Shown: in pieces, positions 1 to 64,000 of the stretch
How positions within the stretch are numbered: the first letter of the stretch is position 1
Layout: each line of letters starts with the position of its first letter
Virus record (IMG/VR): IMGVR_UViG_3300042891_000711
Location: 1-64,000 of that record
Strand: one strand, 5' to 3'
DNA length: 64,000 nucleotides
Position numbers and translations under genes: made by a program
The notes under the pieces: model-generated
What the model was told of the DNA's origin: nothing
Databases searched by the model: none
The model's input: the letters and a program-made list of their open reading frames with translations, nothing else

Positions 1-23
1 TACAACAAAAAGGACTGTATACT

Positions 24-263
24 ATGTTAAACACTAACACAATGGAACAAGCAATGGTTAATACACTTTATTCGATGCAAAATGCTTTTGTAAAACGCAA
101 GTTTGACCCAACTAAGAAAGCAGACTTAGCAGTTTACAAACAGTTTATCACAACTGGTTCATGGGGTGATGCTCCTTGTCCATTTGAACTCGAATGGCCT
201 GCGCTGAATATTCCCAGCATGATTGAGCGTAAGATTTCAGAATACACTGTGCGCAATATTTAA
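24..263 (+). CDS. hypothetical phage protein (start may be ATG 42)
   Basis: ORF followed by an intrinsic terminator. Confidence 0.6.
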   Translation: MLNTNTMEQAMVNTLYSMQNAFVKRKFDPTKKADLAVYKQFITTGSWGDAPCPFELEWPALNIPSMIERKISEYTVRNI

Positions 264-281
264 ACCTAGTATTATCTAACC

Positions 282-307
282 AAAGGCTCTTCGGAGCCTT
301 TTATTTT
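282..307 (+). terminator. intrinsic terminator
   Basis: AAAGGCTC-TTCG-GAGCCTTT hairpin plus T-rich tail. Confidence 0.8.
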
Positions 308-310
308 GGC

Positions 311-318
311 TATAAATA
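311..318 (+). promoter_or_regulatory. T4-like late promoter
   Basis: TATAAATA directly after a terminator; same motif at 4463, 17137, 47064, 48195 and on the minus strand at 27898-27905. Confidence 0.7.
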
Positions 319-336
319 TTATATTAGGAATCAATA

Positions 337-615
337 ATGGCATCATACTCACTAACTGCTACTAACACAAGTCAACAGAGCCCTGTACTTAAGAAGGGAG
401 TTATTATACTGTATTCATCGGTATCAATTTATTTTGTAGTAGGTGAAAATCCTGTAGTTGATCCTAACAAGTGCGCACTGCTACGTGCCGGCGAGAGTAG
501 ACAACTGCGTTTTCCCGTTAAGTGTAGTCGTATTGCTGTGCAGGCAGTCAGCACACCTGGAGCAGTAACTATAACTGAGCAAGCTGGCGGAGTAAAAGCT
601 AGCTGTACAGCATAA
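337..615 (+). CDS. hypothetical protein, late-promoter driven
   Basis: ORF with AGGA Shine-Dalgarno. Confidence 0.65.
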   Translation: MASYSLTATNTSQQSPVLKKGVIILYSSVSIYFVVGENPVVDPNKCALLRAGESRQLRFPVKCSRIAVQAVSTPGAVTITEQAGGVKASCTA

Positions 616-645
616 GATTAACTAAATACACTAAAGAGAATAGTT

Positions 646-1605
646 ATGTCAGCAAACGGAATATCAACATTAGCAAGTAAACAGCTTAAACAAGAAGGCA
701 AGCTAGACATTGCCGAAGCCAAACGCCAAGGCAAACTAGTAGCCATTGATGGAACCATTAGCGGGTCTGCGAATTCAAGTCAACCATTTGCACGTACACT
801 TAATGTATTAGATATTAATCTATTACCTACAAAATATTCAGGCAATGTAATTGTTGATAACATCCAAGATGGTAATGTATTAGTAACAGGACGTCCGTGG
901 ACTGATATTGCATGGACATTGCCAGCTGGCATGGACCGCAATGAACCATATAACGGTTCTGGTGGTAGCAATCCTACAGTACCGGGCGCACAATATAAAA
1001 CTGCAGCCGCACGTGGTGTTCCGGCATATTCAGCAAGTGGCATTACCTTTAACGATCTATCAGCGGATGCGCTTACTAGCATTTCAAATGAAGCAGATGG
1101 CTTATATCGTCGCAAATATGTTGGTAAAGTTGTATCAACTTACGGTAATTGGTCCAGCTACGATTCAACATGGTTTGCTGATCCGACACGCGGACCTATA
1201 TCAGAAGCCGTATATGAAGTTGATACCTATGTTAGCTTTGGCTATCGTAGCGACTTGGGCGCAGAAAATGGCTACAGTTTAGAGTGGAAAGGATATCTTA
1301 AAGCACCGGTTACTGGTAACATGCGTTTCTTTGTAGATGTAGATGATGATATTATGGTATGGATTGGAGCAAATGCTTTAGCACCAACTAACTCTAACTA
1401 TCTATTAGCACAAACAGGCGGCACAAGAACAGGCACTAATGGTATTACAGTAGTAGCAGGCAAATACTACCCAGTGCGCATGGCGTTTGTTGAACATGGT
1501 GGTGCAGAACAATTCCAAATCTTTGCTAATAGTTCAGCAGGTGCTACAGTATACAACGGTCAAGACCTAGACTGGGCATACAACACAGCAACCAAAGGCT
1601 ATTAA
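646..1605 (+). CDS. PA14-domain (carbohydrate-binding) protein, probably virion-associated
   Basis: C-terminal PA14 pattern WKGYLKAPVTG..F..DVDD..VWIG...GKYYPVRMAFVEHGG. Confidence 0.7.
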   Translation: MSANGISTLASKQLKQEGKLDIAEAKRQGKLVAIDGTISGSANSSQPFARTLNVLDINLLPTKYSGNVIVDNIQDGNVLVTGRPWTDIAWTLPAGMDRNEPYNGSGGSNPTVPGAQYKTAAARGVPAYSASGITFNDLSADALTSISNEADGLYRRKYVGKVVSTYGNWSSYDSTWFADPTRGPISEAVYEVDTYVSFGYRSDLGAENGYSLEWKGYLKAPVTGNMRFFVDVDDDIMVWIGANALAPTNSNYLLAQTGGTRTGTNGITVVAGKYYPVRMAFVEHGGAEQFQIFANSSAGATVYNGQDLDWAYNTATKGY

Positions 1606-1619
1606 GGTAAATACATATT

Positions 1620-1874
1620 ATGAAGATAGCAGAATTATTCAAACACATGATTGACTTGTTAGATCAAGAAGAACAAGCACAGTCTCAGGAAATTACACCA
1701 GATGAACCCGGTGTTATGGTTCCACCACTACAACAAAAAATTGAAATACTTAAACGTTCACAGGGTATAGACAATGTCTACGATGAAGAACCTGATGAAC
1801 TTGATCATATCAAACGCAACGCTGGTATAGCAGTAATTACCACAGCAGAAGAAGACGAACCTTTTGAAGGATAG
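1620..1874 (+). CDS. acidic hypothetical protein
   Basis: ORF starts 6 nt after a TAAATA motif. Confidence 0.65.
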   Translation: MKIAELFKHMIDLLDQEEQAQSQEITPDEPGVMVPPLQQKIEILKRSQGIDNVYDEEPDELDHIKRNAGIAVITTAEEDEPFEG

Positions 1875-1888
1875 GATAGGTAATACCT

Positions 1889-2788
1889 ATGTCTATCCAG
1901 TCTGATATAAACAATACCACAAGAACACTTTGGACCAGTAAGACTCCTTACAATGCTAACGTATGGGTAGGTGAAATTGGTCAAATATTCTATAACCCTA
2001 CCTTAGGTTGCTTGAGATTAAGTGACGGAGTTACTGCGGGTGGCCTACCATTATGCGACGGAGCAAACGGCAATGTAGGAGCCACTGGAGCAAATGGTGT
2101 TAGCATTTCAAATGCCACAGTAATTGGTGGCAATTTATTAATCACATTTAGTAACAGTTCTGCTATCTGGGCAGGCAATGTTGTTGGACCACAAGGCATT
2201 CAGGGGAATGTTGGACCACAAGGCATTCAGGGGAATGTTGGACCACAAGGCATTCAGGGGAATGTTGGACCACAAGGCATTCAGGGGAATGTTGGACCAG
2301 CAGGTAATACTTTTATAGGTGGTGACTACGGTTCTTTTTATGATATCACTACACAAACAATATCTAATATTGCCCTAGCGTATAAAGTGCCAATTGGTAA
2401 TACTTCGATCAGCTCCGGAGTTTCTATATCCAATAGCAACATTGTAGTTACTACTAGTGGAGTATACGACATACAATACAGCATACAATTCACTAACACA
2501 GACAATGCTAATCATGATATAGATGTTTGGGTTAGGATTAACAATATAAACTTACCAGACAGCAATAGTAGATTTACTATACACAGTCGAAATAGTAATC
2601 CTGGTGGCGCCGTGGGCAAATTGATAGCAGTCACTCCTATAGTTACTAGCCTTAATGCCAGTGACACTGTACAAATAATGTGGGCCACTGATGATATTGG
2701 TATTGCTATTACCACGTTTGCTGAACAGACTAGCCCAATCAGACCAAAGACACCCGGGGTTATCGTTTATGTTAATCAAATTGCGTAA
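1889..2788 (+). CDS. collagen-like fibre protein with C-terminal BclA/C1q-like beta domain
   Basis: (GPQGIQGNV)n Gly-X-Y repeats; N-terminal GEIG...LRLSDGVTAGG phage fibre motif; C-terminal SGVYDIQYSIQ. Confidence 0.75.
   Translation: MSIQSDINNTTRTLWTSKTPYNANVWVGEIGQIFYNPTLGCLRLSDGVTAGGLPLCDGANGNVGATGANGVSISNATVIGGNLLITFSNSSAIWAGNVVGPQGIQGNVGPQGIQGNVGPQGIQGNVGPQGIQGNVGPAGNTFIGGDYGSFYDITTQTISNIALAYKVPIGNTSISSGVSISNSNIVVTTSGVYDIQYSIQFTNTDNANHDIDVWVRINNINLPDSNSRFTIHSRNSNPGGAVGKLIAVTPIVTSLNASDTVQIMWATDDIGIAITTFAEQTSPIRPKTPGVIVYVNQIA
2183..2299 (+). repeat. 27-bp perfect tandem repeat, about 4.3 copies (collagen-coding)
   Basis: GTTGGACCACAAGGCATTCAGGGGAAT x4 plus GTTGGACCA. Confidence 0.95.
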
Positions 2789-2852
2789 TTTTTCTTGACT
2801 ATTATAAACTACCATGTTAAACTATCAGTTACAACTCAATAAATAATTAACT

Positions 2853-4454
2853 ATGTTATTTGGATTATTCATCTTAGCGGTGGCTTTAAGCATTTCAGCC
2901 GTGGCCGCATACTATTCCATAGCTGGATTAACAGCTATTTTTGCCGCGGCAGTAGTGCCTATTATCATTATGGGTGCTGTACTCGAAGTAGGTAAAATTG
3001 CCGCTACTGTATGGCTACATAAATTTTGGCATCGTGCTAACATACAGTTTAAACTTTATCTTGTTCCTGCCATTTTAGTGCTGATGCTGATTACCTCAAT
3101 GGGGATCTTCGGATTTTTGAGCAAGGCCCACATGGATCAAAACATTACAGTAGGCGATAGTGCCGCTCAGGTGCAGATCTTAGATGAAAAGATTAAAACA
3201 GAACAGGATAATATCAGCGTAAACAAACGAGCCCTACAACAAATGGACGCACAAGTGGACCAAATGTTGGGTCGTACCACAGACGATCGGGGTGCCAACC
3301 GTGCTGTACAAATACGTAAGAATCAAGCCAAAGAACGTAAATCATTGCAAGCAGACATCTCAGCCGCACAAAAGAATATATCAGCATTACAAGCAGAACG
3401 TGCTCCACTGGCCGCACAGAATCGTAAGATTGAAGCAGAAGTCGGACCTATCCGTTACATAGCCGCACTTATCTACGGTGATAACCCAGATGCAAACTTA
3501 CTAGAACGTGCTGTACGTTGGGTAATTATCCTACTAGTGTTTGTATTTGACCCATTGGCACTTATCCTTATCCTGGCCGCAGAGCAAACTATTATGTGGG
3601 CTAGAGAAGACAAGCGTAAGAAAGAAGATGAATACGAACTAGACGATGGACAGCTAACCGACGAACAATACGAAAAAATTAAGCAAGAAGCCGATGTTGA
3701 CGATTACATTGCAATGCAAAAGTTCTTTGATGATGGCAAAGAACTAGCCAAGTCAATTGATGACAACGATGGTCGTTTACCTAATAATTATGCTAGCACA
3801 CAAGCATATTTGCATACTCCTTGGGTTTGGCCCGAACGTACTTCAGATGAAGGACTAGTACCTAAACAACAACCAGTTGACGAAGATCCTTTAGATATTC
3901 CTATACCAGAAGGTGAAGAAATGTGGGCTCAAGAGGCTATTGATACAGACACTAGTAAACAAGACTTAGACAATGCTATTAGTTTAATTGCAGAAATGCA
4001 GGCTAAGTTAGATGTGCTACAAGCAGAGCATGATGCTAAACACGAAGAATTGGCACAGATTAAATCAGTTGATCCAGTTACCCTAACAGACCATTTGGGC
4101 AATCCAATTGCCACATATTATCCACAACCACAACAGGTTATCGCACCAGATTTAAGTATCAATGCTGAACTTGATGGTAATAGTGTAAGTGCTGGATTTG
4201 GTACAACCTTCCCAAAAGCTCCAGTCAAGGGTGATCTTTATCTAAGAGTTGACTATTTACCTAGTCGATTATACAAATGGAATGATATCAAGTGGATCGA
4301 AGTAGACAAAACTACAACTGATGTATATTCATATGATACAGAGTATATCAAACATCTAACAAATAAAATAGCATCTGGTGAGTATGATGTGGAATTACTT
4401 ACACCAGCAGAGCAAGAACAAATTCAACAGTATATTAAAAATAATCCTCAATAA
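2853..4454 (+). CDS. membrane protein with coiled coil and acidic C-terminus
   Basis: three N-terminal hydrophobic helices, a heptad region and a fourth TM (VIILLVFVFDPLALILILAA). Confidence 0.7.
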   Translation: MLFGLFILAVALSISAVAAYYSIAGLTAIFAAAVVPIIIMGAVLEVGKIAATVWLHKFWHRANIQFKLYLVPAILVLMLITSMGIFGFLSKAHMDQNITVGDSAAQVQILDEKIKTEQDNISVNKRALQQMDAQVDQMLGRTTDDRGANRAVQIRKNQAKERKSLQADISAAQKNISALQAERAPLAAQNRKIEAEVGPIRYIAALIYGDNPDANLLERAVRWVIILLVFVFDPLALILILAAEQTIMWAREDKRKKEDEYELDDGQLTDEQYEKIKQEADVDDYIAMQKFFDDGKELAKSIDDNDGRLPNNYASTQAYLHTPWVWPERTSDEGLVPKQQPVDEDPLDIPIPEGEEMWAQEAIDTDTSKQDLDNAISLIAEMQAKLDVLQAEHDAKHEELAQIKSVDPVTLTDHLGNPIATYYPQPQQVIAPDLSINAELDGNSVSAGFGTTFPKAPVKGDLYLRVDYLPSRLYKWNDIKWIEVDKTTTDVYSYDTEYIKHLTNKIASGEYDVELLTPAEQEQIQQYIKNNPQ

Positions 4455-4496
4455 ACAACGCATATAAATACATTTCAATAAGGAAGATAGCGATCA

Positions 4497-4733
4497 ATGG
4501 CACAACACGATTCAATGGTAAGAGGCAACACAGTCTACGTTAAGAATGACAACGTAGAACAGGCAATGCGCAAGTTCAAAAAGAACATTCAAGACAGCGG
4601 ACTAATATTAGATTTACGTGCTCGTGAATCATATGAAAAGCCTACACTTAAACGCAAACGCAAAGCGGCTGCGGCAAAACAACGCTGGAAAAAGAAATTA
4701 TCCAGTCAAACACTTCCAGCAAAACTTTATTAA
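4497..4733 (+). CDS. rpsU: ribosomal protein bS21 homolog
   Basis: VYVKNDNVEQAMRKFKK...RESYEKPTLKRKRK; late promoter TATAAATA at 4463. Confidence 0.9.
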   Translation: MAQHDSMVRGNTVYVKNDNVEQAMRKFKKNIQDSGLILDLRARESYEKPTLKRKRKAAAAKQRWKKKLSSQTLPAKLY

Positions 4734-4752
4734 GAATTACTTGTCAAACTAC

Positions 4753-4789
4753 TTGACAACTAATGTAGTATAGTGTATTATGATAAATA
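4753..4789 (+). promoter_or_regulatory. tandem sigma70 and late promoters for dnaK-hsp20
   Basis: TTGACA(4753)-17 nt-TATTAT(4776), then TAAATA(4784). Confidence 0.65.
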
Positions 4790-4793
4790 GTTA

Positions 4794-4852
4794 TGTAGAT
4801 GCCTAATTAGGGTCTACAACTACTACTTGCTTTTTATAAGGAGAAAACAATG
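4794..4852 (+). promoter_or_regulatory. ROSE-like RNA thermometer in the dnaK 5' UTR
   Basis: hairpin TGTAGATGCCT-AATT-AGGGTCTACA, then CTTGCTT-TTTAT-AAGGAG, pairing UUGCU with the SD around a bulged G. Confidence 0.7.
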
Positions 4853-6766
4853 AGCAAAAATACAATCATAGGTATTGACCTAGGCACCACTAATTCTTGT
4901 GTGGCCATTCTTGAAAATAACAAATCACGTGTAATTGAAAATAACGAAGGTGCTCGTACTACACCAAGTATCGTTGCCTACGGCGATGAAATTATTGTAG
5001 GTGCTAGTGCTAAACGTCAAGCAGTTACTAATCCAAAAAACACAATCTACGCCAGCAAACGACTTATTGGTCGTAAGTTTGATGAAGACGCTGTACAAAA
5101 AGACATTGACCTAATGCCTTACAAGATCGTTAAAAACGAAAATGGTGATGCATGGGTTGAAGTCAACGGTGACAAACTAGCACCTCCACAAATTTCAGCA
5201 GAAGTTCTGCGCAAAATGAAATTGACAGCAGAAGACTATTTAGGTTACAGTGTAACGCAGGCAGTTATCACAGTCCCTGCGTACTTTAACGACAGTCAAA
5301 GACAAGCTACTAAAGATGCTGGTAAGATTGCCGGCTTGGAAGTACTCCGTATTATTAACGAGCCTACTGCGGCCGCACTGGCATTTGGTTGCGATAAAGG
5401 TGATAAGAAAGACCGTAAGATTGCTGTGTATGACCTAGGTGGTGGTACATTTGATATCAGTATCATTGAAATCAGCGACATCGACGGCGAAAAACAATTT
5501 GAAGTATTATCTACCAATGGTGATACATTCCTAGGCGGTGAAGACTTTGACCAACGTATTATGGAATACTTGGTAGATGAGTTTAAGAAAGAGTCTGGCA
5601 TTGACTTAAAACAAGATATGCTAGCCCTACAACGTCTTAAAGAATCAGCTGAAAAAGCTAAAATTGAATTGTCAAGTTCAACACAGACAGATGTAAACTT
5701 ACCTTACATCACTGCTGATGCAACCGGTCCTAAACACTTGTCAGTTAAACTAACACGTAGTAAGTTTGAAAGTTTAGTTGAAGATTTAATTAAACGTTCG
5801 ATTGACCCATGTAAAATTGCTGTTAAAGACTCTGGTATTAACATCAGTGACATTGACGATGTTATCTTAGTCGGTGGTCAGACACGTATGCCTAAAGTAC
5901 AAGAAGCTGTTGAAGCATTCTTTGGTCGTGCACCACGTAAAGACGTTAACCCAGATGAAGCTGTGGCAGTTGGTGCGGCAATTCAAGGTGCGGTATTGGG
6001 TGGCGATAAGACTGATGTATTGTTACTAGACGTAACTCCACTATCATTGGGTATTGAAACAATGGGTGGTATTATGACCAAGCTGATTAAGAAAAATACA
6101 ACTATCCCAACCAAAGCAAGCCAAACATTCTCCACAGCAGAAGACAATCAACCAGCTGTGACTGTTATGGTAGCACAGGGTGAGCGTGAGTTTGTCAAGG
6201 ACAACAAAGTACTTGGTCAGTTCAATTTAGAAGGTATCGAACCACAACGTCGTGGCCAACCGCAGATTGAAATTACACTTGACATCGATGCTAACGGTAT
6301 TCTTAAAGTAAGTGCTAAAGATAAAGCAACTGGCAAAGAAAACAAGATTACTATCAAAGCTAACTCAGGTCTAACCGAAGAAGAAATTGATGCAATGGTA
6401 CGTGATGCAGAAGTTAATGCTGATGCAGATAAAAAATTGCGTGAATTAGTTGATGCACGTAACCAAGCTGAAGCACAGGTTCACGATGTTAAGAAAACTG
6501 TAGAAGAAGCTGGTGACGCGGTAACTGCTGAACAGCATACTGCAATCAATGATGCAATTACCGCGGTTGAAGAAGCCATCAAGGGTGATGATGTAGAAGC
6601 TATTAAATCAGCAATGGTAAAATTAGCAGAACCAGTAGCACCAATCTATCAAGCTAAACAAGCACAAGAGTCAGCAACAGTTGAGCCTGGTGCACAAACA
6701 GCTTCAGATGCGCAAGATGGTGTTGTTGATGCTGAATTTACAGAAGTTGACAAGGAGAGTAAATAA
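4850..6766 (+). CDS. dnaK: Hsp70 chaperone DnaK
   Basis: [31 protein letters not shown]-terminal VVDAEFTEV. Confidence 0.98.
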
Positions 6767-7230
6767 TGAAACAAGTTTACACAACCCTTGACATCCCTAG
6801 CATCTATAAGTTTGCTATCGGCTTCGATGAGTTATTTTCACAACTGCAACACTTAGAGCAACGCGGTAAGGATTCGGGCTACCCACCGTTTAATCTAATT
6901 AAACTAAACGAAACTAACTACGCCATTGAATTAGCAGTAGCTGGTTTTGCTGAAGATGAATTAGATGTAGAAATTGAAAACGGTGAATTAGTTATCCGCG
7001 GCACTAACCGTGAAGTCAGCTTAGAAGAAGCTCTTCATGACCTTGAACATAATCCAGTTGAGTATATCCATCGTGGTATTGCGGCTCGTGACTTTGTTAA
7101 ACGCATCAAGTTAGCCGAGGGTGTAGAAGTTAACTCAGCACACGTTAAGAACGGTATCCTAACAGTTAAATTGGAACAATTCACACCTGAACCAGTTAAA
7201 CAAAAGGTTGCAATTTCTTTCGAAAAGTAG
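6766..7230 (+). CDS. small heat shock protein Hsp20/IbpA family
   Basis: IGFD, YPPFNL, ELAVAGF, YIHRGIAARDF, NGILTV. Confidence 0.95.
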   Translation: MKQVYTTLDIPSIYKFAIGFDELFSQLQHLEQRGKDSGYPPFNLIKLNETNYAIELAVAGFAEDELDVEIENGELVIRGTNREVSLEEALHDLEHNPVEYIHRGIAARDFVKRIKLAEGVEVNSAHVKNGILTVKLEQFTPEPVKQKVAISFEK

Positions 7231-7294
7231 TAGTATAGTAATAAGGGTGGAGGAAACTCCACCCATCCTCAACAAAAATACAAAGAGAGAAGAT

Positions 7295-7600
7295 ATGGCC
7301 AAGGCAATTGCAAAAGTTAAAACAACACCAAACTTATCAGTCAAAGAACCCAGTATGTACAAGGTCATTTATATCAATGATAATGTAACAACTATGGAAT
7401 TTGTTATTGAAAGTCTGCGTGTGGTATTTGATATTGCCGTTGACACTGCAATTGAAATTACACAAACTATTCACGAAGAAGGCAGTGCAACAGTTATTGT
7501 GTTACCTTATGAAATGGCAGAACAAAAAGGTGTTGAAGCAACACAACTTGCTAGAGCAAATGGCTTTCCACTTGTAATTAAACTTGAACCTGCTGCATGA
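7295..7600 (+). CDS. clpS: N-degron adaptor ClpS
   Basis: PSMYKVIYINDNVTTMEFVI...IHEEG...AEQK...FPL; start moved to ATG 7295. Confidence 0.9.
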   Translation: MAKAIAKVKTTPNLSVKEPSMYKVIYINDNVTTMEFVIESLRVVFDIAVDTAIEITQTIHEEGSATVIVLPYEMAEQKGVEATQLARANGFPLVIKLEPAA

Positions 7601-8214
7601 GAAACTTGTTAGTAATAGGTGATAGTTTTTGTGATCACAGATATATAGATACAGACTGGCCTGTGTATTTGTCGAACCTATTAAATTTAAATTTAATTGG
7701 TGCCGGTTTACCTGGCGAATCTTGGTGGTTCATAAGAGAACATTTTATGAAAATTTATACATCGGATGAATTTAAAAAAACTGATCTTATTGTATATTGT
7801 CACACTGACCCAAATAGGATTATTGGTACTGATGGTACCTTACGCATAGGAGATGACGATCCGGATGTTATTAAACTTTATTTGACAAAATTACAAAATC
7901 TTAAATTCAATGATTGGTGTTGTCGACAATGGTTCAAAGAATTAAATAATCTATTAGCGGACAAAAAAGTAATACATGTTCAAAATTTTCCTTTAACTTC
8001 TAAATATTTTAATAAGTTAAACGGAGTTAAAGTTGATAGAACGACATTGTACGATTTAAGTTTAAGAGAACTTACCGATTGTAACAAATTCATATATGAT
8101 ACTAGAAACAACCATTTCAGCACAGAAAATAATTTAAAAATTGCAAACATGTTATTTGAAATAGTTAATACAACCACTAATTGGCAGAATGAAACTCGGG
8201 AATTACAATTTTGA
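7597..8214 (+). CDS. SGNH/GDSL-like hydrolase or acyltransferase
   Basis: N-terminal LLVIGDSF and C-terminal D..NHF; AT-rich. Confidence 0.55.
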   Translation: MRNLLVIGDSFCDHRYIDTDWPVYLSNLLNLNLIGAGLPGESWWFIREHFMKIYTSDEFKKTDLIVYCHTDPNRIIGTDGTLRIGDDDPDVIKLYLTKLQNLKFNDWCCRQWFKELNNLLADKKVIHVQNFPLTSKYFNKLNGVKVDRTTLYDLSLRELTDCNKFIYDTRNNHFSTENNLKIANMLFEIVNTTTNWQNETRELQF

Positions 8215-8696
8215 TTTTTAATAAAATTAAAGAACTCAAGCAAGAAGGTAAGAAAATTGGTATAACTTTTAGTACGTTTGACATGCTACATGCTGGCCAT
8301 ATAGCTATGTTAAGCGAAGCTAAAAATCATTGTGATTACCTAATTTGTGGTCTACAAACAGATCCAACTATTGATCGTCCCGATACTAAGAATAAACCTA
8401 TTCAAAGTATTGTTGAACGTCAGATCCAGCTAGCCGCTTGTCGCTATGTAGATGAAGTAGTTATCTACCAAACAGAACAAGACCTAATTGACCTGTTGCT
8501 AATCTTACCATTGGATGTGCGTGTCTTAGGTGTTGAATATGAACACGAAGAGTTTACAGGGCGAGAGGAATGTATGATGCGTAACATTGAATTGGTATTT
8601 AATGGACGTGACCATAGTTTCTCTAGTTCAAGTTTGCGTAAGCGTGTAGCACATGCTGAAACAATTAAACTATTAAAGGATGAGCATAATGGGTAA
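8211..8696 (+). CDS. cytidylyltransferase (TagD-like)
   Basis: TFDMLHAGH (HXGH) motif, YVDEV, RDHSFSSSSLRKR; TTG start. Confidence 0.9.
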   Translation: MIFNKIKELKQEGKKIGITFSTFDMLHAGHIAMLSEAKNHCDYLICGLQTDPTIDRPDTKNKPIQSIVERQIQLAACRYVDEVVIYQTEQDLIDLLLILPLDVRVLGVEYEHEEFTGREECMMRNIELVFNGRDHSFSSSSLRKRVAHAETIKLLKDEHNG

Positions 8697-8868
8697 TATT
8701 AAAATTGGTTTATTAATGATCATTGCATGGCTTGCATTAGTGTGGGCAGTGTATGGTTCAAGTGTAGAACACATCACTATGAAATATGATTGTGCTATTG
8801 CAGAAATTAGCCCAGATGTTCCGCAAACTGTTAAAGAACAATGTAGAAAGTTGATGCAGAAGAGATAA
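8680..8868 (+). CDS. small membrane protein (start may be ATG 8689)
   Basis: one TM helix, then YDC..AEISPD.P..VKEQCR. Confidence 0.6.
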   Translation: MSIMGNIKIGLLMIIAWLALVWAVYGSSVEHITMKYDCAIAEISPDVPQTVKEQCRKLMQKR

Positions 8869-8869
8869 C

Positions 8870-9577
8870 TTACTTAGTTCTAGGTCCTAATCCGGGTATC
8901 CAACCTAAACTAATATACTCGTTAAATAACTCAGGTGATATGTATTTTCTATCACATGTTTCCTTGTTATGTACCCAGCGTTTGCCAATAAGTGATTGTT
9001 TAATCTTTTCCGCTTTTTCGTCTGAGCAAGGTGGGCGAACATTCCACCCAGGAGTTCCTGCTCGTAGTTTGCGAGTAACAGATATTTTAGATACTTCTTC
9101 ATCTGTTCGAGCAATACCTTTATTCCAACTTGATTGCCCTTGCCTTGATAATGATAACTTTTCTCTCCATTCGAGAGTAAAATCTTCTGATGTGCGTCCT
9201 GTTTTTCTACCGTAGTTAGGATTGAGCGGACCTGTTAAAGTTTTAAGATATTCTGCTCGTTGTGATTTAAGTTTTTCGTATATAGTAGATGTCATTTTGT
9301 AGTCGTGTTTGCTGTTCTTACCTTTACAGCACATACGCCAAGCCGCGTGAAACATTTTAATTTGTGCCTGGCCTGTAGTCATTTTTGGTAGTAATAAATG
9401 ACAAACAAAGTGTTCTCGTGCTGTTAGGCTTACTAAGTTATCTTTAGAATTATTGCCACCTAAACTTTTTGGTATAATATGATGGCGTTCTATATATGTT
9501 TCTGGTGATAAAGTTCTTGACTTTGCGTTAGATACTATGTTAAAATAATACTTAGAATATTTATTTTGTAAATACAT
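8870..9577 (-). mobile_element. free-standing HNH homing endonuclease with NUMOD-type C-terminal repeats
   Basis: ERHHIIPKSLGGNNSKDNLVSLTAREHFVCHLLL; NPNYG/WNKG/EKIKQS DNA-binding repeats; antisense to neighbours; start ATG 9577 with AAGGAG SD. Confidence 0.85.
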
Positions 9578-9647
9578 TTGCTGTAACTCCTTTTCAGTTA
9601 TAGAGTAGTTGGATATCCCCATATCGCGAACTACATTATTATTTATC
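9578..9647 (-). promoter_or_regulatory. late promoter plus two-hairpin structured leader of the HNH gene
   Basis: minus strand: TAAATA, GTAGTT-CGC-GATAT-GGGG-ATATC-C-AACTAC, then TAACT-GAAAAGG-AGTTA covering the SD. Confidence 0.6.
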
Positions 9648-9662
9648 TCATAAAGGAATAAA

Positions 9663-10202
9663 ATGAGTTTTTCGGTTATGCTTGATTTAGAAACACTAAG
9701 TACCCGCCCAGAAGCAACTATCTTAACATTTGGCGCTATTAAGTTTAGCCCATACAATCAAGAGCCTATGACAGATGGTATCTACTATCGTATTAATGTT
9801 GATGAACAAATTGAGTTAGGTAGCCATGTAGACGAAAACACTGTAGCATGGTGGGGCACCCAAGCAGAAGATGTGCGTGAAGAAGCACTTAGTCCTGAGA
9901 ACCGTATTAGCCTAGAAGAGTTCACACAAAACTTAAATCGTTTCCTAGTAGGTGCTGACAATATTTGGGCACAAGGTCCGGTGTTTGATATTGTTATTTT
10001 AGAAAACTTATACAGACGATTGGGCAAACCTTGTCCATGGCAGTTCTGGCAGATCCGTGATAGTCGTACTTTGTTAAGTAGTCTAGGTGACCCACGTGAA
10101 AAGAACAAAGCAGGCCTGCATAATGCATTAGAAGATGCAGTCAGTCAAGCGCAGGCAGTCCAGTACGTGTTTAAACAAGCCGGAATTACGGAGAAACGAT
10201 AG
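9663..10202 (+). CDS. DEDDh 3'-5' exonuclease (DexA/Rv2179c-like)
   Basis: MLDLETL, WAQGPVFD, RDSRT, HNALEDA. Confidence 0.9.
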   Translation: MSFSVMLDLETLSTRPEATILTFGAIKFSPYNQEPMTDGIYYRINVDEQIELGSHVDENTVAWWGTQAEDVREEALSPENRISLEEFTQNLNRFLVGADNIWAQGPVFDIVILENLYRRLGKPCPWQFWQIRDSRTLLSSLGDPREKNKAGLHNALEDAVSQAQAVQYVFKQAGITEKR

Positions 10203-10522
10203 TGGAAATTATATTTGGTAGAGAAAACGCAGAAAAACTGCGTGAAAAGTACACTGTATTAGATTTAGAAACAGTTGAGCGAGATGGTGCAAGTCTTGAA
10301 GTATTTTGCCTAATTCCTGCTGATAAAATTAGCCTAGGTGATTTGCCTACGCTAGAACAATACACTAATCTACATGCAGAATTTTTACAAGGTTATAAGA
10401 ATAAACACTACGACTACTGTCGTCAGTGCATCACTTACCTAATGGGTAAGTTCTCCGGTGAAGTTGATACATTCTATGAAGAAATACTACGTAGAATTGA
10501 TCTAGAAGACCCTCCAAAGTAA
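10202..10522 (+). CDS. stand-alone homolog of the C-terminal region of the CHASE2 adenylate cyclase
   Basis: aligns by eye with the last ~110 aa of CDS 21801-23825; GTG start. Confidence 0.6.
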   Translation: MEIIFGRENAEKLREKYTVLDLETVERDGASLEVFCLIPADKISLGDLPTLEQYTNLHAEFLQGYKNKHYDYCRQCITYLMGKFSGEVDTFYEEILRRIDLEDPPK

Positions 10523-10542
10523 TACTATAAGTTAATTATATC

Positions 10543-10576
10543 AGAGCCCCCGTTAAATAATAATAACCGGGGCTTT
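10543..10576 (+). promoter_or_regulatory. hairpin with a late promoter in its loop, upstream of csgF
   Basis: AGAGCCCC-C-GTT...AAC-C-GGGGCTTT with TAAATA at 10554-10559. Confidence 0.55.
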
Positions 10577-10579
10577 CGC

Positions 10580-11077
10580 ATGAACAAACGTATGGTCTGC
10601 AATCTTTTATTGGTCGTCACGTTGACTGCTAGCGTTAATATTGCCAAGGCTGGCGAAATGGTGCACACATTCAGTAGCCCGGCATTCAGCGGACAGGGCT
10701 TTGGAATACATGCCCTTACGATTAAACAATTAGAAGATCAGGCCAAGGACAAGCGTGAATCTGCGGCAGAAGCTATACAGGCCAAAGCAGAATCTGCTGC
10801 ATTGAATACTCCGCAGGCTAGATTCATTGCTAACTTAGAATCAAGAATTTATAGTCAACTAGCAAAACAGCTAACTGACAGCATGTTTGGTGAAGGTGCT
10901 ACCTGTACTACAGCAGGAGTGGTATGCGGTAATATACCAAACCTGGGCGGTAACAGTATCGAGTGGAGTCTAGGCGCAGGTAGCGATAGTGGATTAATTA
11001 TTATTACTATACAGGATCTGGCTAATGTTGATAATGTAACAACAATGAAAGTGCCAGCAGGGACCTTTTACTTCTAA
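10580..11077 (+). CDS. csgF: curli assembly protein CsgF-like
   Basis: signal peptide, mature N-terminus GEMVHTFSSPAFSG, F..NLESRIYSQLA; directly upstream of csgG. Confidence 0.75.
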   Translation: MNKRMVCNLLLVVTLTASVNIAKAGEMVHTFSSPAFSGQGFGIHALTIKQLEDQAKDKRESAAEAIQAKAESAALNTPQARFIANLESRIYSQLAKQLTDSMFGEGATCTTAGVVCGNIPNLGGNSIEWSLGAGSDSGLIIITIQDLANVDNVTTMKVPAGTFYF

Positions 11078-11943
11078 TGAAAAAGTTATTAATTCTTTTA
11101 TTAGCAGTAACATTAGGCGGATGTGCCACGGGTAGTGTGATTCGTGAAAAAGTCACAGGTGAACAATTTGATAAACCTGAAGTAGTACGTGAAACATACT
11201 TTACTAAACCGGAGAATAGAGTATTGCCTCCAGCAGGCGGTCCTGTTCCTATAGCAGTGTATAGTTTCTTAGATAAAACAGGACAACGTAAGAATATACC
11301 TAACGTGGCTAGTTTTAGTACAGCAGTATCGCAGGGTGCAGAAGCATACTTAATCGGCGCCTTACAAGATGTAGGCGACCAACGTTGGTTTACTGTGTTA
11401 GAACGTGTAGGGTTAGACAACTTGATTAAAGAACGTCAGATGATTCGTCAGATGCGTGAACAATATCAAGGTAGAGAAGCCAAGTCATTACCACCAATGA
11501 TGTTTGCTGGTGTTATTGTTGAGGGAAGTGTAACAGGCTACGATAGTAACCTGCTTACAGGTGGTAGTGGTATGCGTATTTTGGGTATAGGAGCTCAAAC
11601 ACAATACCAAAGTGACACGGTTACAGTTACTCTAAGAACAGTAAGCGTTAATACAGGTGAAGTATTAACAACTGTAACAGTTACTAAAACAGTATTAAGC
11701 TACATGGATAAATTTGGTATATTAAAGTTTGTTGAAGAAGGCACAAAAGCCATTGAAGCTGAATCTGGTATGAGTATTAACGAAAGTGTCAATAAGGCAA
11801 CTAATCTAGCAGTCAAAGCAGCTGTGGTTGCTACTATTCGAGAAGGAGTTCGAAAAGGGCATTGGGCATTTAAGGAAGAGCCTAAGCCTGTAGTACAAAC
11901 AGATGGTATAACATATCCGCTGTTAGAAACAAAAAAACAATAA
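11077..11943 (+). CDS. csgG: curli secretion pore lipoprotein CsgG
   Basis: lipobox LGGC, AVYSFLDKTGQRK, FSTAVSQG, WFTVLERVGLDNLIKERQMIR. Confidence 0.93.
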   Translation: MKKLLILLLAVTLGGCATGSVIREKVTGEQFDKPEVVRETYFTKPENRVLPPAGGPVPIAVYSFLDKTGQRKNIPNVASFSTAVSQGAEAYLIGALQDVGDQRWFTVLERVGLDNLIKERQMIRQMREQYQGREAKSLPPMMFAGVIVEGSVTGYDSNLLTGGSGMRILGIGAQTQYQSDTVTVTLRTVSVNTGEVLTTVTVTKTVLSYMDKFGILKFVEEGTKAIEAESGMSINESVNKATNLAVKAAVVATIREGVRKGHWAFKEEPKPVVQTDGITYPLLETKKQ

Positions 11944-11967
11944 TAGGATTTTAAAAATCCAAGGAGC

Positions 11968-12759
11968 ATGACAATGAAATATAATTTAAAAGCAACGGTA
12001 AGTATGATGTTTTTAGCTTTGTCAACGTCGGTAATAGCCGCAGGTCCAACAGGCCCTAACCGTGTTTACATTGAACAATTGGGTAACACCAATAATGTTA
12101 CAATTGAACAGGTTGGCGGAACTAACGATGTTGGTGGTACTGCTGGTAGTGTAGCAGTTGACGCAACAGGTCTAAGTACACTAACAGTAACAGCACCAAG
12201 TACTAGTAACTATGCTACAATCAACGGTAGCAATAATGGTGTTACTATAACGCAAACTGGTGATGATAACCAAGCGCAGTATAATATTAAAGGTGGTACT
12301 AACACCTATACAAGTACTGTAACTGGTAGCGGCAATCAAAATAAACTTACTATTGGTAACACCAACACTAACGGTATGCGTAATACTGTTACTGAGTCAG
12401 TTACAGGTAGTACTAATATGTTGATTACTAATATTGTTGGCAGTGATAATGCGTTATCAACTACTATTGGCGGCGATAATAACCAATTAACCATTGGTGT
12501 AACTACTAGCAATGCCGATATTACTAACACTATTAGTGGTAGCAACAATATATTTAATATACAACAAATTGATGCTGCAGGCAGTGCTGGTCATAGTTTA
12601 ATTACATCAACTACAGGTGACTACAACAGTATTACCACACAGCAACAAGGTACAAATGATACTACATTGAACATTAGTACAACTGGTGATCATAATACGA
12701 TTACAGTACGTTCAAGCAGCGGTGCTATAGTAAGCCCAGTATCAGCAATAGTGAGATAG
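11968..12759 (+). CDS. secreted curlin-like beta-solenoid repeat protein
   Basis: signal peptide; repeated N-x-x-x-I-x-Q-x-G-x-x-N units. Confidence 0.75.
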   Translation: MTMKYNLKATVSMMFLALSTSVIAAGPTGPNRVYIEQLGNTNNVTIEQVGGTNDVGGTAGSVAVDATGLSTLTVTAPSTSNYATINGSNNGVTITQTGDDNQAQYNIKGGTNTYTSTVTGSGNQNKLTIGNTNTNGMRNTVTESVTGSTNMLITNIVGSDNALSTTIGGDNNQLTIGVTTSNADITNTISGSNNIFNIQQIDAAGSAGHSLITSTTGDYNSITTQQQGTNDTTLNISTTGDHNTITVRSSSGAIVSPVSAIVR

Positions 12760-12762
12760 TCA

Positions 12763-13854
12763 ATGAAACTATTGCTTGCCGTGGTATGCTTATTAGCATA
12801 TACCAACAGTTGGGCGGGCATTGGAACTGTAAGCGATACTAAAGGTACCGCTTGTTCAATAGAGCGTGCTAAACAGACCCTGCCTGGCAACAAAGGTGCC
12901 TCCATAGAAAGTATGGATACCTATGTTACAGGCGGCTGTGTTAGCAACATTACATTTAAAGATGACACCAAAGTAAAAATAACAGAAAACAGTCGACTAA
13001 TGATAGACGACTTTGTCTTCGATCCTAAAAAATCTGACGCAGGCAAACTAGCACTTAAAGTAGGCATGGGCACAGTGCGCTATGCCAGCGGTCAAATTGC
13101 TAAGAATAATCCACAACGAGTAGACATTAAAACTCCCACAGCCAGTATTGCTGTTCGTGGTACAGACTTTAACATGACTGTAGACGAAGCCGGTCAGAGT
13201 TTGGTAATTCTTGTGCCTAGTTGTAAAGACGGTGAAAAGATCAAAGAATATGAACTAGAAGAAAACTTATGTAAAGTGGGTAAGATTGAAGTTAGTACAC
13301 TGGCTGGTATAGTTACGTTAGATAAAGCATTTGAAGGTACCTATGTTACATCGGCTAACATGATGCCTAGTCCTCCAGCTATTATTAACACAATTGAAAG
13401 TAAGATTGGTAACAGTCTTATTATCACCCGCCCACCTGAAATTGTCAAGGCTAGTAAAGAAGCAGGTAAAAGCAAACGTGATCTAGAACAAGAAGAATTA
13501 GAAGCTATCCAAGCAAGTCAACTTGCTCAACGTATAGCCAAAGAAGGCGAAGCTAAAGCTACGGTAATGCCTTACAGTTTTGACAGTGGTAAATCAGGAT
13601 GTAATCCATCAATTAACGTCTGCGTCAAGTGGGAAAATCCTGATGGCGACAGTCTACAGGCCAAAGGTCGAGGAATAGCGTTTCGTCAAAGTGAAGATCA
13701 CTATGCGGAAGTTAAAACACAGGGCTACGAAAGTAATACGTCGATTGAAATAACACATGATGATAATATTGCTTCAGCTACAATTGGCTCAGGCGATCCA
13801 GGTGGTAATGTAGTACGTATCAAACAGAATTCTGGAGTGTTAAGACGACAATGA
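12763..13854 (+). CDS. FecR-domain periplasmic protein
   Basis: signal peptide; ITFKDDTKVKITENS, G.VRYASG, IKTPTASIAVRGTDF. Confidence 0.9.
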   Translation: MKLLLAVVCLLAYTNSWAGIGTVSDTKGTACSIERAKQTLPGNKGASIESMDTYVTGGCVSNITFKDDTKVKITENSRLMIDDFVFDPKKSDAGKLALKVGMGTVRYASGQIAKNNPQRVDIKTPTASIAVRGTDFNMTVDEAGQSLVILVPSCKDGEKIKEYELEENLCKVGKIEVSTLAGIVTLDKAFEGTYVTSANMMPSPPAIINTIESKIGNSLIITRPPEIVKASKEAGKSKRDLEQEELEAIQASQLAQRIAKEGEAKATVMPYSFDSGKSGCNPSINVCVKWENPDGDSLQAKGRGIAFRQSEDHYAEVKTQGYESNTSIEITHDDNIASATIGSGDPGGNVVRIKQNSGVLRRQ

Positions 13855-14987
13855 AACGACTCCTTTTAATCTTATTGTTAGTTTGTTCCGATACCCGGGC
13901 AGCAGGAATTACGGGTCTTAATTATCAAAATTATGCCGCAGGCGGTGCGCAACCCTCGTATACTCAAGATGCCAACGGTAACATCACCAATCGCACACTA
14001 TTAAGTACTGGAACTGTAAACACAGTAGGATTAACCACTAGTAGTGGGGCAGGCTTGCCTACTCGCAGTGATGGCTTTATTGTTCGTTTCTATGGTTACA
14101 TTAATATCGCAACAGCAGGCACCTACTACTTTGGCGGACAAGCCGACGACGGTATACGTATTAAAGTTGATGGTGTTTCTGTAGTCGACAGTTGGATTGA
14201 AAGTGGCGGAGCATTTAGACAAAGTAGTTCTATTACATTAGCCGCAGGTGTTGTTGCTGTGGAAGTGATGTTTTACGAGAACGGTGGCGGACAAATGGTT
14301 AACTTTCAGTGGTACACTCCGGGAGCAACAGCATGGGCTATGGTACCCACAGCGTCAACAGCCACCGATAATACCTATTGGGCGCCTGCAGCTCCTGCAC
14401 TATGCTGTGGGGGTAGTTCGTCAAGTTTTAATGCTAGTCCATCTAATGTAACAAAAGTACAGTCATACGCCACAAGGAATACCAATGACAGTCAAGTCTA
14501 CATAGACCAAATTGGTAATGACAATGAGATTACAGTTGATCAAACGGGTACTAAAAATAACTACACAGAATACAATGGTGGTGGTAGTTTCAATACCGTT
14601 AATATCTCACAAACTGGTAATAGTTCAACAACAGCAAACTATGTAGAACTAAATGTCAACGGTGATAGTAATACAGTAAATCTAACACAGCAGAGTACAG
14701 GCGGTGCTAAAGGTATCTACGCTACAGTTAACGATGACAATAATAATGTCACAGTCTTACAAAAAGACAGTGGTAATGCTTACTTAAACTTAAACTTGAG
14801 TGGTGGTAATAAGACAGTGGACATAACTCAACAGGGCAGTGCTAATCACATGGCCGACATTACATTAAGCGGTGCTGGTGCTAGAAGTTTAAACTTAAAT
14901 CAGCAAGGTGCAGTACAACAATTTTATAGTATCAATAGTAGTTGTGCTAGTAGTTGTCAAGCTATAACAGTAATACAGGGGCAATAA
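13851..14987 (+). CDS. secreted PA14 domain plus curlin-like repeat protein
   Basis: FYGYINIATAGTYYF...ADDGIRIKVDG...FYENGGG (PA14), then YIDQIGNDN-type repeats. Confidence 0.8.
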   Translation: MKRLLLILLLVCSDTRAAGITGLNYQNYAAGGAQPSYTQDANGNITNRTLLSTGTVNTVGLTTSSGAGLPTRSDGFIVRFYGYINIATAGTYYFGGQADDGIRIKVDGVSVVDSWIESGGAFRQSSSITLAAGVVAVEVMFYENGGGQMVNFQWYTPGATAWAMVPTASTATDNTYWAPAAPALCCGGSSSSFNASPSNVTKVQSYATRNTNDSQVYIDQIGNDNEITVDQTGTKNNYTEYNGGGSFNTVNISQTGNSSTTANYVELNVNGDSNTVNLTQQSTGGAKGIYATVNDDNNNVTVLQKDSGNAYLNLNLSGGNKTVDITQQGSANHMADITLSGAGARSLNLNQQGAVQQFYSINSSCASSCQAITVIQGQ

Positions 14988-15056
14988 CAGCACTTAACTT
15001 AGCAATTATTAAGTTTAAATATTAAAAACGACATTAAGATCGTAAGGAGCAAGTCT

Positions 15057-17105
15057 ATGAAGAAAATAACATTAGCATTGATGCTAGCGGGTGTATTTGG
15101 TTTGAATCAAGCAATGGCCGCAAATGCAATCATCGAAAATGAATACGTAAGAGCAGGTGTAAACGAAAGTACAGGTACACTAGGATCTGGTGGTGGCACA
15201 CGTCCGGGTCTACAGTATGACAATACAGGTACAAGTACTTGGCCCGGCAACAGTAGCCAAGGCGACTATCTAACACCGGGTAGCCCATTTGAAGGTTACA
15301 CAGTTAGATTAGAAGAAGCTGATGGTACACTAATCCGTTCATATACAAATAACAATACCGGTGGTGCACAAATTTCCGGCGGTGCTTGGGTAACTACTCC
15401 AACTGCTGACAGTGCTGTATGGGCTGCAACTACCAGTGACTTTGGTATTCAAAATACCTACAGCTTACCGGCTGGTCAAAAGTATATTGAAATTGACACA
15501 CAGATTACAGCAAGTATAGCTATACCTAAACTATGGTTTGGCCGCTTTATTGATCCTGATGCTATGCCTATGCCAGGTGATACGAGTGCTACAGACAATG
15601 CACGTGGCTACGGTGCAATTCCAACTACAAACGTAGTGTTTAGCGAAGCAACAGTAAGCCGTTACGCATTAGGTTTATACTCATCAGCAACTAACGTGGG
15701 TACAGGTATTAGCCCTATGTGGACAACTAATCCTAAGGACTACTACACAAACGTTGGCGGATACAATGTAGGTAACGGAGATCATACAATTGGTTTAGGT
15801 TTCTTAATGAGTGGCGTAAGTGCAGGTGACATTGTACACTTTAACTATGCTTATATCTTTGGACCAAGCGCATTTGGTGCGGCTACTTCGGCAGTTAGTG
15901 GTGGCGCTGGTGGTGGTACTCCTGGCACTGTTCCTGGAGGCGGCACGCTAGTTGACGTAGGTTCAGCAACAGATGCAGCGTCGGGTACACCAACACCTCC
16001 TCCTGCTCCAACAGTAACAGGCACAAGCACATCAACTATTACTATTAGCGATGTTACTGCGATAAGTGCAACATTACCAGTTATTACAGCGAGCCTAGCA
16101 CACCATGATGCTACAGAAGCCGCAGGTGTACAAACAATTGCACGTGAAACAACTACTAACGTAACAACTCCAATGGAACGTACATTAGTAACTAAAGTAC
16201 GTACAACCAGCACATGGAGTGATAGTACAACCACATTCGTTGATGCGGCTCCTGTGACTGATGTTACAGTATCGAACAGCGTAGCAACTTCAGTAGCTAA
16301 TGCTAGCTTCGGTGGTCGTGTTGATCAATACACACAATTAGCAGAACTAAACACAGGTATCAATCGTGGCTTAAACTCACAACTATTCCGTAAAGATATG
16401 GTTGATGGAAAGGGTTACAGAATGTACATGGGTGTTGCACATTTAGACAGCGGCGCAGGTAACGGCTATGATGCTAAGTCAGATAAATTTAACATTGGCG
16501 TTGAAAAAGATGTTAAAGCCTACTGGACGTTAGGTGCTCAATATACCAATGTTAATACATCATTAACAGGTGTTGACAGTGCCACTAAACAAAACAAAAA
16601 TCACTTGGGTGCTTATAGTATCTTAACTAAAAATAATTGGATCTTAAAAACAGATTTGGGTCTAGCTGATAACAGTCTTAAATCAAATCGCAACGTAGCG
16701 GGTTTATTCTACAATGCCAGCAGTACTGATGGAAACGATTGGTGGTTAAGTAACCGTGTTTATACTCCTAGCTTAAACGGCTTCCGCCCATACGCAGGTT
16801 ATACATATGGTAAAGATAAACGTGATGCTTACACTGAAACAGGTAGTATACAAAGTGCTAGAACTGTGGCCAGTGTAACTGACACCAATGACTACAGCGA
16901 AATTGGTGTGCGCTATGATAAGACCATTAATAAACTAATATTGTCGGGCGAAGCAGGTGTTTCTAGTGATAGCTACAAAGATATTAAAGGTGAAGTAAGT
17001 TATCTAGTTAATGCACGTAGCAGAATTAGCATAACAGCAAGTAGACAGGAACATAAGGACTTGTCAACTAACCAAATTGGTTTGCAAGGTAAGATAGATT
17101 TTTAA
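15057..17105 (+). CDS. outer-membrane autotransporter-like protein
   Basis: signal peptide, passenger-like domain, Pro/Thr linker, amphipathic beta-strand C-terminus ending in Phe (GKIDF). Confidence 0.7.
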   Translation: MKKITLALMLAGVFGLNQAMAANAIIENEYVRAGVNESTGTLGSGGGTRPGLQYDNTGTSTWPGNSSQGDYLTPGSPFEGYTVRLEEADGTLIRSYTNNNTGGAQISGGAWVTTPTADSAVWAATTSDFGIQNTYSLPAGQKYIEIDTQITASIAIPKLWFGRFIDPDAMPMPGDTSATDNARGYGAIPTTNVVFSEATVSRYALGLYSSATNVGTGISPMWTTNPKDYYTNVGGYNVGNGDHTIGLGFLMSGVSAGDIVHFNYAYIFGPSAFGAATSAVSGGAGGGTPGTVPGGGTLVDVGSATDAASGTPTPPPAPTVTGTSTSTITISDVTAISATLPVITASLAHHDATEAAGVQTIARETTTNVTTPMERTLVTKVRTTSTWSDSTTTFVDAAPVTDVTVSNSVATSVANASFGGRVDQYTQLAELNTGINRGLNSQLFRKDMVDGKGYRMYMGVAHLDSGAGNGYDAKSDKFNIGVEKDVKAYWTLGAQYTNVNTSLTGVDSATKQNKNHLGAYSILTKNNWILKTDLGLADNSLKSNRNVAGLFYNASSTDGNDWWLSNRVYTPSLNGFRPYAGYTYGKDKRDAYTETGSIQSARTVASVTDTNDYSEIGVRYDKTINKLILSGEAGVSSDSYKDIKGEVSYLVNARSRISITASRQEHKDLSTNQIGLQGKIDF

Positions 17106-17131
17106 TAAATTGCCCCGAAAGGGGCTTTTTA
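17100..17131 (+). repeat. 32-bp direct repeat copy 1 (contains stop codon and terminator)
   Basis: TTTTAATAAATTGCCCCGAAAGGGGCTTTTTA, identical to 19488-19519. Confidence 0.95.
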
Positions 17132-17149
17132 ATAACTATAAATACTATT

Positions 17150-17248
17150 ATGTATACATGGCGCGAACGTATTATTTTCTTTGAAATTGTCCTTTTCTTC
17201 ACCCTTGTGTTTTCTATCCCCTACATAGAACAACTAATCCAACTGTAA
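17150..17248 (+). CDS. 32-aa hydrophobic peptide (not in ORF track)
   Basis: MYTWRERIIFFEIVLFFTLVFSIPYIEQLIQL; starts 5 nt after TATAAATA. Confidence 0.45.
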   Translation: MYTWRERIIFFEIVLFFTLVFSIPYIEQLIQL

Positions 17249-17282
17249 CAAAAATTTAATCTGTTTGTAACGCTACTGTAAT
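17243..17282 (+). promoter_or_regulatory. Pho-box array (PhoB-type direct repeats)
   Basis: CTGTAAC/ATTTAAT/TTGTAAC/CTGTAAT at 17243, 17254, 17265, 17276, an exact 11-bp period, upstream of phosphate-related genes. Confidence 0.75.
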
Positions 17283-17304
17283 CTTTGTGTGTTTAAATAT
17301 AATT

Positions 17305-18054
17305 ATGACCACAAGATATAAGACCATTTGTATATCCGACTTCCATCTTGGCACTAAAGATGCCAAGGCCGATCTATTAAACAATTTCCTTAAACATCAC
17401 ACCTGCGAAAATTTATTTCTTGTAGGTGACATAATCGACGGCTGGAAAATACAGCAGAACAAATGGCGTTGGCATCAAAGCCATACTAATGTAATACGTA
17501 GGATATTAGGCTATAGTAAACGAGGATGCAATGTAACCTATATAACTGGCAACCATGACGAATTCCTTCGTCCGTTAGTTAGTCATGGTTTTAATCTAGG
17601 TAATATTCGTATGGCCAATCAGGCAGAATACCGTAGTATCGATGGGGAACTATTTCTTATCACACACGGCGACTTGTTTGATGGTGTTACTAGACTAGCA
17701 CCGTGGTTAGGATTTTTAGGTGACAAGATGTATGATGTTGCTTTGTGGTTTAATAACTACTTTAACTTTGCCCGTAGAAAATTAGGGTTTGGTTATTGGA
17801 GTCTGAGTAAGTTTTTAAAAGCTCGTGTTAAAAAAGCAATGGGGTTTGTGTTTAAGTTTGAGCTTACTATGTTACAGTACGCACAAAAACGTGGATACGA
17901 TGGTGTTATCTGCGGACACATACACACACCCGAAATTAAACACATCAACGGCATGATTTATATGAATGACGGCGATTGGGTTGAAAGTTGTAGTGCCCTG
18001 GTAGAAGATTATGAAGGACGCTGGGATATTATATATTGGAATGAAATCAAATAG
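17305..18054 (+). CDS. metallophosphoesterase, PlcP/LpxH2-like (phosphate-starvation phospholipase C family)
   Basis: ISDFHLG, GDIIDGW, GNHDEFLR, HGD, CGHIH, NDGDWVES. Confidence 0.8.
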   Translation: MTTRYKTICISDFHLGTKDAKADLLNNFLKHHTCENLFLVGDIIDGWKIQQNKWRWHQSHTNVIRRILGYSKRGCNVTYITGNHDEFLRPLVSHGFNLGNIRMANQAEYRSIDGELFLITHGDLFDGVTRLAPWLGFLGDKMYDVALWFNNYFNFARRKLGFGYWSLSKFLKARVKKAMGFVFKFELTMLQYAQKRGYDGVICGHIHTPEIKHINGMIYMNDGDWVESCSALVEDYEGRWDIIYWNEIK

Positions 18055-18065
18055 GAGAAAGATGA

Positions 18066-19493
18066 ATGACGATACAACAGGTTAAATCAATAATGTATTA
18101 TGTAGTAATAGCATTTGCGCTATCAATGGCAGGGTTAAAGCAAGCGCATGCCGACAGCACCACTGACATTGTTAACGCACTAGTTATGAAAGGTGTACTT
18201 ACAGAAGAAGAAGGCGCATTATTAAATAAAGGACACAGTGGAGAAACAGGCGCTGCTAAAAAAGAAAAAGACACTACTGTTCATGCGGCTAGTAAAATGA
18301 GCATTCGTGGCTATTTACAAATGCGTAACACTACTATGCTCAGTGGTGATGAAGGAGTTAACCTTTGGTCAGATCGATCTGTAGGTGATAAAAACTCTCT
18401 TGCTGATCAAGACAAAAATTTCTTAATTCGTCGAGCACGTGTGATTATTTCTGGTTCTGCCGGTGACCGTTTAGATTACTACATTCAACCTGACTTTGCT
18501 AGTACAGCAGGTACTACAGGTAACGTAGCGCAATTACGCGATGCTTATGGTGATGTCAACTTGACCAAAGACAAAGTCCACCGCGTTCGTGTTGGACAAA
18601 GTAAAGTACCATATGGCTTTGAAAACTTACAGTCTTCACAAAATCGTCTAGCACTTGATCGTGCTGACGCATTTAATAGTGCGGTACGTGATGAACGTGA
18701 CTTGGGTGCGTTTTACTACTACACACCGGATAATGTGCAAAAACTCTTTAAAGAAATTCAAGATGGCGGACTAAAACACTCAGGCAACTACGGTATGTTT
18801 GGTTTAGGTATATATAACGGCCAAGGTGCTAACCAACAAGATCGTAACGACAACTACCATGTAGTGGCACGTGCTACTTACCCATGGAAAACTGAAAGCG
18901 GTCAAATTTACGAAGCTGGTGTACAGGGTTATACAGGCAAGTATGTAAGAACAGGCAGTGCTTATAGAAAAAATATGGGCAACAATGTCTACGCAACTAA
19001 AACACCAACATTAGAACCAGGCAATACAACTGGATTTAAAGATGAGCGTGTGGGTGTGAGTTTTATGATGTACCCTATGCCTTTCGGTTTGCAAGGTGAG
19101 TGGAACTGGGGTAAAACTCCTGGCTTAGATACTGCTGCTAGTACTGACGGCATTATTAAAGAAACTAATTTAAACGGTGGCTACATTCAAACTATGTATA
19201 AAATTGATAACTTCAAGGTGTTAGATACCAATGGTACATTAATTCCATTTGTTAGATGGCAATACTTTGATGGTGCGTCAAAAGCAGAAACTAACTCACC
19301 AATGAACAAAGTTAACGATTGGGAGTTGGGTGCTGAATGGCAAATTGCTCCAGAAGTTGAACTTGTGGCTTACTATCATATGATGAACCGTAGCAATTTA
19401 GTAACAGGCGCATCAGCTACTACACTAGTAAAACAAGACTATGCTAACTTTAAAGCAGATGCTTTACGGGTTCAGCTACAGTATAACTTTTAA
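18066..19493 (+). CDS. phosphate-selective porin OprO/OprP family
   Basis: signal peptide, LVMKGVLTEEE N-terminus, IRRAR, LRDAY, GQSKVPYGFENLQSS, C-terminal Phe. Confidence 0.85.
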   Translation: MTIQQVKSIMYYVVIAFALSMAGLKQAHADSTTDIVNALVMKGVLTEEEGALLNKGHSGETGAAKKEKDTTVHAASKMSIRGYLQMRNTTMLSGDEGVNLWSDRSVGDKNSLADQDKNFLIRRARVIISGSAGDRLDYYIQPDFASTAGTTGNVAQLRDAYGDVNLTKDKVHRVRVGQSKVPYGFENLQSSQNRLALDRADAFNSAVRDERDLGAFYYYTPDNVQKLFKEIQDGGLKHSGNYGMFGLGIYNGQGANQQDRNDNYHVVARATYPWKTESGQIYEAGVQGYTGKYVRTGSAYRKNMGNNVYATKTPTLEPGNTTGFKDERVGVSFMMYPMPFGLQGEWNWGKTPGLDTAASTDGIIKETNLNGGYIQTMYKIDNFKVLDTNGTLIPFVRWQYFDGASKAETNSPMNKVNDWELGAEWQIAPEVELVAYYHMMNRSNLVTGASATTLVKQDYANFKADALRVQLQYNF

Positions 19494-19519
19494 TAAATTG
19501 CCCCGAAAGGGGCTTTTTA
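19488..19519 (+). repeat. 32-bp direct repeat copy 2 (contains stop codon and terminator)
   Basis: identical to 17100-17131. Confidence 0.95.
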
Positions 19520-19567
19520 TTGGATTAAATAGTAGACAACGGACAAATAAGAGTATAAAATAACTGT

Positions 19568-20359
19568 ATGAAACATATCGGAATTATAGGCTTTGGTTAT
19601 GTAGGCGGCGCAGTCGCAAGTAGCTATGCCAACGAACGAATATTAATCAACGACCCGTACAAATATCCAGATACTTCAATCAGTTATGAAACACTTATGA
19701 AAAAGTGTCGTGTGATATTTGTCTGCGTACCTACTCCGCAATCGGATGATGGCACCTGCAACACCAGCATATTGGAATCGGTATTACAAGGACTAGTGGG
19801 CTACGATGGTTTGGTAATTTGCAAATGTACAGCACCACCCAATGTATATACAAGACTTGAAACAGACCTAGCTCTTAAACTTGTGCATGTTCCAGAATTT
19901 TTAACACAGGCACGTGCAAAGTATGATTATGTTAATCCACATAAAATAGTAGTTGGCTGTAAGAAAAAGTTACGCGACGAAGTTGCTGAAGTATTAATGG
20001 CCAGTGCTATCAACTTTGACCGTGTTAATATTGAATACTGTGACATTGCCACTGCTAGTTTTTTTAAATATTTTGCTAACAATATGTTGGCCATTAAAGT
20101 TGTATTAAACAATGAGTTTAGTGTATTAGCCAGTGCCTTAGATGTAGAGTGGAATGAAGTTGCTCGTATTGCTGCAACTGACTCAAGACTAGGTAATACA
20201 CATTGGGCAGTGCCTGGTCCAGATGGACAAGCTGGATTTGGCGGAGCATGCTTTCCAAAAGACACTGCGGCATTTGCTACAATGGCAAAACCGTATAATA
20301 TACCGTTGTCTGTACTTGATGCAGCTATACAAGCAAACAAGTTAATGAGGGATGAATAA
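19568..20359 (+). CDS. UDP-glucose/GDP-mannose dehydrogenase family, short form lacking the C-terminal domain
   Basis: GIIGFGYVG, CVPTP, PEFL, GFGGACFPKD; own promoter TAGACA-17-TAAAAT. Confidence 0.85.
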   Translation: MKHIGIIGFGYVGGAVASSYANERILINDPYKYPDTSISYETLMKKCRVIFVCVPTPQSDDGTCNTSILESVLQGLVGYDGLVICKCTAPPNVYTRLETDLALKLVHVPEFLTQARAKYDYVNPHKIVVGCKKKLRDEVAEVLMASAINFDRVNIEYCDIATASFFKYFANNMLAIKVVLNNEFSVLASALDVEWNEVARIAATDSRLGNTHWAVPGPDGQAGFGGACFPKDTAAFATMAKPYNIPLSVLDAAIQANKLMRDE

Positions 20360-20427
20360 TGATAGGATCATTAATATCAGTAATGGTAATTGGTATAATA
20401 GTAATGATTGTAGCAATATTTCACTAA
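20359..20427 (+). CDS. 22-aa hydrophobic peptide (not in ORF track)
   Basis: MIGSLISVMVIGIIVMIVAIFH; coupled by TAATG overlap. Confidence 0.35.
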   Translation: MIGSLISVMVIGIIVMIVAIFH

Positions 20428-20561
20428 AATACGAGAAATTTAGCTGTCTTTAATGATTTTACGTATGTTTTTTCACCGTTTTAGGTGCTACTATATGTAT
20501 AAGTACTAGTAACAACAAAACATGTTGTGGTACTTTTTAATAATTTACTAGGAGAAATACT

Positions 20562-20633
20562 ATGTGGACTAAACCAGCAGCTACTGAAATGCGTTTCGGT
20601 TTTGAAGTAACTATGTATGTAATGAACAAGTAA
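20562..20633 (+). CDS. pqqA: PQQ precursor peptide PqqA (not in ORF track)
   Basis: MWTKPAATEMRFGFEVTMYVMNK with E-x-x-x-Y core; AGGAG SD; own terminator. Confidence 0.95.
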   Translation: MWTKPAATEMRFGFEVTMYVMNK

Positions 20634-20655
20634 TTTATTGTTCCGTACTGCAATA

Positions 20656-20679
20656 ACAAAAGCCCTTCGGGGCTTTTGT
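20656..20679 (+). terminator. intrinsic terminator after pqqA
   Basis: ACAAAAGCCC-TTCG-GGGCTTTTGT. Confidence 0.85.
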
Positions 20680-20693
20680 CACGAATACGGGTT

Positions 20694-20759
20694 ATAAATT
20701 TTTTTAATGATAGGTATAAGAAAATTTAATTAGACAAGTGAAGTTAATAAGTGTAGTAT
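20694..20759 (+). promoter_or_regulatory. OxyR-type site abutting the sigma70 promoter of ahpC
   Basis: ATAA-N7-TAAT-N7-ATAA-N7-TAAT (20694-20730), then TAGACA-17-TAGTAT. Confidence 0.65.
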
Positions 20760-20783
20760 ATAATTTTAATCAAGGAGAAATAA

Positions 20784-21350
20784 ATGAGTTTAATCGGAAA
20801 ACAAGTAGAAGAATTTAAAGCACAAGCATACCAACAGGGTAAGTTTGTAGAAGTATCAGAGCAAGACTTAAAAGGTAAATGGAGTGTGTTATTCTTTTAT
20901 CCAGCAGACTTTACATTTGTCTGCCCAACAGAATTAGCAGACCTACAAGACGTATACGCAAGTGACTTCAAAGGCTTAGGCGTTGAAGTATACAGTGTAA
21001 GCACAGACACACACTTTGTACACAAAGCATGGGCAGATGCTACAGACACAATCCGTAACATCACCTACACAATGATTGGTGATGCTAACCATCAGTTGGC
21101 TCGTCAATTTGGTGTGCTAATTGAAAGCGAAGGCTTAGCCGACCGCGGTACGTTTGTTATTGATCCAGATGGTGTAGTACAGATCATTGAGATCAATCCA
21201 GGTGGTGTAGGTCGCGATGCTAAAGAGTTGCTACGTAAAGTTAAAGCAGCAAAATACACACGTGAACATCCAGGTGAAGTATGCCCGGCTAAATGGCAAG
21301 AAGGAAGTGCTACACTAGCACCAAGTTTGGATTTAGTAGGTAAACTATAA
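20784..21350 (+). CDS. ahpC: alkyl hydroperoxide reductase C (2-Cys peroxiredoxin)
   Basis: [13 protein letters not shown] and GEVCPAKW. Confidence 0.97.
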
Positions 21351-21353
21351 AAC

Positions 21354-21380
21354 AAAAAGCCCCAATTAAGGGGCTTTTTT
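21354..21380. terminator. bidirectional terminator
   Basis: AAAAAGCCCC-AATTAA-GGGGCTTTTTT between convergent genes. Confidence 0.85.
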
Positions 21381-21381
21381 A

Positions 21382-21681
21382 TTACTGCGTCAACACCCAT
21401 TTAACGAGCGTTTTAATATCCTCGTCTTTGATCTGTGGACTCATTGGCGGCATTGGAATAGGACCCCATACTCCACTACCACCTTTCTTAACTTTGGCTA
21501 TAAGTTTAGCCTCTGCGTCAGCTTGACCTTTATATTTGGCAGCAACATCTCGATACGCCGGACCTAATATTTTTTTATCAACTGCGTGGCAAGCTAAACA
21601 GCCACTTTTCTGTGCCAATGCCTGATTAGCATTTGCTGTGATACAACTACCTAATAATAATACTGCTAAAATAGTTTTCAT
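21382..21681 (-). CDS. cytochrome c551/c552 (class I c8, cytochrome cH-like)
   Basis: signal peptide, CLACH heme motif, GPAY, GGSGVWGPIPMPP with axial Met. Confidence 0.93.
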   Translation of the reverse strand: MKTILAVLLLGSCITANANQALAQKSGCLACHAVDKKILGPAYRDVAAKYKGQADAEAKLIAKVKKGGSGVWGPIPMPPMSPQIKDEDIKTLVKWVLTQ

Positions 21682-21800
21682 TTTGATCCTTTCATAAAAA
21701 TTGTACCTGCATAGTATTTAACATCTATGTAAGAAAGAAGTTTATTTTTTTTGATTGAATTTCTCTTGACAAAAAACCCAAAAGAGTAAATAATAGTAAT

Positions 21801-23825
21801 ATGATGAAAAATAAACTTAAAAAACTCCTAGTCAGTCCGTGGACTGCATTAATTACATTAGCTGTTATTGTGGTAGTAATCCTACAAGGACCTACGTTTG
21901 TAGAGTCAGTTAGACTTAGATACTTTGACACCCTCATTGGCGGCAAGGCTCCTACAGAAAATAATATCTATACTGTAAACATAGATGAAGCTACATTAGA
22001 CAAGTATGGACAATGGCCATTCAAACGTGACAAGTATGCCAACCTAATTGATGACCTGTACAAACATGGCGCCGGCCTAGTTGTTTGGACTGTTATGATG
22101 CCAGAAGCAGATCGTCAAGGTGGCGATGCGGCCTTAGCATTAGAGTTAGAAGATCATCCAGTTATCTTAACTAACATGCCAAGTCAAACAACTAAAAACA
22201 TTCCACGTAAACCAGGCAGTGCTGTTATTGGTGATGAATACAGCGACACAATTATCACCTATCCAGGTATTATTGCTAACATTCCGGAACTAGAACGTAA
22301 TGCCGCAGGTGTTGGTATTGCTAATACGTTTCCAGAAGTGGATGGTGTTAATCGTCGACTACCATTGTTTGTTGGTTATGACAATAACGTATATCCAAGT
22401 ATTCCATTAGAAGTATTACGTGTTATATCACAGGACTCAACTTTCCAAGTTAAGTTAAATGAATTTGGTGTAGAGAAAATGCGCATACCAAGTTTCCGTC
22501 CTATTAGCACAGACAGTTTGGGTCGTATCTGGGTAGACTGGAGTCAAAAGTCGACACAGGTATCAGCAGTTAATTTACCTAAAGACTTTGGTGGTGCTGT
22601 GGTTATTGTAGGCCTAAGTGCCGCAGGTTTAGCTAATCCTGTGCCAACTAGTATCGGTAGTGTATGGCCACAAGACATGCAGGCCGCTGTTATTGGCACA
22701 CTTGCTAACAACGTAAACATTGAACGTCCATTCTGGGCAGACAACGCCGAACTGTTAGCTCTTATTGTTATCTCACTTATTATTTTAATCTTAAGCCGTT
22801 GGGTATATGTTGGCTTAGGAGTTGGTGTTGTATTGCTTGCGGCAATTACACCTGTAACAATGTATGCGTTTGCACACTATAACTTCTTGTTTGATGCTAT
22901 TGTGCCCACAGCAGGTGGTGTACTGGTTATGCTACACGCTTATGGTGTTAAATTCATCAGCGAGTTCTTACAGAAACAACAGATCAAGAAACAATTTGGT
23001 AGTTATGTCAACCCTACTATTGTTGAACGTTTACAAAAGAATCCAGAGCTGATTAAACTAGGCGGCGAACGTAAAGAACTTTCAATTGTTATGACTGACC
23101 TACGTGGCTTTACTACATTAGGTGAATCGTTTGGTGATGATGTAGAAGGACTTACACAGATCATGAACGACTACATGACCGCATTGAGTATTCCTGTGCT
23201 TAAGAATGATGGTACTTTAATTAAGTTTATTGGTGATGCTAGTTTACACGTACATGGTGCTCCATTAGACGATGTTGACCACGCTAAGACTGCGGTTAAG
23301 ACAGCACTTGAAATGATCAAAGCCATTGAAGACTTTAACGTAGAACTTACAGCTAGTGGTCGACCGCCGGTTGGTATGGGTGCAGGTGTTAACACAGGTG
23401 AAACCTTAATTGGTAATATTGGTGCTAAGAGCAAGTTTGGCTATGATGTCTTAGGTGACAGTGTAAGTACTGCGGCACGGTTAGAAGGACAGACTAAATC
23501 ATATGGTGTATTACTAATCATTGGTCCTAAGACTGCTGAATACTGTAAAGATGCGTTCCCTGTAGTATGGTTAGACAACATTGCTGTTAAAGGCAAAACA
23601 ATTGGTCTAGACATTTACACAGTTGGCCGTACTAATCTTTATATGCATGAAGAATATCGTAAAGAATATACTCGAGGTTCATGGAGTAAGGCTATTGTAT
23701 GGGCTAAAAAGTTAGTTAACAATGATGATGTTGACATTAAACATTACTATGAACTAATGATTGAACGCATGGAACAGGGTGTTCCTGCAAACTGGGACGG
23801 AACATATCATGCTACAAGTAAATAA
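21801..23825 (+). CDS. CHASE2-domain class III adenylate cyclase
   Basis: VNIDEATLDKYGQWPF and DGVNRRLPL (CHASE2); three TMs; TDLRGFT, KFIGDA, YDVLGDSVSTAARLEG. Confidence 0.93.
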   Translation: MMKNKLKKLLVSPWTALITLAVIVVVILQGPTFVESVRLRYFDTLIGGKAPTENNIYTVNIDEATLDKYGQWPFKRDKYANLIDDLYKHGAGLVVWTVMMPEADRQGGDAALALELEDHPVILTNMPSQTTKNIPRKPGSAVIGDEYSDTIITYPGIIANIPELERNAAGVGIANTFPEVDGVNRRLPLFVGYDNNVYPSIPLEVLRVISQDSTFQVKLNEFGVEKMRIPSFRPISTDSLGRIWVDWSQKSTQVSAVNLPKDFGGAVVIVGLSAAGLANPVPTSIGSVWPQDMQAAVIGTLANNVNIERPFWADNAELLALIVISLIILILSRWVYVGLGVGVVLLAAITPVTMYAFAHYNFLFDAIVPTAGGVLVMLHAYGVKFISEFLQKQQIKKQFGSYVNPTIVERLQKNPELIKLGGERKELSIVMTDLRGFTTLGESFGDDVEGLTQIMNDYMTALSIPVLKNDGTLIKFIGDASLHVHGAPLDDVDHAKTAVKTALEMIKAIEDFNVELTASGRPPVGMGAGVNTGETLIGNIGAKSKFGYDVLGDSVSTAARLEGQTKSYGVLLIIGPKTAEYCKDAFPVVWLDNIAVKGKTIGLDIYTVGRTNLYMHEEYRKEYTRGSWSKAIVWAKKLVNNDDVDIKHYYELMIERMEQGVPANWDGTYHATSK

Positions 23826-23828
23826 TAA

Positions 23829-24986
23829 ATGAAAAATCAAATCAAATCAATTGGATTTGCATTAGACCCCGCAGGAACTCCATCTTTTCTATTAGACTGG
23901 GAACTTACTAAGAAATGTAATTTAGATTGTAGTTATTGTGATATTGGAATCGAAGGTGGTCATGATAATAGTATTCCACACCCGCCATTAGACGAATGTT
24001 TGTCTACAATTGATTTTTTGTATGAGTATGTGGATTTATACATGCAGAACAAAAAACCAACTCAGCGCAAAGTTATATTAAATGTCTACGGGGGCGAAAG
24101 TTTATTTCATCCTGACATTGTTAAAATTTTACAAGCGTGTCACGAAAAACACAATAACTATGCAGATCGATGGCATTTAACCATAACCACTACAACAAAT
24201 GCAGTAATTAATAAAAGCATATGGGCAAAAATTGTACCATTGATAGATGAATTTACGGTTAGTTATCATGCTGAAAATTTACCTAAACAAGAAAAATTGT
24301 TCTTTGATAATCTATTATTATTAAAGTCACATAATAAACGAGTTAAGTGTGTAGTAATGATGCACAATCAATTTGAGTTATGGGGCAAGTCTATTAATAC
24401 AATTGAATTTTGTAAAGACCATGACATCAAACACGTAGCAAAGCCGTTTGATAATGAAGATCTATCATACACCACTGAGCAATTTGATTATTTAAAAAGT
24501 TTTTGGATTAAAAATACACCATCTAAAAATGTTGATAGTTCGACAAAAAATTTAAAAACCATAGGCATTACAGAAAAAGTAGTGAGTATATGCGAAGGCC
24601 GTGCCTGTTGTGGTGGCCGCAAATTATCTTTAAATAATGATTTAAAATCTTCGGTCACTTTTATACCTAGGCAAGGATTTTACGGATGGAGTTGTAGCGT
24701 TAACTGGTTTTTTTTATTTGTTCAACAGGTAACTGGCAATGTTTATTTCAATAAAGATTGTCGTATGTCGTTGAATAATCGAGTTGAACCTATTGGTAAT
24801 TTATCTAATACTGCGGAAATATTAACTACATTGCAAACACAATTCGAGACTAAGTCGATGCCAGTAATACAATGTGCAAAACATCTATGTAAATGTGGGT
24901 ACTGTGCGCCTAAGGCTCATACTATCGAAGATTTTAAAGAATTAATTGCAAGGAATGTTGTGACTGATGTTATTAAATTTGAATAA
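23829..24986 (+). CDS. radical SAM protein
   Basis: CNLDCSYC, GGE, C-terminal Cys-rich auxiliary region. Confidence 0.9.
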   Translation: MKNQIKSIGFALDPAGTPSFLLDWELTKKCNLDCSYCDIGIEGGHDNSIPHPPLDECLSTIDFLYEYVDLYMQNKKPTQRKVILNVYGGESLFHPDIVKILQACHEKHNNYADRWHLTITTTTNAVINKSIWAKIVPLIDEFTVSYHAENLPKQEKLFFDNLLLLKSHNKRVKCVVMMHNQFELWGKSINTIEFCKDHDIKHVAKPFDNEDLSYTTEQFDYLKSFWIKNTPSKNVDSSTKNLKTIGITEKVVSICEGRACCGGRKLSLNNDLKSSVTFIPRQGFYGWSCSVNWFFLFVQQVTGNVYFNKDCRMSLNNRVEPIGNLSNTAEILTTLQTQFETKSMPVIQCAKHLCKCGYCAPKAHTIEDFKELIARNVVTDVIKFE

Positions 24987-25767
24987 AATTTTATTTATCG
25001 GCATGTTGCTTTGTATAGGTACAGCAACTGCAAAGCCTATTACTGCCAAAAGTTTCTTAGTATCTGACACTAGTGGCGAAGTTATATTAGAAAAGAATGC
25101 CGACCGAGTACAACCTATTGCTAGTATTACTAAACTAATGACTGTAATGGTGGTTTTAGATGCTAATCAAAACTTAGATGAGATGATTACTCTAGATCGT
25201 AAATTAGTTGGTAAGTATCACACTCGATTGCCTCGTAGTGTTAAACAACTGACTCGTGGTGAACTAATTGACCTTGCTATTGTTAAGAGTGATAACCTTG
25301 CCGCGTATACCCTAGGCGCTAACTATCCAGGTGGGCTAGCTCGTTGTATAGCTGAAATGAATCACATTGCATTTGTGCTAGGTATGTCCAGTACAACATT
25401 TGCCGACCCAACAGGGTTAGATGCAAACAATGTTAGTAATGCCCGTGACCTAGGCAAATTAGTTCTAGCCGCAAACGAATATACAGAGATTACCGAAGCA
25501 AGTGGTAAACCTCAAGTAAGTATAAAAGTTAAACGCCGCTGGTGGCAGTTCGGCAACACTAATCCACTGGTTAGAAATACCAATGATGTACGAGTAAGTA
25601 AGACTGGTTATATAAATGAAAGTGGTGGCTGTGTGGTTATGCTACTTGATACTGAACTAGGACAACGTGTGATTGTGTTACTTGGCAGTAAGAATACTCG
25701 TACTAGATTCCCAGAAGCACAAAAAATCGCTGTAACAGTAAGCCACAGCGATATTGATGTTGATTAG
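24967..25767 (+). CDS. D-Ala-D-Ala peptidase S11 (PBP7/PbpG-like)
   Basis: signal peptide; SITK, SDN, KTG motifs. Confidence 0.9.
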   Translation: MLLNLNKILFIGMLLCIGTATAKPITAKSFLVSDTSGEVILEKNADRVQPIASITKLMTVMVVLDANQNLDEMITLDRKLVGKYHTRLPRSVKQLTRGELIDLAIVKSDNLAAYTLGANYPGGLARCIAEMNHIAFVLGMSSTTFADPTGLDANNVSNARDLGKLVLAANEYTEITEASGKPQVSIKVKRRWWQFGNTNPLVRNTNDVRVSKTGYINESGGCVVMLLDTELGQRVIVLLGSKNTRTRFPEAQKIAVTVSHSDIDVD

Positions 25768-26096
25768 TCACTACCGCCACTAGCGGCGTTGTCATCTTCC
25801 GATTTCTTCTTGTGTTTGCTTAGATCGTTAATTTCTTTTTCAGCTTCGACACGTTCATACTCAATTGTTTTACCACGTAGGTGTAGGACAGTGTTTACTT
25901 TTTGATTCAAACGTATAAGATCATTGTCTAACATACGTATGCGATCTATCAAGGCAATAAGCACAGTATTTGCGTCTGAAATGACTGGTTTTACCTCTTT
26001 TGTGGCCCATTCCCATACGTATTTGATAATGAATCCCATACCCACTGCCATAACAATGGGAAAGCCATATTTGTTTACTAAATCTACTACATCCAT
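25764..26096 (-). CDS. small membrane protein, holin-like (paralog of 27581-27862)
   Basis: N-terminal GFP-x-x-MA TM helix plus coiled coil ALIDRIRMLDNDLIR. Confidence 0.55.
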   Translation of the reverse strand: MDVVDLVNKYGFPIVMAVGMGFIIKYVWEWATKEVKPVISDANTVLIALIDRIRMLDNDLIRLNQKVNTVLHLRGKTIEYERVEAEKEINDLSKHKKKSEDDNAASGGSD

Positions 26097-26644
26097 AATA
26101 AAATCCCTTGTAACATTAAGAATACACCTGCGCCTGCCATAAAAAAGCTACCCCAGAAAAGGGCCATGCTAACACTTAAGATACTAGCTGATAGCAACAC
26201 AATGCTTAGTTGGTATGCTGTTGACGCATAACCTACCCATGGTAGTTGTTGTTTGTAATGGTCACGATCTGCTTCTAATGCTTTAGCCTGAGCAAACAAT
26301 GCTGGTTTACCTTCTTCACCTAACTCGTAACTAGCGGCTTTGTCAGTAAACTTCTTAGCTTTAGCAGGATCTGCGATTTGTTGTGCAGCTAGTTCATACT
26401 GTGTTTGCTTAATGCTTTTAGCTTGGTAGAACGCCCAGATGTCATTGGCCTGAATAGTGTTGTTCATTACTTTACTGTTTAGACTACCCTGTAGCCACAT
26501 GTTAAATGCTAACAATGCCGCAAAGATGTTGATAACTAAACCAGCTTTTGATTTAATTAACTTTTCAGTTGCTGAAACATCTTCTTCAACACCGTCTTTC
26601 TTTTGACGTGTTACCATCTTGATTACTGTATCGTGTAATGCCAT
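26087..26644 (-). CDS. DUF4337-like membrane protein
   Basis: ANDIWAFYQAKSIKQ motif, TM helices; start moved to ATG 26644. Confidence 0.7.
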   Translation of the reverse strand: MALHDTVIKMVTRQKKDGVEEDVSATEKLIKSKAGLVINIFAALLAFNMWLQGSLNSKVMNNTIQANDIWAFYQAKSIKQTQYELAAQQIADPAKAKKFTDKAASYELGEEGKPALFAQAKALEADRDHYKQQLPWVGYASTAYQLSIVLLSASILSVSMALFWGSFFMAGAGVFLMLQGILLWM

Positions 26645-27423
26645 TATCCATTGTCCCCATTCTTCCAACGCTCTAAGATTTCAGCATAGCGTGTAATGCT
26701 GTGATTAGTAAAGAAGTTAATTTCTTTACGTTTAAGTCCTACTAAGAACCCACGCCACACGTCTTTAGTAACCTGCCACGCTGTTGGAGCACGTAAGTGA
26801 CCATAGTGATTCATATAGTACATACCACCAAAGTGTTTGTATGGCCAGGGCGGAACACGGGCTACGATATCAGCATTGTTTACAAAGCGGAAGTGTAGTA
26901 CACCTGTTGCTTCAATTTTATTGATGTAATTTTTAGTGCCTACTTTTGGACTACCATAGGTAAACAAGGCCTGCGGACTGGGGCAATCTTCTGAATACTG
27001 CAGACGATAAGCAACCAATGTAGCCATTGCGGCTCCTAGACTGTGTCCAGTACACCATACCGTACGTGATTTACCATGATCATCAGCAAGGTCTTTTAGT
27101 TTAGGCCAAATATTATCAACTGATTCTTTAAATCCACGATGTATCCATTTTACACCTGACGCACTTTTTACTGGGCGAGCTTTTAGGTCACTAGCAATAT
27201 CAGCGAACTCTGTTGGTTGTGTGCCGCGGCAGGCAATAACTAGATCAGTTTTGTTTTCTAACCAGTATGCTTGACTACCCTTAACATCAATTAAGGTTGC
27301 TTTAAAACCTAATTGTTTAAATTCTTTCTTACCTTCTGCTTCATCTAAATAAGCAAGTTCGCTAATCTTAGCAAACAACCAGGCTTGCTCGGTGAAAGGT
27401 CTCATATTTAACGCTGTTGTCAT
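26644..27423 (-). CDS. class 3 lipase
   Basis: IACRGT, HRGF, TGHSLGAA, TYGSP, DIVARVP. Confidence 0.93.
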   Translation of the reverse strand: MTTALNMRPFTEQAWLFAKISELAYLDEAEGKKEFKQLGFKATLIDVKGSQAYWLENKTDLVIACRGTQPTEFADIASDLKARPVKSASGVKWIHRGFKESVDNIWPKLKDLADDHGKSRTVWCTGHSLGAAMATLVAYRLQYSEDCPSPQALFTYGSPKVGTKNYINKIEATGVLHFRFVNNADIVARVPPWPYKHFGGMYYMNHYGHLRAPTAWQVTKDVWRGFLVGLKRKEINFFTNHSITRYAEILERWKNGDNG

Positions 27424-27572
27424 ATTGCTATTCCTATTAAAAATCCTACTAACATACCCACTACAAAAAATCTAAACAAGTCGGCATCATGCCAAACTGC
27501 CTGTTTCTTCAACCATTCTTGAGTGTGTTCGGGTTGCTTTTCTAACCATACTTGATGTGGTAATTTAAACAT
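27420..27572 (-). CDS. 50-aa membrane protein (not in ORF track)
   Basis: MFKLPHQVWLEKQPEHTQEWLKKQAVWHDADLFRFFVVGMLVGFLIGIAI; GGAG SD; ATGA overlap with the lipase. Confidence 0.7.
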   Translation of the reverse strand: MFKLPHQVWLEKQPEHTQEWLKKQAVWHDADLFRFFVVGMLVGFLIGIAI

Positions 27573-27580
27573 ATTATCTC

Positions 27581-27862
27581 CTAGTCGCGTCGAGCGTCAT
27601 TTTTACCGTCTGCACGTGCAATACGGTCTGTGTCTGGTTTTAAACCTAAAGCATTACTGACGATAGTATCAATACGGATAACATCATGGTTCATAGTTTT
27701 AACGCGATTGTCCAATGCAGTGATGATGCCAGCCATACCTTTAATAGAACCAAGTACGCCAGCTAATAGTAGTTTGATAGTAAGATAAACAAAGTACCCG
27801 CCGGCTAATGCCATTGCAACGGGGAAGCCCAGATCGCCAATTAGTTTGAAGATGTCGCCCAT
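27581..27862 (-). CDS. small membrane protein, holin-like (paralog of 25764-26096)
   Basis: IGDLGFPVAMA TM plus ALDNRVKTMNHDVIR. Confidence 0.55.
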   Translation of the reverse strand: MGDIFKLIGDLGFPVAMALAGGYFVYLTIKLLLAGVLGSIKGMAGIITALDNRVKTMNHDVIRIDTIVSNALGLKPDTDRIARADGKNDARRD

Positions 27863-27897
27863 TAACTGCTCCTTGAATTTTGTTATTATTGTACAAG

Positions 27898-27905
27898 TAT
27901 TTATA
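27898..27905 (-). promoter_or_regulatory. late promoter for the minus-strand membrane/lipase operon
   Basis: TATAAATA on the minus strand. Confidence 0.7.
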
Positions 27906-27907
27906 GA

Positions 27908-27942
27908 TTTTGGTTGACTTTTTGGTTAGATGGCTGTATAAT
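27908..27942 (+). promoter_or_regulatory. early sigma70 promoter (conserved family)
   Basis: TTTTGG-TTGACT-TTTTGGTTAGATGGCTG-TATAAT. Confidence 0.85.
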
Positions 27943-27974
27943 GCTATACATAAACTGTTAATAAGGAAGAACAA

Positions 27975-28259
27975 ATGGCATACGTAGTCTACAACAAAGA
28001 AACAACTAAAACAATACGAGCTAAAGCATACGGTAAAGAATACTATGCCACAGAAGCTGCCGCTAAAGCGTTCTTAACACGTATGGTTAAAATGGGCTAT
28101 CGTAAAGAAGACTTTGCAGTGGCAGAAATTGGTAACTTTCGAGCTAACATTGAAAAATATGAAAATGTTACTAACTTAATGTCGGGTAAACAAGTTCGTC
28201 AAAGTGTTAACACTCCATTAAGTTGTGATGTTAGCTCAGAAACTTATTGGAGTATGTAA
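27975..28259 (+). CDS. hypothetical early protein
   Basis: ORF with AAGGA SD behind an early promoter. Confidence 0.75.
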   Translation: MAYVVYNKETTKTIRAKAYGKEYYATEAAAKAFLTRMVKMGYRKEDFAVAEIGNFRANIEKYENVTNLMSGKQVRQSVNTPLSCDVSSETYWSM

Positions 28260-28261
28260 GA

Positions 28262-28296
28262 TTTTGGTTGACTTTTTGGTAAAATGACTGTATAAT
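28262..28296 (+). promoter_or_regulatory. early sigma70 promoter (conserved family)
   Basis: TTTTGG-TTGACT-TTTTGGTAAAATGACTG-TATAAT. Confidence 0.85.
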
Positions 28297-28329
28297 GTTA
28301 CACATACACTAACAACACAGGAGCAATAA

Positions 28330-28650
28330 ATGAACTTACAAGCTATTCACAACGAAGCATATCAAGCAGCAGTTAACGCAGAAAACGCTTACCTAGCTCA
28401 ATACGGTGAACGTGCATACTGTGGTTTTGCATGGGTTAACGTGTACGTAGATCGTACTAACTCAAAAGAAGCTAAAGGTTTAATGGATATTGGTTTTAAG
28501 AAAGACTATCGTCCTAAATGCTTAAACATGTGGAAGCCAGGTAACTACAATGGTCAAAGTATGGATGTGTTAGAAGAAGGTGCTCGTGCTTATGCAGAAG
28601 TATTAAGCAAATATGGTTTCCGTGCTTATGCTGGTTCACGTGCTGACTAG
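28330..28650 (+). CDS. conserved hypothetical phage early protein
   Basis: CGFAWV...QSMDVLEEGARAYAEVL...SRAD; AGGAG SD. Confidence 0.8.
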   Translation: MNLQAIHNEAYQAAVNAENAYLAQYGERAYCGFAWVNVYVDRTNSKEAKGLMDIGFKKDYRPKCLNMWKPGNYNGQSMDVLEEGARAYAEVLSKYGFRAYAGSRAD

Positions 28651-28651
28651 T

Positions 28652-28873
28652 ATGGAAGTTATACGAGAAGTAACTGAATGGAAGGTTGATTACCGACAGC
28701 CAAACCATGTTTACCTAATGAGTGGCGAACGGGTTATTGGCTATCAAAAATGGGGCGAAGGTCTTCCTATCTACTTCAATCACAAAGCCAAGTTCGACAA
28801 GCGCGGCCGTAAGTTTGTAAAAATTCCTTTAAAAGACAGTGTGTTTAAAGTCGTTGACATTTTAATTAAATGA
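28652..28873 (+). CDS. hypothetical protein
   Basis: ORF from ATG 28652; EVTEW..PNH.Y...FDKRGRKF. Confidence 0.65.
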   Translation: MEVIREVTEWKVDYRQPNHVYLMSGERVIGYQKWGEGLPIYFNHKAKFDKRGRKFVKIPLKDSVFKVVDILIK

Positions 28874-28888
28874 TTGTATAATAATCTT

Positions 28889-29914
28889 ATGAATACTAAA
28901 CGCATAGGCTTTGCTTGTAAGTGGATTGATAGCCCAGATCAGGTTAATGGTATCAAACCGCTAGATGATGCTAAACAGTATAACACTGGCAGTACAACAG
29001 TAGCATGGCTTAACCGCCAAACTAAGGAAGTTGCCGAAGAAAAACTATGGGACCTAATGGTAGGTAACATAGAATCAACACGTAAGTTAATTGAAAGAAT
29101 TGGAACATTAAATGGCAACCTTAGGATGGTTCGTATCAGCTCTGATATACTACCAGTATACACTCAGTCTGATTGGAGTTATTTTTGGCGCAAGCCTGAT
29201 GTCGTTGGTTATTGCGAGCAAGCCTTGGGTAAGGTGGGCGAGCTTGCTCGTATGCTTGATGTCCGCTTATCTTTTCACCCAGGTCAATTCACTGTACTTG
29301 CAAGTGATAATGACGACATTGTTCACAGAAGTATAGCAGAGTTCGAGTACCATGCGGACATGATCCGTTGGATGGGCTATGGTCAAAAGTTCCAAGACTT
29401 CAAGTGTAATGTACATATCGCAGGCCGACGTGGCGCACAAGGTATACGCGATGTGTATCCTAGACTAAGTGTCGAAGCACGTAATACTATTACTATCGAA
29501 AATGAGGAGATGAAACATGGACTTGTGGATTGCCTTGAGCTTTATGATCTTGTGCCAATTGTGCTTGATATACATCATCATTGGGTCCGAGAGGGAGAAT
29601 ATATCTCAAGTAATGACCCAAGAGTTGCGAAGGTTATTGAAAGTTGGCGTGGCGTGCGTCCTGCTTGTCATTACAGCGTATCTCGCGAAGACGTATTGGT
29701 TGGGCACGATACTAGCATTGCCCCTGACTACCAACAGCTATTAGAAAATGGTTACAAAAAAAGTAAAATGCGAGCACACAGTGACTTCTATTGGAACACT
29801 GTGGTTAACGACTGGGCATTAGAACACTTAGCCTGGGCAGATATCATGTGTGAAGCTAAGGGTAAGAATCTTGCTTCATTTGCTCTATATGATCAATGGC
29901 AAAAATCATTATAA
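28889..29914 (+). CDS. uvsE: UV damage endonuclease UvsE
   Basis: RIGFAC, RISSD, RLSFHPGQF, IENEE, LDIHHH, HSD, MCEAKGK; promoter TTGACA-17-TATAAT just upstream. Confidence 0.9.
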   Translation: MNTKRIGFACKWIDSPDQVNGIKPLDDAKQYNTGSTTVAWLNRQTKEVAEEKLWDLMVGNIESTRKLIERIGTLNGNLRMVRISSDILPVYTQSDWSYFWRKPDVVGYCEQALGKVGELARMLDVRLSFHPGQFTVLASDNDDIVHRSIAEFEYHADMIRWMGYGQKFQDFKCNVHIAGRRGAQGIRDVYPRLSVEARNTITIENEEMKHGLVDCLELYDLVPIVLDIHHHWVREGEYISSNDPRVAKVIESWRGVRPACHYSVSREDVLVGHDTSIAPDYQQLLENGYKKSKMRAHSDFYWNTVVNDWALEHLAWADIMCEAKGKNLASFALYDQWQKSL

Positions 29915-29941
29915 GTAATCTTGGCCAGTATAAGTAATTGC

Positions 29942-31186
29942 ATGGCCCAAGATTATAATAATAAATTCCCAATAAAAACCAACACTGCATGTCAGAGCAA
30001 ATGGACATGGAGCACTATATGGCTTAATAAAGGTCAGACATCGAGTTGTCATCGAGTTAATAGTGTTCCCTTAGATTCATCAAACTTTGGTAATTTTCAC
30101 AATCTTCCAAAAAAGATTAATGACCGTGAGTTAATGTTAAAAGGTGAGTGGCCCACTGGTGGTTGCGAATACTGTCGAAAAATAGAAGATGCCGGCGGTT
30201 GGAGTGACAGGCAACATAATAATGATATTGGCGGCTATACTCCTAAGGAATTAGTTGATAATCCGTTAGCCACACATGTAACACCGCGTATTGTTGAAAT
30301 ATTTGCCCGCAATACCTGTAATCTTTCCTGCATCTATTGTGCTGAAGATCTAAGTAGTCAAATACAAGCCGAAAATAAAAAATACGGATATGCCAATGGT
30401 GTACCCAAAGTACCTGTTATTAACATCGATCAAAATAATGCATATTTTGATCAATTCTTAGATTGGTTAGATAATAACATACAAGATCTGTCCAGGTTGC
30501 ATTTACTCGGTGGTGAAACATTCATACAACACGACCTTATGGAAAGTGTATTGGGTATTATCGAACGCAGGCCGAACCCCAATTTACAATTAAATATTTT
30601 TAGTAATTTCAATGCACCAGAGAAGCACTGGTATAGTTATATCAATCGTATTAAAGATTACTGTGCATCTGGAAATTTAGGTCGGTTTGATTTAACCTGT
30701 AGCATAGACTGTTGGGGGGCCCAGGCTGAGTATGTGCGCAGTGGATTAAAACTTGATGTGTTAGAAAATTATCTTGCATGGGCCGCAGAACAAAGCGAAG
30801 ATTGGTTATATTTAAATGTTAATCAGACTGTCAGTTCGATGACTATTAAAACTATGCCAGATTTAATTAAAAAAATTAATCAATACAGCAAGCATAGACA
30901 TATAGGACATTATTTTATGTTAGTCGACGGTGACCGATATCATCATCCAGACATATTCGATTATTCGTTATGGGAAGAAGATTTTGTTAATATTTTTAAT
31001 GTTATGAAAACTGAGTCTGCCGAAGATAAAGAAACTCTACAACGAATGATTGGCCTGCAAAAACGTTTACAAAATACCTGTAAAAAAGATCCTATTATAA
31101 TAGGTAAATTACACGCTTACCTAGATGAATTGGATCGCCGCCGTGGCACAGATTGGCGAGCACTGTTTCCTTATCTAATTAACTAG
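29942..31186 (+). CDS. radical SAM protein with N-terminal twitch-like Cys cluster
   Basis: ACQSKW..SSCH..CEYC, CNLSCIYC, GGE. Confidence 0.88.
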   Translation: MAQDYNNKFPIKTNTACQSKWTWSTIWLNKGQTSSCHRVNSVPLDSSNFGNFHNLPKKINDRELMLKGEWPTGGCEYCRKIEDAGGWSDRQHNNDIGGYTPKELVDNPLATHVTPRIVEIFARNTCNLSCIYCAEDLSSQIQAENKKYGYANGVPKVPVINIDQNNAYFDQFLDWLDNNIQDLSRLHLLGGETFIQHDLMESVLGIIERRPNPNLQLNIFSNFNAPEKHWYSYINRIKDYCASGNLGRFDLTCSIDCWGAQAEYVRSGLKLDVLENYLAWAAEQSEDWLYLNVNQTVSSMTIKTMPDLIKKINQYSKHRHIGHYFMLVDGDRYHHPDIFDYSLWEEDFVNIFNVMKTESAEDKETLQRMIGLQKRLQNTCKKDPIIIGKLHAYLDELDRRRGTDWRALFPYLIN

Positions 31187-32296
31187 GGTTTTAAAGATAT
31201 TATCATAGGCTATGGCTTGATCGTTATAGCCTATTTCCTTGAATAGCGACTGACAATTAGCCAGTAGTTCACGATTAATAATATGTTTGAACTCACCGTA
31301 GAAGTGATGGAAATTGTACTCTACGATTGGCGCTATGGCCTCTATAACACGTTGTTTTTCTTCTGCACTTAACGCACAATACCAGGCAATCTGCGCAACA
31401 ACAGCTTCTGTACGTAGATCGTTATCTATAATAGTATCGTAGCTTTCATCTATAATGCCTTCAAAGGTTTTAAAACCATATGATTTTAAATAGGCTAAGT
31501 TACCTGGTGCAGCCAGCAACATAAATGGTTGCTTCATTACAATAGGTTTAAATATCTTTTCTGTTAGATGTAGTTTGTCGTAGTAGAACACTGTTTCTGT
31601 AACTATGTGCCAAAAGCTATCGTTTGTGCATCGTGGGATATCTGCACTAGCACTGCCTAATATATGCTCGTTGTCAATGATTAATGGTGTACTAGGTAGG
31701 TGTAGTTTAATATGGTCAATGGCTCGTTGCGATAACTTTGTATTAACATTTGTAATTTCTTCTTGCCACGGGGCCTGTTCGGTGTCTAATCCAAAACTAA
31801 TTTGTCCGTGCTCTAATAGTAATTCTTCAGCTAGCTTACTAACAAAATAACAACGATAACTACGATCATTTGATACTAGACGATTAAATGTTATATAATC
31901 GTACTTGTAGTCCTTAACCACTTGTTTGTTATAATTTAATGCATAAAATCCTCGATACCAATCAAGCGCGGCAAAACCATGAAAGAAATAATATAACAAA
32001 TTATAATTATGCGTGGAAATTATCTTATCTATTAATGGAGATTTTTCGCTAACAACAAAAGTAATTGTATCTAAAATTTCTAATTTTAATTCTTTAATAA
32101 ATGCCTGCATATTTGTTTCTAATATTGGTTCCTGATCATAGAAAAAAATAGCAGATACGGTATCGATATTAAATACATATAAGTCGGTTAGTGCTCCTAT
32201 TTTAGCAGGTACCACTCCGCCAGGCAATGCAAGTATTGTTTGATCTTTAAAGATAGTAGAATGAAAAAATTCGTAAACATGATCAATTTGGAGCAT
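31175..32296 (-). CDS. putative glycosyltransferase-like protein (GT10-like TEK motif)
   Basis: IVTET...LTEKIFKPI..KQPF...GFKTF..IIDESYD; paralog of 59923-60936. Confidence 0.55.
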   Translation of the reverse strand: MLQIDHVYEFFHSTIFKDQTILALPGGVVPAKIGALTDLYVFNIDTVSAIFFYDQEPILETNMQAFIKELKLEILDTITFVVSEKSPLIDKIISTHNYNLLYYFFHGFAALDWYRGFYALNYNKQVVKDYKYDYITFNRLVSNDRSYRCYFVSKLAEELLLEHGQISFGLDTEQAPWQEEITNVNTKLSQRAIDHIKLHLPSTPLIIDNEHILGSASADIPRCTNDSFWHIVTETVFYYDKLHLTEKIFKPIVMKQPFMLLAAPGNLAYLKSYGFKTFEGIIDESYDTIIDNDLRTEAVVAQIAWYCALSAEEKQRVIEAIAPIVEYNFHHFYGEFKHIINRELLANCQSLFKEIGYNDQAIAYDNIFKTLVN

Positions 32297-32299
32297 TAA

Positions 32300-33544
32300 A
32301 TGTCGTCTCAATTAAAAACAGTAGGATTCGTTGGAATCGGTAAATTAGGTCTTGCGTGTGCGGAAGTAATGGCACAATCATATGCGGTCACTGGCTATGA
32401 TATTTACCCACGTACCAGTGATAAGATAGCAATATCTGATACATTAGAAGGAGCAGTAAAGGGTAAAGATGTTATCTTTGTTGCTGTACAAACACCACAC
32501 GATCCAATCTATGATGGTTCACAACCAATTACACACTTACCAAACAAAGACTTTGATTACACAATTGTAAATCAAGTGTTGGCAGATATTAATCAATATG
32601 TTACACCGGATCAACTTGTAGTGTTAATCAGTACAGTACTGCCTGGCACAACACGTAGAGAACTACGCAAACATATTACCAACGCACGTTTCATCTATAA
32701 CCCATACTTAATTGCTATGGGCAGTGTGGCATGGGATATGGTTAACCCTGACATGATTATTATCGGTACAGAAGATGGTAGTGTAACAGGTGATGCTAAG
32801 TTGCTTACAGACTTTTACGCACCACTAATGCAGAACAATCCGCATACAGCAATTGGTACCTGGGACGAAGCAGAAGCAATTAAAATCTTCTATAATACAT
32901 TTATTTCAACTAAAGTTGGCTTGGTAAACATGATACAAGATGTTGCAGTAAAGAGTGGTAACATTAATGTTGATGTAGTAACTGACGCATTATGTGCGTC
33001 GACTATGCGTATTATTAGTACCAAGTATATGACAGCGGGTATGGGTGATGCCGGGCCGTGTCACCCACGTGATAACATTGCGCTACGTTGGCTGGCTGAA
33101 AATTTAGACCTGGGCTACGATATTTTTAATACAGTTATGCATGCCCGTGAGATACAAGCAAAGAATCTTGCCAAATATCTTAATGATTTACAAGACCTAA
33201 CTGATTTACCTATAGTTATACACGGAAAAGCCTACAAGCCAGATGTGGACCTATTAGATGGTAGTTACAGCCTTTTAATTGGTAGTTATCTAACTGAAAT
33301 GGGTGCAAAATATGTTTATTCTGACCCGTTAACAGGTGATGTTGTTGTTGACGGAACAACTGCTATTGTACTACTGGCACATAATAGACAAATCACCTAC
33401 GGTTACACAGGCACATTTCCAGAGCAACAACTGTATTATAAACTTGGATTAAGCAGTATTGTAGTCGACCCGTGGCGAAAATTTACAACAGATACATCAT
33501 CAATTAAAGTAATACATTATGGTAACACCCGTGGACAAGTTTAA
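32300..33544 (+). CDS. UDP-glucose/GDP-mannose dehydrogenase family
   Basis: GFVGIGKLG, VAVQTP, ISTVLPGT, EAIK, GPCHPRD, GKAYKPD. Confidence 0.9.
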   Translation: MSSQLKTVGFVGIGKLGLACAEVMAQSYAVTGYDIYPRTSDKIAISDTLEGAVKGKDVIFVAVQTPHDPIYDGSQPITHLPNKDFDYTIVNQVLADINQYVTPDQLVVLISTVLPGTTRRELRKHITNARFIYNPYLIAMGSVAWDMVNPDMIIIGTEDGSVTGDAKLLTDFYAPLMQNNPHTAIGTWDEAEAIKIFYNTFISTKVGLVNMIQDVAVKSGNINVDVVTDALCASTMRIISTKYMTAGMGDAGPCHPRDNIALRWLAENLDLGYDIFNTVMHAREIQAKNLAKYLNDLQDLTDLPIVIHGKAYKPDVDLLDGSYSLLIGSYLTEMGAKYVYSDPLTGDVVVDGTTAIVLLAHNRQITYGYTGTFPEQQLYYKLGLSSIVVDPWRKFTTDTSSIKVIHYGNTRGQV

Positions 33545-34034
33545 TATTGAACCATTTTGGGATGATAGTTTTAAACAACTCGACTATTCAGTAGAAGCAT
33601 TTAACAATCCTAACGACACAGCACAATGGATGGAACAAGGCTACCCTGGTAAGTTCACTGGTGCTATGTGCGATATGCGTAAGCCTCAACCCGTTTGGAA
33701 TGCTATGTTTGTTAAATACTTTAATCGTCTTGGATGGAAGGATGTGGGCACTAGTTATTATCGAATGAGCAGTGGTACTATACTACCAGTTCATCGAGAT
33801 ACATATAAAAGATATATAGAACTATTTGACCTTAACGGGCAAGAACATACTATACATCGTGCTATAGTATTCTTGGAACCCTGGGCCAGCGGCCATTATT
33901 TAGAAGTTAATAATGAACCATTTATTAAATGGTCAGTTGGTGATGTAGTAACGTGGTGTTACGATGCACCACACATGGCGGCCAACATGGGATTGACTCC
34001 TAGATACACATTACAAATAACAGGACACGTATGA
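33519..34034 (+). CDS. Fe(II)/2OG oxygenase-like cupin
   Basis: LPVHRD...PHMAAN...RYTLQITG (HxD...H). Confidence 0.7.
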   Translation: MVTPVDKFNIEPFWDDSFKQLDYSVEAFNNPNDTAQWMEQGYPGKFTGAMCDMRKPQPVWNAMFVKYFNRLGWKDVGTSYYRMSSGTILPVHRDTYKRYIELFDLNGQEHTIHRAIVFLEPWASGHYLEVNNEPFIKWSVGDVVTWCYDAPHMAANMGLTPRYTLQITGHV

Positions 34035-34945
34035 AATTAAGCACGAGCAATGAGTGGGGAAAATTAAAGAGTATTATAGTTGGGTCAGCGACACATGCTA
34101 ACTGGCCCAATACCGATCCGGTATTCTCACAGGAACATCTAAAGACAGCCTGGCATGAAACACCAGTGCCTAGTGGCGCAGTGCCGCAATGGATTGTAGA
34201 TGAAGCAAATGAAGATTTAGATGAACTTGCTGGAGTATTAACTAAGTTGGGCATAGAAGTATTCCGTCCACGTGAAATAAACTTTGTTGAACGTGGGGGT
34301 ATGTATAATTACTGTCCACGTGATAGACTATTACTATCAGGAGATTGTGTAATTGATCCAGCTATGATGTATCCGTGTCGTGACCAAGAAATTGAAGCAT
34401 TAGATTTCGTAATGGATGCTGCACGTACAATCTGCCCAATGCCACGCGATCAAGGTTATGTTATGGATGCTGCTAACGTATGCAGACTTGGTGACACTTG
34501 GTTATACCTACTCAGCGACAGTGGAAATCAATTAGCATTAGATTGGTTACGTAAAAAATTACCACACATTAACATAGAAGCATGTAACTTTTATAATGGA
34601 GTGCATATAGACAGTACGATTGTTCCGTTGCGTGAAGGATTTGTTGTACTTAATGCCAGCAGGGTAACACCGGATAATTGCCCTCGAGCCTTTGATGGTT
34701 GGACTAAACTTTGGGTTACTGATGTAGAAGCACAAACATTTCATGAATATCCTTATGCTAGTAAATGGATTGGTTTGAATATGTTGAGCATAGATCCTAA
34801 TACAGTAATTGTTGACCGAGCACAGTATAGACTTATAGAAGACTTGGAACGTGCTGGTTTTGTAACAATTCCGTTACAATTACGACATAGCAGAACACTT
34901 GGCGGTGGATTCCACTGTGTAACACTTGATTTAGTTAGAGATTAG
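34031..34945 (+). CDS. amidinotransferase (glycine/inosamine-phosphate amidinotransferase family)
   Basis: NEWGKLKSIIVG, CPRD, DAAN, HIDST, GGGFHCVTLD (Cys-His-Asp triad). Confidence 0.9.
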   Translation: MKLSTSNEWGKLKSIIVGSATHANWPNTDPVFSQEHLKTAWHETPVPSGAVPQWIVDEANEDLDELAGVLTKLGIEVFRPREINFVERGGMYNYCPRDRLLLSGDCVIDPAMMYPCRDQEIEALDFVMDAARTICPMPRDQGYVMDAANVCRLGDTWLYLLSDSGNQLALDWLRKKLPHINIEACNFYNGVHIDSTIVPLREGFVVLNASRVTPDNCPRAFDGWTKLWVTDVEAQTFHEYPYASKWIGLNMLSIDPNTVIVDRAQYRLIEDLERAGFVTIPLQLRHSRTLGGGFHCVTLDLVRD

Positions 34946-35006
34946 CACAGTCTGTTAATGTGTTTAATTAAGATTTAACTAAATATTTGTAACATTTGGA
35001 TATATC

Positions 35007-35738
35007 ATGACCAATAGCTTCGCAAGCTACACCCAGGCATCACTTAATGCTTTACAATTTAATCTTAAAAGTCAAGATGCGATTAATAAAAAGCAAGAGA
35101 TATTAACCGGTATTGCAGCCTATTATAAATCTAATCCCACAAGTATATTATTTGTTGGGTTCAGTCCATTGATGTTAGGTGTAACTTATAAACAGATATT
35201 TGTCACCAACATAACCGCTGAAACAAAAAATTATCTCGATGCTAGCGACATTAAATACACATATATAGATACAAAGGATTTACCAGGATATAAGAAACAA
35301 TTCTCCTGGGTAGTGGCAGGTGATGAATATTTTACCTTTGCCCGCACTGAAGAAGAGCAACAGACCAGTGTGGAAATAATTGCCAGTCTAGCTAAAGATT
35401 TGATAGTCACAACATTACGTGATTATAAAAATCAAAACTTTAAAGACCGTGAGTTTAGTCAACCACAGGCAGTTTATAATCACAGTGACAGTATGGTATT
35501 TTTAGAATATCACAAGTATGAGTATTCAGATAAGAATGCTTGGGCAACGACGGTATACGAAATGCAGGATGCCAATACAAAGTCATATGGTCCGTTTAGT
35601 CGTCGTGCAATGTTTTTTAAACAGTTGGCAAAGTTTAGTATCGATGCTGGTGCTCGACAATTTTATGTACACAAGGATTTAATGTACAAAAGTCTCATAC
35701 GTAGAAACTATGAGCATGTAATATCAATTTCAATTTAA
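35007..35738 (+). CDS. hypothetical protein, possibly degenerate methyltransferase fold
   Basis: intact ORF; SILFVG followed by an alpha/beta pattern. Confidence 0.5.
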   Translation: MTNSFASYTQASLNALQFNLKSQDAINKKQEILTGIAAYYKSNPTSILFVGFSPLMLGVTYKQIFVTNITAETKNYLDASDIKYTYIDTKDLPGYKKQFSWVVAGDEYFTFARTEEEQQTSVEIIASLAKDLIVTTLRDYKNQNFKDREFSQPQAVYNHSDSMVFLEYHKYEYSDKNAWATTVYEMQDANTKSYGPFSRRAMFFKQLAKFSIDAGARQFYVHKDLMYKSLIRRNYEHVISISI

Positions 35739-35756
35739 AGTTTTTCAAGTGAGTAT

Positions 35757-37025
35757 ATGGATATCAATGAACAATTACAGCCCATTGTCGCCGGGCTAAT
35801 AGACAATCTCAAAGTATCAATTGAGCAAGAACTACATGACAAAGTCAGTGCCGAAGTAATTAAGAAAATTGCCAGTACTGAACTTGATGCAGTAGTTGAT
35901 AGTTTGGTCAAAAAACAAATTGGCGATCGTCTTGACAAATTTAATTTTGCTGATACTAGTAGAGAACAGTTAACTGCGCAGATTGCAAAGATTACAACTG
36001 ATGTTAATAAAACTGTAATTGACAAAGCCAACGTACAGATCACACAAGAAATAAAAAAACAATTAGCCACAATTGATCTTAATTTAATAGTTAACGAAAT
36101 CGTTAAGTCTAAATTACTCGAGCTGATTAAACTACATAATTTTCCAGAGAGAAGTATTGCGCACACTGCTATAAATTTCCAAGGGCTTGGACTATCCGGT
36201 GATGCAATTAACGGTGGTATTATCGAGAACTTTGGCAGTACGGGTATAGAAGACCGCGCTAGTTTTGTACAGCTTACACTCATGGATCACGCCTGTGCAT
36301 TTGAAGGGCCTGTATTTGCACCTAGTGCAAAGATTACAGGTGACTTAACAGTAGATGGCGCACTAACACTCAATGGCACAGTATCAGAAACAAGCCCTGG
36401 ATTTGCACAGTTAGTCGATGCCGCTGGCAGTGCTGTTATTGGTAAACTTGATGCACAGTTGTTCACGGGATTCAGTGATATAGTATTTGGTAGAATACAG
36501 GAAACTGGAATTGACCTAGACAAGATTACCCAAGGCGGTAAGGAAATTGTCAAGGGATCGCAACTAGGCTATCACATTGTCGACAGTAACCTGCAACGTG
36601 TGGGAGTGGTCAAAGATCTTCAGACATCGGGTGAGAACTTACTAAGCGATACACTGTACGTTACACAGCGTAGAGTTGGAGTTAATACTATAGATCCAAG
36701 TGCTGTGTTTGCAGTATGGGATGAAGAAGTTGAACTTATTGTAGCTAAACGTAAAACAGATGTTGCTTATATTGCAACACCACGTAAGCAACAACTAGTA
36801 CTCGGTAGTAACGGCAAAGAAAATATTGTACTTGATACCGATGGTAGTGCGCATATAGAGAACTTAGTAGTGGGCCGTGTTGCAATGACATCGGCCACCG
36901 CAGTGCCAAACTATGCCGGAGAAATGGCACAGATTGTCTATAATGAATTGCCTGCACCAGGTAGTCCTATTGGGTGGGTATGTATTGGCGGATCACGATG
37001 GGCTAAGTTTGGAATGATTGAATAA
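35757..37025 (+). CDS. hypothetical protein (helical N-terminus, beta-rich virion-like C-terminus)
   Basis: long ORF; RVGVNTIDP and PIGWVCIGG motifs typical of fibre proteins. Confidence 0.6.
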   Translation: MDINEQLQPIVAGLIDNLKVSIEQELHDKVSAEVIKKIASTELDAVVDSLVKKQIGDRLDKFNFADTSREQLTAQIAKITTDVNKTVIDKANVQITQEIKKQLATIDLNLIVNEIVKSKLLELIKLHNFPERSIAHTAINFQGLGLSGDAINGGIIENFGSTGIEDRASFVQLTLMDHACAFEGPVFAPSAKITGDLTVDGALTLNGTVSETSPGFAQLVDAAGSAVIGKLDAQLFTGFSDIVFGRIQETGIDLDKITQGGKEIVKGSQLGYHIVDSNLQRVGVVKDLQTSGENLLSDTLYVTQRRVGVNTIDPSAVFAVWDEEVELIVAKRKTDVAYIATPRKQQLVLGSNGKENIVLDTDGSAHIENLVVGRVAMTSATAVPNYAGEMAQIVYNELPAPGSPIGWVCIGGSRWAKFGMIE

Positions 37026-37034
37026 TTAAATAAC

Positions 37035-37637
37035 ATGAATATTGCTATTACTGGGCATGCATCGGGGATAGGCCATGGCTTGTATAATTTCTACAAAAAT
37101 GAAAACTGTACAGGATTTGATTTAACCAATGGATATAATATCAATACTGATATTGATGATATATTAATTAAAAGTCGACACTGTAATATTTTCATCAATA
37201 ATGCTTATAGTAAAAATAAACAAACCGAGCTAGCCATAGCATGGCATAAAATGCATGCAGATGATGATTATTTATTAGTGAACATCAGCAGTACATTTGT
37301 TAATCTGTCCAAAGATGCCCAATTTAAAATAAAATCACCGTGTTTAATGGAATATATTAAATACAAAACAAAATTAAATCAAGCCTCTGAGTTTATTAAC
37401 ATTAGCAATAATAAATGTCGGAGTGTTACAGTCTTAGTTGGATTAACTGATACTCAATTTATCAATAGTTGGGCTACTCAATTTACACCATACGAGTTGG
37501 AGTATTTTACTAAGTTAATTGCAGAATGTAGTCTATTAGAAATTGCCGATGTAGTTGATACTGTGGATTTTGTCATACGGTCTAATAACAATCGAAAGTT
37601 TATATCAAATATATCCTTATCGAATAAAATAGGTTGA
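37035..37637 (+). CDS. short-chain dehydrogenase/reductase
   Basis: IAITGHASGIG, FINNA, NISS, YIKYK (YxxxK). Confidence 0.85.
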   Translation: MNIAITGHASGIGHGLYNFYKNENCTGFDLTNGYNINTDIDDILIKSRHCNIFINNAYSKNKQTELAIAWHKMHADDDYLLVNISSTFVNLSKDAQFKIKSPCLMEYIKYKTKLNQASEFINISNNKCRSVTVLVGLTDTQFINSWATQFTPYELEYFTKLIAECSLLEIADVVDTVDFVIRSNNNRKFISNISLSNKIG

Positions 37638-37695
37638 CAAATACAAATAATTAGCGTATAATACTTACACTATAAAGTTAATAAGGAAATGACAA

Positions 37696-37935
37696 ATGGT
37701 TACCGATGAGTTTCAATACAATAATGAAGAAGAAGCAGAAATGGGTCAGCTTCATGCTATTCATAATAACATGAATCACATTGCCGCGGTACAACGTGAA
37801 TTAGCTAAACAAGCAGCACAACCAAGCCTTGAGCACTGTGAAGAATGTGGCGATGAAATTCCACGAGCACGACAACTTGCCATACCTGGTGTTAGGCTTT
37901 GTGTTTTTTGTAAAGAACGTGCTGAACGACATTAA
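37696..37935 (+). CDS. DksA/TraR C4 zinc-finger protein
   Basis: CEECGDEIPRARQLAIPGVRLCVFC; own sigma70 promoter. Confidence 0.9.
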   Translation: MVTDEFQYNNEEEAEMGQLHAIHNNMNHIAAVQRELAKQAAQPSLEHCEECGDEIPRARQLAIPGVRLCVFCKERAERH

Positions 37936-38804
37936 TGTTAACAATCGAATACGCTGATCCTTGCAATCTTTCCGATACAGTAACTCTACGGTATAAATTA
38001 AGAGATCATGCCGTAACTAAAAAGTGGATCGAACGATTACTGCTGGCACAGCATCAATATTCAATTGACGCTCCTACTAGATTTTATGGATTTGGTTCTA
38101 TAGAAGATCAAACAGCAGATGCTATTAATCGAATTAACCAATGTATTGCACAGATTAATGCGCATGAACCTATTATCAACAGAATCCTGTCTGACATCAC
38201 AGATCAGGATACATTAAATTATCTACATAATATCTTTGAAGTATATCACGGTTTATTGGATCAACAAACTCATAAGGTATGGCAAGGTGCGCCGCAAGAA
38301 ATTAGACTAGCACTGGCAGATTTAAACTTACTTGTCCATCGCTGTGAAAGTGTACAAAGGGGAGCGCAACCTCGCCATGTAGTAACCTATTACGGGTTAC
38401 CTAAAACAGAACTATTGGCTATAGAAGATTATACATTGTTTGAACCAACTGTACAGTTTGGTACAGTGTATTTGAACTATGCTGAAATTGGCAAAACTTT
38501 GGATGACTTAGCTGTGGATAATGATAGCTATATTGCAGATGCTGCATTCCAACCATACAGACATTATAGTGCAGATTTTAATGTTAAGTTTTATTCAACG
38601 GATCGTAGACAAGCGGATGAACAATCTGCTATAATAAAACAGTATTACGATTTGCATAGTAAGTTCTTTGAAAATCGTAACTTGCCCTGGGGTCATCCGT
38701 ATTTAAATAGTGGAGCAATACCCTTGGCAGATTTAATTAACGCAACCAATGTAATAGAACAATTAACCACTAGACAATATGTCAAATCAGTAACTTTAAT
38801 TTAA
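37935..38804 (+). CDS. hypothetical protein
   Basis: intact 289-aa ORF, translationally coupled. Confidence 0.7.
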
Positions 38805-38812
38805 GGAATCAC

Positions 38813-39433
38813 ATGTCAACTTTAGTCCCAATGGTAGTAGAACGTACAAGTCAAGGCGAACGTAGCTATGACATTTATTCACGTTTGCTTAAAGATCGTA
38901 TCATCATGTTAGATACAGATGTTAACGAGCATACTGCTAGTTTAATTGTAGCGCAGATGCTGTTCTTAGAAAGCGAAAGCCCAGAGAAAGACATATTGTT
39001 CTATATCAATAGCCCGGGAGGCAGTGTTACAGCAGGTCTAGCTATCTACGATACGATGCAGTTTATTAAATGCGATGTGTCAACTATTGTACTCGGACAA
39101 GCATGTTCAATGGGTAGTTTCCTAGCACAAGCTGGTGCACCAGGCAAGCGTATTGTTCTGCCAGAAGCACGTACAATGATTCACCGTGTTAGTTCGGGTA
39201 CTCCGGGTACACGTGGTTCAGTTCATGTACAAGACCTACAGTTTGAAGATGCTAAACGTAGCTTTGAAGAAAGTGTACGTATTAACAAGCGTTTAACAGA
39301 ACTGTATGCACGCCATAACACTGCTGGTAAAACATATGACGAACTATATGAAGCAATGAAGTTTGATACATTCTTATCAGCAGACGAAGCAGTGGCCTAC
39401 GGTTTAGCTGACGAAGTGATCACTAAACGTTAA
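38813..39433 (+). CDS. clpP: Clp protease proteolytic subunit
   Basis: [39 protein letters not shown]. Confidence 0.95.
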
Positions 39434-40749
39434 TGCTTAAAGATACATTTTGCTCCAGTCCCTGGTTCCATATTAGAATAGATCCTGCGGGTAAATACCT
39501 ACCTTGTCGATGGAGTAGTCACCAAGATACTACAGGTTATACTGTGGCTAACATTACTATTTTAGGATTTATGAACAGTGATATCATGCAAGGTATCCGA
39601 GCTAAGATGTTAGATGGCGAGTCTGTGCCTATGTGTAGTTCATGTCATTATGATGAGTCTAACAATAAAGTAAGTGGTCGGCACCGTCAACTACTTAAAA
39701 GTGCAATTAACGTTGATAATTTTGATAAGACATTTTGCAGCAGTCCGCATTGGCCGATGTTTGAAAATACCTTTGCAAATGCTGAGAATGACAATTATCA
39801 ACCGGTTGATTTTCAAATTGATCTGGGTAATACTTGTAATAGTGCGTGTATTATGTGCTCACCGACTTATAGTAGCAAATTGGCTGCAGAATATCCTAAA
39901 CTAATTAATTTTGAGCCCACGTTATTTAAACAGTCGCAATCTTTTAAGAATTGGGCAGATGATCCGGCTTTGGTAGATAAGTTTGTTAATGAATTGTCAG
40001 CTATTCCTGGTATCAAATACATACATTTCTTAGGTGGCGAGACCCTATACTTAAAAAGTTTTTATGATATCTGCAATCGTTTGATAGAATTAGATCTAGC
40101 TAAAAATATTAGTATAGGTACTACTACTAACTGTACTGTTTACTCTGAAGAGCTTGAATATATTATTCGTAATTTTAAACATGTGCATTTGGGACTTAGT
40201 GTAGAAGCTATACATAACGTTAACGATTATATACGTTACCCTAGCAACATTAAGCAAGTGTCTACAAATATTGCTAGATTTTTACAGTTACGCGAATTAT
40301 ATAATATACAATTGAGCTTGCGCATCACTCCAAACATTTTTAGTATCTATTATTTAGATACTATATTCAAATTGATGCTTACTGAACAAGTTATTGCAGA
40401 AAGTTGTTGGATACTACATAATCCAAGTTGTTTACGTATCGAAGTACTACCTAAAGAATTAATAGCAGTATGTTTAGCTAAAATTAACCAAGTTATCCAA
40501 CAGTATCATTTGGTTCAAGATACTCAGACTATTATTAATCGACGTAGGGAAGATTTAATAGATCCTGTTATCAGCCAGATTATTTTCGAATACAAACATC
40601 TATTAGAAAACGTAATAGTACCCAACAACGTAGAAGAAGAACGCTATAACCTAGTCAAATACATTCGAGCATTTGAGCAAGTACACAATAATACAATTTT
40701 GGATTATCTACCCGAATATGAAGAATTTTTACGAAGCTACGGTTACTAA
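39433..40749 (+). CDS. radical SAM protein with N-terminal twitch/SPASM-like domain
   Basis: FCSSPW..PC..CSSC, CNSACIMC, GGE. Confidence 0.88.
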   Translation: MLKDTFCSSPWFHIRIDPAGKYLPCRWSSHQDTTGYTVANITILGFMNSDIMQGIRAKMLDGESVPMCSSCHYDESNNKVSGRHRQLLKSAINVDNFDKTFCSSPHWPMFENTFANAENDNYQPVDFQIDLGNTCNSACIMCSPTYSSKLAAEYPKLINFEPTLFKQSQSFKNWADDPALVDKFVNELSAIPGIKYIHFLGGETLYLKSFYDICNRLIELDLAKNISIGTTTNCTVYSEELEYIIRNFKHVHLGLSVEAIHNVNDYIRYPSNIKQVSTNIARFLQLRELYNIQLSLRITPNIFSIYYLDTIFKLMLTEQVIAESCWILHNPSCLRIEVLPKELIAVCLAKINQVIQQYHLVQDTQTIINRRREDLIDPVISQIIFEYKHLLENVIVPNNVEEERYNLVKYIRAFEQVHNNTILDYLPEYEEFLRSYGY

Positions 40750-41101
40750 ACCTGGATTAAAATTAGATCTAGTAATTGCATTAGATCCTGTAGAACAATG
40801 CGTTTGCGTTTTATTGGTTAACGATGAGGTTATACATGACGGATTGTTGTCTAGCCCCAAAGTGATTACACGCCGGCTACTTATTGATAACCCTATAAAA
40901 ATTAAGGCTATTGTTACACGCCGTCACCCAGAAGCTGTGAATCTTAGTGTTAGTATAGATAACTTGCCAATTATACCGTTGTATCAGCACGTGGCTGTGC
41001 CTGCAACTGACTATATTGATTTCAATGGTGAGTGGACCTTGACTATACCTAAGTTTTATCCATGGTATCATCAGGTTACTGGACAAGGCTGGATAGCCTA
41101 A
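40718..41101 (+). CDS. hypothetical protein
   Basis: ORF overlapping the rSAM end; C-terminal FYPWYHQVTGQGW. Confidence 0.6.
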   Translation: MKNFYEATVTKPGLKLDLVIALDPVEQCVCVLLVNDEVIHDGLLSSPKVITRRLLIDNPIKIKAIVTRRHPEAVNLSVSIDNLPIIPLYQHVAVPATDYIDFNGEWTLTIPKFYPWYHQVTGQGWIA

Positions 41102-41103
41102 TA

Positions 41104-41138
41104 TTTTGGTTGACTTTTTGGTTAGATGATAGTATAAT
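41104..41138 (+). promoter_or_regulatory. early sigma70 promoter (conserved family)
   Basis: TTTTGG-TTGACT-TTTTGGTTAGATGATAG-TATAAT. Confidence 0.85.
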
Positions 41139-41174
41139 GTGTTTGTAAGTTAATTAAACAACAGGAGAATTAAA

Positions 41175-41372
41175 ATGCGATTCGAAGTTAGTTACAAAAC
41201 TCTAGCACGTGGACTTAGTGAAAGTGGTGGTGTTATTCATGGCACTGACGGTCCGAGTAATTATGTTGTAGTAGTAGAAGCAGCAAACCAGAACTATGCA
41301 GAAAATCAAGTACGCAATATGAATGGTGGTGCTGATCGTTGTATCATTCAATATGCACGTCATATTGGTTAA
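41175..41372 (+). CDS. hypothetical early protein
   Basis: AGGAG SD. Confidence 0.7.
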   Translation: MRFEVSYKTLARGLSESGGVIHGTDGPSNYVVVVEAANQNYAENQVRNMNGGADRCIIQYARHIG

Positions 41373-41385
41373 GGAGAAATAAATT

Positions 41386-41583
41386 ATGGCAAGTAAAGAA
41401 GCAAATCGTACTATTGTAACAGGTGTTGATAATTTCACAGTTAACATTATGGACAATGGTTTTACGGTGGAGTACACTGGTAATAACAGTGACAATGATT
41501 GGATCACTTCAAAGACTATTGTCGGTGATGTTGATAAACTATGTGAAATCATTCGTGGAATTGTTGTTATCCCACGTTCTTAG
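41386..41583 (+). CDS. hypothetical protein
   Basis: AAGGAG SD. Confidence 0.7.
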   Translation: MASKEANRTIVTGVDNFTVNIMDNGFTVEYTGNNSDNDWITSKTIVGDVDKLCEIIRGIVVIPRS

Positions 41584-41591
41584 GAGATATT

Positions 41592-41915
41592 ATGTCTTTA
41601 TTTAAAGTAGCAGGTGTTTCAACATTAAATGGTGTTACCAAAGTACGCTTTGCTAATGATTTCGTTAGTCGAGTTAAAATGTTAATTAAGTCAGGTCATA
41701 CTGATATTGAATTAATTGAATTGGCAGAGCCACAGTCTAAATCAGAAGTAGTTAAGTATCTTAAAACCACTGACTTGATGCAAACAGCTCGATATGCAGA
41801 AGCAATTAATCTAGCGGATGAGAAGTATAACCTTAACTATGCAGTTAAATTATCTAAACCCAAAGTAGAGCTAAGTTTGGCTGCTATCAAGGCACGTGCT
41901 GGCATAGTTGCTTAA
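41592..41915 (+). CDS. conserved hypothetical phage protein
   Basis: AGGAG SD; FKVAGVS..NG..KVRFAND. Confidence 0.75.
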   Translation: MSLFKVAGVSTLNGVTKVRFANDFVSRVKMLIKSGHTDIELIELAEPQSKSEVVKYLKTTDLMQTARYAEAINLADEKYNLNYAVKLSKPKVELSLAAIKARAGIVA

Positions 41916-42013
41916 TATAGTATAATTCTGTTACAGAATATTTACACCTTAAAGGTTAAATACTGATAACGGCGCCCTGTTATTTTTCCGACGCCCGATA
42001 GGAGGAATACAGA

Positions 42014-42454
42014 ATGCGTAAAATACTAATGTTGTTAACAGCATCTTTGATTCAAACTGCGACGGCTGCTGATTTACCCAGGGAAATGTACATGCCCAAT
42101 GATGCTGGTGGGTTTGTTGTGTTAACCACACGACCATGTACAGTTGAAAAGATAGCAGAAGAATATCCGTATCGTGCTTATGCTACAGAAAGTTCTGAGT
42201 TGGTCAATCACGAAGGATGCTGGAATAGTCCAGACACTTCTGAAGTGCCTACTCAATTGATGTCAAAGTCAGAAGGAGCAGGTCCAGCACCCACTATACG
42301 TGTTATACCTTTGGTTAATACTTGGTGGGTAGAAGCTGGCAGAATGACATTTATGCAACGAAGTTTTAGTCCGGAAAAGAAGAGATATCGTAGTAATGGT
42401 ACAATTGAAATAACGTTGCCGTCGATTGTAGTAAAACCGCAGGAAGTAAAATGA
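42014..42454 (+). CDS. secreted hypothetical protein
   Basis: signal peptide; AGGAGG SD. Confidence 0.7.
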   Translation: MRKILMLLTASLIQTATAADLPREMYMPNDAGGFVVLTTRPCTVEKIAEEYPYRAYATESSELVNHEGCWNSPDTSEVPTQLMSKSEGAGPAPTIRVIPLVNTWWVEAGRMTFMQRSFSPEKKRYRSNGTIEITLPSIVVKPQEVK

Positions 42455-42582
42455 AAACACGTAAACTAGTAAGAAAAATGTATAGAGCCTGTGTACGACA
42501 CAATGTAACAAAACAAAAGAAATTGTGGTTAAAAATACTTAAAAAGTCTTTAAAACATAAACATACTGAAACTATGCAGTAA
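42451..42582 (+). CDS. 43-aa highly basic peptide (not in ORF track)
   Basis: MKTRKLVRKMYRACVRHNVTKQKKLWLKILKKSLKHKHTETMQ; ATGA overlap, AGGA SD. Confidence 0.55.
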   Translation: MKTRKLVRKMYRACVRHNVTKQKKLWLKILKKSLKHKHTETMQ

Positions 42583-42710
42583 ATAGTTATAGTTACAGTA
42601 GGTATGCTGGCCAGCATATACTGAGGTATGTTAGGTAACACATGATTTTCGGCCTCGATCTTGTATAATTAATAGTATAAGCAGTACTTTTAATCACAGG
42701 AGAAGTTGAA

Positions 42711-42953
42711 ATGTTAGCACGTAGTTTAATATTTGTGGCACTATTAGCAGTGGGTGTAGCACAAGCAGATGAGCAGAGTAATGTTGTTAATCAACAGCAA
42801 CTAGCTAAACGTTCATATGCGGCACCTGTTAAAGAGAAAGAAGTTCTTGAAGGTGCTAGTGTAACAGAAGAAGTAGTAGTTGATAAAAAACATCAGACGT
42901 TGCGTTTACACATGTTAGGAAAACTTCCATACATGGAAAAAGCAACTGATTAA
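42711..42953 (+). CDS. small secreted protein
   Basis: signal peptide ending AQA; AGGAG SD. Confidence 0.75.
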   Translation: MLARSLIFVALLAVGVAQADEQSNVVNQQQLAKRSYAAPVKEKEVLEGASVTEEVVVDKKHQTLRLHMLGKLPYMEKATD

Positions 42954-42960
42954 AGAAATT

Positions 42961-43295
42961 GTTGTAGAAGCTCTAAAGTAATACATGTTGGACGGCGGTT
43001 CGATTCCGCCCAGGTCCACCAAAAGCATATTGTCACTAAGGTCCCGTAAGGATTATGTCTTTGGCAAGATAGTATGCTTCTGATGGGCCTGACCAGGTTT
43101 CGACAGCGTGAGATAGGATAAGAGTCAACACGTGGGGTCACGTAAAATACAAAACTCGTAAATGCAAACGCAAATACAAAAGACGTAGTTAAAGTGTCAA
43201 TGGGTCGTGGCTTCCGCTTCGGTTCACGCACTGAAGCTTTAGCAGCCTAAGAAACTGCTCGTCCGGGGTAGCTATACCTTGTTACCAAAAATAGT
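42961..43295 (+). ncRNA. ssrA: circularly permuted two-piece tmRNA
   Basis: acceptor piece with T-arm GGCGG-TTCGATT-CCGCC and CAGGTCC-A-CCA (ends 43021) precedes the coding piece starting GGGCCTG (43085); G3-U70 pair; tag frame 43164-43250 ending ALAA; outer ends approximate. Confidence 0.93.
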
Positions 43296-43326
43296 AGAAA
43301 GCTCACTTCGGTGGGCTTTCTTTTTG
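43296..43326 (+). terminator. intrinsic terminator after tmRNA
   Basis: AGAAAGCTCAC-TTCG-GTGGGCTTTCT-TTTT. Confidence 0.85.
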
Positions 43327-43386
43327 CTTGACATTTCTATAAAAGAGTGTATAATAGCGTTATAGTTAATTAAGAAGGAAAAGACG

Positions 43387-44535
43387 ATGACAACATACGC
43401 AGATAAAGCAAACAGTTTTTATAATCAGAAAGAGAGTCACTTTATATCCTTGCGCGAACGATTGGTCGAAAGCCTGGGAGATACTTTCGAACCGTTACTA
43501 GATCGAATTGCTGAAGAATTTAAGCGCAGACATACGCAATGGGAACAATTTACTGATTTACAGATTTGTCAAGCAATTATGGTTCCTATGGACAAAATAT
43601 TAATTGACACTACAATGCAACGTAAAGTAAATCTTCAACATATTTTGAATATTTTGCATTATTTTAAAGAAACAATGATCATGGCTATTCAAGTATATGA
43701 AGATCCAACTCGCCCTGGTTATTATATTGCATGGGACGGGCAACACACGGCCCTTGTACTGTATATCTTAGCAACTAAGGTTTTTGGCCAACGTATTGCT
43801 AATTTAATGGTTCCAGTAGTTGTATACAGTATTAAACAAAAAGCAGATATACGTCGTAACTTTATTTTGCTTAATGGTGATGCCAAAGATCCTTTGGATT
43901 TTATTGATATTTTACGTCAGATGATTTGTGGTGTGCGTATCGATGGTAGCGAGGATAAAATTTGGCAAGCTGCCGAACTTAAACAACGCTATTTGGAGAA
44001 AGCTGGATTATTTGCCACCGATGCCAAGTTTGGTGATGAGAATGAATCTGGAGCATTTACTTTGCTTGCAGATACTTTATGTAGTAAAAGTGACAAGACT
44101 CTCAAAGATCCAGAAGTAACTCGAATGTTTGCAGATTATTGGGTATTAATTAACCAAGCTCGACCAGTTGACGCTAAGGAAGCTAGACAGTTATATGAAT
44201 TTTTTGACGCTTGTTTCCGTGAAAATATTACAGTAGATAATGCGTATCTTAAAGAATTTGCGCAGTTTACATTGGATTATTTTGATGCAGATTTTAATTC
44301 AAAAGGTCCGTTTTGGGATAAAGTAAAAATGGCTTATGATAAATGGTATCGTAAGGCTAATCCAGAAGGCGAATTAGATGAACGCACTGGTGAGATTAAG
44401 ATTAAGGGATTCACAAAAGAATGGAAATGTGGAGGGCCGTTCTTACTAGCTCAATTACGTGCGAGTACTAAATTGCAAGTACCTAATTACGATGCAGACA
44501 GTGATTTTGTTCCAGCTAAAAAGGATCTTTGGTAA
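43387..44535 (+). CDS. ParB/DndB-like DGQH-motif protein
   Basis: IDTTMQR...IQVY...YIAWDGQHT...FILLN; own promoter TTGACA-17-TATAAT. Confidence 0.65.
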   Translation: MTTYADKANSFYNQKESHFISLRERLVESLGDTFEPLLDRIAEEFKRRHTQWEQFTDLQICQAIMVPMDKILIDTTMQRKVNLQHILNILHYFKETMIMAIQVYEDPTRPGYYIAWDGQHTALVLYILATKVFGQRIANLMVPVVVYSIKQKADIRRNFILLNGDAKDPLDFIDILRQMICGVRIDGSEDKIWQAAELKQRYLEKAGLFATDAKFGDENESGAFTLLADTLCSKSDKTLKDPEVTRMFADYWVLINQARPVDAKEARQLYEFFDACFRENITVDNAYLKEFAQFTLDYFDADFNSKGPFWDKVKMAYDKWYRKANPEGELDERTGEIKIKGFTKEWKCGGPFLLAQLRASTKLQVPNYDADSDFVPAKKDLW

Positions 44536-45005
44536 TGGCTAAACTACGTACCCCAGACCAAGATAAACATAAGAATTTTAGGTTACTTACTGCGCAGTTG
44601 CGTACTACACCGGTTTGTAAGTTGGAAGATTGTTGCAACCCACTTAGCGACTATGAAGGACCTGGCAGTGATAGTTTATGCCGAGAACATCAACTTGAGC
44701 AAGTCGAGTATGGTGGAATGGGCAAAGCAAGTCGTCCGCATACATTTTACCGTGCTTGGGTATGCACTAAATGTAAGTACGACGCAAGACTCGATCCTGA
44801 GATTTTAGAAATTGAAGATCCATGGGATCAATTGGTAGTTATGCGCGGAGTGATGCATGGTGACCATTTAATTCGTAAGAGTGATGGCGGCAAGGATACT
44901 AAAGAAAACATCAACGCACTTTGCTGTAGATGTCATATGATTAAAACTTATAAAGAGAAAGATTATCTTAAAGGTAATAAAAATAAATCTACAGAAACCC
45001 GTTGA
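44535..45005 (+). CDS. zinc-binding HNH endonuclease
   Basis: CTKC...HGDHLIRKSDGGKDTKENINALCCRCHMIKT; TAATG-coupled to the upstream gene. Confidence 0.85.
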   Translation: MAKLRTPDQDKHKNFRLLTAQLRTTPVCKLEDCCNPLSDYEGPGSDSLCREHQLEQVEYGGMGKASRPHTFYRAWVCTKCKYDARLDPEILEIEDPWDQLVVMRGVMHGDHLIRKSDGGKDTKENINALCCRCHMIKTYKEKDYLKGNKNKSTETR

Positions 45006-45029
45006 CATAAGTAATTATCTGTAATACAC

Positions 45030-45093
45030 TATGTATTTCGTGCCTGACTTAGGGCGTGTACATAATTTTATTTGCTTAATAAAGGAGTAATAA

Positions 45094-45096
<3 letters not shown>
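45030..45096 (+). promoter_or_regulatory. ROSE-like RNA thermometer in the groES 5' UTR
   Basis: hairpin with TGCCT...AGGGC core, then TTATTTGCTT-AATA-AAGGAGTAA pairing UUGCU with the SD. Confidence 0.7.
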
Positions 45097-47002
<1,906 letters not shown>

Positions 47003-47026
47003 TAACTTAATAAGTTAGTTGTTTAT

Positions 47027-47055
47027 AAAATAGCACCTTCGGGTGCTATTTTTTT
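47027..47055 (+). terminator. intrinsic terminator
   Basis: AAAATAGCACC-TTCG-GGTGCTATTTT. Confidence 0.85.
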
Positions 47056-47107
47056 GGTTGTGCTATAAATACTACAGTAAATTCATTTAATGGGGAATAT
47101 AGGAACC

Positions 47108-48142
47108 ATGGCAAATAGTAACTTTGTAGTACACAATGGCTTAACAGTTGGGCCACTAACAATTAACGCAACAACAGGTGATATATCAACATCGGGTAAT
47201 GTGACATTAACTGGTAGTGGAGCAGTTACAGGCCCCGCAGCAGCTGGTACATTAACCGGAGCAACTTTAGCAAGTGGTGTTACTGCCAGTAGTTTAACTT
47301 CAGTTGGCACATTAACAAGTTTGGCAGTAGGTGCAATCACAACAACCGGGACATTAGCTGGCCCAGCAACATTTACAATCGATCCAGCAGCAGTTGGTGA
47401 CAATACTGGTACTGTGGTAATTAAAGGTAACTTACAAGTTGACGGCACAACAGTAACAGTAAATTCAGCTACAATGTCCGTAACTGATTTAAACATTACA
47501 GTAGCTAAAGATGCGGCAAATGCCGCTGCGGCTGATGGCGCTGGGTTAACAGTTGCTGGCGCAAGTGCTACAATGCTTTACACAAGCTCAACTGATACAT
47601 TTAACTTTAACAAAGGTTTAGTTAGTACGTCGGCTGTATTAAGCGGTGCTATTACTATAAACAGTGGTAACGGTGTTACGGCAATAATCAACGGCGGCAC
47701 TAACGGCGTAGGTAATATTGGTTCATCAACTACAGGATTTAACACAGTATTTGCTAAGTCAACATCAGCACAATACGCTGACGTTGCAGAAAATTATGCA
47801 GGTGATGCAGCAATTGAGCCAGGTACAGTGGTACACTTTGGTGGTGAGCAAGAAGTTAGTGTGTGTGATGCAGACATGTGTTCAGCAGTAGCAGGTGTAG
47901 TTTCAACTAACCCAGCTTACTTAATGAATTCAGAAATTACAGCAGAATATGTAGTTGCAGTAGCGTTTACTGGTCGTGTGCCATGTAAAGTTACTGGTAC
48001 AGTACGTAAAGGTGATTTAATGGTATCTGCTGGTAACGGTCGTGCAAGAGCAGAAGCTAATCCAAGTGTTGGATCAGTAATTGGTAAAGCATTACAAGCA
48101 TCAGATGGTGATGCAGTAATTGAAGTAGTTGTTGGAAGATAA
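47108..48142 (+). CDS. tail fibre/spike-like protein with C-terminal intramolecular-chaperone-like domain
   Basis: Thr/Gly-rich LTSVGTLTSL repeats; STSAQYADVAE...GVVSTNPAYLMN...GRVPCKV; late promoter at 47064. Confidence 0.75.
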   Translation: MANSNFVVHNGLTVGPLTINATTGDISTSGNVTLTGSGAVTGPAAAGTLTGATLASGVTASSLTSVGTLTSLAVGAITTTGTLAGPATFTIDPAAVGDNTGTVVIKGNLQVDGTTVTVNSATMSVTDLNITVAKDAANAAAADGAGLTVAGASATMLYTSSTDTFNFNKGLVSTSAVLSGAITINSGNGVTAIINGGTNGVGNIGSSTTGFNTVFAKSTSAQYADVAENYAGDAAIEPGTVVHFGGEQEVSVCDADMCSAVAGVVSTNPAYLMNSEITAEYVVAVAFTGRVPCKVTGTVRKGDLMVSAGNGRARAEANPSVGSVIGKALQASDGDAVIEVVVGR

Positions 48143-48167
48143 TTAAACTACAATAGCACAACAATGT

Positions 48168-48192
48168 GAATAGGACCTTCGGGTCCTATTTT
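48168..48192 (+). terminator. intrinsic terminator
   Basis: AAATAGGACC-TTCG-GGTCCTATTT. Confidence 0.85.
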
Positions 48193-48225
48193 CGTATAAA
48201 TACATAGAATAATACGAGAATCCAC

Positions 48226-50376
48226 ATGGCATTAACTAGACCAACCGCATATCAGATCAATACAGTGTCTACAACTATTAGTGATCCGTTGACTGTACTA
48301 AATCAAGGTAGTACTGCGGCAAACATAGATATTGGTTTTATTTTAAATCGCAGTCCTTCTGCTAATGTTGCAATAGTCTGGCAAGCATCAAGCAATCAGT
48401 TTATTCTCGCAAATACATCTAGTTCCGGTTCAACAAATGCTAACATTACTGTTAGTAATTATGCCAATCTTCGTGCAGGTAATGTGTTGGCTACAACAAT
48501 AACTACAACAAATTTAGTAGGTGATGCTAATATTACTGTTACCGGTAGTATAATACCAAGTGCAAATGTAACTTATGATTTAGGTAGCCCAACGCAGCGT
48601 TGGCGCGAAGGCTGGTTTAGTGGGTCGACTATACATATTGGTGACGAATCTATTAGTGTAGATACCAATGGTAAGTGGACATTTAGTAGTAAAGGATCTA
48701 CTGTAAATATGGGTAAAGATCACCCATTTGATGTTCCGACAGCTACATTGACTGGTAATATTACTGCTGCAAATTTTAATTTCTCAAACGGTAATAGTAT
48801 TTTTGCAACTATTAATTCAACAATAGCAACTGCTAATACCAATATGAAAGGGTATGTTGATGGGCAGATATCAACTACTACCACAGCAATAACCACAGCT
48901 AACACTAACTTAAAAGGTTATACTGATAACTTAGTCACAACTGCTAATACTAATCTTAAAGGTTATATTGATGCAGCTAATACAATTCAGTCAAATCAAG
49001 TAGCTGGTGCTAATTCAGCTATTACCACAGCTAATACCAACTTAAAAGGTTATGTCGATGGACAGATATCAACTACTACTACAGCTATAACCACAGCTAA
49101 TACCAACTTAAAAGGTTATGTCGATGGACAGATATCAACTACTACTACAGCTATAACCACTGCTAACACTAACCTTAAGGGCTATACTGACGGACAGATA
49201 TCAACTACTACCACAGCGATAACCACTGCTAATACTAACCTTAAGGGTTATACTGATAACTTAGTCACAACTGCTAATACCAATATGAAAGGGTATGTTG
49301 ACGGGCAGATTACTAATTTAGTAAATAGTGCTCCGAGCACATTAGACACACTAAATGAACTGGCAGCTGCATTAGGTAATGATGCCAATTTAAGTGCATC
49401 ACTAACATCGATGATTGGCAACGTGCAGGCAAATGTTACCACCGCTAACACCAACATGAAAGGCTATGTTGATGCGGCTAATACTATTCAATCAAATCAA
49501 ATCGGTTGGGCCAATGCATCTATATCAGCTGCTAACACAGCAATAACCACTGCTAACACTAACATGAAAGGCTATGTTGATAATGGATTAACAGCACGTG
49601 TTACAAGTGTTTCGGGAACCGCACCAGTTACATCAAGTGGTGGAACTACACCGGCAATTAGTATGGCGGCTGCAACCGCATCAGTTAACGGTTACATGAC
49701 CAGCACCTATGCTAGTAAATTAGATGGTATTGCGGCTGGTGCAACTAACGTAACCAATACTAATCAACTTACTAACGGTAATGCATTTGTTACAGCATCA
49801 GTTACATTAACCACTGCAGCACAAACAAACATTACGTCAGTTGGTACACTAACATCATTGGCTGTCAGCGGTGCAATAACAGTTAATAGTGGCGCAGCGG
49901 TAACTGCTATCATTAATGGCGCTACTACTGGTGTGGGCAATATTGGTAGTTCGACTGTGGGATTTAACACAGTATTTGCCAAATCAACCTCAGCACAGTA
50001 CGCTGACTTGGCCGAAGTTTATCGTAGCGATCGTAACTATATTCCAGGCACTGTGGTTGTATTCGGTGGTACTAGTGAAGTTACAGTAAGTTTAACCAGT
50101 CACGATACCAAAGTTGCAGGTGTAGTATCTACAAATCCTGCATATCTAATGAATAGTGAGTTAGAGGGTGTAGCAGTAGCTCTACAAGGTCGTGTACCCT
50201 GTCGTGTATTAGGTCCAGTAGTTAAAGGCGATCGTGTAGTTACCAGCGATGTACGCGGCGTAGCAGAACGCTTAGACATGGGCAAATATCAACCAGGTTG
50301 TATCATTGGCAAAGCGTTAGGCACAATACCCGATGGTGAAATAGCCACAATCGAAGTAGTAGTTGGACGTAATTAA
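48226..50376 (+). CDS. tail fibre-like protein with coiled-coil repeats and the same C-terminal domain as 47108-48142
   Basis: YDLGSPTQRW, TANTN(L/M)KGY repeats, APSTLDTLNELAAALG, STSAQYADLAE. Confidence 0.8.
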   Translation: MALTRPTAYQINTVSTTISDPLTVLNQGSTAANIDIGFILNRSPSANVAIVWQASSNQFILANTSSSGSTNANITVSNYANLRAGNVLATTITTTNLVGDANITVTGSIIPSANVTYDLGSPTQRWREGWFSGSTIHIGDESISVDTNGKWTFSSKGSTVNMGKDHPFDVPTATLTGNITAANFNFSNGNSIFATINSTIATANTNMKGYVDGQISTTTTAITTANTNLKGYTDNLVTTANTNLKGYIDAANTIQSNQVAGANSAITTANTNLKGYVDGQISTTTTAITTANTNLKGYVDGQISTTTTAITTANTNLKGYTDGQISTTTTAITTANTNLKGYTDNLVTTANTNMKGYVDGQITNLVNSAPSTLDTLNELAAALGNDANLSASLTSMIGNVQANVTTANTNMKGYVDAANTIQSNQIGWANASISAANTAITTANTNMKGYVDNGLTARVTSVSGTAPVTSSGGTTPAISMAAATASVNGYMTSTYASKLDGIAAGATNVTNTNQLTNGNAFVTASVTLTTAAQTNITSVGTLTSLAVSGAITVNSGAAVTAIINGATTGVGNIGSSTVGFNTVFAKSTSAQYADLAEVYRSDRNYIPGTVVVFGGTSEVTVSLTSHDTKVAGVVSTNPAYLMNSELEGVAVALQGRVPCRVLGPVVKGDRVVTSDVRGVAERLDMGKYQPGCIIGKALGTIPDGEIATIEVVVGRN
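48826..49581 (+). repeat. imperfect coding repeats (about 66- and 45-bp units)
   Basis: about ten TANTN(L/M)KGY(V/T/I)D units; near-identical 66-bp copies at about 49015-49250. Confidence 0.85.
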
Positions 50377-50421
50377 CAGTTGACAATTGGATTAATTTCG
50401 TGTATTATATAGCTTATTAAT

Positions 50422-51024
50422 ATGAAAATTAAAGAACTTATGGAATCTATTTCTTATTCTTGGTTAACAACTGTTCAACAGGCATTTATTAACCAGGGAG
50501 TAAACTATATCGATCCTGTTATTACTACAGTAAAGAATTTACACACAGGCGTAGTAGGAAGACATACCGGAATCTATATAATTTTCAAAGAAGCACCCGA
50601 CGGTACTGTATTTTATTACCTAGGTATTGCTACTAAAGGCAATACCATTCATGCTCGATTTCAGCCGCACTATGCCAAACTAACAGTTAATTTATCTGCA
50701 ATGTATGGTCCTAATTTAGAACCTCGCCCAGAAACTCGCTGGATGTTTCCAAAAAATTGGCGCAAAGGTGTTAAACAACATTTTTTAGATAATCCGGATG
50801 ATATTCCTGATTATTGGACTGGCAAACAAAAACGAGGTGTACAACCTATTAATCATGAGTGGAAACCAATTTGGAAACAGGGAGTTGATATTGACAACTT
50901 GTCCGTGGCTATTTGGAATTTAAGTTCAGCCGATGCTGTACAAATTGATAAAATAGAAACTTCATTAATTCAAACTCTTAAGCCAATTTTCAATGGCGCA
51001 AAAACAAAAGTACGCACAAACTAG
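50422..51024 (+). CDS. GIY-YIG family nuclease
   Basis: GIYII..YYLGIA...RF..H...IETSLIQTLKPIFN. Confidence 0.7.
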   Translation: MKIKELMESISYSWLTTVQQAFINQGVNYIDPVITTVKNLHTGVVGRHTGIYIIFKEAPDGTVFYYLGIATKGNTIHARFQPHYAKLTVNLSAMYGPNLEPRPETRWMFPKNWRKGVKQHFLDNPDDIPDYWTGKQKRGVQPINHEWKPIWKQGVDIDNLSVAIWNLSSADAVQIDKIETSLIQTLKPIFNGAKTKVRTN

Positions 51025-51027
51025 CTC

Positions 51028-51056
51028 TTGACTTTTTGGTTAAATGACTGTATAAT
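51028..51056 (+). promoter_or_regulatory. early sigma70 promoter (conserved family)
   Basis: TTGACT-TTTTGGTTAAATGACTG-TATAAT. Confidence 0.85.
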
Positions 51057-51074
51057 ACACTTATAAATTAATAA

Positions 51075-52421
51075 ATGAGTGTATACATGATAAATGCTAT
51101 TTTAGAAGAAGTTGCTAACGAACCTAGTAAGAATGCAAAAATTGCTATCCTTACCCAGCATAAAGACAATAAAGAACTACAAGAAGTTGTTCGTCTTGCC
51201 TATGACCCAACTGTAAACTTCTTTATTAAAAAAATTCCTCAATACGAAACTAAAATGCGCATTGACTTCATGACCATGTCCGAAGCATTTTCGTTATTAG
51301 AAACGTTAAGCACACGTAAAGTTACTGGTACTGCTGGTATTAATCAGCTTAAACTTATACTCGAATGTGTATCAGCAGACAATGCAAAAGTAATTGCTAA
51401 GGTTGTGGATCGCGACCTACGTGCTGGCTTCGGTGAGTCAACAGCAAACAAAGTATGGAAGAATTTAATTCCAGAGTTTCCGTATATGCGTTGCGCACTA
51501 CCAAAAGCTGCCAAGTTAGATGAGTTTAGTTGGACAGATGGCGTTTACAGTCAGCTCAAAGCTGATGGTATGTTTGCCAATGTAAATCATACAGAGGACG
51601 GTGAAGTACAAATTCTAAGTCGTGCAGGATCATTATTTCCACAGCAACACTTTGCACATTTAATTGCCGACGTACAAAAAACATTTCCTGTAGGCACACA
51701 GTCACACGGTGAATTATTAGTTAAACGTGATGGTACAGTGCTACCACGTCAAATTGGTAATGGTATCTTAAACAAGGTACAAAAAGGTGGCGATATCGGC
51801 CCAAACGATGAGATTGTATACCTAGTATGGGACCAAATAGCTCTAACTTCAGTAGTTTCTAAAGGTACTTATAATGTACCTTATCAACTTCGCTTTGCTG
51901 AATTAGCAACACAAACGATGCGAGCAGAATGTATTGAGCTTATCGATACACGCATTGTACATAATATGGAAGAAGCACTTGCTCACTATCGTGAAATGCT
52001 AGATGCAGGTATGGAAGGTACAATTATTAAAAACGCCCTAGGTATTTGGAAAGATACTACTAGCAAAGACCAAGTTAAGATGAAACTTGATATTGATGTT
52101 GATTTGGTTATTATGGGTTTTAATGCCGGCAATGGTAAAAATGAAGCAACGTTTGGTTCTATTGTTTGCCAATCAAGTGATGGCTTATTAGAAGTAAACA
52201 TCAGTGGCTTTACAGATGAAGTGCGTTTAGAAGTACATAATAATCGAGACCGACTACTTGGTACCATTGTCACAGTTAAAGGCAACAGCATTATGCCACC
52301 GACGGGTAATAACACAAAATACTCATTGTTCCTTCCACGATTTGCTGAATTTAGAACAGACAAGCAAGTAGCAGATGACTTAGACAAAGTTATCGAACAG
52401 TTTGACAATGCTATTAAATGA
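51075..52421 (+). CDS. ATP-dependent DNA ligase (T4 gp30-like)
   Basis: QLKADG (KxDG), HGEL, VWD, EGTIIK, KMK, SLFLPRF. Confidence 0.95.
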   Translation: MSVYMINAILEEVANEPSKNAKIAILTQHKDNKELQEVVRLAYDPTVNFFIKKIPQYETKMRIDFMTMSEAFSLLETLSTRKVTGTAGINQLKLILECVSADNAKVIAKVVDRDLRAGFGESTANKVWKNLIPEFPYMRCALPKAAKLDEFSWTDGVYSQLKADGMFANVNHTEDGEVQILSRAGSLFPQQHFAHLIADVQKTFPVGTQSHGELLVKRDGTVLPRQIGNGILNKVQKGGDIGPNDEIVYLVWDQIALTSVVSKGTYNVPYQLRFAELATQTMRAECIELIDTRIVHNMEEALAHYREMLDAGMEGTIIKNALGIWKDTTSKDQVKMKLDIDVDLVIMGFNAGNGKNEATFGSIVCQSSDGLLEVNISGFTDEVRLEVHNNRDRLLGTIVTVKGNSIMPPTGNNTKYSLFLPRFAEFRTDKQVADDLDKVIEQFDNAIK

Positions 52422-52726
52422 TAGTAAAATTAATAAACTGGCTATCAAGGATATTACCTTTGACTAAAAATTATAAACTAGCGCAAGAAGCTAACAGGGG
52501 CACTGTCTACGGTGCTATGGTAGAAATTACTAAGAACCCACGCTTGTGGCGTAATAGTCCTGTGGGACGTGAGTATTGCCATTTCACAGAAGAAGGACGC
52601 GAGGTTATTGTAGACCTAATGCAGGATCTATTGCGCACTGTGGCTGTATTAGAACGTAAAGCTGTAGATCAACGAGCTAAAGAAATTACAATTGATATAT
52701 TAAAGGGAAAACATGAAACTGACTAA
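52418..52726 (+). CDS. hypothetical protein
   Basis: ATGA-coupled ORF. Confidence 0.65.
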   Translation: MIVKLINWLSRILPLTKNYKLAQEANRGTVYGAMVEITKNPRLWRNSPVGREYCHFTEEGREVIVDLMQDLLRTVAVLERKAVDQRAKEITIDILKGKHETD

Positions 52727-52985
52727 AGAAGAATTGGTAGCAAAATTAAGAGACCGTGTATGCGAAGTAACATTTACTAAAGTAAACGGCGAAACTCGCA
52801 CTATGCCCTGTACCCTTAGAGCAGACCTTGTGCCTGCGTATGAGCGTAAAACACCGGTTAAAGAAGCCACTGAAAAGGAATCTGCTACACTTAGCGTATG
52901 GTGTATAGACAAACAGGCATGGCGCAGTTTCCGTGTAGATTCAGTAACTGACATTAAAATTCACCTTGAATTACACGGATTTTAA
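52713..52985 (+). CDS. WYL-like SH3 beta-barrel phage protein
   Basis: VTFTKVNGETRTMPCTL...W...WRSFRVDSV. Confidence 0.75.
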   Translation: MKLTKEELVAKLRDRVCEVTFTKVNGETRTMPCTLRADLVPAYERKTPVKEATEKESATLSVWCIDKQAWRSFRVDSVTDIKIHLELHGF

Positions 52986-52997
52986 CTAAAAGTTGAC

Positions 52998-54140
52998 ATG
53001 AAAAACTATTGCCGATTAATATTCCAAAATCTGTACGTAGAAAAAGTTAATACAACACAAAGTAAGTTAGGATTTTGTTGCAACAGTAAAACTACAGAAC
53101 CAGTCGACACTGTTACTTTTAATCATCCTACCCTCGAATCTGGTCGAAAGCATCTATTAGACACAGGTGAGTTGCCTTCTTCGTGTAGTTTATGTATTGA
53201 TAATGAACGTAACGGGTCTATATCAATGAGATTAAGTGCAAATAATAGTGATTATAAATCCGGTATAGAAACTAAATTAACTAATATCCAATATAATTGC
53301 GACACAGTATGTAATTTAAAATGCATTGTCTGTAGTGGCCAATACAGTTCGTCGTGGATTGAAGACGAAATTAAATTGGGTCGGCCTAATCGAATTCGAA
53401 TGATTCCGACTAAAAATAACGCATTAATATATAATTTAGATTTAAGTAATATTGTTTCGGTGTATTTTAATGGCGGCGAACCATTTATGTCATTAGACCA
53501 CATTAAATTTTTAACTCATTTGATCAATGTTAGTGATCCGAGTAAAATAACGGTATACTATAATACTAATGCAACTTGGCCAATAACTGAGGCAATGTTA
53601 GATGTATGGAATAAGTTTGAAACAATTGAGATAATGTGTAGTATAGATGGTATTGGTGAGGTGTTTGAATACGTTAGGTTTCCGGGAAATTGGAAAGAAG
53701 TTGAAAAAAATCTAATAGAGTTTAACCAAATCAACCAACCAAATATAAAAATTAGAATAACTCCTGCAATAGGTATTCATAATATATTATATATAGATCA
53801 ATTGCTATCATGGTGTAAAGAAAATAATTTTAAAACGTCGTTTGATAAAGATTTCACTGAGGTAAATACCGTCGGTGGTATATTCACGCTGCACAATTTC
53901 CCCAAAGAACACCATGATTATCTATTAGCTTACCTATCGTCAACTTGGTTAAATGATAAAAAACGTCAGCAGTTAATAGCAGCAATTACTCCACTTGCAG
54001 AACAAACTACCGATTGGATCGACCAATTAACACGGCTTGATAGGATTAGAGGAAATAATTGGAAAAAAAGTCTATCTAAACTATATAAGCTAAATTCCGA
54101 TTATTTTGATAAAATAATGGTTGACAACGTCATTAACTGA
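52998..54140 (+). CDS. radical SAM protein with N-terminal twitch-like Cys cluster
   Basis: YC..FCC..CSLC, CNLKCIVC, FNGGEP, YNTN, SIDG. Confidence 0.88.
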   Translation: MKNYCRLIFQNLYVEKVNTTQSKLGFCCNSKTTEPVDTVTFNHPTLESGRKHLLDTGELPSSCSLCIDNERNGSISMRLSANNSDYKSGIETKLTNIQYNCDTVCNLKCIVCSGQYSSSWIEDEIKLGRPNRIRMIPTKNNALIYNLDLSNIVSVYFNGGEPFMSLDHIKFLTHLINVSDPSKITVYYNTNATWPITEAMLDVWNKFETIEIMCSIDGIGEVFEYVRFPGNWKEVEKNLIEFNQINQPNIKIRITPAIGIHNILYIDQLLSWCKENNFKTSFDKDFTEVNTVGGIFTLHNFPKEHHDYLLAYLSSTWLNDKKRQQLIAAITPLAEQTTDWIDQLTRLDRIRGNNWKKSLSKLYKLNSDYFDKIMVDNVIN

Positions 54141-54206
54141 GTATATAATATACACATGCTTAGAAATTAAGCAAAACTTTTATTAATCGTTATGGAGAAG
54201 TAAACA

Positions 54207-54455
54207 ATGGCAAATTTAGCTAAAGTAACAAATCAAGTAGCATTCTTAGAAAAATACCTACGCGGTACAGGTAAAACATTAACAGCGGCTCAAGCATCTG
54301 CTAACTACGGTATCAAAAATTTACCAGCTCGTATGTCAGAGTTCCGTAAATGCGGTCTGGTAGTTAAAACAGAAGTAAACACCACAGGCAAAACTGCTTA
54401 CGCTGTTACTGCTCGTGATGTTAATGGTTCACGTGCTCGTGCTTTTATTGCTTAA
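54207..54455 (+). CDS. winged-helix DNA-binding protein
   Basis: LTAAQA...YGIKNLPARMSEFRKCGL; own promoter and terminator. Confidence 0.7.
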   Translation: MANLAKVTNQVAFLEKYLRGTGKTLTAAQASANYGIKNLPARMSEFRKCGLVVKTEVNTTGKTAYAVTARDVNGSRARAFIA

Positions 54456-54479
54456 TTAAGCGATAGAAGTTGTAACCAT

Positions 54480-54507
54480 AAAAAAGCCGCGTAATGCGGC
54501 TTTTTTG
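54480..54507. terminator. bidirectional terminator
   Basis: AAAAAAGCCGC-GTAAT-GCGGCTTTTTT. Confidence 0.85.
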
Positions 54508-54508
54508 T

Positions 54509-55042
54509 TTATACTGTTGGTAGTTCGGATTTGTTTATCTGTACATCGTCGACATAAAATTCTTCAACTATTGTATTGTTAAGAGATGCCGCAAGAGCAA
54601 TTACTGCATCTAACCGTTCACGATATTCTACATTGTATTGATAAGATAATTCTTCAACATCATTATATGTGTGTATAACTGTATATGTTAGGGAAAATGG
54701 ATTATAGTTTGGTTTTGTATCTTTAAATTTTACATTGTTTAAAAAATTGTCAATTACATTGCTGCCGTAGTCTAAATATTCATCGGTTTGATTAATTGAA
54801 TTAATTGATATAGCATTAGTAGAACGACTGAGTAACCATTCTTTTATGTCCGGGCGTAATTCATCGATTCTGTCAGAAATTTCCTGCCATGTAATTTGTT
54901 CAGCGTAATGGCACGAACAATCAATAGTTTGGTCGGTTATTGGTGCAACAGATATTGGGTACATTCCTCGTTCGGAATTTTCAACCCAGAAAACGTCATT
55001 TAATGTTGGTCTTGAAGCGATAAGTTTATATACTGCTGACAT
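54509..55042 (-). CDS. hypothetical protein
   Basis: ORF with AGGA SD and TAAATA upstream on the minus strand. Confidence 0.7.
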   Translation of the reverse strand: MSAVYKLIASRPTLNDVFWVENSERGMYPISVAPITDQTIDCSCHYAEQITWQEISDRIDELRPDIKEWLLSRSTNAISINSINQTDEYLDYGSNVIDNFLNNVKFKDTKPNYNPFSLTYTVIHTYNDVEELSYQYNVEYRERLDAVIALAASLNNTIVEEFYVDDVQINKSELPTV

Positions 55043-55136
55043 TGTATTCTTCCTATTTTAATTATTTATCTTTTGCTTGACTTTGGGATGAATTTATAGT
55101 ATAATACACTTGTTTTAAACATTAGAGAAAGCGTAT

Positions 55137-55706
55137 ATGATTAAACGTGGCCTAATTTACTTTATTATTGCAGGTGTGCTATACATATTATTTGTGCAGG
55201 ATCAACGTATGGATCGAATGGAAGAACATGTATTCGAAATACATGATGATGTTGAAATAATCAAGGAAGCAGTGTTAGAACGCAGTGCAAGTAGAATTAA
55301 CTATACTCCGCGAGAGTTTGAATGTTTGGTTCGTAATATATACTACGAAGCTGGTGTTGAAAGTGACCTGGGCAAGTATGCAGTTGCACAGGTAACACTT
55401 AACCGTAAGAAATCAGGTTATTGGGGTAAGAATATATGCAACGTTGTATATTCAAAAGCACAGTTTTCGTGGACTAAAGTTAAAGAACGTGCATGGACTA
55501 GACCTAAAGATGCAACGTGGACTCGCAGTAGAGAAATTGCAAGCCAGGTATTAAATAATGGAGTTAGAGTAAAACCATTAAAGAAAGCCTTGTTCTACCA
55601 CGCAGACTATGTTAGACCAGACTGGCGTGACAAAGGTAAACGAGTAGCAAAGATAGGGCAACATATTTTTTATACACAAGCAAAAGGAAATTCAATTAAA
55701 CTATGA
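55137..55706 (+). CDS. cell wall hydrolase, SleB/Hydrolase_2 family, N-terminal membrane anchor
   Basis: CLVRNIYYEA, AVAQVTLNR, QFSW, ALFYHA, IGQHIFY. Confidence 0.9.
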   Translation: MIKRGLIYFIIAGVLYILFVQDQRMDRMEEHVFEIHDDVEIIKEAVLERSASRINYTPREFECLVRNIYYEAGVESDLGKYAVAQVTLNRKKSGYWGKNICNVVYSKAQFSWTKVKERAWTRPKDATWTRSREIASQVLNNGVRVKPLKKALFYHADYVRPDWRDKGKRVAKIGQHIFYTQAKGNSIKL

Positions 55707-56140
55707 AATACTTCAGTTACGGAATGAATACTAATCTAACACAAATGGCTCGCCGCTGTCCACAGGCAGTGAGTTTAGGGGCCGCAGTATTACCAGGCTT
55801 CCGCTTTGAGTTTAAATCATTTGCCACTGTAGTTGCTGATTATACTAGTGATGCAGTTGGAGTAGTTTGGGAAATCTCAGATGACTGCGAGGATGCCTTA
55901 GACATATTAGAAGGCTACCCTGTTTACTACACTAAACAAATAGTTACAGTGTTGATTGATGGTACCTTGCATACTGCTATGACCTACTTAATGTACCCGG
56001 ATGAACAACTTAGCTTACCAAGTAACAGTTATTATAATATGGTAGCAGATGGTTATGAGGACCATGGCATTAGTTTGGTTCAACTCGAAGATGCTGTTGA
56101 CCGTGTTCATATGATGTATGGTGAAGCATATTGCAGTTGA
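55703..56140 (+). CDS. gamma-glutamylcyclotransferase-like protein
   Basis: YFSYGMN, GVVWEI, LDILEGYP. Confidence 0.85.
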   Translation: MKYFSYGMNTNLTQMARRCPQAVSLGAAVLPGFRFEFKSFATVVADYTSDAVGVVWEISDDCEDALDILEGYPVYYTKQIVTVLIDGTLHTAMTYLMYPDEQLSLPSNSYYNMVADGYEDHGISLVQLEDAVDRVHMMYGEAYCS

Positions 56141-56198
56141 CAACATCGGCTGTTTAGTGTATAATATAAAACATAAACTAGTGTAATGGAGAATATGT

Positions 56199-56900
56199 AT
56201 GGCCACTGAGCAAGAAAAAGAAGAATTATTGCAGACACTTAAATTTACACCTCGTACTTATCGTGTGGAAATTTGGGGCCGTGGGGGTGAAATTTACTGG
56301 GGTAAAGTTGACCGTAAGATCTACGATTTCTTTAAAGAAAAAGAGATTGATATCGAACAGTATGCTGGTAGTTGGGAAGAACGTATGTGGGACGATGTTC
56401 CATTTGATATGCGTCCATTTGACCCGGGCAGTCCGTACGAATGTGATGATGTACATACCAGTGGTGCTACATTTGATGACTCTAGCACCATCGTAGTCTA
56501 TGATGAAACTGGTGCAGAGGTTTGGACTAGTACCTTAGGGCAAGATGCACTGTCCGACAATGGTGCTGAATGTGACTGTATCGATGAAAAGTATATCAGT
56601 GACTATCCTGCGGGTACTGTAGTGTTCTATGGTGCCCAGGGTGAAAAAGGTACGTTCTTTGGCAATGATTTTGAGCTTAAATCTCCGTTTGATCCTAACA
56701 AACTACGTGTACTCTATGAAGACATGGATGGTTGGGAAATTACCACCGGCGTGCAATATGATGGTGAAGACATCGATGGTAACGACTACGATACTACAGG
56801 TAAGTGGGGTGAAAACAAGTGGATTATTGTAGGTGGCGAACCAATCTATCAAGGTGTGGAACGTGATGAAGATGACTACAGTGACGAGGAAGAGGATTAG
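56199..56900 (+). CDS. acidic hypothetical protein
   Basis: intact ORF with GGAG SD and own promoter. Confidence 0.75.
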   Translation: MATEQEKEELLQTLKFTPRTYRVEIWGRGGEIYWGKVDRKIYDFFKEKEIDIEQYAGSWEERMWDDVPFDMRPFDPGSPYECDDVHTSGATFDDSSTIVVYDETGAEVWTSTLGQDALSDNGAECDCIDEKYISDYPAGTVVFYGAQGEKGTFFGNDFELKSPFDPNKLRVLYEDMDGWEITTGVQYDGEDIDGNDYDTTGKWGENKWIIVGGEPIYQGVERDEDDYSDEEED

Positions 56901-56904
56901 TATA

Positions 56905-57057
56905 ATGGATTATTTATTATTAGCAATAGCAGTACTCACAGCAATAGGACTAGGATTAGTTTATTTGGTTTTTGAAACTAATGTCGCCGGCTCGGGTACT
57001 AGTTGTACAGGTAATTGCAATCAAGGCCGTAACTGTAATTGCAAGGGTTACAAGTAG
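56905..57057 (+). CDS. small membrane protein with Cys-rich tail
   Basis: TM helix plus CTGNCNQGRNCNC. Confidence 0.65.
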   Translation: MDYLLLAIAVLTAIGLGLVYLVFETNVAGSGTSCTGNCNQGRNCNCKGYK

Positions 57058-57437
57058 TGGCAACAGTATATCCGGGCTATCGTTCAACACCTACTACAAG
57101 TAATATCACCTTAGGTAGTGGTGGTGCCGGCACAAGTACTGTTAGTGTAACTGGAGCAGGCGGTAGTGGTGGTGTATTAATGGCTGGTAGTGCTGGTACT
57201 AATTGGACTACTGCGGCTAAAACAACGATGCAGGGACAACTACAGTTAGACGGCGCCAACCCAGATATTATGATTGGTGGAAAAAGTATGGTAACATGGA
57301 TGCAAAAAGTAGAGCAACGTCTTAGCATACTCGAACCCAAACCAGAATTACTGGCCAAATACGAAGCACTACAACAGGCATACGACCATTACAAAACACT
57401 CGAAGCATTACTACACGGAACAGAAAATGATTCATAA
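57057..57437 (+). CDS. hypothetical protein
   Basis: Gly/Thr-rich N-terminus, helical C-terminus; start uncertain. Confidence 0.6.
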   Translation: MATVYPGYRSTPTTSNITLGSGGAGTSTVSVTGAGGSGGVLMAGSAGTNWTTAAKTTMQGQLQLDGANPDIMIGGKSMVTWMQKVEQRLSILEPKPELLAKYEALQQAYDHYKTLEALLHGTENDS

Positions 57438-57606
57438 GATTGATATATACAGTGATGTTGCTCGTACTGCAAAGTGTATTGATTGGTGTAATAAGAACTT
57501 AAATAACAATGAGTGGGATTTAAAATTACTGTCAATGGCTCCACTGCATTACGCATTTGAATTTAAAGATCCACAGATACATTTAATGGCAGTTATGGCA
57601 CACTAG
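57427..57606 (+). CDS. 59-aa hypothetical protein (not in ORF track)
   Basis: open frame MIHKIDIYSD...MAVMAH fills the gap. Confidence 0.55.
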   Translation: MIHKIDIYSDVARTAKCIDWCNKNLNNNEWDLKLLSMAPLHYAFEFKDPQIHLMAVMAH

Positions 57607-57614
57607 GGAATAAA

Positions 57615-58439
57615 ATGAGAAACTATTGGACTTGTAGTAAATTTGCTGATTGGCTACGCGGCACTCCTAAATTAGATGCTGGCACAAGCGAGGAATGGAA
57701 CAAGTGGAATAAGGATGCTAAGTCAGCACACCCATTCCGTTTTTGGTTAGCAGAAGAAGCACTAAGTGATCTAGACGATGCGTGGAATTATATTCCCGGC
57801 AAGATTAACGATGTACGCTATTATATCGATAATCGTTTTCTATCAAAAACACACGCACTAACCAGTCGTTTGAGTAAAGGGCAATGGCATGAATTTGAAG
57901 AACGCTTGCTACATAGCATATTCGATACATTTGTGGACTTTATTGAAATTGACACTGCGTGGAATCACTGTATGTGGAATGACGACGCACAGAAAAAATT
58001 CAATATGCCTTGGTGGAGGGGACAATGGTATACTCGTTGGTTCCGGCGCTGGCGTTGTGCTGACGCAGCTATAGCTCACCTAGAATGGGAAATGACTTTA
58101 AAGTATGATGACAACTGGATAAAGAAAACTGATCCATTATACGGTACCTTTACACCACAGGCAGAAGCCGCTAAAGAGAAATGGGCCTTGTACTACTGGT
58201 GGAAACATGTTCGTCCGCAACGTGCTGATGCATATGACTACTGTGGCTGGACACAATACTGCGAAGACACTAGAGCTAAAGATGGAGATGATTGGCTGTT
58301 TGGTAAAGAAAGCAAAAAAGATAAAAAACGCAGTAAGGCTATCTTAGATGCCATGGATCGTCTTGAACAGCAGTATGACGCAGAAGATGAAGTTATGTTA
58401 ATTCGTTTAGTTAAATTAAGGAAATCGCTATGGACTTAA
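57615..58439 (+). CDS. Trp-rich hypothetical phage protein
   Basis: intact 274-aa ORF. Confidence 0.75.
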   Translation: MRNYWTCSKFADWLRGTPKLDAGTSEEWNKWNKDAKSAHPFRFWLAEEALSDLDDAWNYIPGKINDVRYYIDNRFLSKTHALTSRLSKGQWHEFEERLLHSIFDTFVDFIEIDTAWNHCMWNDDAQKKFNMPWWRGQWYTRWFRRWRCADAAIAHLEWEMTLKYDDNWIKKTDPLYGTFTPQAEAAKEKWALYYWWKHVRPQRADAYDYCGWTQYCEDTRAKDGDDWLFGKESKKDKKRSKAILDAMDRLEQQYDAEDEVMLIRLVKLRKSLWT

Positions 58440-58741
58440 TGATATCAATATTTAATATAATAATAACAGGATATATTACATTTTGTGTATTGTTTACAAC
58501 ATTCTTTATTGTTAAATTTTATTCTAACTATCGAAAAGAAATTACTAAGATCAAATCTCCAGACCAACCCGATATTTCAGCAGTTAAATTAGTTAGTGTT
58601 GAAGTTGTCGAGAATCGAGTAATGATGTATGATGCTGTAACACACGCATTTATCTGTCAGGCGGATACAGAAGAAGCACTGTGGGCCACAGCTGAAGCAA
58701 TGTTTCCGGGCAAATCATTACTGCGTTATGTTAGCACTTGA
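58430..58741 (+). CDS. hypothetical membrane protein
   Basis: N-terminal TM; FICQA motif. Confidence 0.65.
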   Translation: MDLMISIFNIIITGYITFCVLFTTFFIVKFYSNYRKEITKIKSPDQPDISAVKLVSVEVVENRVMMYDAVTHAFICQADTEEALWATAEAMFPGKSLLRYVST

Positions 58742-58798
58742 CAAATAACTAAATTTACTGTATAATACTTGTATTGATAATTAAGAAAGGTACTAATT

Positions 58799-59002
58799 AT
58801 GAGCACACCTGTGTATATGGATATTGAACAAGCATATAGCATTGTACAGTGGGCAGGCGAAGCGTACGGACATCGCAATCTTTGGGGTGCATTAGATAGC
58901 ATGGAAAAGAATTGGGACGATCTAGACAAACAAGAGCGCACTGCCTATAACATGATTAAGAAAGACTTAATTGCAACTACTAGTACTGGCGCAGAAGGAT
59001 AG
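58799..59002 (+). CDS. hypothetical protein
   Basis: own TTGACA-17-TATAAT promoter. Confidence 0.7.
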   Translation: MSTPVYMDIEQAYSIVQWAGEAYGHRNLWGALDSMEKNWDDLDKQERTAYNMIKKDLIATTSTGAEG

Positions 59003-59006
59003 TTAA

Positions 59007-59399
59007 ATGAGTATGCACATGGAAAAAGCATATCTTACCACAACAGGTAAGAAGAAAGGCAAGGAAAAATTCCGTACTGCCGCACATGCACAAAGGGCTC
59101 GTATGAACGAAGAATCGTGGAAAGAATTACAAAAGCGTTGGGGCATCGAGCAAGAAGAAAAGAAACGCAATCGTGCGCTTAAGGCACCTGCTTACAAACC
59201 TTCAGAACCTTACCGTAGGGATACTGGCCCACGTATCGCTAGTTTAGAAACAACTGGACCAGGTGTTTGTACTCGTCCAGCAGATAAAGTCTATACTGGC
59301 ACAGCAATGATTGGCATTGGGCAACTACACAAGTCAAATGCTATTCCTGTATTCAGTCAAGAAGATGCTGTTGATATTAGTAAAATGCGGAGAGGGTAA
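59007..59399 (+). CDS. conserved hypothetical phage protein
   Basis: YTGTAMIGIGQLHKSNAIPVF..EDAVDISKMRR. Confidence 0.75.
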   Translation: MSMHMEKAYLTTTGKKKGKEKFRTAAHAQRARMNEESWKELQKRWGIEQEEKKRNRALKAPAYKPSEPYRRDTGPRIASLETTGPGVCTRPADKVYTGTAMIGIGQLHKSNAIPVFSQEDAVDISKMRRG

Positions 59400-59544
59400 T
59401 GACAGAAGATAAAGAATTAAAACTTGTCTGTCAGAGAAATGCAACAAGAATCGGTGACACTGAATATTATCGAGTAGAGCAAGCCCTTAATGAATTGTTT
59501 TATACAGTTAAAATCGTTAAATTTTGTTAAAAGATGGAAGTATA

Positions 59545-59727
59545 ATGAAAAAGTTTATTGGGTGTGTAGTAAGTCGAGTGTTGTATTGGTTAGGTGATTT
59601 AGTGAGTAAACCAATGGATAGGTTTGATTGGGCGTGGTTATACCCGTTATACAATCGTTTAATGATTAGTAGTTTACTAGTACAGGATTGGGCAAGGAAT
59701 ACTACACCGTGGTCTATAAACAAGTGA
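59545..59727 (+). CDS. hypothetical protein
   Basis: ORF from ATG 59545. Confidence 0.5.
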   Translation: MKKFIGCVVSRVLYWLGDLVSKPMDRFDWAWLYPLYNRLMISSLLVQDWARNTTPWSINK

Positions 59728-59951
59728 TGGGTTCTGGATACATTAATTATTGGGGTAGTATGTGGGACAGCAGTTGGGAATGGCAGTTAACATTTGCTTG
59801 GTTCCCGTGTAGTTTAGACAGCGGTCGTTGGATTTGGTTTAAAAAATATTATCACGGGGTCAGAGTAATACATGGTCCAGGTACCCCAGTTATCTTACAT
59901 CAGTATATGACACCAGAAGAGTTTACTTGGCATCAATTAATACAGTCTTAA
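59727..59951 (+). CDS. hypothetical protein
   Basis: FAWFP...RWIWFKKYY; TGATG coupling. Confidence 0.55.
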   Translation: MGSGYINYWGSMWDSSWEWQLTFAWFPCSLDSGRWIWFKKYYHGVRVIHGPGTPVILHQYMTPEEFTWHQLIQS

Positions 59952-60936
59952 GTTTATTGTGAAATTGTTGTTGCCAGTCAGTTTCGAACATAATCCGTTT
60001 ATTGTGCTCGACTATTTCACATATTTGTTCTAACACATCTGCCTGCGGTACAGTAGTTAAATATTCCATTTGTTTAAATGCTTGTTCAAATCTAGTAGTT
60101 GAATCTTCAATAGTATCATAAGTTTCATCAATAATACCATCAAATGTTTTAAATCCTAAACTGCGAAGATTACGCAGATAGTGTTGCCCGCTAAACACAA
60201 TAAACAATCTTTCTGCTAGTATAGGTTTAACAATCTTCTCAGTATAAAAACTATAATCATTGTCGAAGTTTGTTTCTGCCACAATGCTGTAGGCAGTTTG
60301 ATTATATATGCTGATAGGTACAATAGTACTAATGCTCATTTCGCTATTGTGATATTTAACTTTACCTATACTATGGGTAATCGAGTCAAGTGGAATCATA
60401 TCACTTTCCCAAATAAAATTATCATTGTTAGATAATTCTAAATGCGCAAATTTATAATAGGTCATCACGGATAATTTATCTATGCCTGATGTAATTGCTT
60501 TATTATGTATAAAATCTCTATGCAGTCTTCTGCAGCCTAATAATATATCAAATACTTTTTCTTTAGGCTTGAACGGAGTTAGTTGTGCTAGTGCATCGTG
60601 TTGTTGATAAAACAATCGAGTATTAGTAAACCAATCCATCCAAAGATCCGATTTAACACCACAGACAAATCCACAGGTGAAATATTTTATTTTATCAAAC
60701 TGATAACGCCGCATAAAATCAACAGTAGTTCGATGTAACTCCGATACTAATATAACAACGCAATCACAGTGGATTAATGCTTGACCTACATCAAGTTCAA
60801 AATCAGTATTATATGGAAATGGTACGTGGAATACTGCCTGTGTAGCAAGGGCAATATTGTCAGTTGGTGTGATGTTAAGACAATTTAAATGGTATCGGCA
60901 AACGTCTGAGTTTGTATAAACGCTTGCCGATATCAT
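59923..60936 (-). CDS. putative glycosyltransferase-like protein (GT10-like TEK motif)
   Basis: IVAETNFDNDYSFYTEKIVKPI...GFKTFDGIIDETYD; paralog of 31175-32296. Confidence 0.55.
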   Translation of the reverse strand: MISASVYTNSDVCRYHLNCLNITPTDNIALATQAVFHVPFPYNTDFELDVGQALIHCDCVVILVSELHRTTVDFMRRYQFDKIKYFTCGFVCGVKSDLWMDWFTNTRLFYQQHDALAQLTPFKPKEKVFDILLGCRRLHRDFIHNKAITSGIDKLSVMTYYKFAHLELSNNDNFIWESDMIPLDSITHSIGKVKYHNSEMSISTIVPISIYNQTAYSIVAETNFDNDYSFYTEKIVKPILAERLFIVFSGQHYLRNLRSLGFKTFDGIIDETYDTIEDSTTRFEQAFKQMEYLTTVPQADVLEQICEIVEHNKRIMFETDWQQQFHNKLKTVLIDAK

Positions 60937-60939
60937 GTA

Positions 60940-61209
60940 TTACTTAGCGGCTACTGGCGTTTTTGCCTTAGCTGCAGGTTTCTTTTTACCGTAATATGGT
61001 TTACGTTTCTTAGCTGGTGCAGCAGTTGTTTTAGCTGGCAATGGTGCTAATTTAACTTCAGCCACTGTGCCTGCACGTTGTCTTGTTGGTTTCGCTGGCG
61101 GAATATATATAGCAGTTGCTACTTCAGCCTTAGCTGGCGGTGTTAAAATTTCTTTAACAGTTTCTTGTGGTGCGCCAAAACCAAAAAGTTGTTTGATAAA
61201 ATTAATCAT
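60940..61209 (-). CDS. basic Ala/Lys/Pro-rich protein
   Basis: AGGAG SD, TAAATA upstream, histone-H1-like tail. Confidence 0.7.
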   Translation of the reverse strand: MINFIKQLFGFGAPQETVKEILTPPAKAEVATAIYIPPAKPTRQRAGTVAEVKLAPLPAKTTAAPAKKRKPYYGKKKPAAKAKTPVAAK

Positions 61210-61261
61210 GTAGTTCTCCTTGTACAGTATTTATTCATTATATACGCATAGATAAAATTTA

Positions 61262-61296
61262 TTTCGGTTGACATTTTGGTTAAATGACTGTATAAT
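61262..61296 (+). promoter_or_regulatory. early sigma70 promoter (conserved family)
   Basis: TTTCGG-TTGACA-TTTTGGTTAAATGACTG-TATAAT; leader nearly identical to the 28262 copy. Confidence 0.85.
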
Positions 61297-61328
61297 GTTA
61301 CACATACAATAACAAAACGGAGTACAAT

Positions 61329-61607
61329 ATGACTACAATTAAAACACAAGCTGATTTAGATTGGGAAATACAAGCATACGGTATGTCAGAAGCTTCGGTT
61401 AAGCATCTTGTAGAAACACAGGCTTTTCCAGGTACAGAGTTGATGTTTGCCGCTGGTATGTTAAGTGATGCACAACAAATTATGGATCCAGAGTGCAATG
61501 ATGAAGGTTGGGTAAGTCCAGAAACTGCCAACCGTGCTCGTCAATATATTAATGTTGCCAAGTATATTATGTTTAACTTGATGCGTGAAGAAAGAGAGGC
61601 TGCTTAA
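61329..61607 (+). CDS. hypothetical early protein
   Basis: GGAG SD behind an early promoter. Confidence 0.75.
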   Translation: MTTIKTQADLDWEIQAYGMSEASVKHLVETQAFPGTELMFAAGMLSDAQQIMDPECNDEGWVSPETANRARQYINVAKYIMFNLMREEREAA

Positions 61608-61804
61608 TGATAGATGGTCTTGAGCATGTGGGTGATGATCATAAGTGTAGTGTTTGCAGTTGTGAATTTACCGAAGATGAAGGCGGCATATTAGGATTCT
61701 TTGGTATGTTGCCTGTAGCATTTTGTCCGTTTTGTTTTAGTTCGATGTGTGATATGGTTAGTCAATTGTCAATTGATGAAGATCTTGAAGAGGAAGGTGA
61801 ATAA
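61607..61804 (+). CDS. small zinc-finger protein
   Basis: CSVC...CPFC. Confidence 0.7.
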   Translation: MIDGLEHVGDDHKCSVCSCEFTEDEGGILGFFGMLPVAFCPFCFSSMCDMVSQLSIDEDLEEEGE

Positions 61805-62232
61805 TGGGCTTAGACATGTATGCGTATGCCGCCGCTAGAGACGGACAACAAAAAGAATTTTGGGCCGGCGGTGAGTACGATCCAGATACTGGTGATTATA
61901 TCAATCCCAAGGTAGCCAAACCAATTGAAATTGCCTATTGGCGCAAACACCCTAACTTGCATGGTTGGATGGAAGAACTTTGGCGCAGTAAAGGTTCACC
62001 TGCAGATGACGATGATGACACAATGTTCAACGGTATCGAACTTGAACTAACATGGGAAGATATTGACATGTTAGAGGAAGATATCAATCAAGGTGCACTA
62101 CCTGGTACAAGTGGTTTCTTCTTTGGTGATCCGGCAGACGATTATTATCGTGAAGATGACTTAAAGTTCATTAAAGAAGCACGTAGTCAATTGTTCTTAG
62201 GCTTACGTGTATTTTATAATTCAAGTTGGTAA
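61804..62232 (+). CDS. conserved hypothetical phage protein
   Basis: MGLDMY...YWRKHPNLHGWM...GFFFG...YNSSW. Confidence 0.8.
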   Translation: MGLDMYAYAAARDGQQKEFWAGGEYDPDTGDYINPKVAKPIEIAYWRKHPNLHGWMEELWRSKGSPADDDDDTMFNGIELELTWEDIDMLEEDINQGALPGTSGFFFGDPADDYYREDDLKFIKEARSQLFLGLRVFYNSSW

Positions 62233-62242
62233 GGAGAATAGT

Positions 62243-62425
62243 ATGGATAAGGCAATTAAAGTAATTAAAGGTATTGGTGAAGTTGGTATTGATACTGAAG
62301 CAAGTCCGGGCAATGGTCCTTACTATGTTAAGCACTATCGTACAGGCTATGATGTCTGTGGTTTTGACAGTGTAGAAGAAGCACTAATGGAGTTAGAATT
62401 TGTCGAAGATGGGACATTGGCTTGA
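62243..62425 (+). CDS. hypothetical protein
   Basis: AAGGAG SD, ATG 62243. Confidence 0.65.
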   Translation: MDKAIKVIKGIGEVGIDTEASPGNGPYYVKHYRTGYDVCGFDSVEEALMELEFVEDGTLA

Positions 62426-62649
62426 TTAACCACACGCTACAATGGTTAGGCACAAGCTGTTTGATTGCTATGTATGTGATCATGAGTTTTTATCCTGAGC
62501 TATATCCTGTGAACATTATCCTTGGAGTCACCGGCGGCGTGTTTTATTTTGCCTGGAGTTTCCGTGTAGCTAACAAGCCGCAGATGTTGGTTAATGCCGC
62601 AGGTATATTAGTATGTTCAGCCGGATTAGTTAAATTATACTTTACCTAA
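62422..62649 (+). CDS. small three-TM membrane protein
   Basis: hydrophobic ORF; TTG start. Confidence 0.65.
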   Translation: MINHTLQWLGTSCLIAMYVIMSFYPELYPVNIILGVTGGVFYFAWSFRVANKPQMLVNAAGILVCSAGLVKLYFT

Positions 62650-62689
62650 CATTCGACTTAAATAAGTATATAATAAGGAAACAGCCACA

Positions 62690-62905
62690 TTGGCAAAAGA
62701 AGAAGTCTTAAAATTCAGTGGAGTAGTCGAAGAAGTACTAGGCAATTCCATGTTCAGAGTTAAATTAGAAAACAATCACACTGTAATAGCGTATATTGGC
62801 GGTAAACTGCGTAAGTTTACTATTAAAATTATTCTTGGTGATAAGGTTGATGTTGAAATGTCACCTTATGACTTATCTAAAGCACGAATCGTATATAGGA
62901 AATAA
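62690..62905 (+). CDS. infA: translation initiation factor IF-1
   Basis: AKEE...[18 protein letters not shown]...[21 protein letters not shown]. Confidence 0.96.
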
Positions 62906-62906
62906 C

Positions 62907-63230
62907 ATGATTACATTACAACCAACTGCTATTGCAAAACTTAAAGAATTATTTGCTGAAGAAGATAATCCAAATATAAAACTACGTGTTTTTGTACAAG
63001 GTGGTGGATGCTCGGGTTTTCAATATGGATTTACCTTTGACGAAGAAGTTAACGAAGACGACTTTGATCTAGAGTTTGATGGTGTACGTTTACTAGTAGA
63101 CAGCATGAGTTCAAGTTACTTACAAGGTGCAGAAATTGAATATGTTGAAAGCATAAATGGCAGTTCTTTTAGTATTAAAAATCCACAGGCAACAACTACT
63201 TGTGGATGTGGTAGTAGTTTTTCAGTTTAA
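62907..63230 (+). CDS. erpA: A-type Fe-S cluster carrier ErpA/IscA
   Basis: [36 protein letters not shown]; start ATG 62907. Confidence 0.92.
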
Positions 63231-63246
63231 CTAATTTTACCCAACA

Positions 63247-63270
63247 AGCCCGCCGAGTGCGGGTTTTTTA
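63247..63270 (+). terminator. intrinsic terminator
   Basis: AAGCCCGC-CGAGT-GCGGGTTT-TTT. Confidence 0.8.
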
Positions 63271-63338
63271 TTGACTAGACAAATTAAACAATAATAGTTT
63301 TAACATAAATACTTAAACAAGTATATTAGAGTGAAACT

Positions 63339-64000
63339 ATGACCATAACTACAGCACAATTTATTGCAATTAATACCGGACTTGTAGCAAATGACGGAAC
63401 CGGAGATGATTTACGCACAGCGTTTACTAAAGTAAATGATGCGTTTGCTAATATTGCAGATATTGGTTTCAATGCAGCAAATATCAGTGCCAGTGGTGCT
63501 ATCGAAGTAACCGGAAATGTAACTGCTGGAAATGTTAGTGCTACAAATTTATACGGTCTTATTCAGACCCCAACACAATCACAAATTACATCACTTGGCA
63601 CATTAACTGGTGCAAATATTAGTGGCGTCACACGTATTACAAATACTACTCAATCATTACAATTTAACAGCGGTGCATTAGTAATTGATGGTGGTGTTGG
63701 TATTGCTAAAGACGTATATATTCAAGGCAATTTGTATGTTGCTAATGCACTTGCAACTAGTGTAACAACCTTAGTATCGACTAGCCCGTTGGTATTTTTT
63801 GATACTGTTCCATCATATCCGTATAACTTTGACATTGGCTTCTTTGGAAGATTTACCGGTGGCGTTGGGAATTTAAGTCAGTTAACTGGCTTTGTGCGCA
63901 ATGATGCTGACGGTAAATGGAATTTATTTAGTAATGTAGCAAATGCTACAGTTACCACACAAATGTCATTGACCAATGCCAAATATGATACGTTAGTACT
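63339..64000 (+). CDS. baseplate/fibre structural protein, partial (runs off the window)
   Basis: INTGLVANDGTGDDLRTAFTKVN (T4 gp9/gp10-type N-terminus); SGALVIDGGVGIAKD; late promoter near 63304. Confidence 0.8.
   Translation, partial: MTITTAQFIAINTGLVANDGTGDDLRTAFTKVNDAFANIADIGFNAANISASGAIEVTGNVTAGNVSATNLYGLIQTPTQSQITSLGTLTGANISGVTRITNTTQSLQFNSGALVIDGGVGIAKDVYIQGNLYVANALATSVTTLVSTSPLVFFDTVPSYPYNFDIGFFGRFTGGVGNLSQLTGFVRNDADGKWNLFSNVANATVTTQMSLTNAKYDTLV

What the first reader, a model, noticed from the sequence alone, without database searches (positions are those of the whole stretch)
42961..43326. Permuted two-piece tmRNA with an unusually long 28-codon tag
Seen: the 3' half (helix-2 strand CATGTTG, T-arm, CAGGTCC-A-CCA) comes first. 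A 63-nt intervening segment closed by AAGCATATTGTC/GATAGTATGCTT follows, then the 5' half GGGCCTG...CAGCGTG. The tag reads ANANTKDVVKVSMGRGFRFGSRTEALAA, followed by a pseudoknot (GGGGTA/TACCTT, GCTAT/ATAGT) and a terminator. Known: two-piece tmRNAs occur in alphaproteobacteria and some cyanobacteria and betaproteobacteria; proteobacterial tags are about 10 aa; LAA is the ClpX degron. Inference: the 18-residue extension may change adaptor recognition or route tagged proteins to the phage ClpP.
Basis: partly seen in the sequence, partly recalled or inferred. Interest (0 to 1): 0.7.

Follow-up and report, generated by a model that had tools for sequence, protein, structure and literature searches.

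The report
Jumbo-phage two-piece tmRNA, conserved long tag
A lake-water giant phage carries a genuine circularly permuted (two-piece) tmRNA gene whose 28-residue tag contains a ten-residue core, KVSMGRGFRF, that relatives keep unchanged, so the phage probably marks stalled proteins with its own special signal.

Summary

The window belongs to a 219-kb fragment of a roughly 350-kb freshwater jumbo phage. Two-piece tmRNAs in aquatic phages are already published, so the gene as such is ordinary.

What is new is the tag:
- At least 23 distinct relatives in IMG/VR and JGI contigs carry 28-30-residue tags. All lie in one phage clade, between ClpP and GroES/GroEL.
- In members sampled without reference to the tag, the core KVSMGRGFRF shows only synonymous change (pN 0, pS 0.19). 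The flanks evolve almost freely, indels keep the frame, and the stop codon stays in a covarying hairpin loop.
- The long tag is therefore translated and its peptide is under selection. The C-terminus varies (LAA, VAA, TFA, VLA).

The phage has no SmpB, Lon or SspB. It does encode ClpA (with an IGF loop), ClpP, ClpS, an IbpA-like sHSP and GroES/EL. Routing of tagged proteins to the phage ClpAP is plausible but untested. It is weakened because close relatives with ClpA and ClpP have ordinary 10-residue tags.

Verdict: new variant of a known kind, of moderate interest.

The parts
42960..43021 (+). Acceptor piece of the tmRNA. It holds the helix-2 5' strands (42960-42964, 42970-42974, 42984-42990), the T-arm (42994-43010), the acceptor 3' strand (43011-43017), discriminator A (43018) and an encoded CCA (43019-43021). 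Its 5' end is inferred, not mapped.
   Evidence: Rfam alignments; ARAGORN 3' tRNA domain; pairing and compensatory changes in 15 relatives.
43022..43084 (+). 63-nt intervening segment, presumed to be removed in processing. It is a hairpin whose ends pair (43023-43034 with 43068-43079), followed by 5 unpaired bases before G1 of the acceptor stem.
   Evidence: Sequence. In relatives the segment is 27-194 nt long and unrelated in sequence, yet its two ends pair in 14 of 15.
43085..43326 (+). Coding piece. It holds the acceptor 5' strand GGGCCTG (43085-43091, G3-U70), helix-2 3' strands (43104-43110, 43121-43130), the PK1 hairpin (43131-43142), the tag reading frame, the stop-codon hairpin, the 3' pseudoknot and the terminator.
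43164..43250 (+). Tag reading frame of 28 codons plus TAA: ANANTKDVVKVSMGRGFRFGSRTEALAA. The resume codon is GCA at 43164, preceded by GTAAAT.
   Evidence: ARAGORN. The frame is kept in all relatives, and indels are multiples of 3.
43191..43220 (+). Invariant tag core K-V-S-M-G-R-G-F-R-F (tag residues 10-19).
   Evidence: In 10 distinct relatives sampled without reference to the tag, 6 variable sites are all synonymous: pN 0.000, pS 0.194. The flanks show pN 0.29-0.35.
43241..43259 (+). Hairpin (helix 5) with the stop codon in its loop: AGCAG / CTGCT.
   Evidence: Fully compensated in relatives: GTTTG/CAAAC and GTTTTAG/CTAAAAC.
43265..43295 (+). 3' H-type pseudoknot. Stem 1 pairs 43265-43269 with 43276-43280. 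Stem 2 pairs 43271-43275 with 43291-43295.
   Evidence: Pairing with compensatory changes, for example GGTTA/TAACC in L125 and GTTAT/ATAAC in L127 and L128. It matches the Rfam beta_tmRNA 3' stem.
43296..43326 (+). Intrinsic terminator (11-bp stem, TTCG loop, T run).
   Evidence: covaries in relatives.
38813..39433 (+). Phage ClpP. It is the conserved left neighbour of the tmRNA module.
   Evidence: Pfam CLP_protease 219 bits; NCBIfam ClpP 256 bits. It is syntenic with the tmRNA wherever a long-tag locus reaches that far, and all 14 long-tag contigs searched whole carry it.
45094..47002 (+). GroES (45094-45387) and GroEL (45365-47002). They are the conserved right neighbours of the tmRNA module.
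   Evidence: Pfam Cpn10 and Cpn60; synteny.
6766..7600 (+). IbpA-like small heat-shock protein (6766-7230) and ClpS adaptor (7295-7600). Both belong to the phage's protein-quality-control set. The ClpA gene lies outside the window at 85450-87759 of the same contig.
   Evidence: NCBIfam IbpA 100.7 bits and ClpS 71 bits; Pfam ClpS; ClpA TIGR02639 829 bits over its full length.

Best explanation
This is a working phage-encoded, circularly permuted tmRNA gene.

Inferred from how two-piece tmRNAs work in bacteria: it is transcribed as one precursor that ends at the terminator at 43296-43326. Host tRNA-processing enzymes cut out the 63-nt hairpin spacer, leaving an acceptor piece of about 62 nt and a coding piece of about 240 nt held together by the acceptor stem and helix 2. 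Host AlaRS charges it through the G3-U70 pair. Host SmpB, since the phage has none, delivers it to stalled ribosomes.

Shown by comparison: translation resumes at GCA 43164 and runs through all 28 codons.

Inferred: the tag has two parts. One is a loosely constrained small or hydrophobic C-terminus, the usual kind of degron end. The other is an invariant internal decapeptide, KVSMGRGFRF, acquired as part of an 18-residue insertion in one subclade of roughly 350-kb freshwater phages. The decapeptide acts as a second, sequence-specific recognition element for a partner not yet identified. The phage's own ClpA/ClpP(/ClpS) is the leading candidate, but only a candidate.
For: Gene identity:
- ARAGORN and two Rfam models above their gathering scores.
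- G1-C, G2-C and G3-U are invariant, while acceptor positions 4-7, the T-stem, helix 2a, the PK1 hairpin, the stop-codon hairpin and the 3' pseudoknot change with compensation across 15 relatives.
- The spacer varies from 27 to 194 nt, but its ends pair in 14 of 15 relatives.

Translation of the whole tag:
- The resume context GTAAAT|GC is conserved. All indels inside the frame are multiples of 3. The stop codon sits in the hairpin loop.
- In members sampled without reference to the tag, the core has pN 0.000 and pS 0.194, against pN 0.29 and 0.35 in the flanks. All 6 variable core sites are synonymous, where 21 of 90 possible changes would be, giving about 1.6e-4 (my own calculation from the codons).
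- No conserved RNA pairing was found inside the frame.
- The core stays the same while the tRNA-like domain is exchanged or heavily diverged, as in L130 (the complete 329-kb genome G003), L144, L119 and L125.

Dependence on the host: no SmpB in 5 clade genomes, one of them complete.

Expression: in two lake metatranscriptomes, contigs covering the 5' part of the coding piece reach depth 2300-3700. The upstream gene reaches 11-26 and the downstream gene 0. DNA runs give a flat depth of about 60 for this strain.

Protease context: ClpP, ClpA with an IGF loop, ClpS, sHSP and GroES/EL are present. No Lon and no SspB.
Against: - Processing, alanylation, SmpB binding and tagging were not observed. 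The RNA contigs mix several relatives, and one spans the spacer, so they say nothing about cleavage.
- Synonymous divergence in the core (0.19) is about half that of the flanks (0.30-0.40). An added nucleotide-level constraint is therefore not excluded.
- The number of independent lineages is small (about 5-6).
- No partner for the core was found. The complex prediction with ClpA and ClpS gave no answer.
- Relatives with ClpA and ClpP have 10-residue tags.
- No promoter for the tmRNA was recognised.
Confidence: 0.72

Rival explanations
1. The 54-nt insertion is kept for an RNA-level reason, such as a structure, a protein-binding site on the RNA, or a spacing element in the mRNA-like domain. 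On this view the peptide sequence is incidental.
For: 22 nt of the core are identical in most relatives. Synonymous divergence in the core is lower than in the flanks.
Against: - Every change in the core is third-position and synonymous.
- RNAalifold finds only a weak fold with essentially no covariation (-0.08). The proposed GCTTCG/CTGAAGC pairing is lost in L024 and L071.
- The frame is kept across the indels.
Confidence: 0.1
2. The conserved core has a role other than proteolysis. It might act on the ribosome during or after tagging. It might send tagged chains to a chaperone or to aggregates (GroEL, sHSP). Or it might give tagged products an activity of their own.
For: - The conservation pattern is the reverse of classical ssrA tags: the C-terminus varies and the middle is fixed.
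- The gene sits beside GroES/EL.
- ClpAP relatives manage with 10-residue tags.
Against: - All C-termini are still small or hydrophobic, degron-like ends (LAA, VAA, TFA, VLA, LAV).
- There is no direct evidence for any alternative partner.
Confidence: 0.15
3. Translation resumes further downstream, so the real tag is of normal length.
For: None found.
Against: - The conserved resume context lies 9-11 codons upstream of the core and in frame with it in every relative.
- Selection in the core is on the amino-acid sequence.
- Rfam aligns the consensus resume site to 43164.
Confidence: 0.02
4. The gene is a decoy that blocks host trans-translation, as reported for the frame-less tmRNA of mycobacteriophage DS6A. 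Alternatively, it is a non-functional remnant of a captured host gene or attachment site.
For: Phages do carry tmRNA fragments, and a frame-less inhibitory form is known (PMC11915505, PMC9004378).
Against: - All parts of a complete tmRNA are intact and covary across a diverged clade (GroEL 76-98% and ClpP 66-100% identical).
- The reading frame is under purifying selection.
- Family-level RNA is abundant.
Confidence: 0.03

Closest known systems
Two-piece tmRNA (ssrA) of Methylophilales phage Melnitz and other aquatic phages (PMC9004378)
   Same: Both are phage-encoded, circularly permuted tmRNA genes in large aquatic myophage-type genomes without SmpB. That paper counted 53 two-piece forms among 133 unique phage tmRNAs, 50 of them aquatic.
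   Different: No sequence match to any record of the cultured-phage collection. This gene is of the beta type rather than the alpha type by Rfam, and Rfam found no riboswitch in the window. The tag is 28 residues with an invariant internal core. The gene is embedded in a ClpP...GroES/EL module.
Betaproteobacterial two-piece tmRNA (Rfam RF01850; Sharkady and Williams 2004, cited in PMC9004378)
   Same: Same gene order, helix-2 layout, stop-codon hairpin and single 3' pseudoknot. The score is above the family's gathering score. The N-terminal AN.. and C-terminal ALAA of the tag resemble bacterial ANDE.FALAA tags.
   Different: It is carried by a phage. The exact tRNA-like 3' end occurs in 115 viral contigs but in only 7 records from 6 of about 185,000 bacterial species genomes; 5 of those 7 are Cupriavidus loci where ARAGORN finds a permuted tmRNA, in genomes that also have a standard tmRNA. 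It has an 18-residue insertion in the tag.
Long ssrA tags of Mycoplasma (27 residues) read by Lon (Gur and Sauer 2008, via PMC8403727)
   Same: Both are unusually long tags in which added sequence information, not just the C-terminus, determines which protease recognises the tagged protein.
   Different: There is no sequence similarity. Neither the phage nor its relatives encode Lon. The recognising partner here is unknown.
Bipartite E. coli ssrA tag (SspB binds AANDENY, ClpX binds LAA; established knowledge)
   Same: The logic is a tag with an upstream adaptor-binding element plus a C-terminal degron.
   Different: No SspB homologue in the phage clade. The conserved element is a basic and aromatic decapeptide in mid-tag, and the C-terminus is the variable part.
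tmRNAs of huge phages (Al-Shayeb et al. 2020, PMC7162821) and one-piece tmRNAs of cluster C mycobacteriophages
   Same: Large phages supplementing host translation and rescue functions.
   Different: Those reports do not describe a conserved extended tag. Some of those huge phages also carry SmpB, which this clade lacks.

Membership tests
tmRNA, permuted (two-piece) form | tRNA-like domain: a 7-bp acceptor stem formed by two separate strands, plus a T-arm | tested here: met
   43085-43091 pairs with 43011-43017. T-arm at 42994-43010. Compensatory changes in relatives.
tmRNA, permuted (two-piece) form | G3-U70 wobble pair (alanine identity), with discriminator A and 3' CCA | tested here: met
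   G43087 pairs with T43015. A43018 and CCA 43019-43021 are encoded. G3-U is invariant in 15 relatives.
tmRNA, permuted (two-piece) form | Circular permutation: the acceptor 3' half lies upstream of the 5' half, separated by an intervening segment | tested here: met
   ARAGORN 'Permuted'. The 3' domain precedes the 5' domain, with a 63-nt spacer.
tmRNA, permuted (two-piece) form | Score above the curated Rfam thresholds | tested here: met
   RF04321: 111.3 bits against 47. RF01850: 97.7 bits against 84.
tmRNA, permuted (two-piece) form | Tag reading frame with a conserved resume context, ending in a hairpin loop | tested here: met
   GTAAAT|GCA at 43158-43166. TAA 43248-43250 in the loop of 43241-43259. 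The hairpin covaries.
tmRNA, permuted (two-piece) form | The precursor is cleaved into two stable RNAs | tested here: inconclusive
   Metatranscriptome contigs show abundant family RNA. They are mixtures of relatives, and one spans the spacer.
tmRNA, permuted (two-piece) form | Alanylation, SmpB binding and tagging of stalled chains | not testable with these tools
   No SmpB in the phage or in 4 relatives, so a host SmpB would be needed.
ClpX-type ssrA degron (C-terminal LAA) | C-terminal L-A-A conserved in the family | tested here: not met
   This gene ends in ALAA. Relatives end in VAA, TFA, VLA or LAV. The C-terminus is only loosely constrained (pN 0.35).
   14 of 14 long-tag contigs carry ClpP. 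All belong to one clade with one synteny. Relatives with ClpP and ClpA have 10-residue tags.
   Complex prediction of ClpA + ClpS + tag scored 0.00, verdict 'no answer'.

The most novel reading that the evidence does not exclude
The KVSMGRGFRF core is a virus-specific degron or adaptor-binding element. It would make phage tmRNA tagging orthogonal to the host's. Chains rescued by the phage tmRNA would be recognised by a phage-encoded factor (ClpA N-domain, ClpS or an unannotated adaptor) and fed to the phage ClpAP. That would give the phage a private rescue-and-recycling channel during infection.
Probability: 0.2. Interest if true: 0.8.

Novelty: new variant of a known kind. Interest (0 to 1): 0.55.

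Why it matters
Phage tmRNAs are usually treated as spare copies of a host function. Here the tag itself has been remodelled. An 18-residue insertion has a ten-residue core more conserved than the phage's own ClpP or GroEL, in a clade that also carries a full ClpA/ClpP/ClpS, sHSP and GroES/EL set.

If the core is a recognition signal, a virus would be writing its own label on failed translation products. That bears on how giant phages manage host ribosomes and amino-acid recycling. [quoted passage not shown]

Even without a known partner, the family is a clean natural experiment on which parts of a tmRNA tag are under selection.

Tried and rejected
- **Cultured phages.** A distant-mode nucleotide search found no relative of the tmRNA. 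The nearest cultured-phage ClpA is only about 43% identical, for example PA5oct.
- **Literature.** The motif GRGFRF occurs in no paper of the library.
- **RNA structure inside the frame.** RNAalifold gave a weak fold without covariation, so I rejected this as the main constraint.
- **Evidence of processing from public RNA runs.** The contigs are mixtures of relatives, and contig depths are flat averages. Inconclusive.
- **Host assignment.** The exact tRNA-like 3' end occurs in only 7 bacterial records: six Cupriavidus contigs (ARAGORN finds a permuted tmRNA in five) and one Berkelbacteria MAG contig with none; the Cupriavidus copies are extra, beside a standard tmRNA. A sample of 151 Burkholderiales genomes gave 4 with beta-type permuted tmRNA; the four best-scoring loci checked (three of them chromosomal-looking, one the extra Cupriavidus copy) have 10-residue tags, and no names were attached. 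The host remains unknown.
- **Adaptor candidates beside the gene.** The conserved small ORFs at 41592-41915 and 42014-42454 gave no functional lead. The ORFs at 42014-42454 and 42711-42953 have signal peptides, so they are unlikely to be cytoplasmic adaptors.
- **Complex prediction.** ClpA + ClpS + tag returned 'no answer', which is not evidence either way.
- **Repeat of the core elsewhere.** The motif does not recur in the 219-kb contig.
- **Caveat handled.** The two pattern scans for the core fix its amino acids by construction. The selection test therefore used only members found through the tRNA-like end or through ClpP.

Full report
**1. Observation**

ARAGORN finds one gene in the window and in the whole 218,902-nt contig: a permuted tmRNA at 42929-43341 (+) with the tag ANANTKDVVKVSMGRGFRFGSRTEALAA. 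Rfam gives two matches above the curated thresholds:
- tmRNA_permuted RF04321: 111.3 bits against 47, E 7e-21.
- beta_tmRNA RF01850: 97.7 bits against 84, E 1.9e-28.

The parts, in window coordinates:
- helix-2 5' strands at 42960-42964, 42970-42974 and 42984-42990
- T-arm at 42994-43010
- acceptor 3' strand at 43011-43017, discriminator A at 43018, CCA at 43019-43021
- a 63-nt spacer at 43022-43084
- acceptor 5' strand at 43085-43091, with a G3-U70 pair
- helix-2 3' strands at 43104-43110 and 43121-43130
- a hairpin at 43131-43142
- resume codon GCA at 43164
- stop codon TAA at 43248-43250, in the loop of the hairpin 43241-43259
- an H-type pseudoknot at 43265-43295
- a terminator at 43296-43326

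**2. What genome this is**

The window is the first 64 kb of an IMG/VR virus record. The record is linear and 62% complete by CheckV, so the genome is about 350 kb. Public runs that hold the sequence are lake-water metagenomes. ClpP relatives of 77-100% identity occur in at least 588 IMG/VR contigs, including near-complete genomes of 320-354 kb.

The contig encodes an unusually full protein-quality-control set:
- an IbpA-like sHSP (6766-7230)
- ClpS (7295-7600)
- ClpP (38813-39433)
- GroES/GroEL (45094-47002)
- outside the window, a 769-residue ClpA with an IGF loop (contig 85450-87759)

It has no SmpB, Lon or SspB. Neither do four relatives, one of them the complete 329-kb genome G003.

**3. 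Relatives of the tmRNA**

The exact 32-nt T-arm-plus-acceptor end occurs in 115 IMG/VR contigs, and ARAGORN finds a permuted tmRNA in 107 of them (108 counting this window's own locus). It occurs in only 7 records from 6 of about 185,000 bacterial species genomes: six Cupriavidus contigs and one Berkelbacteria MAG contig. ARAGORN finds a permuted tmRNA in five of the six Cupriavidus loci, and those genomes also have their own standard tmRNA. This tRNA-like domain is therefore mainly a mobile-element and phage lineage.

Among the 107 tags, 60 are 10 residues long and 92 are 10-15. A subset carries 28-30-residue tags that share the core KVSMGRGFRF. Further scans brought the total to 23 distinct tag sequences.

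Every long-tag locus has the same neighbourhood, as far as its flanks reach: ClpP, a radical-SAM protein, small ORFs, the tmRNA, GroES, GroEL and a structural protein. All 14 long-tag contigs tested carry a true ClpP. The long tag is thus a trait of one subclade.

**4. Structure is supported by covariation**

Fifteen relatives were aligned and the pairs tabulated by script.
- G1-C, G2-C and G3-U never change.
- Acceptor positions 4-7 occur as five different pair sets, all of which pair (one of them, in L119 and L145, after correcting a one-base alignment shift).
- The T-stem has five variants; four pair fully and L144's pairs at four of five positions. Helix 2a has seven; five pair fully, L144 has one mismatch and L127 three in this alignment.
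- The PK1 hairpin, the two pseudoknot stems and the terminator also change with compensation.
- The stop-codon hairpin is AGCAG/CTGCT here, GTTTG/CAAAC in L024 and GTTTTAG/CTAAAAC in L037.
- The spacer ranges from 27 to 194 nt with unrelated sequences, yet its two ends pair in 14 of 15 and leave 3-6 free bases before G1. This is what is expected of a segment removed by tRNA-type processing.

**5. The long tag is translated and its core peptide is under selection**

The context GTAAAT|GC precedes the first codon in 14 of 15 relatives. The three indels inside the frame are each 3 nt.

The two pattern scans for the core fix its amino acids by construction. I therefore restricted the test to 10 distinct sequences found through the tRNA-like end or through ClpP. 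The results:

| Segment | pN | pS |
|---|---|---|
| Core, 10 codons | 0.000 | 0.194 |
| N-terminal flank | 0.285 | 0.396 |
| C-terminal flank | 0.349 | 0.303 |

Six core sites vary, and all six are third-position synonymous changes. Only 21 of the 90 possible single changes are synonymous, so the chance of this is about 1.6e-4 (my calculation from the codons).

RNAalifold finds no covarying structure in the frame. The core is unchanged even where the tRNA-like domain has been replaced or has diverged strongly, as in G003 (L130), L144, L119 and L125. It is also unchanged while ClpP falls to 66% identity and GroEL to 76%.

The C-terminus is not conserved (LAA, VAA, TFA, VLA, LAV). This is the reverse of the pattern in classical ssrA tags.

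**6. Expression**

In two lake metatranscriptomes, contigs over the 5' part of the coding piece reach depths of 2300-3700. The upstream gene reaches 11-26 and the downstream gene 0. In DNA runs this strain's contigs are flat at about 60 across the region, and the summed depth rises only a few-fold over conserved parts. The family's RNA is therefore abundant. These data are mixtures of relatives and cannot show cleavage.

**7. Mechanism**

Shown: a complete, selectively maintained permuted tmRNA gene; a 28-codon frame under peptide-level selection; no phage SmpB.

Inferred from established tmRNA biology: spacer removal by RNase P and 3' processing, charging by AlaRS through G3-U70, delivery by host SmpB and EF-Tu, and tagging.

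Inferred from the conservation pattern: the core is a specific recognition element added to a generic hydrophobic degron end.

The phage ClpA/ClpP/ClpS set is the obvious candidate receptor. Three near-complete relatives that encode ClpP (82-84% identical) and ClpA (54-65%) have ordinary 10-residue tags: ANDEQFLMVA, ANDSQFLMVA and ANDSQFALAA. ClpAP phages therefore do not need the extension. A complex prediction gave no answer. The partner remains open.

**8. Comparison with what is known, and novelty**

Two-piece tmRNAs in aquatic phages are published. Examples are Melnitz, and 53 of 133 unique phage tmRNAs in one survey (PMC9004378). tmRNAs in huge phages are also published (PMC7162821). The tmRNA database holds 79 phage sequences, and its commonest tag length is 10 (PMC11915505). 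Long tags that switch protease specificity are known from Mycoplasma (27 residues, Lon; PMC8403727).

I found no description of this tag. The motif is in no paper searched, and no cultured phage record matches.

The gene is a member of a known kind. The conserved extended tag in a ClpAPS/GroESL-bearing jumbo-phage clade is a new variant.

**9. Verdict**

The identification is supported. The functional inference is open. Interest is moderate (0.55). The most novel reading still allowed is a private phage degron, with a probability of about 0.2.

Noticed in passing
window 6766-7600, 38813-39433, 45094-47002; contig 85450-87759 (L160:451-2760): The phage carries a whole protein-quality-control kit: IbpA-like sHSP, ClpS, ClpP, GroES/GroEL, and a full-length ClpA with an IGF ClpP-docking loop (NIGFGRD). 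Four relatives also have ClpA, ClpP and ClpS.
   Followed up: partly
window 43387-45005: A 382-residue protein with a weak DGQHR-like motif (AWDGQH; 14 bits, below threshold) and an HNH endonuclease sit between the tmRNA terminator and GroES. Neither matches any relative's locus, so this looks like a recent insertion beside the tmRNA gene. A perfect TTGACA-16-TATAAT promoter (43328-43355) precedes it.
   Followed up: partly
L010, L049, L097, L099 (IMG/VR contigs): A second, unrelated family of extended tags (26-31 residues, shared core F-D/E-F-..-F-T-G-N-T-V) occurs on permuted tmRNAs with the same tRNA-like 3' end, in other viral contigs that show no match to this window's ClpP...GroEL neighbour genes. 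Tag extension has therefore happened more than once in phage tmRNAs.
   Followed up: no
L130/L138/L147/L151 (G003, complete 329,321-nt genome), L144, L119/L145: The long-tag coding module is combined with quite different tRNA-like domains. G003 has acceptor GGGGATG/CATCTCC, an odd T-loop and a best Rfam match to alpha_tmRNA, and ARAGORN misses it. L119 and L145 do not encode the 3' CCA. This suggests module exchange or fast adaptation of the tRNA-like half, perhaps to different hosts.
   Followed up: partly
whole contig G000 (218,902 nt), compared with G001, G002, G003 and G005: This contig has no tRNA gene at all. Four relatives have arrays of 12-28 tRNAs, about 14-25 kb from ClpP on the side away from the tmRNA. 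In this genome that position would fall inside the window (around 14-22 kb). The array seems to be missing or moved.
   Followed up: partly
L153-L157 (Cupriavidus genomes G031-G034): Several Cupriavidus genomes hold an extra permuted tmRNA (tag ANDEKFALAA in four loci; a fifth, L157, is called with a different 17-residue tag) with the phage-type tRNA-like end, in addition to their standard one-piece tmRNA. It is probably carried by a prophage or another mobile element.
   Followed up: partly
window 39433-40749: A radical-SAM/SPASM protein lies directly after ClpP, overlapping its stop codon. It is detected next to ClpP in nine of the long-tag loci (28-70% identical). Its role is unknown.
   Followed up: no
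window 42014-42454 and 42711-42953: Two small proteins with signal peptides lie just upstream of the tmRNA. One is possibly a lipocalin- or NlpE-like fold, judged by weak structural neighbours. Both recur in several relatives but have no assignable function.
   Followed up: partly

Follow-up and report, generated by a model that had tools for sequence, protein, structure and literature searches.

A large lake-water phage places the same two-hairpin RNA leader, built like the bacterial ROSE heat-sensing switch that hides the ribosome-binding site, in front of its own groES-groEL and dnaK operons. The most likely reading, which we hold with moderate confidence and in which thermal switching is inferred, is that both leaders are cis-acting translational control elements of the ROSE-like RNA-thermometer type. 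The window analysed is the first 64 kb of a 218,902-bp virus record with 38% G+C that is estimated to be 62% complete. A preliminary description of the sequence had proposed that the two chaperone operons, 40 kb apart, share a leader with a TGCCT...AGGG hairpin core and a TGTA/TACA base followed by a hairpin enclosing the Shine-Dalgarno (SD) sequence, and that a sigma-70 promoter would start transcription inside the first hairpin without any CIRCE or clear sigma-32 signal. All of these features are present, and the resemblance is real and far beyond chance. The shared architecture, the ROSE-type anti-SD/SD hairpin and the absence of CIRCE and sigma-32 signals are supported, whereas the position of the transcription start remains unresolved.

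In the groES leader, hairpin I spans 45031-45063 (+) and is composed of an outer stem, AUGUAU/GUACAU, pairing 45031-45036 with 45058-45063, and an inner stem, CGU(G)CCU...AGGGCG, pairing 45039-45041 and 45043-45046 with 45050-45056, with G45042 bulged next to a U.G pair. Hairpin II, the proposed thermosensor, spans 45066-45092 (+) and contains the anti-SD UUUGCUU at 45071-45077 with bulged G45074, an AAUA loop at 45078-45081, the SD AAGGAG at 45082-45087, and a lower stem that reaches to 2 nt before the ATG at 45094. The dnaK leader has the same parts, with hairpin I, UGUAGAU(G)CCU..AGGGUCUACA, at 4794-4818 (+) with bulged G4801, and hairpin II at 4826-4843 (+) with the anti-SD CUUGCUU at 4826-4832 and bulged G4829, a loop at 4833-4837, the SD AAGGAG at 4838-4843 and the ATG at 4850. 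The bulged state of G45074 and G4829 is a prediction from the consensus structure. Downstream of the first leader lie groES (Cpn10, 97 aa; 45094-45387, +; PF00166, E 1.8e-32) and groEL (Cpn60; 45390-47002, +; PF00118, E 6e-73), whose true start is the ATG at 45390, giving MSAKDVQFG, and the unit is closed by a strong intrinsic terminator at 47027-47058 (+) with an 11-bp stem, a UUCG loop and a U tract, after which virion and tail genes follow. The second leader precedes one proteostasis operon (4850-7600, +) with Pfam support, made up of dnaK (4850-6766), an ibpA-like hsp20 (6766-7230) whose start overlaps the dnaK stop (TAATG, 6764-6768), and clpS (7208-7600).

The two leaders stand out from the remainder of the genome. 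The shared motifs TGCCT-N2/3-TTAGGG and TTGCTT-N4/5-AAGGAG occur only before dnaK (4794-4843) and groES (45031-45092), and TGCCT-N1-5-TTAGGG occurs twice in the whole record and T[TC]GCT-N3-10-AGGAG next to a gene start occurs twice, both pairs falling at the dnaK and groES leaders. Of 40 ORFs with an AGGAG SD, only these two have U(U/C)GCU within 16 nt upstream. A covariance model, R1, scores the two sites at 61.6 and 60.9 bits against 16.1 bits for the next best site in the genome; a weak R1 match at the groES-groEL junction (45320-45394, +; 16 bits, E 0.66) is not significant and probably reflects only the groEL SD region. Single-sequence folding energy is not exceptional on its own (z -0.7 to -1.2) and was set aside as evidence; the case rests on uniqueness and on comparison with relatives.

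Searches of IMG/VR with the phage GroES and DnaK returned 18 groES loci with the leader and 80 dnaK loci, with GroES identity falling to 56% and DnaK identity to 73%, and nearly all carry the same leader. R1 finds 123 copies, 89 of them distinct, which lie before groES, before dnaK, or between dnaK and an ibpA-like small heat-shock gene (NYPPYNI...AVAGF type), the last being the classical ROSE context. In whole relatives the element is equally exclusive: a complete 329-kb genome with terminal repeats has exactly two copies (dnaK, groES), a complete 383-kb genome has two (dnaK, ibpA), and a 202-kb fragment has three. In the phage studied here ibpA has lost the separate ROSE-like leader that relatives keep between dnaK and ibpA. 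R1 found nothing at the 80 bacterial dnaK loci most similar to the phage gene or in 5 whole bacterial genomes, and so a bacterial source for the leader was not found. The phage DnaK is 67-75% identical to beta- and gammaproteobacterial DnaK.

On the 89 distinct sequences, 92.3% of cells form standard pairs, against 79.5% in shuffles (0 of 500 shuffles reach the observed value) and 43-60% when the partners are slid. Hairpin I has double-sided changes in 8 of 9 pairs around a core fixed as (U/C)(G)CC...GGG, comprising a U.G or C-G pair, a bulged G and two C-G pairs, while its loop varies from 2 to 8 nt; the groES subset changes UA to GC and AU to CG in the outer pairs. Hairpin II is 98% paired, with a loop of 3-6 nt and a 5′ arm that is almost invariant (CUUGCUU in 63 of 86 parsed members, UUUGCUU in 11, CUCGCUU in 5 and CUUACUU in 5); 81 of the 86 have the ROSE signature U(U/C)GCU and 5 have the variant UUACU. 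Only the basal pair of helix II covaries, U-A in dnaK-type leaders and A-U in groES-type leaders, and its pairing is therefore supported by conserved complementarity only. The pair counts come mainly from an alignment, A2, that was fitted to the model, which biases them. A structure-blind MAFFT alignment followed by RNAalifold recovers both helices but misaligns the 3′ arm of hairpin I, and when applied to the groES leaders alone returns an 11-pair SD hairpin with the bulged G. Some dnaK leaders of relatives (loci L048, L052, L054, L062, L065, L070 and others, about positions 1430-1506) carry a third GC-rich hairpin (GGGCA..UGCCC) between hairpins I and II, and many of these also have an anti-SD variant, UCUUACUU, with A in place of the bulged G.

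The dnaK leader matches Rfam ROSE_3 (RF02523) over the full model at 35.9 bits (E 3e-6) and relatives score 28.7-38.3 bits, below the gathering cut-off of 43, while the groES leader gives no ROSE hit at E<=10. In this alignment hairpin I of the dnaK leader carries a GAUGCC...GGGUC segment identical to that of ROSE_3, which is the TGCCT...AGGG core of the preliminary description. We identified ROSE_3 with the experimentally dissected Pseudomonas ibpA thermometer by matching consensus numbering, namely G15 in the loop, bulged G39, the SD at G51-G54 and CCGC at 23-26 (PMC3669281). Searches for RF02523 in 151 Burkholderiales genomes, a 'Pseudomonas sp.' MAG and its GTDB genus (22 genomes), and 14 control genomes returned nothing, but only a fraction of first-look candidates was scored and so this result says nothing about absence. 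The leaders thus fit the descriptive definition of ROSE-like thermometers, with a position directly upstream of a heat-shock gene, an SD paired with U(U/C)GCU, and a predicted bulged G opposite the SD, but they fail the Rfam score test and lack the G-C clamps around the SD core said to matter in Pseudomonas (PMC3669281), the flanking pairs being A-U or U-A.

The predicted energetics are consistent with a stable hairpin I and a labile hairpin II, as in the Pseudomonas system. Hairpin I is predicted at -8.5 kcal/mol (groES) and -9.6 kcal/mol (dnaK) at 37 C. Hairpin II is predicted at only -0.7 (dnaK) and -2.7 (groES) kcal/mol at 37 C, and -2.6 and -5.4 at 20 C; the family medians are -2.1, -4.7 and -6.2 kcal/mol at 37, 20 and 10 C, compared with -7.8 at 37 C and -10.9 at 20 C for the ROSE_3 consensus. 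The modelled probability that the SD is unpaired is already 0.4-0.8 at 20 C. Nearest-neighbor models ignore the non-canonical pairs known in ROSE. If these elements are thermometers they should switch well below the 25-42 C range of Pseudomonas, which would suit lakes; alternatively, they are only mild attenuators.

Transcription of the leader with groES-groEL is shown by RNA contigs from three lake metatranscriptomes in two studies. Contigs from 95-99% identical strains cover 45001, 45036 or 45055 onward through groES-groEL and stop near 47010, with empty bins downstream, while the flanking phage genes have essentially no RNA coverage yet are fully covered in a DNA run, and so the transcribed unit matches the promoter and terminator. 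A sigma-70-like promoter at 45002-45030 (+), with TTGACA at 45002-45007, a 17-nt spacer and TACACT at 45025-45030, scores 10 of 12 and is conserved as TTGAC(A/T)-N17-TAnAnT in all distinct groES leaders of relatives. Its predicted start, at about 45036-45038, falls inside the outer stem of hairpin I, as the preliminary description noted. However, that outer stem covaries, and the -35 hexamer overlaps a second promoter-like box at 45006-45013 (+), CATAAGTA, a one-mismatch version of the NATAAATA box (CATAAATA in most relatives), which may be a T4-late-type promoter with a predicted start near 45019; contig ends cannot fix which start is used. The inferred dnaK promoter region (4753-4789, +) has TTGACA at 4753-4758, a 17-nt spacer and TATTAT at 4776-4781, followed by GATAAATA at 4782-4789; a (G/T)ATAAATA box is conserved in nearly all dnaK leaders of relatives, and a GATAAATA box sits 4-5 nt before hairpin I of nearly every dnaK leader. 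Boxes of the TATAAATA type, (T/G)ATAAATA, lie 18-36 nt before many ORFs of this genome (window 311, 4463, 47064 and 48195; genome 100937, 103243 and others), although the octamer is under-represented overall, and one at 4463-4470 precedes a phage ribosomal protein S21 gene (4497-4733, +; phrog_21469, E 2e-16) immediately upstream of the dnaK leader. These boxes suggest T4-late-type promoters whose transcripts would begin at a hairpin base, an inferred role. Short palindromes also overlap the -10 hexamer of groES promoters in the window (45020-45036) and in relatives' loci L010, L012 and L014-L016 (about positions 1410-1440), for example CTAGTATATACTAG or CTGCTATG-TAT-CATAGCAG; they differ in sequence but remain palindromic, and could be a 5′-terminal RNA hairpin of a late transcript or a DNA-level element. 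Upstream, an HNH endonuclease gene (44529-45005, +) ends with its stop codon inside the -35 hexamer of the groES promoter, and since relatives L002-L004 have unrelated sequence upstream it is probably a mobile insertion.

In the proposed mechanism, hairpin I probably scaffolds the RNA or protects the mRNA 5′ end, and the weak, AU-rich hairpin II pairs the SD with UCUU(G)CUU, leaving a bulged G. The ribosome-binding site would be occluded at low temperature, and as temperature rises hairpin II would melt and translation of the phage chaperones would increase, with an inferred operating range that is probably low, to suit lake temperatures. FourU, CIRCE and sigma-32 readings were rejected. No site in the genome matches the CIRCE inverted repeat TTAGCACTC-N9-GAGTGCTAA with fewer than 5 mismatches and none lies near the chaperone genes, and no sigma-32 promoter of the form CTTGAAA-N11-16-CCCCATNT was found with up to 2 mismatches per box in the 250 nt upstream of either gene.

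The main rival, which we consider less likely, is that the leader is structured but does not sense temperature, such that hairpin I stabilizes the mRNA 5′ end, a role proposed by Krajewski et al. (PMC3669281), and hairpin II merely sets a fixed, moderate translation rate for abundant chaperone mRNAs. The predicted weakness of hairpin II at all lake temperatures and the near absence of covariation in helix II are consistent with this view. However, the element is confined to heat-shock genes, 2-3 per genome and on no other gene, it has the exact ROSE anti-SD with a bulge, and any weak SD hairpin is intrinsically temperature-dependent. It is also possible, though unlikely, that the U(G)CC...GGG core of hairpin I is an RNA-binding site for a phage or host protein, for example feedback by a chaperone or a translational repressor, and that this protein rather than temperature controls the regulon. 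The core is fixed while the rest of the stem covaries freely, and the same core is found in Pseudomonas ROSE_3, but no candidate protein was found, and in Pseudomonas hairpin II alone confers thermoregulation while hairpin I is temperature-insensitive and stays folded (PMC3669281). Protein binding could nonetheless coexist with thermosensing. A DNA operator acting like CIRCE/HrcA is very unlikely: although the inverted repeats lie at or just after the promoters and extra palindromes overlap the -10 hexamer in relatives, the stems covary rather than being conserved, the variable loop does not fit a fixed-spacing dimer site, there is no CIRCE match, and the region is present in RNA. Chance resemblance between two AT-rich leaders, for which only the unremarkable folding z-scores speak, is refuted by the comparative data.

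Near-identical DNA occurs in more than 20 lake-water metagenome runs. A megablast of the region against GenBank phages found no match and no cultured phage has a close groES, the best being 56% identical. One protein, a 674-aa adenylate/guanylate cyclase-like protein (21801-23825, +), has its only cultured relatives in the T4-like Methylophilales phage Melnitz (41% identical) and Pelagibacter phage HTVC008M (37% identical), which hints at kinship with T4-like phages of streamlined plankton bacteria. Other cargo genes encode a PA14/GLEYA-domain protein, a collagen-repeat/BclA-like protein, an Rv2179c-like 3′-5′ exoribonuclease and an ATP-dependent DNA ligase (646-1605, 1889-2788, 9663-10202 and 51075-52421). 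A broader hypothesis, which we regard as about as likely as not, is that a clade of large lake phages (complete members are 329-383 kb) runs its own heat-shock regulon purely through RNA, using cold-tuned ROSE-type thermometers, duplicated onto dnaK, ibpA and groES-groEL, that scale phage chaperone synthesis with water temperature. The hairpin I core shared with Pseudomonas ibpA would then point to a conserved functional RNA module that remains unexplained. For phage ecology, it would mean that abundant lake phages sense temperature themselves to adjust the folding capacity used for virion production, and the 89 natural variants offer material for studying how hairpin stability sets the switching temperature.

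ROSE-like thermometers are known from bacterial small heat-shock genes and, more recently, ABC transporter genes, and our literature searches found no report of ROSE-like elements in phages or before dnaK or groESL, and nothing relevant on the freshwater-2 motif; if they sense temperature, the leaders described here would be the first of this type in any virus and the first on dnaK or groESL. The phage thermometers listed in the papers we found, lambda cIII, SPbeta blyA and a gut Caudoviricetes sigma-70 gene (PMC11182007), place a temperature-responsive 5′ UTR in a phage genome, but they use alternative structures or are fourU type, sit in temperate phages or prophages, and are not on chaperone genes. 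The freshwater-2 RNA motif (RF02980) is also a hairpin-rich leader that ends in AAGGAG and AUG and gives weak matches to both leaders, but the scores are only 20.2 and 23.6 bits against a cut-off of 49.9 and the matched pairs are largely non-canonical. Classical ROSE elements of rhizobial hsp genes and enterobacterial ibpA (RF00435 and RF01832) share the anti-SD signature, the bulged G and the control of heat-shock genes, but have three or four hairpins, are about 70-120 nt long, and gave no hit here at E<=10. The closest system is the short ROSE-like thermometer of Pseudomonas ibpA (RF02523; PMC3669281), which differs in its genomic setting and in a hairpin II predicted to be about 5-6 kcal/mol more stable than in the AU-rich phage element, but which likewise has two hairpins only, a stable hairpin I carrying GAUGCC...GGGUC with a U.G pair and a bulged G, a hairpin II that pairs U(U/C)GCU with the SD around a bulged G, and a start codon within about 10 nt, and in relatives of this phage the element also precedes an ibpA-like gene.
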